IMG/VR virus record: IMGVR_UViG_3300018471_000108
Source: a virus
Taxonomy: Duplodnaviria > Heunggongvirae > Uroviricota > Caudoviricetes
Reading direction: 5' to 3' (one strand)
DNA: 6,554 nt
Shown here: piece by piece, positions 1 to 6,554 of the stretch
Layout of the letters: each line of letters opens with the position of its first letter
Position numbering within the stretch: position 1 is the stretch's first letter
Position numbers and translations under genes: made by a program
The notes under the pieces: model-generated
What the model was told of the DNA's origin: nothing
Database searches by the model: none
The model's input: only the letters and a program-made list of their open reading frames with translations

Positions 1-31
1 ACTGGAGTTCAGACGTGTGCTCTTCCGATCT
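1..31. other. Synthetic Illumina TruSeq-type adapter (read-2 side), not biological sequence
   Basis: 1..31 reads ACTGGAGTTCAGACGTGTGCTCTTCCGATCT, which matches the 3' part of the TruSeq indexed adapter as I recall it. The insert starts at 32. Confidence 0.9.
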
Positions 32-503
32 CAAAGTGCTCAATAAACCAAGTTAAATCATTGATTGCCTTAGCTCCTGAGAATGAAACATCGTCAAGGT
101 AAATAAATTCACGGAATGAACTAACTCTTTGACGTTGTGACAGTCTGGTCACAACGTTGAATTCTTCTACACAATCTTCGCGAAGCAAATCCAAAAACTC
201 AGATTGACTGGTGCCTTGGTTCTGGATATCGAGAAACGCTGCGGTTTGAAAGAACCTTTCATTTTGCTCATCATTGGCGATACTACTAATAACTCTGCGA
301 TAGTCGCTCTCAGAGAAGTATCCAATCCCCATTAATCGGTCCGTTTCCTCTAAGACAAATCGCCTATCGGTTAACTCAAATTGATTAATCCATCGATTAA
401 CATGATCAATGCTCATGCCACCTTGAGGAGGGTTTCGATAGTCATTTAATTTAGTAGCAATTTGCCCCATAAGATCACGATCTGTAACATTGCTATAACA
501 CAT
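32..503 (-). CDS. Hypothetical protein, N-terminal ~157 aa only; C-terminus lies beyond the insert boundary. Accessory gene immediately downstream of P (ren/nin slot).
   Basis: ATG at 501..503 (minus) preceded by AGGA 7 nt upstream. The frame stays open until it runs into the adapter, so the stop at 9..11 and the last ~8 residues of the track ORF are adapter-derived. AT-rich (~38% GC on a sampled stretch) compared with the adjacent replication genes. No family recognised by eye. Confidence 0.6.
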
Positions 504-706
504 ATAGATTCCTGTTCATGCATTGATACGAAAGGGTCAGAATACTCTTAAAAAAATTTGGTGAAAGCCTGAAAAGTCATAATGTTAACATGTATCACAA
601 ATTGTTATTTTTCTCAGTATCTGAGACGTAAACTGAATCCAAGACCACTAATCTGGCTCAAAAAATTTAGAAAGTTTCTCATAATGAATACTTGCCTCTT
701 TGCCCG

Positions 707-1408
707 TCATACACTTGCTCCTTTCAGCCCAAACTTAGCTTTGATTTCTGCGATCTTCGCCAGAGCCTGTGCACGATTTAGAGGTCTACCGCCCATAACA
801 GGAAGTTGTTTTACTGGTTCAGGTATCGTCTCACCACGGTTAATTCGCGCTGTCATATAGGTCAGTTCATCGGCAGCCTTGCGCCGTAATTCCGCATCAG
901 TAAGCGCATTGGCCCGCATGTTCTGGTACAGGTTGGTAACCAGCCAGTAGTGCGCGTTTGATTTCCATGGATAAGACTCTGCGTCCGGATACAGGCCACG
1001 CTTCCGGCAATACTCGTAAACCATATCAACCAGCTCGCTGACGTTTGGCAGCCCGGCGTTAACAGATGCTTCTTCCCGGCACCAGGCGACAAACTGCCCG
1101 GGTGATGGCAGGAATGGTCGATTCTGCCGACGGGCTACGCGCATTCCTGCGTTAACCTGTTCCATTGTGGTGATCCCGTTTTCCCGGAAAGCCAGAACCC
1201 ACTGGCGGCGGATTTCGTTCAGTTCGTTCTGATCCCGGTTAGCCAGGCTCGCAGGGAAAGTTGCCAGTAACTGGCTGAACACACCGTTGATGATCTGCGC
1301 TACCTGCTGTACCTGCGGCTTTTCGTCGTACTGTTCCGGCATATTGTTGGCGATCCGGCGCATCTGCTCACGGTCAAAGTTAACCATCTGTGCGGCGATG
1401 TTTTTCAT
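707..1408 (-). CDS. P: Lambda-type replication protein P (DnaB helicase loader)
   Basis: 233 aa translation (MKNIAAQMVNFDREQMRRIANNMPEQYDEKPQ...AKIAEIKAKFGLKGASV) is near-identical over its full length to phage lambda P as I recall it. The start ATG overlaps the O stop (ATGA at 1405..1408), as in lambda. GGTGG Shine-Dalgarno 5 nt upstream. Confidence 0.93.
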   Translation of the reverse strand: MKNIAAQMVNFDREQMRRIANNMPEQYDEKPQVQQVAQIINGVFSQLLATFPASLANRDQNELNEIRRQWVLAFRENGITTMEQVNAGMRVARRQNRPFLPSPGQFVAWCREEASVNAGLPNVSELVDMVYEYCRKRGLYPDAESYPWKSNAHYWLVTNLYQNMRANALTDAELRRKAADELTYMTARINRGETIPEPVKQLPVMGGRPLNRAQALAKIAEIKAKFGLKGASV

Positions 1409-2334
1409 AAATCCACCCCGTAAATCCAGTCAGTGTTCGTCAGGTCGAGTTTTGGTTTGCCGGCTGTCACGCCAGCCTGTTGCTTGTTTCGGTTGATTTC
1501 GAGCTGGGTCCACTTGTCGCGGAGTTTGGCCGGACTCAGCACGTTACCGGACCAGAAGTTGTCCTGGCATGCCCAGCGGAACAGCACGCACATGTCGCGG
1601 TGGTTACGTCCGTCACGTTCACGCATCAGGCGGATATCGTTAGCCCACCCTGCAAAATTCGGTTTTCTGGCTGATGGCGCGATGGTCTTCACCATGTCAA
1701 ACATCCACTCTGCGGCGGTCAGGTCTTCTGCTGTCCCCCACTTGCTGCCGCTCTGAATTGCAGCATCTGGTTTCTCCACAGGAAGATCGTTTTCTGGTTG
1801 GTCAGAGGATTCGCCAGAATTCTCGGACGAAAAAGGTTTTATATTGTCTTTTGTTAGTTTGTCTTTTGTGTTTACCTGATTCGGGTAAGTGCCTTTACCT
1901 GATTTGGGTAAACTTTTCTTACCTGATTCAGGTAAATTTACCTCTTTCAGGTAAACTTTATTTTTCTTACCTGATTCGGGTAATGTTGACCATTCACTGA
2001 CCACATTATTAATGCCGATATTCCGCCCGCTCTGAATAAAAATCCCACGCTTTACCAGAACACTTTTTGCAGCAGAACACTTGTGCGGCAATATCCCGGT
2101 CAACTCGGAAAGTTGCTCGTTGCTCACCCAATCCAGTTTTTTATTAAAGCCATATGTTTTGCGCATGACAGCCAGGAAGACCAGAAGCTGGTGCTGTGTT
2201 AATCCGGCCAGCATCACAGCTTCCAGCAACTCATTTGCAATGCGCGTATAACCATCATCGAGATCTGCCACACGCGGCTCCTTTTGTGCCACATCCGGCA
2301 CTGGAAAATTGAATATCTCAGCAGTGTTTGCCAT
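1405..2334 (-). CDS. O: Lambda-type replication initiator O: divergent N-terminal iteron-binding domain, lambda-like C-terminal P-interaction domain
   Basis: C-terminal ~110 aa (...WGTAEDLTAAEWMFDMVKTIAPSARKPNFAGWANDIRLMRERDGRNHRDMCVLFRWACQDNFWSGNVLSPAKLRDKWTQLEINRNKQQAGVTAGKPKLDLTNTDWIYGVDL) matches lambda O as recalled. The N-terminal part contains the conserved VADLDDGY motif but is otherwise divergent. Start refined from the track ORF (2424) to ATG 2332..2334 (MANTAEIFNF...), which has a GGGAGG Shine-Dalgarno and matches the N-terminus pattern of lambda O. Ori iterons lie inside the gene. Confidence 0.9.
   Translation of the reverse strand: MANTAEIFNFPVPDVAQKEPRVADLDDGYTRIANELLEAVMLAGLTQHQLLVFLAVMRKTYGFNKKLDWVSNEQLSELTGILPHKCSAAKSVLVKRGIFIQSGRNIGINNVVSEWSTLPESGKKNKVYLKEVNLPESGKKSLPKSGKGTYPNQVNTKDKLTKDNIKPFSSENSGESSDQPENDLPVEKPDAAIQSGSKWGTAEDLTAAEWMFDMVKTIAPSARKPNFAGWANDIRLMRERDGRNHRDMCVLFRWACQDNFWSGNVLSPAKLRDKWTQLEINRNKQQAGVTAGKPKLDLTNTDWIYGVDL
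1828..1870. other. AT-rich segment flanking the iterons (putative DNA-unwinding element of ori)
   Basis: GAAAAAGGTTTTATATTGTCTTTTGTTAGTTTGTCTTTTGTG lies directly beside the iteron array on the side that is downstream in the O reading direction, the same relative position as the lambda ori AT-rich region. Confidence 0.55.
1872..1983. repeat. Replication origin iterons: five ~17-bp inverted-repeat units TTACC-N7-GGTAA inside the O gene
   Basis: Units at 1872..1888 (TTACCTGATTCGGGTAA), 1895..1911 (TTACCTGATTTGGGTAA), 1919..1935 (TTACCTGATTCAGGTAA), 1938..1954 (TTACCTCTTTCAGGTAA) and 1967..1983 (TTACCTGATTCGGGTAA). They fall in the O linker region, the same architecture as lambda ori. Their sequence differs from the lambda iterons. 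Confidence 0.8.
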
Positions 2335-2420
2335 AATTCCTCCCGCAATGAGTGTGTTACGATTTGCACCTGAAAGTCGGTTCTGTTCGCGCAGACCGGC
2401 TTTCGCCATTTCCGAACCTG

Positions 2421-2966
2421 TCATATTGCCCCCAGCATGGTGGTGACCATCGCCATCAGTGGACCAGCCAAATCCGGGTCCACACGAAACATCGACACAA
2501 TGCCTTCACTCATCTCCTTCAGTTTCTGGTGGCGTGGTGCGTTGAGAATGACAGCCTGTTTTGCCTCACTGAGTTCCTTTTCCATTTCAGCCAGCCGAGC
2601 CATGTAGCTATCCTGCTCAACCAGGTGGCCGCGATATTCCAGCGGTAGTACCGCCAGAATTGCCGGGGTCAGTTCACGCACGTTATTTCGGTATTTTTCA
2701 GAATCGAATTTGTTATCGAGGAAGCGGAACAGCTTCTGGCGTGCACGGCTGACATCATCAGGGAAATCGATGGTGCCGCCGCCCTGCTCCCGATACTCAT
2801 TCACAATGAGTGCGGCAACAACATCCTGATTATCTGCAGCCGACCAGGCGCGAACGGCATCACGGATTTTTTCGTGGCCTGGCGCCTGTTTTGTTTGAGA
2901 ACGATTTATCACCGCAGTCGGGCTAAATCCGCTAGTCTGTTGGTATGTAAGTGGTTGCATAGTCAT
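2421..2966 (-). CDS. CII-like regulator of the YdaT family (functional position of lambda cII)
   Basis: 181 aa ORF with ATG at 2964..2966 (AAGG upstream), lying between the cro-like gene and O. It contains segments (..EYREQGGG.., ..LTPAILAVLPLEYR..) resembling what I recall of E. coli Rac YdaT. The family assignment is from memory, not from a search. Confidence 0.55.
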   Translation of the reverse strand: MTMQPLTYQQTSGFSPTAVINRSQTKQAPGHEKIRDAVRAWSAADNQDVVAALIVNEYREQGGGTIDFPDDVSRARQKLFRFLDNKFDSEKYRNNVRELTPAILAVLPLEYRGHLVEQDSYMARLAEMEKELSEAKQAVILNAPRHQKLKEMSEGIVSMFRVDPDLAGPLMAMVTTMLGAI

Positions 2967-2990
2967 TGCCTTATCAGTTAACGCCGCAGT

Positions 2991-3218
2991 TTAGGCGGCA
3001 GAATTACTCGCGTTAAACAATGGTGCGAGGTCGGGACGAATATCTGCTGGTTTAATCTTTCCACCAGTGGCTGAGACAATTTTCATTACATAGCGGGCAT
3101 CAATTCCGCCACCGTGTAGCCAACGCCAAACTGTGGGTTGGGCTACACCGCATAGATCTGCCAGTCGTTTTTGACTACCTGTAATACTGATTGCGAGTTG
3201 AATGGTTTGATTTGTCAT
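2991..3218 (-). CDS. cro: Cro-like HTH regulator (YdaS family)
   Basis: 75 aa from ATG 3216..3218 (the track ORF begins at a TTG two codons upstream). AGGA Shine-Dalgarno 9 nt upstream. HTH-like segment GSQKRLADLCGVAQPTVWRW and a YdaS-like ...ATGGKIKPADIRPD tail. Divergent from the CI-like gene. Confidence 0.75.
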   Translation of the reverse strand: MTNQTIQLAISITGSQKRLADLCGVAQPTVWRWLHGGGIDARYVMKIVSATGGKIKPADIRPDLAPLFNASNSAA

Positions 3219-3328
3219 TATCAATTCCTATTGGTATTGCAATGAATGAATAATAGCAATGCGTATTAATCCAAGCAATAGCAAAACGTGTTTTGACCAT
3301 CAATACGCAAGCGTATAAATTAAAACTT
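3219..3328. promoter_or_regulatory. OR-like divergent promoter/operator region between cro and cI
   Basis: Minus-strand PR-like promoter: -35 TTGCTT (plus 3273..3278), 17-nt spacer, -10 TATTAT (plus 3250..3255). Plus-strand PRM-like promoter: -35 TTGACC 3293..3298, 16-nt spacer, -10 ATAAAT 3315..3320, placing the transcription start at or near the cI ATG (3329). Repeated AATAGCAA(T) motifs at 3252..3260 and 3277..3284 overlap the PR elements. Inverted repeat ATACGC-AA-GCGTAT at 3303..3316 sits in the PRM spacer. Confidence 0.6.
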
Positions 3329-4021
3329 ATGAAAAAAGAAACTCTTGCTGATCGCTTAAACCTAGCGATGGAACAATCTGGAATGTCTCAAGGCGCTCTT
3401 GCAAAGGCGTCTGGCGTAGCTCAACCCACAATCTGGAGACTGACAAGCGGCAACGCGCGCGGCTCAACAAAAATTGTTGAAATAGCTAATGCATTGGGTG
3501 TTCGAACAGAATGGCTCTCATCAGGCATAGGCCCGATGAGAAATGACGGTCAACAATCAGGGAAGCCTGCTGTCAGCCATTCAAAATACTTCAAGATTGA
3601 CGTTCTTGATATAGAAGTCAGTGCCGGGCCGGGTGTAATCAACCGTGAGTTTGTAGAAGTTCTACGCTCGGTTGAGTACTCGTTTGACGATGCTCGTCAC
3701 ATGTTCGATGGCAGGAAGGCGGAAAATATCCGCATCATTAACGTGCGTGGTGACAGCATGTCAGGAACGATCGAACCAGGTGATCTGCTGTTCGTTGATA
3801 TCACAGTTAAATCTTTCGACGGTGATGGTATCTATGCGTTTCTGTACGACGACACAGCCCATGTAAAGCGCCTGCAAATGATGAAGGATAAGCTGCTGGT
3901 CATCTCTGATAACAAAAGCTACTCACCGTGGGACCCGATCGAGAAAGACGAGATGAACCGGGTGTTCATCTTCGGTAAGGTTATTGGGAGCATGCCGCAG
4001 ACATATAGGAAGCATGGTTAA
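3329..4021 (+). CDS. cI: CI-like prophage repressor (N-terminal HTH, C-terminal S24 LexA-like autopeptidase)
   Basis: HTH segment MSQGALAKASGVAQPTIWRL. C-terminal VRGDSMSGTIEPGDLLFVD (Ser nucleophile in the GDSM motif) and HVKRLQ (Lys) form the S24 Ser-Lys dyad. Start placed at ATG 3329 rather than the track TTG at 3293, because that TTG is the -35 of the predicted PRM-like promoter and the ATG has no Shine-Dalgarno, consistent with a leaderless transcript as in lambda cI. Confidence 0.88.
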   Translation: MKKETLADRLNLAMEQSGMSQGALAKASGVAQPTIWRLTSGNARGSTKIVEIANALGVRTEWLSSGIGPMRNDGQQSGKPAVSHSKYFKIDVLDIEVSAGPGVINREFVEVLRSVEYSFDDARHMFDGRKAENIRIINVRGDSMSGTIEPGDLLFVDITVKSFDGDGIYAFLYDDTAHVKRLQMMKDKLLVISDNKSYSPWDPIEKDEMNRVFIFGKVIGSMPQTYRKHG

Positions 4022-4032
4022 AGTGAGGCTAA

Positions 4033-4069
4033 AAAACAGTTACAGCAATAGGCCTGTTGTTTTTCTTTA
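4033..4069 (+). terminator. Weak hairpin plus T-run after cI (possible leaky attenuator)
   Basis: AAAACAG (4033..4039) can pair imperfectly with CTGTT(G)TTT (4054..4062), followed by TTTTCTTT. The stem is AT-rich and imperfect, so read-through into the downstream cassette is plausible. Confidence 0.25.
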
Positions 4070-4143
4070 AACACGCAGTGTTAAACCGCTCTTTGAGATG
4101 CGGAGTAATGAGATGGAAGACTTGAATCACATAAGGGTTAGTG

Positions 4144-4893
4144 ATGGAGTGCGTAGCGAGCAGCAATAGTGCAATACCTAATGTCGTTGAAGTAATACGT
4201 CGCATCAATGAAGGTTCCACTCAGCCATTTCTTTGCAAATGTGATGATGGGCAGTTGTATGTTTTGAAGTCAAAACCATCAATGCCCCCGAAAAATCTCT
4301 TAGCTGAGTTCATTTCGGCGTGTTTGGCTAATGATATCGGCCTTCCTTTACCTGACTTTAAAATCGTATTTGTGCCAGAGGAACTTATAGAGTACTCACC
4401 TGATCTGCAGCAACAAATTTGTACAGGATATGCCTTTGCTTCATTGTTCATTGACGGTGCAATAGCGTTAACGTTTACGCAGTCAAGAAACGAAACGATC
4501 ATCCCAGTCGAACAGCAAAAATTAATCTATGTTTTTGATAAATGGATATTAAATGCAGACAGAACGCTTACTGACAAAGGTGGAAACGTTAACATCCTTT
4601 ATGACATCAGTAACGATAAGTATTATCTGATTGACCATAATCTCTCATTTGATCAGAATGCTGGACCTGAAGATTTTTCTGTGCACGTGTACGGCCCTGG
4701 TAACCGCAAATGGCAATATGATTTAGTGGATCGCGTAGAGTACCGCCAGAGGGTCGTTAACAGTTTACACAAGCTTCCTGCTATCCTTGACGAAATTCCA
4801 GAAGAGTGGATAGTAGATGAGGAGTTTTTACCTTTTGTCTGCACTACGCTAGACAAAGGTGATTGTGATGAATTTTGGAGCGCAATAGAATGA
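4144..4893 (+). CDS. Short HipA-like kinase-fold protein (accessory, rexA-equivalent position)
   Basis: 249 aa from ATG 4144 (AAGGG Shine-Dalgarno 4133..4137, 6-nt spacer; the track ORF begins at a GTG one codon upstream). The segment VFDKWILNADRTLTDKGGNVNIL...YYLIDHNLSFD resembles the HipA/PI3-4 kinase-type catalytic loop (HipA ...LIGNTDxHxKN...) followed by a D-x-N metal-binding element. YVLKSKP is a candidate ATP-binding lysine. Only ~250 aa, so it lacks the HipA N-terminal domains. AT-rich codon usage. Confidence 0.6.
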   Translation: MECVASSNSAIPNVVEVIRRINEGSTQPFLCKCDDGQLYVLKSKPSMPPKNLLAEFISACLANDIGLPLPDFKIVFVPEELIEYSPDLQQQICTGYAFASLFIDGAIALTFTQSRNETIIPVEQQKLIYVFDKWILNADRTLTDKGGNVNILYDISNDKYYLIDHNLSFDQNAGPEDFSVHVYGPGNRKWQYDLVDRVEYRQRVVNSLHKLPAILDEIPEEWIVDEEFLPFVCTTLDKGDCDEFWSAIE

Positions 4894-5717
4894 CAACTCC
4901 ATGCCTATATAGCATCGTTCGCTATGCGCCTTATGCGGAGACTGAAGAGTTCGCAAACATAGGCGTACTTCTGTGCGCGCCAAAAGAAAATTACTTTGAT
5001 TTCCAGCTCACAAAGCGAAATGACTCTCGTGTAAAGAATTTTTTCCATGATGATTGTATTTTCCCTGTAGCAAAAGACTCAATACAAAGAGAACTACAGT
5101 TCGCAAAAATGCATGCGACCCAGATTGTTGGACATCAACAACTTGCACAATTCTTCAGATATTTTACAAACAAAAAAGAATCAATTTTTCAGTTCAGTTC
5201 TACGAGAGTGATTCTCAGCGAAAACCCAAAAGAAGAGCTGGCCCGCATTTACAATAAATATGTAAACCACTCTGACTACACAAAAGAGCGCCGTGAAGAT
5301 GTTCTAGCCAGAGAGCTAAAACGAAGTATCGATAGAATAGATGGATTGAAGAACGTCTTCAAACAAGCAACCATTGATGGGTATTTCGCAAAGTTCTCAA
5401 TGCCATTGGTCGCCAAGAAGCATGACAGGATCCAATGTGCCATCAAACCTCTGGCATTCACTCAAGCTGAACCAGGAAAAATGATGGAGCATAGTGATAC
5501 TTGGGTGATGAGAATAACTCGAGCAGCAGAAGAAAACCTGCTTTCACTTGATGACATTTTATTCACAATTGAAACTCCTGAATCACCAAACTCAGGCCAA
5601 AGCAAAGTTATTGACATCATAAAGAGAACTATGGATGCTAAGAAAATAAATCATATACCTGCATCCAACCACAAAGAAACTATTGATTTTGCAAAAAAAA
5701 TACTTCCCCAAGTTTAA
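4890..5717 (+). CDS. DUF3037-like protein with C-terminal extension (accessory, rexB-equivalent position)
   Basis: 275 aa from ATG 4890, which overlaps the upstream stop as ATGA (4890..4893). GGAG 9 nt upstream. The N-terminus TPCLYSIVRYAPYAETEEFANIGVLL matches the DUF3037 signature as I recall it (YS..RY.P....EF.N.GV.L). About 140 extra C-terminal residues have no recognised domain. The track ORF start at 4875 is a TTG. Confidence 0.55.
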   Translation: MTTPCLYSIVRYAPYAETEEFANIGVLLCAPKENYFDFQLTKRNDSRVKNFFHDDCIFPVAKDSIQRELQFAKMHATQIVGHQQLAQFFRYFTNKKESIFQFSSTRVILSENPKEELARIYNKYVNHSDYTKERREDVLARELKRSIDRIDGLKNVFKQATIDGYFAKFSMPLVAKKHDRIQCAIKPLAFTQAEPGKMMEHSDTWVMRITRAAEENLLSLDDILFTIETPESPNSGQSKVIDIIKRTMDAKKINHIPASNHKETIDFAKKILPQV

Positions 5718-5751
5718 AATTTATTTTTGTATGTGATATTCCTTATTAATA

Positions 5752-5779
5752 ACCCGGCCACCGTGCCGGGTTTTCTTTT
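5752..5779 (+). terminator. Rho-independent terminator closing the cI-cassette operon
   Basis: ACCCGGC (5752..5758), loop CACCGT, GCCGGGT (5765..5771): a perfect 7-bp GC-rich stem followed by TTTTCTTTT. Confidence 0.8.
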
Positions 5780-5919
5780 GCCTCCCCTCATCACACAAAC
5801 CGCTCAAAAAATCACCATAACCTCGCTTCAGTTATCGCTATGCGATGCAAGTCACAAAATTAATTCTTTTTGCTATCAAACATTTAATATCAAAACACAT
5901 CAACTAATAGCAATAAGTA

Positions 5920-5948
5920 TTGATATCACCAATAGCAATAGCTATTAT
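5920..5948 (+). promoter_or_regulatory. PL-like early-left promoter with overlapping operator motifs (OL-like)
   Basis: -35 TTGATA 5920..5925, 17-nt spacer, -10 TATTAT 5943..5948. AATAGCAAT motifs at 5906..5914 and 5931..5939 (the same 9-mer as in the OR region) and the 10-bp palindrome AATAGCTATT at 5937..5946 overlap the promoter. Confidence 0.55.
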
Positions 5949-6225
5949 CACCATATCGCAACAACACAACGATACGGCAACCACCTGATTCACCGTTGCG
6001 ATGACCGCTTAGATCCGCAGCTTGAATTTCAGCAGGCTTCGGGGAGTGCGAGGGATGAAACGGACGCGTGAACGTCGGTGTGACCAGCTGAAATCAACTC
6101 AACATTTCATACCTTAGTCGCTTCAACGAGGCGGCTTAGTTATGGCAACCGGCGGCCATCCACCGCCTGAATACGCGCAGAAGTCTCTATATGTTCAGCA
6201 GCCCAGCTTACGGGCAGGAGTTTTT

Positions 6226-6432
6226 ATGGTTCATCAACATTACGGAACGCAGACCGTTAATCGCGGCGCGGTCATGCCAGGAATGCTGGTCAAACACAAA
6301 GATGGTACCTGGACTGCATCAGCTAATTTACGCGGACGGCTATATCTGCATCGCGGCATCGAGCGCACTTATACCCGTGATTTGCTCGTGGAAGTTTTTC
6401 TCGACGGACGCGGTAACGGCCTGAATCACTAA
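6226..6432 (+). CDS. Hypothetical small protein (first gene of the early-left transcript); alternative start at 6142
   Basis: ATG 6226 is preceded by AGGAG with a 5-nt spacer. The in-frame ATG at 6142 (GAGG 10 nt upstream) would give 96 aa. No arginine-rich N-terminus, so it does not look like a lambda N-type antiterminator. Confidence 0.4.
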   Translation: MVHQHYGTQTVNRGAVMPGMLVKHKDGTWTASANLRGRLYLHRGIERTYTRDLLVEVFLDGRGNGLNH

Positions 6433-6507
6433 TCCCCTTTTCTGTTTTCCTAATCAGCCTGGCATTTCGCTGGCGATATTTTCACAGCCATTTTCAGGAG
6501 TTCAGCC

Positions 6508-6533
6508 ATGAACGCTTATTACATTCAGGATCG
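6508..6533 (+). CDS. 5' end of a gene cut by the insert boundary (MNAYYIQDR...)
   Basis: ATG 6508 with AGGAG 7 nt upstream. Only 8-9 codons fall before the adapter begins. Confidence 0.35.
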
Positions 6534-6554
6534 AGATCGGAAGAGCGTCGTGTA
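6534..6554. other. Synthetic Illumina TruSeq-type adapter (read-through AGATCGGAAGAGCGTCGTGTA), not biological sequence
   Basis: 6534..6554 reads AGATCGGAAGAGCGTCGTGTA, the canonical start of the TruSeq universal adapter read-through as I recall it. Confidence 0.9.

Follow-up and report, generated by a model that had tools for sequence, protein, structure and literature searches.

The closest described relative of the locus analyzed here is DS-32, a two-gene system that was validated as clone NADR in the DefensePredictor study (bioRxiv 10.1101/2025.01.08.631726; Science, PMC13092281). According to the primary-screen table of that study (Table S7; PMC13092281), DS-32 gave -log EOP values of 3.7 for Bas26, 1.6 for RB69, 0.9 for SECphi18, and 0.6 for T5, with small plaques on all four of these phages, and Bas67 is entered there as unaffected. 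Its authors likened DS-32B to the NADAR antitoxin of DarTG, found DS-32A unlike DarT, and left the mechanism open (PMC13092281). In ADP-ribosylated DNA, the N-glycosidic bond between guanine and ribose is hydrolyzed by NADARs of all subfamilies, and NADARs can serve as antitoxins to DarT1 and YarT, with YarT-YbiA as the example of the YbiA type (PMC11125620).

PRTases are also found as effectors in two other defense systems. In Retron-Eco11, mutation of the PRPP motif abolishes defense, and activation is accompanied by an ~50% fall in PRPP; a PNNxP motif has been described as specific to retron-associated PRTase effectors (PMC12746101). The ShosT toxin was crystallized with bound PRPP, its D331A/D332A loop mutant is nontoxic, and no acceptor was found (PMC11961720).

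Here, we analyze a stretch of 6,554 nucleotides of viral DNA (the window) in which positions 32-503 (minus strand), as judged from profile matches, almost certainly belong to a DS-32-type anti-phage cassette of two genes (PRTase-CE plus NADAR), of whose A subunit they encode the N-terminal 46%. This identification is in itself already known, in that the system has been published and a RefSeq label for it exists. The sections below deal with the position of the cassette in the prophage, its variation in Escherichia coli, its relatives in other phyla, and the mechanism that these suggest.

The insert and the truncated gene

The window is an adapter-flanked library insert rather than a natural contig end, because adapter sequences are present on both sides: an Illumina adapter, a library artifact, occupies bases 1-31 (its reverse complement is AGATCGGAAGAGCACACGTCTGAACTCCAGT, and genome matches begin at base 32), and the far end, 6534-6554, is Illumina adapter sequence as well. 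The insert proper, 32-6533, shows 99.9% identity to a lambdoid DLP12-like prophage that is found in many E. coli chromosomes. Since bases 1-31 are adapter, the genomic sequence starts at 32, and 157 complete codons plus 1 base of the gene remain. The listed ORF (9-503, minus strand; 164 aa) therefore takes its last six residues, IGRAHV, and its stop codon from the adapter, and the initial annotation had already called its last residues adapter-encoded; in the true DS-32A protein, codon 157 is followed by LQNITILV... instead. The proposal that the ORF is real, with only its N-terminal ~157 residues present, is borne out as well. The 157-aa fragment matches the Pfam domain PRTase-CE (PF24390; E = 4.7e-17), and the segment 32-720 is 100% identical to annotated coding sequences in complete E. 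coli genomes, both of which mark 32-503 as a true gene rather than a fortuitous ORF. This 5' piece of 472 nt (codons 1-157 of 339) is identical to WP_021548563.1 over its whole stretch.

As read from the sequence, the Shine-Dalgarno motif AGGA (510-513, minus strand) lies 6 nt before the ATG at 501-503, a start that agrees with the RefSeq annotation. The gene thus has its own ribosome-binding motif, as annotated initially, and it is AT-rich, with a GC content of 39.6% and a GC3 of 31.8%, versus 53.4% and 58.1%, respectively, for the replication gene P. The latter (707-1408, minus strand, according to the annotation in the matching genomes) is the upstream neighbor that defines the slot. The spacer between the P stop codon and the ATG is 203 bp long (504-706), with a GC fraction of 0.32 across bases 501-700. 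The AT-rich spacer of ~200 bp in the initial annotation is therefore real but not uniform, since it begins with 28 nt from the 5' end of lambda ren. These nucleotides open a ren stub, a 20-codon ORF (648-710, minus strand; MTGKEASIHYEKLSKFFEPD, followed by a stop) whose ATG overlaps the stop codon of P and whose first 28 nt match ren of lambda and 933W (Ren: MTGKEAIIHY...).

Homology to 933W ends at approximately position 681, and the remainder of the spacer is a cassette-specific AT-rich leader of ~175 nt (504-681, minus strand; 32% GC), within which TCTCAG-ATA-CTGAGA (612-626) forms a short inverted repeat. A sigma-70 and terminator scan of bases 1-1000 revealed no promoter on the coding strand, and inspection of the leader by eye gave, at best, 7 to 8 of 12 promoter matches with poor spacing. 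Conservation of the leader upstream of the Citrobacter or Enterobacter homologs was not found, so that no shared regulatory element can be defined.

The copy of DS-32A in the insert cannot be functional, because the PNNxP subdomain at the C terminus and the NADAR gene are both missing. It therefore cannot account for any phenotype of the insert, whereas a second, complete gene pair could. This pair, encoding a HipA-family kinase and a DUF3037 protein, occupies the cI-adjacent (rex) slot (4141-5717, plus strand). In the matching genome of E. coli strain STN0717-20 (L001), its products are annotated as WP_000389051.1 and WP_000210934.1, which are also the accessions given for DS-6 (clone HIPA), a validated DefensePredictor system; the window translations match the printed DS-6 sequences, and PADLOC assigns them to PDC-M66A/B. 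The prophage, then, carries two DefensePredictor systems, DS-6 and DS-32, of which DS-6 alone is intact in the insert. Downstream of DS-6, the region 5700-6000 is AT-rich (~36% GC), has a GC skew of -0.40 to -0.43, and is overlapped only by a doubtful ORF of 114 aa. The O gene (1405-2424, minus strand) encodes 339 aa and includes an AT-rich dip at 1801-2000 (36.5% GC), where lambda-type origins lie. The L001 allele of O (10374-11303) encodes 309 aa, despite the identity of L001 to the window over 32-720; genomes with this same DS-32 allele have mosaic replication modules.

The complete gene and its partner

Identical genomic copies in E. coli provide the full gene, which is 1,020 nt long and encodes 339 aa (WP_021548563.1). 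RefSeq names this product “phosphoribosyltransferase-like protein” and, in the newest annotations, “phosphoribosyltransferase-like anti-phage protein.” Two nucleotides past its stop codon (L001 and L002), outside the window, begins the gene for a NADAR family (anti-phage) protein of 203 aa (WP_000122138.1). In NCBIfam searches, the full-length A protein scored 310.9 bits on NF053875 (DS32_1_antiphage), versus a cut-off of 250, and the B protein scored 259.8 bits on NF053876 (DS32_2_antiphage), versus a cut-off of 240; both are equivalog models. The 157-aa window fragment by itself scored 130.2 bits on NF053875, and truncation is the sole cause of its staying under the cut-off of 250. PADLOC-DB 2023 has no dedicated model for DS-32 and yields only weak matches of DS-32A, to retron PRTase_III-A (a modest E = 5e-10) and to PDC-M42C. 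Recovery of the full gene, profile searches with the complete protein, and a look for a partner gene had all been suggested in the initial annotation; its description of the gene as one of “unknown function” no longer applies, as the family has a name and a homolog has been tested experimentally.

PRTase-CE is the sole Pfam domain of DS-32A, which ends at residue 339. The protein has the five-stranded parallel β core of a type I PRTase, together with a PRPP loop in which an acidic pair precedes a small-residue/Gly turn. The PRPP-loop-like motif, Y135-L-D137-D138-V-S-F141-S-G143 in translation (75-101, minus strand), departs from what we take to be the canonical PROSITE pattern. Conservation was assessed in 81 family members from across phyla at a threshold of at least 95%. 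Residues that pass this threshold include Y135, D137, D138, F141, and G143 of the loop; a cluster in the N-terminal helices (Y22, R23, H34, V35, W38, Q41, and F42); L91, Q94, G97, S99, and Q100, as well as E205 and N206; and a C-terminal block, P283-L-G...G293-F-G...R302-N-C-P-N-N-x-P-L...W328-Y-P-L, within which the PNNxP motif (P305-N306-N307-x-P309) is invariant. In one metagenomic PRTase-CE homolog of 440 aa (P0055), a BRCT domain is present at the N terminus (Pfam E = 3.8e-10).

DS-32B consists of a plain NADAR domain (Pfam E = 5.6e-23). Of the solved structures, E. coli YbiA resembles it most (3e-12), far ahead of the NADAR entry 8bau (0.009), and DS-32B also matches TIGR02464, the model for the riboflavin-intermediate N-glycosidase. 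The metabolic substrates of YbiA are 5-phosphoribosylamino-pyrimidines, that is, N-glycosides of ribose-5-phosphate, which contain the type of bond that a PRTase makes. Two motifs of DS-32B, E44/Y47/Q48 and V122-E123-x-S-x-x-D128-x-x-W-G, are at least 95% conserved, and the invariant Glu residue E123 (in IVEHS) aligns with VEHT of YbiA. From the subfamily descriptions in PMC11125620, we infer that E123 is the subfamily-defining residue, which would make DS-32B a NADAR of the YbiA (Glu) type.

Replacement of ren by the cassette

Colinearity of the window with phage 933W extends to the end of P and 28 nt into ren, and homology to the backbone returns just upstream of ninB/ybcN. In lambda, 933W, H-19B, phage 21, HK140, and SfI, the position after P is occupied by ren. 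Judging from these alignments, ren of a DLP12-like lambdoid prophage has been replaced, between P and ninB/ybcN, by a ~2.3-kb AT-rich and horizontally acquired cassette; the persistence of a ren remnant in the spacer indicates that ren was replaced and not merely adjoined. The cassette includes, just outside the window and 275 nt downstream of the NADAR gene, an ORF for a hypothetical protein of 67 aa (L001 7361-7564, minus strand). It has no Pfam or NCBIfam match and is absent beside the pair in other genera, and for these reasons it is not counted as a part of the DS-32 system.

Of 2,227 E. coli genomes with a match to the P end, only 44 (2%) have the DS-32A gene, and tblastn searches of 50,697 phage genome records found no encoded homolog. 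In Enterobacter, Citrobacter, and distant phyla, the PRTase-NADAR pair sits in unrelated contexts. The P, O, cII-like, cro, and cI products of the window showed no tblastn match in the loci from other genera, and neither did the nin-region and small cassette ORFs of L001. Because the backbone proteins remain unmatched in those loci, the cassette must move independently of the lambdoid backbone. The assignment of the gene in the initial annotation to accessory or defense cargo of the ren/nin slot is upheld both by its passing the DS-32 cut-offs and by its low frequency among the P-end genomes. The lambdoid P-ninB (ren) interval is thus a confirmed cargo slot, which is known to hold ren, two highly divergent DS-32 alleles, and, once, an extra methyltransferase.

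Allele divergence in E. coli

The A protein encoded by the window allele is 51 to 53% identical to the validated DS-32A, and its B protein is 85% identical to DS-32B. The identity of A is distributed unevenly, amounting to 42 to 48% for residues 1-255 and 71% for residues 256-339. In nucleotide sequence, the match of the second E. coli allele class is limited to the NADAR gene and the last ~84 codons of A; therefore, the window contains that piece of the system which evolves fast. The allele for which phage resistance has been demonstrated has ~52% (A) and 85% (B) identity to that of the window.

DS-32-like cassettes are encoded in 63 of the 5,426 complete E. coli genomes. Of these, 41 are at least 99% identical to the window allele, 3 show 90 to 95% identity, and 19 belong to the distant class; at least 41 genomes share identical A and B ORFs, both of them intact. 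The distant class includes strain L73, whose pair is 99.7% and 99.5% identical to the validated DS-32 pair and whose cassette occupies the same interval from P to ninB/ybcN. In this prophage, an MT-A70 family methyltransferase pseudogene with an internal stop codon (L088 6278-6862) lies between P and the validated-type DS-32A gene, as further variable cargo of the slot. In E. coli ETEC1732 (L089 2115-4334), DS-32A carries an IS5-family element (ISKpn26) after approximately codon 126, near window base 125, and the NADAR gene is intact; in ETEC1734, the match to the window is split into two pieces in the same way. These insertions, which spare NADAR, may represent inactivation of a costly or toxic A gene, although two ETEC strains make for an anecdotal case.

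PRTase-NADAR pairs in other phyla

Relatives of DS-32A were collected with the full-length protein as the query, as the 157-aa query gave fragments only. A pattern search in which each GTDB species was represented by one genome identified 277 loci with full-length relatives, of which 80 were fetched. In 79 of these 80 loci, the PRTase gene is immediately followed by a NADAR gene, and the remaining locus lies on a contig that terminates directly behind the PRTase gene. Between the two genes there is either a gap of 2 nt or an overlap. NADAR is consistently the better conserved partner, both across phyla (median identity of 45%, versus 31% for A) and within E. coli (85% versus ~52%). In Enterobacter, tandem A paralogs of 343 and 339 aa, which are 44% identical to each other, share a single NADAR. 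This two-A/one-NADAR locus (L083-L086; in L084, 5001-6032, 6526-7545, and 7548-8159) lies in a degraded prophage region and not in the P-ninB slot.

In distant phyla, the PRTase-NADAR pair is embedded in restriction-modification (R-M) operons. NADAR is fused to DNA-recognition or DNA modification modules in 35 of 77 loci: the module is a type I R-M specificity (HsdS) domain in 25 loci, HhH in 5, and DUF1156, alone or together with a DNA methyltransferase, in another 5. Such fusions are found, for example, in L009 (6016-8109), L031 (6029-8191), L020 (3964-6141), L029 (5875-10071), and L045 (5980-6936), as well as in L034, L038, L079, and L081. The gene directly upstream of A encodes HsdM in 18 loci and GmrSD in 7; an SNF2-family helicase and a radical-SAM/HhH protein account for 5 loci each. 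The last group, L045 (3488-4942) and four other loci, mostly from Dehalococcoidia/Chloroflexota, combines the radical-SAM HhH protein with PRTase-CE and a NADAR::HhH fusion, and in this clade the radical-SAM HhH protein may be a third, DNA-linked component. In the literature searched, we found no description of NADAR-HsdS, NADAR-MTase, or NADAR-HhH fusions or of a mechanism for the PRTase-NADAR pair.

Proposed mechanism

We know of no defense PRTase, be it from type III retrons, Shos, or DS-32, with a known phosphoribosyl acceptor. DS-32 is the one case among them in which a specific hypothesis is suggested by the partner enzyme, an N-glycosidase for which fusions to DNA-recognition modules recur. 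We tentatively read DS-32 as a DarTG-like pair of a toxin and an antidote enzyme, a reading that in our estimate falls slightly short of probable and that is favored by the conservation of both catalytic sites and by the obligate coupling and cotranslation of the two genes. Its chemistry, acceptor, toxin assignment, and trigger we infer as follows. DS-32A would bind PRPP via its conserved D137-D138...S-G loop and transfer 5-phosphoribose to a nucleophilic nitrogen, most likely of a nucleobase in DNA, where the phosphoribosyl adduct would constitute a replication-blocking lesion. DS-32B, as a YbiA-type NADAR N-glycosidase cotranslated with A, would continuously strip the adduct, leaving uninfected cells unharmed. 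Infection would shift this balance, with A being activated or B being outrun or inactivated, so that replication of phage and/or host DNA would halt.

DNA is the suggested target because NADAR is fused to HsdS, MTase, and HhH modules, HsdM is encoded upstream in 18 loci, and one A homolog bears a BRCT domain. The better conservation of B than of A and the service of a single B to two A paralogs suggest that the antidote acts on the product rather than on the partner protein. There is a parallel in ShosT, whose antidote works through single-stranded DNA and RecA (PMC12961424). The insertions that disrupt A and spare B in the two ETEC strains point the same way, if only anecdotally. Taken as a whole, with the DS-32A identity and the DarTG-like mechanism joined, this explanation appears to us evenly poised between right and wrong. 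A bolder version, in which DNA bases receive a phosphoribosyl adduct from PRPP and lose it again through the action of DS-32-type pairs, with NADAR::HsdS and NADAR::DNA-methyltransferase fusions wiring these pairs into R-M complexes in many phyla, is put forward with low confidence. If true, such an adduct would be a nucleic acid modification not yet described, the PRPP counterpart of DarT/NADAR ADP-ribosylation, and would name the long-missing acceptor for the type III retron and Shos defense PRTases.

The main rival to the toxin/antidote reading, which we judge to be rather unlikely, is a futile cycle of PRPP. In it, A would phosphoribosylate a small free acceptor and B would hydrolyze the product, returning the acceptor and ribose-5-phosphate, so that the two enzymes would be co-effectors and the net hydrolysis of PRPP would starve the phage of nucleotides. 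The obligate pairing fits such a cycle as well as it fits a toxin and its antidote. The metabolomics of Retron-Eco11 (PMC12746101) agree with it too, the ~50% drop in PRPP fitting depletion of a metabolite as well as modification of a macromolecule, and ShosT disturbs purine metabolism, with its pyrophosphatase pulling the PRTase reaction forward (PMC11961720). DS-32B is, moreover, closest to YbiA, which is annotated for small phosphoribosylamino-pyrimidines. However, the cycle leaves the fusions of NADAR with HsdS, MTase, or HhH (35 of 77 loci) and of BRCT with the PRTase unexplained, the retron and Shos PRTases function without any NADAR, and constitutive coexpression would be toxic unless gated, with no gate evident. 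The HsdS and MTase fusions could, by analogy with PrrC/EcoprrI, reflect a guard arrangement on the R-M complex and not a DNA substrate. The NADAR or the R-M fusion would then restrain the PRTase by binding or report on the integrity of the complex, a phage anti-restriction factor attacking this complex would release the PRTase, and NADAR catalysis would be secondary. The placement of the pair between hsdM and hsdS, with 25 NADAR::HsdS fusions in 77 loci and HsdM upstream in 18, speaks for this arrangement, such embedding being a known signature of defense genes (bioRxiv 10.1101/2024.01.29.577857), as does the ability of DarG to bind DarT directly as well (PMC11125620). Even so, we hold it to be improbable: the catalytic motifs of NADAR are at least 95% conserved across phyla, which places its catalysis under selection; B is conserved while A diverges, and one B accompanies two A proteins of 44% identity, which argues against a tight coevolving interface; and the E. 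coli version has no R-M partner.

It is also quite improbable that the cassette is not primarily a defense system in this prophage and instead either is a module for prophage benefit or counter-defense, with NADAR, for example, erasing the DNA ADP-ribosylation made by host DarT-type enzymes, or is a decaying remnant. Phage NADARs are reported to neutralize DarTG1 (PMC11825919), A is interrupted by an insertion sequence in two strains, and the scan of bases 1-1000 detected no promoter. On the other hand, a homologous pair under the control of its native promoter region confers defense in MG1655, at least 41 genomes share both ORFs in intact and identical form, A and B pass the equivalog cut-offs, and a counter-defense role would leave the PRTase without a function. 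As for the alternative named in the initial annotation, that the complete gene would prove to be a conserved core lambdoid gene of the nin region, its only support is the position between P and ninB, and its probability is negligible. The gene is present in 44 of 2,227 P-end genomes and in none of the 50,697 phage records, ren fills the slot in lambda and 933W, the composition of the gene is foreign to the backbone, and its relatives in Enterobacter, Citrobacter, and distant phyla have unrelated neighbors. The candidacy of a core nin gene was accordingly rejected.

Comparison with known systems

The toxin/antidote reading of DS-32 can be set against the systems that it most resembles. Lambda Ren shares with the cassette only the position immediately after P, where the first 28 nt of ren survive in the window. 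The homology is confined to a stub of 9 to 10 codons, whereas Ren is an exclusion protein of 96 aa, and a Ren homolog was rejected on this basis.

The type III-A retron effectors, exemplified by Retron-Eco11, have in common with DS-32A the type I PRTase core, the PRPP loop, and the clade-specific PNNxP motif. Unlike them, DS-32 has neither a reverse transcriptase (none is annotated within 9 kb on either side of DS-32A) nor a C-terminal winged-helix domain, and its partner is a NADAR enzyme. DS-32A is therefore related to the retron effectors but is not one of them, and that candidate was rejected as well. ShosTA resembles DS-32 in that it comprises a PRTase toxin that needs PRPP binding, an antidote that does not bind the toxin, and a link to DNA. 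However, ShosTA combines a PPase-PRTase fusion toxin with a DprA-like antitoxin, whereas DS-32A lacks the PPase domain and is partnered by NADAR; no Shos model in PADLOC matches DS-32A.

DarTG1 and YarT-YbiA are likewise two-gene operons with a defense role in which a putative toxin gene is followed by a gene for a NADAR N-glycosidase. They differ in the first component, as DS-32A has the fold of a PRPP-type PRTase and not that of an NAD+-using ADP-ribosyltransferase. In addition, DS-32B appears to belong to the YbiA (Glu) type, whereas the DarT1-linked NADAR is of the BC4488 type, with a catalytic Asp in the last strand. With a PRTase-fold partner and a Glu-type NADAR, the pair could not be assigned to DarTG1.

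This leaves DS-32 itself (clone NADR; WP_000097610.1 and WP_032260665.1). The window allele is divergent from it, with 51 to 53% identity in A and 85% in B, and the window holds codons 1-157 only. Nonetheless, the complete locus has the same translationally coupled order of PRTase-CE and NADAR, its products pass the same equivalog models, and the validated-type cassette occurs in the same P-ninB prophage slot.

Follow-up and report, generated by a model that had tools for sequence, protein, structure and literature searches.

The pair of genes that directly follows the CI-type repressor in the 6,554-nucleotide stretch of viral DNA analysed here (hereafter, the window) is, with high probability, the HipAD anti-phage system, borne by a lambdoid E. 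coli prophage within its immunity region as cargo for expression in the lysogen, with a HipA toxin that would be held by HipD and freed at infection. The hipA-hipD cassette is HipAD (DS-6, PDC-M66), a published and tested system, and the identification is therefore correct but not new. The first-pass annotation had predicted a prophage defence system, with which published experiments on identical proteins agree, and had not recognised the pair as a named, validated one; it is in fact the system DS-6, renamed HipAD by the Laub laboratory (PMC13092281, citing Brenes & Laub 2025), and the proposed check against PADLOC finds it already catalogued as candidate PDC-M66, so that the implied novelty is gone.

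The identity is exact at the protein level: HipA (249 aa; 4144..4893, + strand) and HipD (275 aa; 4890..5717, + strand) are 100% identical to WP_000389051.1 (DS-6A) and WP_000210934.1 (DS-6B), respectively, they match the PADLOC models PDC-M66A (E 5.8e-15) and PDC-M66B (E 3.8e-16 over 6-271/281), and gene order and the 4-nt overlap are also those of DS-6, the cassette itself being no different. The initial guesses of a HipA-like kinase fold and a DUF3037 partner both proved right, since Pfam places HipA_2 (PF20613, E 9.9e-77, profile 1-239/240) on residues 15-248 of the first product and DUF3037 (PF11236, E 7.6e-24) on residues 7-125 of the second; a minimal HipA_2-type kinase, an overlapping same-strand DUF3037 partner and conserved linkage of the two, three features of HipAD, are present. 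Other resources say little about these proteins: PHROGs labels both families 'unknown function', NCBIfam holds no model for either, and sequence comparison with solved structures returned nothing meaningful (best E-values 0.78 and 0.24). At the DNA level the match is to phage PhiR5_1 (99.9% identical in GenBank), in which the cassette occupies the same prophage position and is annotated as cI, HipA toxin and HipD antitoxin; the two differ downstream of P, where a PRTase-like gene in the window takes the place of the ren gene of PhiR5_1. The window is itself a short-read contig of a prophage related to PhiR5_1.

The published tests bear directly on the proteins described here. DS-6 was validated in E. 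coli, where it lowered plating of Bas1 about 10^3.9-fold (-log(EOP) 3.9) and made the plaques smaller, Bas1 being the one protected phage among the supplementary table entries covered; defence was lost in the kinase mutant D139A, and AlphaFold 3 modelling of the interaction between DS-6A and DS-6B gave an ipTM of 0.76-0.79 (PMC13092281), a model from which direct binding of HipA and HipD may be inferred.

The catalytic residues of HipBA-type kinases (Lys, catalytic Asp, Asn and Mg-binding Asp) appear to be present in HipA, an assignment made by motif, with weak hhalign support: K42, D139, N150 and D164 pair with K181, D309, N314 and D332 of E. coli HipA, and the contexts WILNAD139R..N150 and LID164HN match WLIGATD309GHAKN314 and FYD332. 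These equivalences rest on motif inspection; hhalign, run with the HipA_2 alignment against the single E. coli HipA sequence, aligned 23 columns of the alpha-C region only, at 21% probability. Together with E55, the same four residues are invariant in six diverse homologues, down to 33% identity. The DHN motif (D164-H165-N166), which had been suggested as the site for a catalytic-mutant control, corresponds to D332, a Mg-binding residue in E. coli HipA; the match to D309 is instead D139 (in NAD139R), the residue mutated in the literature.

The position of the cassette is that of a classical immunity-region cargo. On the + strand, an OR operator block with a PRM-like promoter (3251..3321; TTGACC-17-TAAATT at 3293-3321, 9/12 matches in a promoter scan), whose function is predicted from the sequence, ends 8 nt 5' of the ATG of the 230-aa repressor (3329..4021), which carries HTH_3 and Peptidase_S24 domains (Pfam, NCBIfam) and whose homologues in PhiR5_1 and E. 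coli prophages are annotated cI or XRE/S24 repressor. The outer boundary of the region is set by an OL operator block with a PL-like promoter (5905..5954, + strand; TTGATA-17-TATTAT at 5920-5948, the top match of the scan at 10/12), which is predicted to drive the downstream kil-gam-bet-exo genes, Kil itself being recognised by PHROG 294 (E 1e-38). A 50-nt operator block is common to OR (3251-3300) and OL (5905-5954), with 74% identity, and these repeats put hipA-hipD within the immunity region, flanked by cI and OL/PL and on the cI strand, as the earlier proposal of a rexAB-type slot (cI, cargo, terminator, OL/PL) had it. Lambda RexAB and the Stk kinase of phage 933W are cI-adjacent cargo with an exclusion role; like HipAD they lie 3' of cI on the same strand, before OL/PL, and act in exclusion or defence, whereas the proteins are unrelated, there being no homology to RexA, RexB or eukaryotic-type kinases and only HipA_2 and DUF3037 among Pfam matches at E <= 0.01. 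A Rfam search of the whole window (E <= 0.1) gave no match, and the PL-kil leader (5955-6141) showed no significant fold as a possible put-like RNA.

Both open reading frames and sequence confirm two same-strand genes behind the repressor that overlap by ATGA at 4890-4893. The hipA frame opens at 4141/4144, RefSeq and GenBank placing the start at the ATG at 4144, and putative ribosome-binding sites can be read 8 nt before the hipA ATG (AAGGG) and 10 nt before that of hipD (GGAG). The strong terminator announced after the second gene was borne out as an intrinsic terminator (5751..5779, + strand) that would close the cI-hipA-hipD unit, its stem at 5751-5772 comprising 8 bp (6 GC) followed by a T-run, with a folding energy of -14.2 kcal/mol (z = -3.6; 1/200 shuffles equally stable). 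The cI-hipA gap (4022-4143) likewise holds, as anticipated, nothing but a weak hairpin (4035..4068, + strand) of 5 bp (AACAG/CTGTT, 4035-4039/4054-4058, 14-nt loop) followed by T5CTTT, at most a leaky terminator, which is conserved among the E. coli copies and not in the Klebsiella phage; folding of 4015-4150 was no better than that of shuffles (z = +1.19), and the gap yielded neither a sigma-70 consensus site in the promoter scan nor a convincing palindrome. Transcription of hipA-hipD with cI from the PRM-like promoter is plausible but unproven, and PRM read-through is not required for the pair in general, since distant homologues are free-standing and have no adjoining repressor.

The pair extends well beyond this prophage. 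It is found in 284/5426 complete E. coli genomes, in 282 of these with at least 99% identity, and in Klebsiella and Salmonella phages it sits in the same repressor-adjacent slot, while the homologues of Pseudomonas, Idiomarina and Sphingomonas are free-standing pairs; the co-occurrence anticipated for the two families thus holds in all of these groups. In all three distant homologues (3/3; Pseudomonas, Idiomarina and Sphingomonas) and in three other phage or prophage types, the HipA_2 gene still comes directly before its partner and overlaps it by 4 nt, the arrangement being seen in the Klebsiella and Salmonella phages, and a strong association of the HipA-like and DUF3037 families has been reported (PMC12548924). 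The terminator is common to other lambdoid phages with different cargo in the slot: 11 other phage records match the window over 5747-5800 only, and in PhiR47_2 and in phage 4A7 that stretch falls where GevA or an ASCH-domain gene has its 3' end. The GevT/GevA cargo of these two phages resembles HipAD in its arrangement (cI, cargo, terminator, kil), in the shared terminator sequence and in being annotated as toxin/antitoxin, and differs in its annotations and sizes (products of about 357 aa and, for the ASCH-domain protein, 125 aa).

Several known systems help to delineate what HipAD is. Its kinase has the catalytic motifs and contexts of E. coli K-12 HipBA and shares the same toxin-antitoxin logic, yet HipA_2 is here a 249-aa protein without the N-terminal subdomain of the 440-aa K-12 HipA, HipA_2 being its sole Pfam family at E <= 0.01, and its partner is encoded downstream, is 275 aa long and has neither an HTH nor similarity to HipB, whereas HipB lies upstream and carries an HTH; the pair is accordingly not a canonical HipBA module. 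With HipBST, in which HipA is split into the antitoxin HipS and the kinase HipT, it has in common a core-only kinase and a separate neutralising protein, but, by the fold matches listed for it, HipD does not show the HipA N-subdomain 1 fold of the HipBST antitoxin. A functional counterpart belongs to the Retron-Sda1 operon, whose HipA-like/DUF3037 pair defends without the retron, becomes toxic when DUF3037 is deleted and loses defence when HipA is deleted (PMC12548924). That pair consists of the same two families and is likewise a stand-alone defence made of a kinase toxin and a DUF3037 neutraliser; it differs in adjoining a type III retron RT/ncRNA in another host, and the likeness is drawn at the level of family.

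Taken as a working model, HipA would be a minimal HipA-family Ser/Thr kinase acting as both toxin and effector, and the translationally coupled HipD, composed of DUF3037 and a C-terminal alpha/beta domain, would hold it inactive, most likely via direct binding. Infection by a sensitive phage would lift this restraint, and the freed kinase would block a process essential to host or phage (probably, to judge from HipA and HipT, translation), so that phage propagation would fail with abortive infection as the probable outcome. If HipD were labile and made only from PRM, the toxin would be set loose on induction and turn on the lytic cycle of the very phage that carries it; such self-intoxication speaks against release of HipA by simple decay of the antitoxin, or else against control by PRM alone.

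HipD is a more elaborate protein than its family name conveys. Its structural model consists of two well-folded domains (pLDDT 91), the N-terminal DUF3037 (1-125) and a C-terminal domain (about 132-275) that models as a putative restriction-endonuclease-like fold without catalytic acids, a description that is new here. The PD-(D/E)xK acids are missing in 79/79 homologues: position 173, after P172, is L in 59/79 and F in 20/79 and never D or E, and the (D/E)xK site reads A184-I-K186, with A at position 184 in 73/79; only K186 and E136 among the motif positions are invariant. Invariance in the C-terminal domain extends to E136, K186, Q192, H201 and W205. An active nuclease in this domain was rejected on motif grounds. 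A HipS-like nature of DUF3037 was also rejected, no HipS or HipA chain appearing among the fold matches listed, and Pfam detected no HTH or winged-helix DNA-binding domain in any of the homologues (0/79). Previous work has likened the retron-associated DUF3037 protein's C-terminal part to a type III-A1 DNA-binding protein (PMC12548924) and has reported an HHpred match of DS-6B to DUF1829 (probability 0.78; PMC13092281), the latter not being reproduced by hmmscan in HipD.

Three other interpretations deserve consideration, the most serious of which, though unlikely, is that exclusion is non-abortive, HipA phosphorylating a phage protein or a phage-only host factor in a cell that survives, with HipD as a specificity or regulatory subunit. 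The published mechanism, described as 'possibly' abortive, is indeed left open, the smaller plaques are compatible with this interpretation as they are with the abortive model (PMC13092281), and a partner of 275 aa with two well-folded domains exceeds the needs of a simple antitoxin; against it stands the toxicity of the DUF3037 deletion in the homologous system (PMC12548924), which indicates that the unrestrained kinase harms uninfected cells in the manner of a toxin. That same toxin/antitoxin behaviour of the homologue could be read as the mark of a type II module serving mainly for prophage addiction or stabilisation, phage protection then being a side effect of plasmid expression, and the location on a mobile element, the great uniformity of the pair among E. 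coli genomes and the state of the genes in Salmonella phage SW-37, where hipA is frameshifted and hipD intact, as is typical of decaying toxin-antitoxin pairs, would suit it. We consider this improbable, since DS-6 protected from a low-copy plasmid with its native promoter region, the slot is an established site of defence genes (lambda rexAB being the textbook case, and GevTA lying there as well) and the free-standing Idiomarina copy adjoins AAA/KAP-NTPase-type genes.

The C-terminal fold of HipD might also suggest that HipD is the effector nuclease and HipA merely its phosphorylating regulator; this is very improbable given the missing catalytic acids in every homologue and the finding that, in the homologous pair, removal of DUF3037 is toxic and removal of the kinase ends defence (PMC12548924). 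The evidence as a whole is best accommodated by HipAD as a kinase toxin restrained by HipD and released at infection.

These results illustrate that a reading of sequence alone can correctly single out a defence cassette by where it lies in an immunity region and by its toxin-like architecture. The interest of HipAD now lies in mechanism rather than discovery, namely in what the kinase phosphorylates, what in the phage sets it off, what the two HipD domains do and how self-intoxication at induction is avoided, and for mutagenesis the useful additions are the nuclease-dead C-terminal domain, the invariant residues, the common terminator and the interchangeability of HipAD and GevTA as cargo. 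A speculative extension, which we regard as possible without thinking it likely, is that HipD goes beyond a passive antitoxin and acts as the phage sensor, its degenerate C-terminal fold recognising either a DNA structure or a protein of the phage and thereby freeing the kinase held by DUF3037. Were this so, a prophage carrying the cassette in its cI operon would need a way to avoid triggering it at its own induction, for example through a separate promoter under autoregulation, located in the cI-hipA gap or close to it.

Judged by the sequence of its products, the cassette formed by hipA and hipD downstream of the CI-type repressor gene is a known, named and experimentally validated system, namely a member of HipAD (also DS-6 or PDC-M66) and indeed its very same allele, since its proteins are identical to those of DS-6, tested in PMC13092281, and a homologous pair has been tested in PMC12548924. 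In a script comparison, the window translations match at every residue WP_000389051.1 and WP_000210934.1, the DS-6 sequences given in the supplementary table of the DefensePredictor paper (Science 2026, PMC13092281). DS-6 confers anti-phage defence that is abolished by mutation of a catalytic residue (D139A in the strain list), the raw plaque table gives DS-6 ('HIPA') a -log(EOP) of 3.9 against phage Bas1 with smaller plaques, and AlphaFold3 predicts contacts between subunits A (HipA) and B (HipD) at ipTM 0.76-0.79 and between B and DNA at ipTM 0.67 (PMC13092281). In an independent study, a HipA-like/DUF3037 pair adjoining Retron-Sda1 defends without the retron; deletion of its kinase abolishes defence and deletion of its DUF3037 gene is toxic (PLoS Biol 2025, PMC12548924). 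Among phage records, megablast finds 99.9% identity across 4021-5800 to Escherichia phage PhiR5_1 (PV340545.1), annotated there as 'cI', 'HipA toxin' and 'HipD antitoxin'. The first-pass annotation had proposed a candidate prophage defence system, which the published phage defence by identical proteins bears out (PMC13092281); its remark that it did not recognise the pair as a named, validated system is superseded.

The architecture described there, two coupled same-strand genes behind a CI-like repressor, is upheld in each particular. The repressor (3329..4021, +) matches HTH_3 and Peptidase_S24, and the two ORFs span 4141/4144..4893 (+; ATG at 4144 is the hipA start in RefSeq and GenBank records) and 4890..5717 (+), with hipA stop and hipD start overlapping as ATGA at 4890-4893. 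Inspection reveals plausible ribosome-binding sites, AAGGG 8 nt before the hipA start and GGAG 10 nt before that of hipD. Pfam searches agree with the proposed families, HipA matching HipA_2 (PF20613) over its whole length (E 9.9e-77) and HipD matching DUF3037 (PF11236) at residues 7-125 (E 7.6e-24). The PADLOC HMM library assigns them to PDC-M66A (E 5.8e-15) and PDC-M66B (E 3.8e-16), and the pair is therefore already catalogued as a defence candidate.

The cassette is confirmed to lie within the immunity region, in the rexAB slot as had been suggested. A 50-nt block at 3251-3300 has a 74% identical second copy at 5905-5954, which contains the region's top promoter-like site (5920-5948, TTGATA-17-TATTAT), PL-like and ahead of kil (product PHROG 294, E 1e-38); these features identify the blocks, with their promoters, as the presumptive OR/PRM and OL/PL, flanking cI and the cassette. 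The OR and OL regions (3251-3321, 5905-5954) also share the operator-like words TAATAGCAAT / CAATAGCAA. Because the PRM-like -10 element ends only 8 nt 5' of the cI ATG (3329), a leaderless or near-leaderless cI mRNA is suggested; in lambda, the cI mRNA from PRM is leaderless. An intrinsic terminator does follow hipD (5751-5779, +), with an 8-bp stem (6 GC) at 5751-5772, a T-run and a folding energy of -14.2 kcal/mol (z = -3.6 versus shuffles). The sole hairpin of the 122-nt cI-hipA spacer is likewise as weak as had been noted (5 bp, then T5CTTT), the spacer folding no better than shuffles (z = +1.19), and a scan of it found neither a consensus promoter nor a palindromic operator. Given the common strand, the weak spacer hairpin, the single strong terminator and the PRM-like promoter, the proposed co-transcription with cI from PRM seems a reasonable model. 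PRM read-through is not required for expression, because a DS-6 clone carrying no more than the 'predicted native promoter region' is active (PMC13092281) and free-standing homologues exist. With a labile antitoxin and exclusive PRM control, the phage's own induction would be poisoned.

The cassette (1574 bp) occurs in 284 of 5426 complete E. coli genomes, once in each and always on the chromosome, with at least 99% identity in 282 of the 284 copies; 267 genomes match the window over 80% or more of its length. Repressor adjacency was examined in PhiR5_1, three E. coli genomes and two further phages. E. coli 042, 48 (cassette 96% identical) and 268.2 keep the order cro / repressor followed by hipA, hipD, kil, gam, bet and exo, and the pair lies directly 3' of the repressor in Klebsiella phage Kp4864-1 (HipD 84% identical) and Salmonella phage SW-37 (52%), where the genes opposite the repressors are of CII and not YdaT type and the SW-37 repressor has HTH family matches only. 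In SW-37 (L003 2786-3504) hipD is intact and hipA frameshifted, through toxin decay or through an error in sequencing: by tblastn, residues 13-52 fall in frame 2 and residues 43-249 in frame 1, and the longest ORF spans no more than profile positions 73-240. Co-occurrence extends beyond these phages: three distant HipD homologues, from Pseudomonas, Idiomarina and Sphingomonas (24-34% identity), each directly follow a HipA_2 gene, with the 4-nt overlap kept, and none of these three loci has a repressor adjoining the pair, which argues that the pair is an autonomous module captured by lambdoid phages into the cI-adjacent slot. Cargo in this slot is exchangeable: in eleven further phage records the megablast match is confined to the terminator region (5747-5800), and PhiR47_2 (L013 2075-3503) and 4A7 (L014 2087-3503) present cI, cargo, terminator and kil with a different two-gene cassette, ending at the terminator sequence common to the window; its genes are annotated as GevT toxin / GevA antitoxin in PhiR47_2, and in 4A7 as one hypothetical and one ASCH-domain protein.

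HipA_2 proteins appear to retain the kinase catalytic set: no substitution at K42, E55, D139, N150 or D164 occurs among six homologues, the most distant of them 33% identical. By motif inspection, on which the residue equivalences are based, their contexts (YVLK42; WILNAD139R...GGN150; LID164HN) mirror IIK181, WLIGATD309GHAKN314 and FYD332 of E. coli HipA; hhalign against that single sequence aligned the alpha-C region alone. For HipD, an AlphaFold2 model built from 79 homologues (pLDDT 91.3, pTM 0.56) indicates two confident domains in loose mutual orientation. In the DUF3037 domain (1-125) an acidic loop, E17-T18-E19-E20-F21-x-N23-x-G25, is invariant, and the modelled C-terminal domain (about 132-275) follows the alpha-beta-beta-beta-alpha-beta order of restriction-endonuclease-like folds. 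Its catalytic acids are absent in 79 of 79 sequences (L or F comes after P172, and A184-I-K186 occupies the (D/E)xK position), E136, K186, Q192, H201 and W205 being conserved; a nuclease-dead, endonuclease-like domain could possibly serve as sensor.

HipD would keep HipA inactive through direct binding, as suggested by the published AlphaFold3 models and by the toxicity of DUF3037 gene deletion in the homologue. Phage infection would free the kinase, whose activity (D139) would arrest a process required for phage growth, probably with an abortive outcome for the infected cell. HipA acts on GltX and HipT on TrpS, and by analogy translation is the likely target.

Elsewhere in the window, 1-31 and 6534-6554 are Illumina TruSeq adapter (ACTGGAGTTCAGACGTGTGCTCTTCCGATCT ... 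AGATCGGAAGAGCGTCGTGTA), so the window is an untrimmed short-read contig, and the final residues of ORF 9..503 (-) derive from adapter. The PRTase-CE / phrog_8525 gene (32-503, -; Pfam E 1.4e-17), cut at the contig end, weakly matches retron PRTase_III-A in PADLOC and has no DNA-level match among phage records. It directly follows replication gene P, in the position of ren in PhiR5_1 and E. coli 042; E. coli 268.2 (L011 1339-2972) has a full 339-aa 'phosphoribosyltransferase-like protein' and then a NADAR-family gene, which may form a second defence-type cargo pair. Within the O gene (-; 1867-1983), a 22-nt repeat (TTACCTGATTCGGGTAA core) occurs five times at 19-29 nt spacing; these copies are the ori iterons to be expected in a replication module of the lambda O type. 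Pfam 'YdaS_toxin' and 'YdaT_toxin' match the Cro-like and CII-like genes (2421-3224, -); these genes stand at the cro and cII positions of the immunity region and PhiR5_1 annotates their counterparts as Cro and cII, so the 'toxin' names are misleading for annotation. No N-like ORF lies at 5955-6141, between the PL-like promoter and kil, nor do PhiR5_1 and the E. coli prophages annotate a gene there; Rfam matches nothing in this 187-nt leader, which folds no better than shuffles (z = -0.15). The kil start codon is uncertain, because the longest ORF (6142-6432, +) encodes 96 aa, PHROG 294 covering residues 20-96, whereas the RefSeq annotation here is limited to a 'cell division inhibitor' of 68 aa (207 nt).

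The cassette would operate like the toxin-antitoxin kinases HipBA and HipBST, yet it has neither the N-subdomain (HipA, 249 aa, is without that of E. coli HipA) nor the HipB-type HTH of the former: no HTH was detected in HipD across 79 homologues. The HipS-like fold of HipBST was not found either, and neither HipS nor the HipA N-domain is among the HipD fold matches listed. Lambda RexAB and 933W Stk occupy a cI-adjacent slot with an exclusion/defence role, and only this slot and role are common with the cassette. The cassette being already known, the novelty that remains lies in its mechanism, namely in the endonuclease-like domain of HipD as a possible sensor and in self-avoidance on induction.

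Follow-up and report, generated by a model that had tools for sequence, protein, structure and literature searches.

A lambdoid prophage fragment of Escherichia coli carries the known two-gene HipAD (DS-6) anti-phage system between cI and oL/pL

Small kinases related to HipA can be compared with several described systems. In the canonical HipBA system of E. coli K-12, HipA is 440 aa long, the HTH partner HipB is encoded upstream, and the targets are GltX and other aminoacyl-tRNA synthetases. CtkA of Helicobacter pylori, a secreted pro-inflammatory kinase, and human PI4K-IIalpha, a lipid kinase, belong to unrelated biology and have no DUF3037 partner. In HipBST, the kinase HipT has about 335 aa and the HTH protein HipB is retained. 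The N-terminal subdomain missing from the HipBST kinase is provided in trans by HipS (PMC10627512).

The closest described system is DS-6, a validated two-gene system of a HipA-related kinase and a DUF3037/DUF1829 protein unlike HipB (DefensePredictor, Science 2026, PMC13092281). Its authors state that they had "independently discovered" DS-6 earlier and renamed it HipAD, with reference to Brenes & Laub 2025 (Cell Host Microbe 33:1004), and their supplement lists the accessions and sequences of both proteins (WP_000389051.1 and WP_000210934.1; PMC13092281). In MG1655 with DS-6 on plasmid pCV1, plating of the phage Bas1 fell by 3.9 and 5.18 logs (-log10 EOP), and Bas1 was the sole phage affected among the screen rows examined from that source. 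The mutant D139A retained 0.88 log against Bas1 in the one replicate examined, meaning that most protection was lost. Abortive infection by DS-6 is a hypothesis of the authors and not a result (PMC13092281). The report on Retron-Sda1 equates pairs of HipA-like and DUF3037 proteins with the PADLOC candidate PDC-M66. In a homologous pair linked to Retron-Sda1, deletion of the kinase abolished defense and deletion of the DUF3037 protein was toxic, and the authors concluded that the pair constitutes a stand-alone defense of a kinase toxin and a DUF3037 antitoxin. Our literature searches for HipAD returned unrelated biomedical uses only, and searches for HipD together with phage gave no matches. 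Neither the trigger nor the substrate of HipAD was found in the literature surveyed, though both may be given in Brenes & Laub 2025.

The window, i.e. the whole stretch of 6,554 nucleotides analyzed here (IMG/VR record IMGVR_UViG_3300018471_000108), encodes two adjacent proteins that are residue-for-residue identical to WP_000389051.1 (DS-6A) and WP_000210934.1 (DS-6B) in a script comparison. Judged by this identity, positions 4144-5717 are the HipAD two-gene anti-phage system, also known as DS-6. A sequence-only reading of the same DNA had noted a minimal HipA-like kinase with an unusual downstream partner and interpreted it as an effector regulated differently from hipBA modules. Both the observation and the interpretation are correct, yet the system was already known, as the proteins are identical to the published and tested HipAD. 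Little is added as a discovery, since published work on these very proteins covers their cloning, their defense of E. coli against phage, a mutant of the catalytic Asp and a name for the system. PADLOC, too, already carries candidate models for such HipA-like/DUF3037 pairs. PDC-M66A (E 5.8e-15) and PDC-M66B (E 4e-16) match the adjacent genes hipA and hipD, respectively. Both models score modestly, PDC-M66A spans only residues 13-171 of the hipA product, and it is evident from these matches that a divergent branch of the family served to build the models. RefSeq names the two products "HipA family kinase" and "DUF3037 domain-containing protein". PHROGs holds families of unknown function for both, and NCBIfam has no model for either.

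The locus is widespread in E. coli. A stretch of 1,780 bases is found at 100% identity in many chromosomes (megablast), and at least 80% of the locus is carried by 284 of 5,426 complete E. coli genomes. The Escherichia phage PhiR5_1 (PV340545.1) matches positions 4021-5800 with 99.9% DNA identity, and its record annotates cI, a "HipA toxin" and a "HipD antitoxin". The two PhiR5_1 proteins have the same 249 and 275 aa, and their genes share the order, the overlap and the place downstream of cI. Differences lie in the surroundings and not in the two genes. The gene following P is a different one. Positions 2962-3569 of the window, which hold the cro-like gene, oR and the N-terminal DNA-binding part of cI, fail to align with PhiR5_1 in local BLAST, whereas the flanks are 97-98% identical. 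This pattern indicates that the hipAD cassette has been joined to a different immunity specificity through mosaic exchange. The order of kinase followed by DUF3037 gene is kept in relatives of 43% identity, which are found in other lambdoid prophages downstream of cI-type repressors unrelated to this one. The same order is found in a 34%-identical relative outside any recognizable prophage context, with no HTH gene upstream of its kinase.

The window is a fragment of a lambdoid prophage of E. coli, in which the following features surround the pair:

707-1408, minus strand: replication gene P
1405-2424, minus strand: replication gene O
2421-2966, minus strand: YdaT-family gene in the cII position (Pfam YdaT_toxin, E 2e-29)
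2991-3224, minus strand: YdaS/Cro-like gene in the cro position (Pfam YdaS_toxin, E 1e-14)
3183-3292, no strand: oR-type operator cluster between the cro-like gene and cI (four of nine TAATAGCAATNNGTATT matches; 50-nt repeat)
3293-4021, plus strand: cI-type repressor of 242 aa with HTH_3 and Peptidase_S24 (Pfam; cI in PhiR5_1; exact start codon uncertain)
5751-5782, plus strand: intrinsic-terminator-like hairpin of 8 bp with six G-C pairs and a T-run, 34 nt past the hipD stop
5862-5954, no strand: oL/pL-type operator cluster (TAATAGCAATNNGTATT matches at 5862-5947, promoter-like site, 50-nt repeat), bounding the immunity region downstream of hipD
6142-6432, plus strand: kil

The first codons of gam follow kil on the plus strand, and the interval from pL to kil shows no evident gene for an N-like antiterminator. 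The Pfam "toxin" names of the YdaS and YdaT genes are probably misleading here, because PhiR5_1 annotates Cro and cII at the homologous positions.

Sites resembling the operator-like 17-mer TAATAGCAATNNGTATT, with up to three mismatches allowed, occur nine times window-wide against 0.23 expected, and all fall into the oR- and oL-type clusters. A 50-nt repeat of 74% identity is common to both clusters, and the best promoter-like site (TTGATA-17-TATTAT, 5920-5948, plus strand) overlaps the oL-type cluster. From these matches, the two clusters are presumed to represent oR and oL for this type of immunity. As they flank cI-hipA-hipD, hipAD is placed within the immunity region, in the interval from cI to oL/pL. 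In lambda, this slot is occupied by rexA-rexB, and the rexAB position is a well-known site of defense cargo. RexAB resembles HipAD in consisting of two genes after cI in the immunity region, with a terminator before oL/pL, and in being exclusion cargo expressed by the lysogen. In their proteins and mechanism, however, the two systems are unrelated. The spacer of 122 nt between cI and hipA contains no promoter-like site, no significant RNA structure (z +0.87) and no terminator or attenuator. Together with the strong terminator-like hairpin after hipD, this makes it likely that hipA and hipD are co-transcribed with cI as the first gene in the lysogen.

Two exact copies of AGCAATAG, which forms the core of the operator word, lie on either side of the hipA start (4044-4051 and 4162-4169). 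Their reading as a cI operator was rejected, as the full 17-mer is absent there. Allowing one mismatch, the core was found 13 times window-wide against 5.6 expected, and the exact copies flanking the hipA start are probably due to chance. A 114-aa ORF (5727-6071, plus strand) spans the terminator-like hairpin and the oL/pL region without any Pfam match, and most likely represents non-coding control DNA.

Both ends of the window consist of what we take to be Illumina TruSeq adapter (bases 1-31, ACTGGAGTTCAGACGTGTGCTCTTCCGATCT; about 6534-6554, AGATCGGAAGAGCGTCGTGTA). Matches to E. coli genomes begin at base 31, and local BLAST matches stop at 6533. With adapters at the ends, ORFs touching the ends are terminated artefactually. 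One of these, the ORF at 9-503 on the minus strand, corresponds to the N-terminal half of an anti-phage protein resembling phosphoribosyltransferases (Pfam PRTase-CE). It reaches 133 bits against the NCBIfam model DS32_1_antiphage, under the cut-off of 250 bits because the gene is cut by the window end. The ORF is not a defense gene truncated in nature, but is cut by the contig end and adapter. The intact form in complete genomes is a 339-aa gene just downstream of P, followed by a NADAR-family gene. The gene is a second defense-type cargo of the same prophage, and PhiR5_1 as well as the strain AR_452 have ren in its place.

The pair itself and the functional positions of the kinase are as follows:

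4133-4137, plus strand: Shine-Dalgarno-like AAGGG, 6 nt before the hipA ATG (read from the sequence)
4144-4893, plus strand: hipA, 249-aa HipA_2-family Ser/Thr-kinase-like toxin (DS-6A, WP_000389051.1; ORF, Pfam, identity to DS-6A)
4267-4269, plus strand: codon of K42, predicted ATP-binding lysine on beta3 in YVLKS (invariance; model strand 38-42; HipA K181 by motif order)
4543-4599, plus strand: catalytic loop WILNADRTLTDKGGNVNIL with the catalytic D139 (nt 4558-4560) and N148/N150 (invariance; published D139A assays)
4627-4653, plus strand: LIDHNLSFD, DFG-equivalent metal-binding motif with D164 (nt 4633-4635; invariance; counterpart of HipA D332 in FYDI by motif order)
4890-5717, plus strand: hipD, 275-aa partner/antitoxin (DS-6B, WP_000210934.1) with DUF3037 at residues 7-125 and a C-terminal alpha/beta region at about 132-275

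The hipA reading frame runs from the ATG at 4144 to the TGA at 4891-4893 on the plus strand. The ORF listing offers an alternative GTG one codon upstream, at 4141, and GenBank and RefSeq alike use the ATG. The sequence-only reading had placed the gene at exactly these boundaries, with which the ORF, the ribosome-binding site and the database start agree. The three motifs it cited are all present: WILNADR at residues 134-140 (nt 4543-4563), GGNVNIL at 146-152 (nt 4579-4599) and LIDHNLSFD at 162-170. Its description of a HipA-like kinase of about 250 aa, roughly half the length of HipA, holds for a product of 249 aa against 440 aa in K-12 HipA (about 57%), with a kinase fold and a near-complete match to Pfam HipA_2 (PF20613). 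The match covers profile positions 1-239 of 240 (E 9.9e-77). At 257.9 bits against a gathering cut-off of 27 bits, it exceeds a chance similarity by far as judged by profile scoring, and PF20613 is present in all 71 homologues.

The short form is typical of its family. An exhaustive profile search retrieved 3,519 representative clusters with E <= 1e-3, of which 993 reach E <= 1e-10. Among the best 150 of the 3,519 clusters, nearly all are 225-265 aa long, with few shorter fragments and one of 281 aa, and most match from end to end. Going by these lengths and matches, the members of this large family normally have the form of about 240-250 aa, which is not a truncated HipA. The reading was also right that the N-terminal domain of HipA is missing. 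K-12 HipA contains Couple_hipA (PF13657, residues 6-103) and HipA_C (PF07804). Neither is detected in the kinase of the window, for which HipA_2 is the sole Pfam domain at E <= 0.01, the reporting threshold used. Based on motif spacing, about 135 N-terminal residues of K-12 HipA, including Couple_hipA, have no counterpart here.

Sequence similarity to HipA itself is not detectable. Searches of all PDB chains with the single sequence (phmmer) or a profile of 36 sequences recovered no kinase and no HipA, with only chance matches at E >= 0.57, and hhalign against K-12 HipA aligned a single 24-column stretch of alphaC at a probability of 16%. Kinship with HipA thus rests on the fold and on motif order. 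Structure prediction followed by a Foldseek comparison, a check suggested by the sequence-only reading, recovered a kinase fold of the HipA/CtkA/PI4K-II type. The AlphaFold2 model, built with the family alignment as input, is a bilobal kinase fold (pLDDT 89.8, pTM 0.88) with the N-lobe beginning at residue 13. Foldseek matched it to PI4K-IIalpha and PI4K-IIbeta (E 4e-7), CtkA (6e-6) and HipA (1.6e-3). According to the model, the hipA product is a member of the HipA/CtkA/PI4K-II group of atypical kinases and is no nearer to HipA than to CtkA or PI4K-II. Sequence identity to CtkA and human PI4K-IIalpha is 12-17%.

The active site is strictly conserved. In an alignment of 36 homologues with identities to the window protein as low as 34%, the invariant positions are K42 on beta3, E55 on alphaC, D139-R140, G146-G147-N148-x-N150 and D164-H165-N166. 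The search for the catalytic and the metal-binding Asp, another check proposed beforehand, led to the assignment of D139 and D164, both invariant. The order of motifs is the same as in HipA with K181, D309, N314 and D332, and the catalytic loop is four residues longer (D-x8-N versus D-x4-N in HipA). The conserved Lys, Glu, Asp, Asn and metal-binding Asp predict a competent active site. D139, assigned here as the catalytic Asp, is also the residue mutated in the published work (PMC13092281), where the conserved-site mutant lost most protection instead of remaining fully active.

The partner differs from that of HipBA, with a DUF3037 protein encoded downstream instead of an HTH HipB upstream. 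The absence of an adjacent HipB was recognized in the sequence-only reading and is borne out by the upstream gene, which is the prophage cI repressor (HTH_3 and Peptidase_S24). The DUF3037-like nature of the downstream product, noted there as well, agrees with a Pfam match to PF11236 (E 8e-24). The hipD ATG overlaps the hipA stop by 4 nt (ATGA). HipD matches neither HipS nor HipB at the sequence level, and the window system has neither HipS nor an HTH HipB, unlike HipBST. AlphaFold2 predicts two confident HipD domains of uncertain mutual orientation (pLDDT 90.6, pTM 0.56), DUF3037 at about 1-126 and an alpha/beta domain at about 132-275. The authors of DS-6 assigned the C-terminal domain to DUF1829 using HHpred (probability 0.78; PMC13092281 supplement). 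The modeled alpha/beta domain agrees weakly with this assignment, and hmmscan did not recover DUF1829 in any of 47 HipD homologues. The conserved metal-binding residues of a PD...D/E-x-K motif are absent from the C-terminal domain across the 47 homologues with the register set by eye. At the would-be acidic PD-(D/E)xK positions, all 47 have P172-[L/F]173 and A184-I185-K186. If the assignment of a nuclease-like fold is right, the domain is probably non-catalytic. AlphaFold3 gave an ipTM of 0.76-0.79 for the DS-6A:DS-6B complex and a weaker 0.67 for an interaction of DS-6B with DNA (PMC13092281).

We consider it probable that HipAD is toxin-antitoxin-like anti-phage cargo expressed by the lysogen, in which HipD restrains the kinase until infection. 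HipA would act as a stand-alone atypical protein kinase of about 250 aa, expressed in the lysogen from the immunity region. HipD, with its DUF3037 domain and a putative nuclease-like domain lacking catalytic residues, would bind the kinase and, as long as the lysogen is uninfected, hold it in an inactive state. When a sensitive phage infects the cell, the kinase would be released or activated, and phosphorylation of a target by HipA would block phage production. The outcome would probably be abortive infection or arrest of growth, in line with other toxin-antitoxin defenses. The system identity, the kinase fold, the conserved active site and the operon anatomy are shown for the window, and the defense with its dependence on D139 is shown in the published work. 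The role of HipD as inhibitor in this exact pair, the trigger, the abortive outcome and the substrate are inferred, and the toxicity upon loss of the DUF3037 protein comes from the Retron-Sda1-linked homologue. By analogy with HipA, the sequence-only reading suggested a host translation factor or a phage protein as a possible target. The substrate is assumed to be a protein, with the caveat that the closest folds to the model include the lipid kinase PI4K-IIalpha.

Direct, non-abortive immunity is an unlikely alternative, in which HipA would phosphorylate and inactivate a phage protein such as a replication or morphogenesis factor and leave the host unharmed, with HipD as a specificity or sensor subunit. 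Recognition of a phage component would fit the seemingly narrow defense, with Bas1 alone affected among the published screen rows examined, and HipD with 275 aa and two domains is large for a simple antitoxin. However, toxicity upon deletion of the DUF3037 protein in the homologous pair indicates that the kinase can harm the host, and the GenBank record labels the proteins toxin and antitoxin. We give little credence to HipA phosphorylating a small molecule, a lipid or a nucleic-acid end to block the phage. Such activity would be consistent with the lipid kinases PI4K-IIalpha and PI4K-IIbeta ranking well ahead of HipA in Foldseek, the missing sequence-level link to HipA and the D139A phenotype, which shows a need for catalysis only. 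A prophage-maintenance (addiction) or lysogeny-control module with defense as a by-product is hardly credible. It would fit the toxin-antitoxin-like architecture and the location beside cI in the immunity region, with no promoter-like or terminator-like element in the cI-hipA spacer. Protection of prophage-free MG1655 by the plasmid-borne pair, the existence of the 34%-identical pair outside any recognizable prophage context and the well-known role of the lambda rexAB slot as a defense-cargo site speak against it.

Within the preferred reading of HipAD as restrained anti-phage cargo, HipD could be a sensor beyond its role as an antitoxin. As a speculative extension that we regard as rather doubtful, the putative nuclease-like C-terminal domain, devoid of catalytic residues, would recognize phage nucleic acid or nucleoprotein and free the kinase, and the substrate class of HipA would differ from the aminoacyl-tRNA synthetases targeted by HipA and HipT. 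If true, this would set HipAD mechanistically apart from all characterized Hip systems. The residual interest of the locus is mechanistic, as it combines the smallest architecture of a HipA-type kinase with a partner that is not an HTH protein. The window also illustrates the repeated use of the rexAB slot by lambdoid phages as a place for exchangeable defense cargo.

What the first reader, a model, noticed from the sequence alone, without database searches (positions are those of the whole stretch)
4890..5717. DUF3037-like protein with a ~140 aa C-terminal extension, translationally coupled to the kinase
The N-terminal region matches the DUF3037 signature as I recall it, a family with no assigned function. 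The coupled ATGA junction implies stoichiometric co-expression with the kinase. It could be an antitoxin or regulator, a phage sensor, or a kinase substrate or adaptor. The C-terminal half is hydrophilic with no obvious transmembrane segment, unlike RexB.
Basis: inference. Interest (0 to 1): 0.55.

Follow-up and report, generated by a model that had tools for sequence, protein, structure and literature searches.

The report
HipD antitoxin of HipAD phage defence
This gene is real and is read correctly as a DUF3037 protein coupled to a HipA-like kinase, but both proteins are 100% identical to the published, experimentally validated prophage anti-phage system HipAD (DS-6), so it is a known system and not a discovery.

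Summary
Window 4890-5717 (+) encodes a 275-aa protein with a Pfam DUF3037 domain (aa 7-125, E 7.6e-24). Its ATG overlaps the TGA of an upstream HipA_2 kinase gene (ATGA at 4890-4893).

The pair is already known. Both proteins are 100% identical to DS-6A (WP_000389051.1) and DS-6B (WP_000210934.1) of the DefensePredictor study. That two-gene system is validated and was renamed HipAD. In its data table Bas1 plating falls about 5 logs, against 0.9 log with kinase D139A. They are also identical to the 'HipA toxin' and 'HipD antitoxin' of phage PhiR5_1. PADLOC calls the pair PDC-M66.

The module sits between the cI-like repressor and OL/PL, where lambda carries rexAB, and a terminator follows it. 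It occurs in 284 of 5426 complete E. coli genomes.

Most likely mechanism: HipD binds and neutralises the kinase, and infection releases it. Novelty: already known. Interest: low.

The parts
4890..5717 (+). hipD (DS-6B), a 275-aa DUF3037 protein and the antitoxin/partner of the kinase
   Evidence: ORF. Pfam DUF3037, E 7.6e-24. PADLOC PDC-M66B, E 3.8e-16, over aa 7-271. PHROG 5137, E 3.5e-126. 100% identical to WP_000210934.1 (DS-6B) and to HipD of PhiR5_1.
4908..5264 (+). N-terminal DUF3037 domain (aa 7-125), with a near-invariant loop P14-x2-E17-T18-E19-E20-F21-x-N23-x-G25
5283..5702 (+). C-terminal conserved domain (aa ~132-271) with alpha-beta-beta-beta-alpha-beta topology. The fold is restriction-endonuclease-like (PD-(D/E)xK) and the canonical catalytic acids are absent.
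4144..4893 (+). hipA-like kinase (DS-6A), 249 aa, the toxin/effector. Catalytic Asp139 lies in the motif NADR.
   Evidence: Pfam HipA_2, E 9.9e-77. PADLOC PDC-M66A. 100% identical to WP_000389051.1. D139A reduces defence from 5.2 to 0.9 log in Table S7 of PMC13092281.
4890..4893 (+). ATGA overlap of the kinase stop codon and the hipD start codon
   Evidence: Sequence. Conserved in L002-L006.
4877..4880 (+). GGAG, a Shine-Dalgarno-like motif 9 nt upstream of the hipD ATG, inside the kinase coding sequence
   Evidence: Sequence.
5751..5780 (+). Intrinsic-terminator-like hairpin plus T-run, 34 nt after the hipD stop. It marks the likely end of the cI-hipA-hipD unit.
   Evidence: Terminator scan: 8-bp stem with 6 GC pairs, then TTCTTTTG.
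3329..4021 (+). cI-like S24/HTH repressor directly upstream on the same strand (RefSeq start 3329; an alternative TTG lies at 3293)
   Evidence: Pfam Peptidase_S24 and HTH_3. RefSeq and GenBank annotation.
3225..3300 (.). OR-like operator region between the cro-like gene and cI, carrying AATAGCAAT-type repeats
   Evidence: Direct repeat D1, 3251-3300 vs 5905-5954, 74% over 50 nt. Sequence.
5905..5954 (+). OL/PL-like region: operator repeats overlapping a promoter-like site (TTGATA, 17 nt, TATTAT at 5920-5948) that points towards kil/gam/bet

Best explanation
Window 4890-5717 encodes HipD, the second protein of the two-gene anti-phage system HipAD (also called DS-6; PADLOC candidate PDC-M66). 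A lambdoid E. coli prophage carries the system as an accessory module in the slot that rexAB occupies in lambda.

Shown in the literature for the identical proteins: the pair protects E. coli from phage Bas1, and protection needs the kinase catalytic Asp139.

Shown for a homologous pair: removing the kinase abolishes defence, and removing the DUF3037 gene is toxic. The logic is therefore that of a toxin-antitoxin pair.

Inferred: HipD is made together with the kinase through the coupled ATGA junction. It binds the kinase directly and holds it inactive in uninfected lysogens. An unidentified infection cue releases or activates the kinase. The kinase then phosphorylates an essential host target; by analogy with HipA and HipT this could be an aminoacyl-tRNA synthetase. 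The infected cell stops growing and the infection aborts.

HipD has two conserved domains. The N-terminal DUF3037 domain has no confidently known fold. The C-terminal domain has a restriction-endonuclease-like fold that has lost the canonical catalytic acids. I infer that it binds something, such as DNA or a phage component, and does not cut.
For: Identity:
- Both proteins are 100% identical to DS-6A and DS-6B, whose sequences are in Table S8 of PMC13092281.
- Both are 100% identical to the 'HipA toxin' and 'HipD antitoxin' of phage PhiR5_1, PV340545.1.
- RefSeq gives the same WP accessions in the prophage.

Function:
- The DefensePredictor text describes DS-6 = HipAD, loss of defence in the kinase mutant, and AF3 ipTM 0.76-0.79 for DS-6A:DS-6B.
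- Table S7 of that paper gives Bas1 at 5.18 log for wild type and 0.88 log for D139A.
- In the system next to Retron-Sda1, the kinase deletion loses defence and the DUF3037 deletion is toxic (PMC12548924).

Family membership: Pfam DUF3037 and HipA_2, PADLOC PDC-M66A/B.

Conserved pairing: the kinase-then-DUF3037 gene order and the ATGA junction hold down to 29-36% identity, in Stutzerimonas (inside a defence island with MmeI, NERD and GmrSD genes) and in Sphingomonas.

Position: the module lies between cI and OL/PL and ends at a terminator. A 49%-identical pair sits in the same slot of another E. coli lambdoid prophage, next to a different S24/HTH repressor protein.

Against: - The primary HipAD paper (Brenes & Laub 2025, Cell Host Microbe) is not in the held library. 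Its findings on trigger, target and abortive infection could not be read.
- Direct HipD-kinase binding rests on a published AlphaFold3 prediction, not on an experiment I could cite.
- Antitoxin activity was shown by deletion only for a distant homologue. For this protein it rests on a GenBank annotation.
- Nothing here shows that the ATGA overlap gives stoichiometric expression.
- The kinase target is inferred by analogy only. The kinase shows no significant sequence similarity to E. coli HipA in BLASTP (best E 0.049 over 21 residues) or to any solved structure.
Confidence: 0.85

Rival explanations
1. HipD is mainly the sensor or specificity subunit and not just a passive antitoxin. Its nuclease-like C-domain would recognise phage DNA or a phage protein, and this would switch the bound kinase on. 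This overlaps with the best explanation and does not exclude it.
Against: No trigger is known. No binding to DNA or to a phage protein has been shown. The toxicity of the DUF3037 deletion is explained by simple neutralisation. I found no clear operator-like palindrome upstream of hipA.
Confidence: 0.3
2. HipD acts like HipS of the tripartite HipBST system. In this reading the DUF3037 domain is a structural analogue of N-subdomain 1 of HipA, which the short 249-aa kinase lacks. It would be supplied in trans and would block the active site.
Confidence: 0.15
3. HipD is a substrate or pseudosubstrate of the kinase. The near-invariant Thr18 in the acidic loop ETEEF would be the phospho-acceptor, and phosphorylation would control the complex.
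For: T18 is 95% conserved within a near-invariant loop. Regulatory phosphorylation of HipA-family kinases and their partners is known from HipA and HipT (my own knowledge).
Against: There are no phosphorylation data. A conserved loop is explained equally well as a binding interface.
Confidence: 0.1
4. HipD is the effector, an active nuclease, and the kinase regulates it.
For: The C-domain has a restriction-endonuclease-like fold.
Against: The canonical PD and (D/E)xK acids are replaced by hydrophobic residues in all 265 aligned homologues. Deleting the DUF3037 gene is toxic and not merely loss-of-function. Kinase D139A reduces defence to 0.9 log.
Confidence: 0.04

Closest known systems
HipAD = DS-6 (Brenes & Laub 2025, Cell Host Microbe; DefensePredictor, Science 2026, PMC13092281)
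   Same: Both proteins are 100% identical. Gene order, ATGA overlap and prophage origin are the same. The window's kinase-hipD segment (4141-5717) is 99.9% identical in DNA to phage PhiR5_1, where the genes are annotated HipA toxin and HipD antitoxin.
   Different: Nothing in the two genes differs. The window only comes from a related prophage whose left end differs: a PRTase-CE gene sits where PhiR5_1 has ren.
PADLOC candidate system PDC-M66, and the HipA-like/DUF3037 pair next to Retron-Sda1 (PMC12548924)
   Same: Same two families in the same order. The PDC-M66B profile covers aa 7-271. The Sda1-linked pair defends on its own, with the kinase needed for defence and the DUF3037 deletion toxic.
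   Different: The match to the PADLOC profiles is moderate (E 1e-15 to 1e-16), so the window pair is a diverged branch of that family. The Sda1 pair sits beside a retron reverse transcriptase, and the C-terminus of its DUF3037 protein was reported to resemble a retron accessory protein.
HipBA type II toxin-antitoxin system (E. coli K-12)
   Same: A HipA-superfamily Ser/Thr kinase acts as a growth-arresting toxin and is neutralised by a co-encoded protein.
   Different: The antitoxin HipB is a small HTH protein encoded upstream. HipD is a 275-aa two-domain protein encoded downstream, and Pfam finds no HTH in it. The kinase is 249 aa against 440 aa and matches PF20613 HipA_2. Its BLASTP similarity to HipA is not significant.
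HipBST tripartite system (E. coli O127, Legionella)
   Different: HipAD has no third HTH component. HipD is nearly three times the size of HipS and carries an extra nuclease-fold domain. No sequence-level relation was found.
Lambda RexAB
   Same: Same genomic slot: downstream of cI, inside the immunity region, before OL/PL and ending at a terminator. Same general role, a prophage-encoded exclusion or abortive-infection module.
   Different: The proteins are unrelated. RexB is a polytopic membrane protein, and HipD has no membrane segment.
NgoMIV/Cfr10I/PspGI-type PD-(D/E)xK restriction endonucleases
   Different: The metal-binding Asp of the 'PD' motif is F or L, and the residue two before the Lys is A, V or I, in all 265 homologues. 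Sequence identity is 7-12%. The domain is very probably not a nuclease.

Membership tests
HipAD / DS-6 defence system | Protein sequences match the validated DS-6A and DS-6B | tested here: met
   Exact string identity of both translations to WP_000389051.1 and WP_000210934.1 from Table S8 of PMC13092281.
HipAD / DS-6 defence system | HipA_2-type kinase gene immediately upstream of a DUF3037 gene on the same strand | tested here: met
   Pfam PF20613 at 4144-4893 and PF11236 at 4890-5717. The 4-nt overlap is in the sequence.
HipAD / DS-6 defence system | Kinase catalytic Asp (D139) present | tested here: met
   Residue 139 is D in the motif ILNADRT.
HipAD / DS-6 defence system | Confers anti-phage defence that depends on the kinase | not testable with these tools
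   Published for the identical proteins: Bas1 at 5.18 log for wild type and 0.88 log for D139A (PMC13092281 Table S7; text).
HipAD / DS-6 defence system | HipD neutralises kinase toxicity (antitoxin) | not testable with these tools
   GenBank annotation 'HipD antitoxin' on the identical protein. Deletion of the DUF3037 gene is toxic in a homologous system (PMC12548924). The primary paper is not held.
Pfam DUF3037 (PF11236) | Score above the family gathering threshold over the full model | tested here: met
   84.6 bits against a cutoff of 22.6, model positions 1-118 of 118.
PADLOC PDC-M66 | Both component profiles match adjacent genes | tested here: met
   PDC-M66A, E 5.8e-15. PDC-M66B, E 3.8e-16, covering 6-271 of 281 profile positions.
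Pfam DUF1829 (PF08862), reported for the DS-6B C-terminal half | Profile HMM match | tested here: not met
   DUF1829 is not among the two families matched by the window protein, nor among the top 25 families listed for the 43 homologues at E<=1. The literature value is HHpred probability 0.78 for aa 163-260. The fold-level result here (nuclease-like) is compatible with it.
PD-(D/E)xK nuclease superfamily (C-domain) | alpha-beta-beta-beta-alpha-beta core fold | tested here: met
PD-(D/E)xK nuclease superfamily (C-domain) | Catalytic D ... (D/E)-x-K motif | tested here: not met
   P172 is followed by F or L (261 of 265), position 184 is A, V or I, and K186 is kept. HipD should not be filed as an active nuclease.
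HipBA (canonical) | HTH antitoxin HipB encoded upstream, and a full-length (~440 aa) HipA with N-terminal subdomains | tested here: not met
   Pfam finds no HTH in HipD. The kinase is 249 aa and shows no significant BLASTP similarity to K-12 HipA.
HipBST (HipS-like antitoxin) | Antitoxin homologous to HipA N-subdomain 1 (Couple_hipA) | tested here: inconclusive
RexAB | RexB-type polytopic membrane protein | tested here: not met
   Highest 19-residue hydropathy mean 0.58, and a soluble alpha/beta model. Only the genomic slot is shared.

The most novel reading that the evidence does not exclude
HipD is a two-part antitoxin-sensor. Its DUF3037 domain would be a remote structural analogue of HipS, that is, of HipA N-subdomain 1, supplied in trans to the truncated kinase so that it blocks the active site. 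Its C-domain would be a catalytically dead NgoMIV/Cfr10I-type restriction-endonuclease fold that reads DNA or a phage factor and decides when the kinase is released. This would link HipAD mechanistically to HipBST and would make HipD an example of a nuclease fold recycled as an immune sensor.
Probability: 0.15. Interest if true: 0.45.

Novelty: already known. Interest (0 to 1): 0.12.

Why it matters
For a genome scan, this finding should be filed as a correctly spotted copy of a published system and not as a lead. It also illustrates that lambdoid prophages use the rexAB slot for interchangeable defence modules. What remains open is mechanistic: how HipD holds the kinase, what the dead nuclease-fold domain binds, what the phage trigger is, and what the kinase phosphorylates. 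Three analyses here add modest pointers for those questions. The two-domain architecture is universal in the family. The catalytic acids of the nuclease fold are absent in every aligned member. The N-domain shows a weak resemblance to HipS.

Tried and rejected
- **Primary HipAD paper.** I tried to read it by PubMed id and by DOI. It is not held. Papers that cite it gave no HipAD details.
- **Literature searches.** 'HipAD' returned mostly unrelated hip-adduction and adiposity papers. 'HipA + HipD + phage' returned none.
- **Solved structures by sequence.** Nothing significant for HipD (profile, best E 0.056) or for the kinase (best E 0.78).
- **NCBIfam.** No family for either protein.
- **Rfam on the whole window.** No hit at E<=1, so no known RNA element in the 5718-6141 gap.
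- **DUF1829 by Pfam HMM.** Not among the families listed for the 43 homologues.
- **HipS/HipA-N homology by hhalign.** Probability 0.3%. I kept this only as a weak fold-level lead.
- **Kinase fusions.** All of the best 150 hits are about 260-355 aa, too short for a kinase fusion. More distant hits are not listed, so rarer fusions cannot be excluded.
- **Operator-like palindrome upstream of hipA** that could indicate HipB-like autoregulation. Only a 10-nt overlapping palindrome at 4046-4059 was found, and nothing is conserved across loci.
- **HipD C-domain versus the neighbouring PRTase-CE protein.** This was prompted by the retron paper. A shared AIKPL(A/G)F motif gave BLASTP E 0.22 and hhalign P 0.0087 with probability 4.6%. 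PRTase-CE is not among the Pfam families listed for the HipD homologues. I treat the match as probably chance.
- **Active-nuclease reading of HipD.** Rejected because the catalytic acids are absent family-wide.

Full report
**Observation**

The ORF is present at exactly the stated coordinates. An ATG at 4890 opens a 275-codon frame that ends at 5717. Pfam DUF3037 (PF11236) matches residues 7-125 over the whole 118-position model, E 7.6e-24, 84.6 bits against a gathering score of 22.6. The upstream ORF at 4144-4893 is a HipA_2 kinase (PF20613, E 9.9e-77). The kinase stop codon and the DUF3037 start codon overlap as ATGA at 4890-4893. A GGAG lies 9 nt upstream of the ATG. About 150 residues follow the Pfam domain. 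They have no membrane segment: the highest 19-residue hydropathy mean is 0.58, and the AF2 model is a soluble alpha/beta domain.

**What it is**

- Megablast against deposited phage genomes found one record, Escherichia phage PhiR5_1 (PV340545.1, host E. coli C). It is 99.9% identical over the two genes, which are annotated there as 'HipA toxin' and 'HipD antitoxin'. Both proteins are identical to the window's.
- The DefensePredictor paper (PMC13092281) describes a validated two-gene system, DS-6, 'renamed HipAD'. It consists of a HipA-related kinase (DS-6A) and a DUF3037+DUF1829 protein (DS-6B). The paper credits independent discovery to Brenes & Laub 2025. Its Table S8 prints the sequences of WP_000389051.1 and WP_000210934.1.
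- A string comparison shows that both are 100% identical to the window's translations. RefSeq assigns the same WP accessions in E. coli prophages.
- In Table S7 of that paper, the system lowers Bas1 plating by 5.18 log, and the kinase D139A mutant lowers it by only 0.88 log.
- PADLOC classifies the pair as candidate system PDC-M66.
- A separate study of a homologous HipA-like/DUF3037 pair next to Retron-Sda1 showed that it defends on its own. The kinase deletion abolishes defence and the DUF3037 deletion is toxic (PMC12548924).
- The finding is therefore a copy of an already described defence system.

**The 'C-terminal extension'**

- The word-indexed search returned 121 homologues. The 120 listed are 260-284 aa, apart from two short entries, and most cover 97-100% of the query. 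They reach down to 26-29% identity in Sphingomonas and Novosphingobium.
- An exhaustive profile search found 2032 cluster representatives at E<=1e-3. The best 150 nearly all match the full profile end to end at 260-300 aa.
- The C-terminal half carries invariant or near-invariant residues: E136, P172, I185-K186-P187, H201, W205 and F267.
- It is thus an integral domain of the family. The apparent extension only reflects where the Pfam model stops.

**Structure**

- AF2 with a 43-sequence alignment gives a confident two-domain model, mean pLDDT 91.1. The linker at 128-130 has low confidence, and pTM is 0.56, so the relative orientation of the domains is uncertain.
- In 265 aligned family members, the residue after P172 is F or L, and the residue two before K186 is A, V or I. 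The canonical metal-binding acids are therefore absent throughout the family. I conclude that this is a degenerate nuclease fold, probably one that binds and does not cut.

**A lead that stayed weak**

**Context**

- The window is the immunity and replication region of a lambdoid E. coli prophage. It holds replication genes P and O, a YdaT-domain gene, a YdaS/Cro-like gene, a divergent S24/HTH cI-like repressor, then hipA and hipD, then kil, with gam, bet and exo beyond the window.
- A 50-nt repeat with AATAGCAAT motifs links the cro/cI intergenic region (3251-3300) to 5905-5954. There it overlaps a promoter-like site, TTGATA-17-TATTAT. These are OR-like and OL/PL-like elements.
- A terminator-like hairpin at 5751-5772 with a T-run follows hipD. 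hipAD therefore occupies the slot that rexAB holds in lambda.
- Its G+C content is 39-41%, against 46-53% for the neighbouring genes, as expected for an acquired accessory module.
- A 49%-identical pair lies in the same slot of a different E. coli lambdoid prophage, next to a different S24/HTH repressor protein and a P22-type N gene.
- In Stutzerimonas the pair sits in a defence island beside MmeI, NERD and GmrSD genes.
- The ATGA junction is conserved in all of these loci.
- The exact module is in 284 of 5426 complete E. coli genomes, always on the chromosome. It is in only 3 of 50,697 deposited phage genomes.

**Mechanism**

- Shown by others for these exact proteins: defence that depends on the kinase catalytic Asp.
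- Shown for a homologue: toxin-antitoxin logic.
- Predicted by others: a DS-6A:DS-6B complex (AF3 ipTM 0.76-0.79) and a weaker DNA contact (0.67).
- Inferred here: HipD is co-translated with the kinase and holds it inactive. Infection releases the kinase, which phosphorylates an essential host factor and aborts the infection. The dead nuclease-fold domain is the likely ligand or DNA-binding part, acting either as a sensor or in autoregulation.
- The rival readings are sensor subunit, HipS-like split kinase, kinase substrate through the conserved Thr18, and active nuclease. Each is listed with its evidence. The active-nuclease reading is effectively excluded by the missing catalytic residues and by the published genetics.

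**Verdict**

The system is already published and named, and the 'extension' is the normal architecture of the family. Novelty: already known. Interest: low. What remains of interest is mechanistic detail about HipD's two domains.

Noticed in passing
window 1-30 and 6534-6554: Both ends of the window are Illumina TruSeq adapter sequence (ACTGGAGTTCAGACGTGTGCTCTTCCGATCT at the start, AGATCGGAAGAGCGTCGTGTA at the end). The best E. coli genomes match only 31-6533. The contig ends are therefore library artefacts, and the stop codon of ORF 9-503(-) lies inside adapter sequence.
   Followed up: yes
window 9-503 (-); full gene in L009:2954-3973 (-), with a neighbour at L009:2340-2951 (-): The left-end ORF is the N-terminal half of a 338-aa PRTase-CE protein (PF24390; E 1.4e-17 in the window, 5.8e-39 for the full-length protein). 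It also gives a weak PADLOC PRTase_III-A hit. In strain 268.2 a NADAR-domain protein follows it. The pair sits downstream of P, where PhiR5_1 and strain AR_452 carry ren. It looks like a second candidate defence module in a different variable slot of the same prophage.
   Followed up: partly
window 5439-5462 (HipD aa 184-191) vs L009 PRTase-CE protein aa 279-286: The most conserved HipD C-domain motif, AIKPLAFT, recurs as AIKPLGFS in the neighbouring PRTase-CE protein. BLASTP E is 0.22, and hhalign P is 0.0087 with probability 4.6%. PRTase-CE is not among the Pfam families listed for the HipD homologues. This is probably chance. It is recorded because the retron paper also reported similarity between the C-terminus of a DUF3037 protein and a type III-A1 retron accessory protein.
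   Followed up: partly
window 5718-6141: A 424-nt gap lies between hipD and kil. It contains the terminator, the OL/PL-like repeats and about 190 nt of leader, but no N-like antiterminator gene. Rfam finds no known RNA there. ORF 5727-6071 has no Pfam family and spans the terminator and the promoter, so it is probably not a gene. How early leftward transcription is antiterminated in this phage is unclear.
   Followed up: partly
window 2421-2966 (-) and 2991-3224 (-): The gene annotated 'cII' in PhiR5_1 is a 181-aa YdaT_toxin-domain protein (PF06254, E 2.4e-29). The 'cro' is a YdaS-type HTH protein (PF15943). The immunity module is therefore Rac-like and not lambda-like.
   Followed up: partly
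window 6142-6432 (+): The start of kil is annotated inconsistently: 6142 (96 aa) in the phage record against 6226 (68 aa, 'phage encoded cell division inhibitor') in RefSeq. The long form has no Pfam hit.
   Followed up: no
window 3126-3149 and 3413-3436: A 24-nt inverted repeat, 83% complementary, links the cro-like and cI genes. It lies in their HTH-coding regions and probably reflects similar helix-turn-helix sequences encoded on opposite strands.
   Followed up: no
L002:778-4242 and 8270-10810 (Stutzerimonas contig): A 36%-identical HipA_2/DUF3037 pair begins 19 nt after an MmeI-type restriction-modification gene and lies near NERD, GmrSD and AAA_15/DUF3696 genes. This is a defence-island context and not a prophage one.
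   Followed up: no
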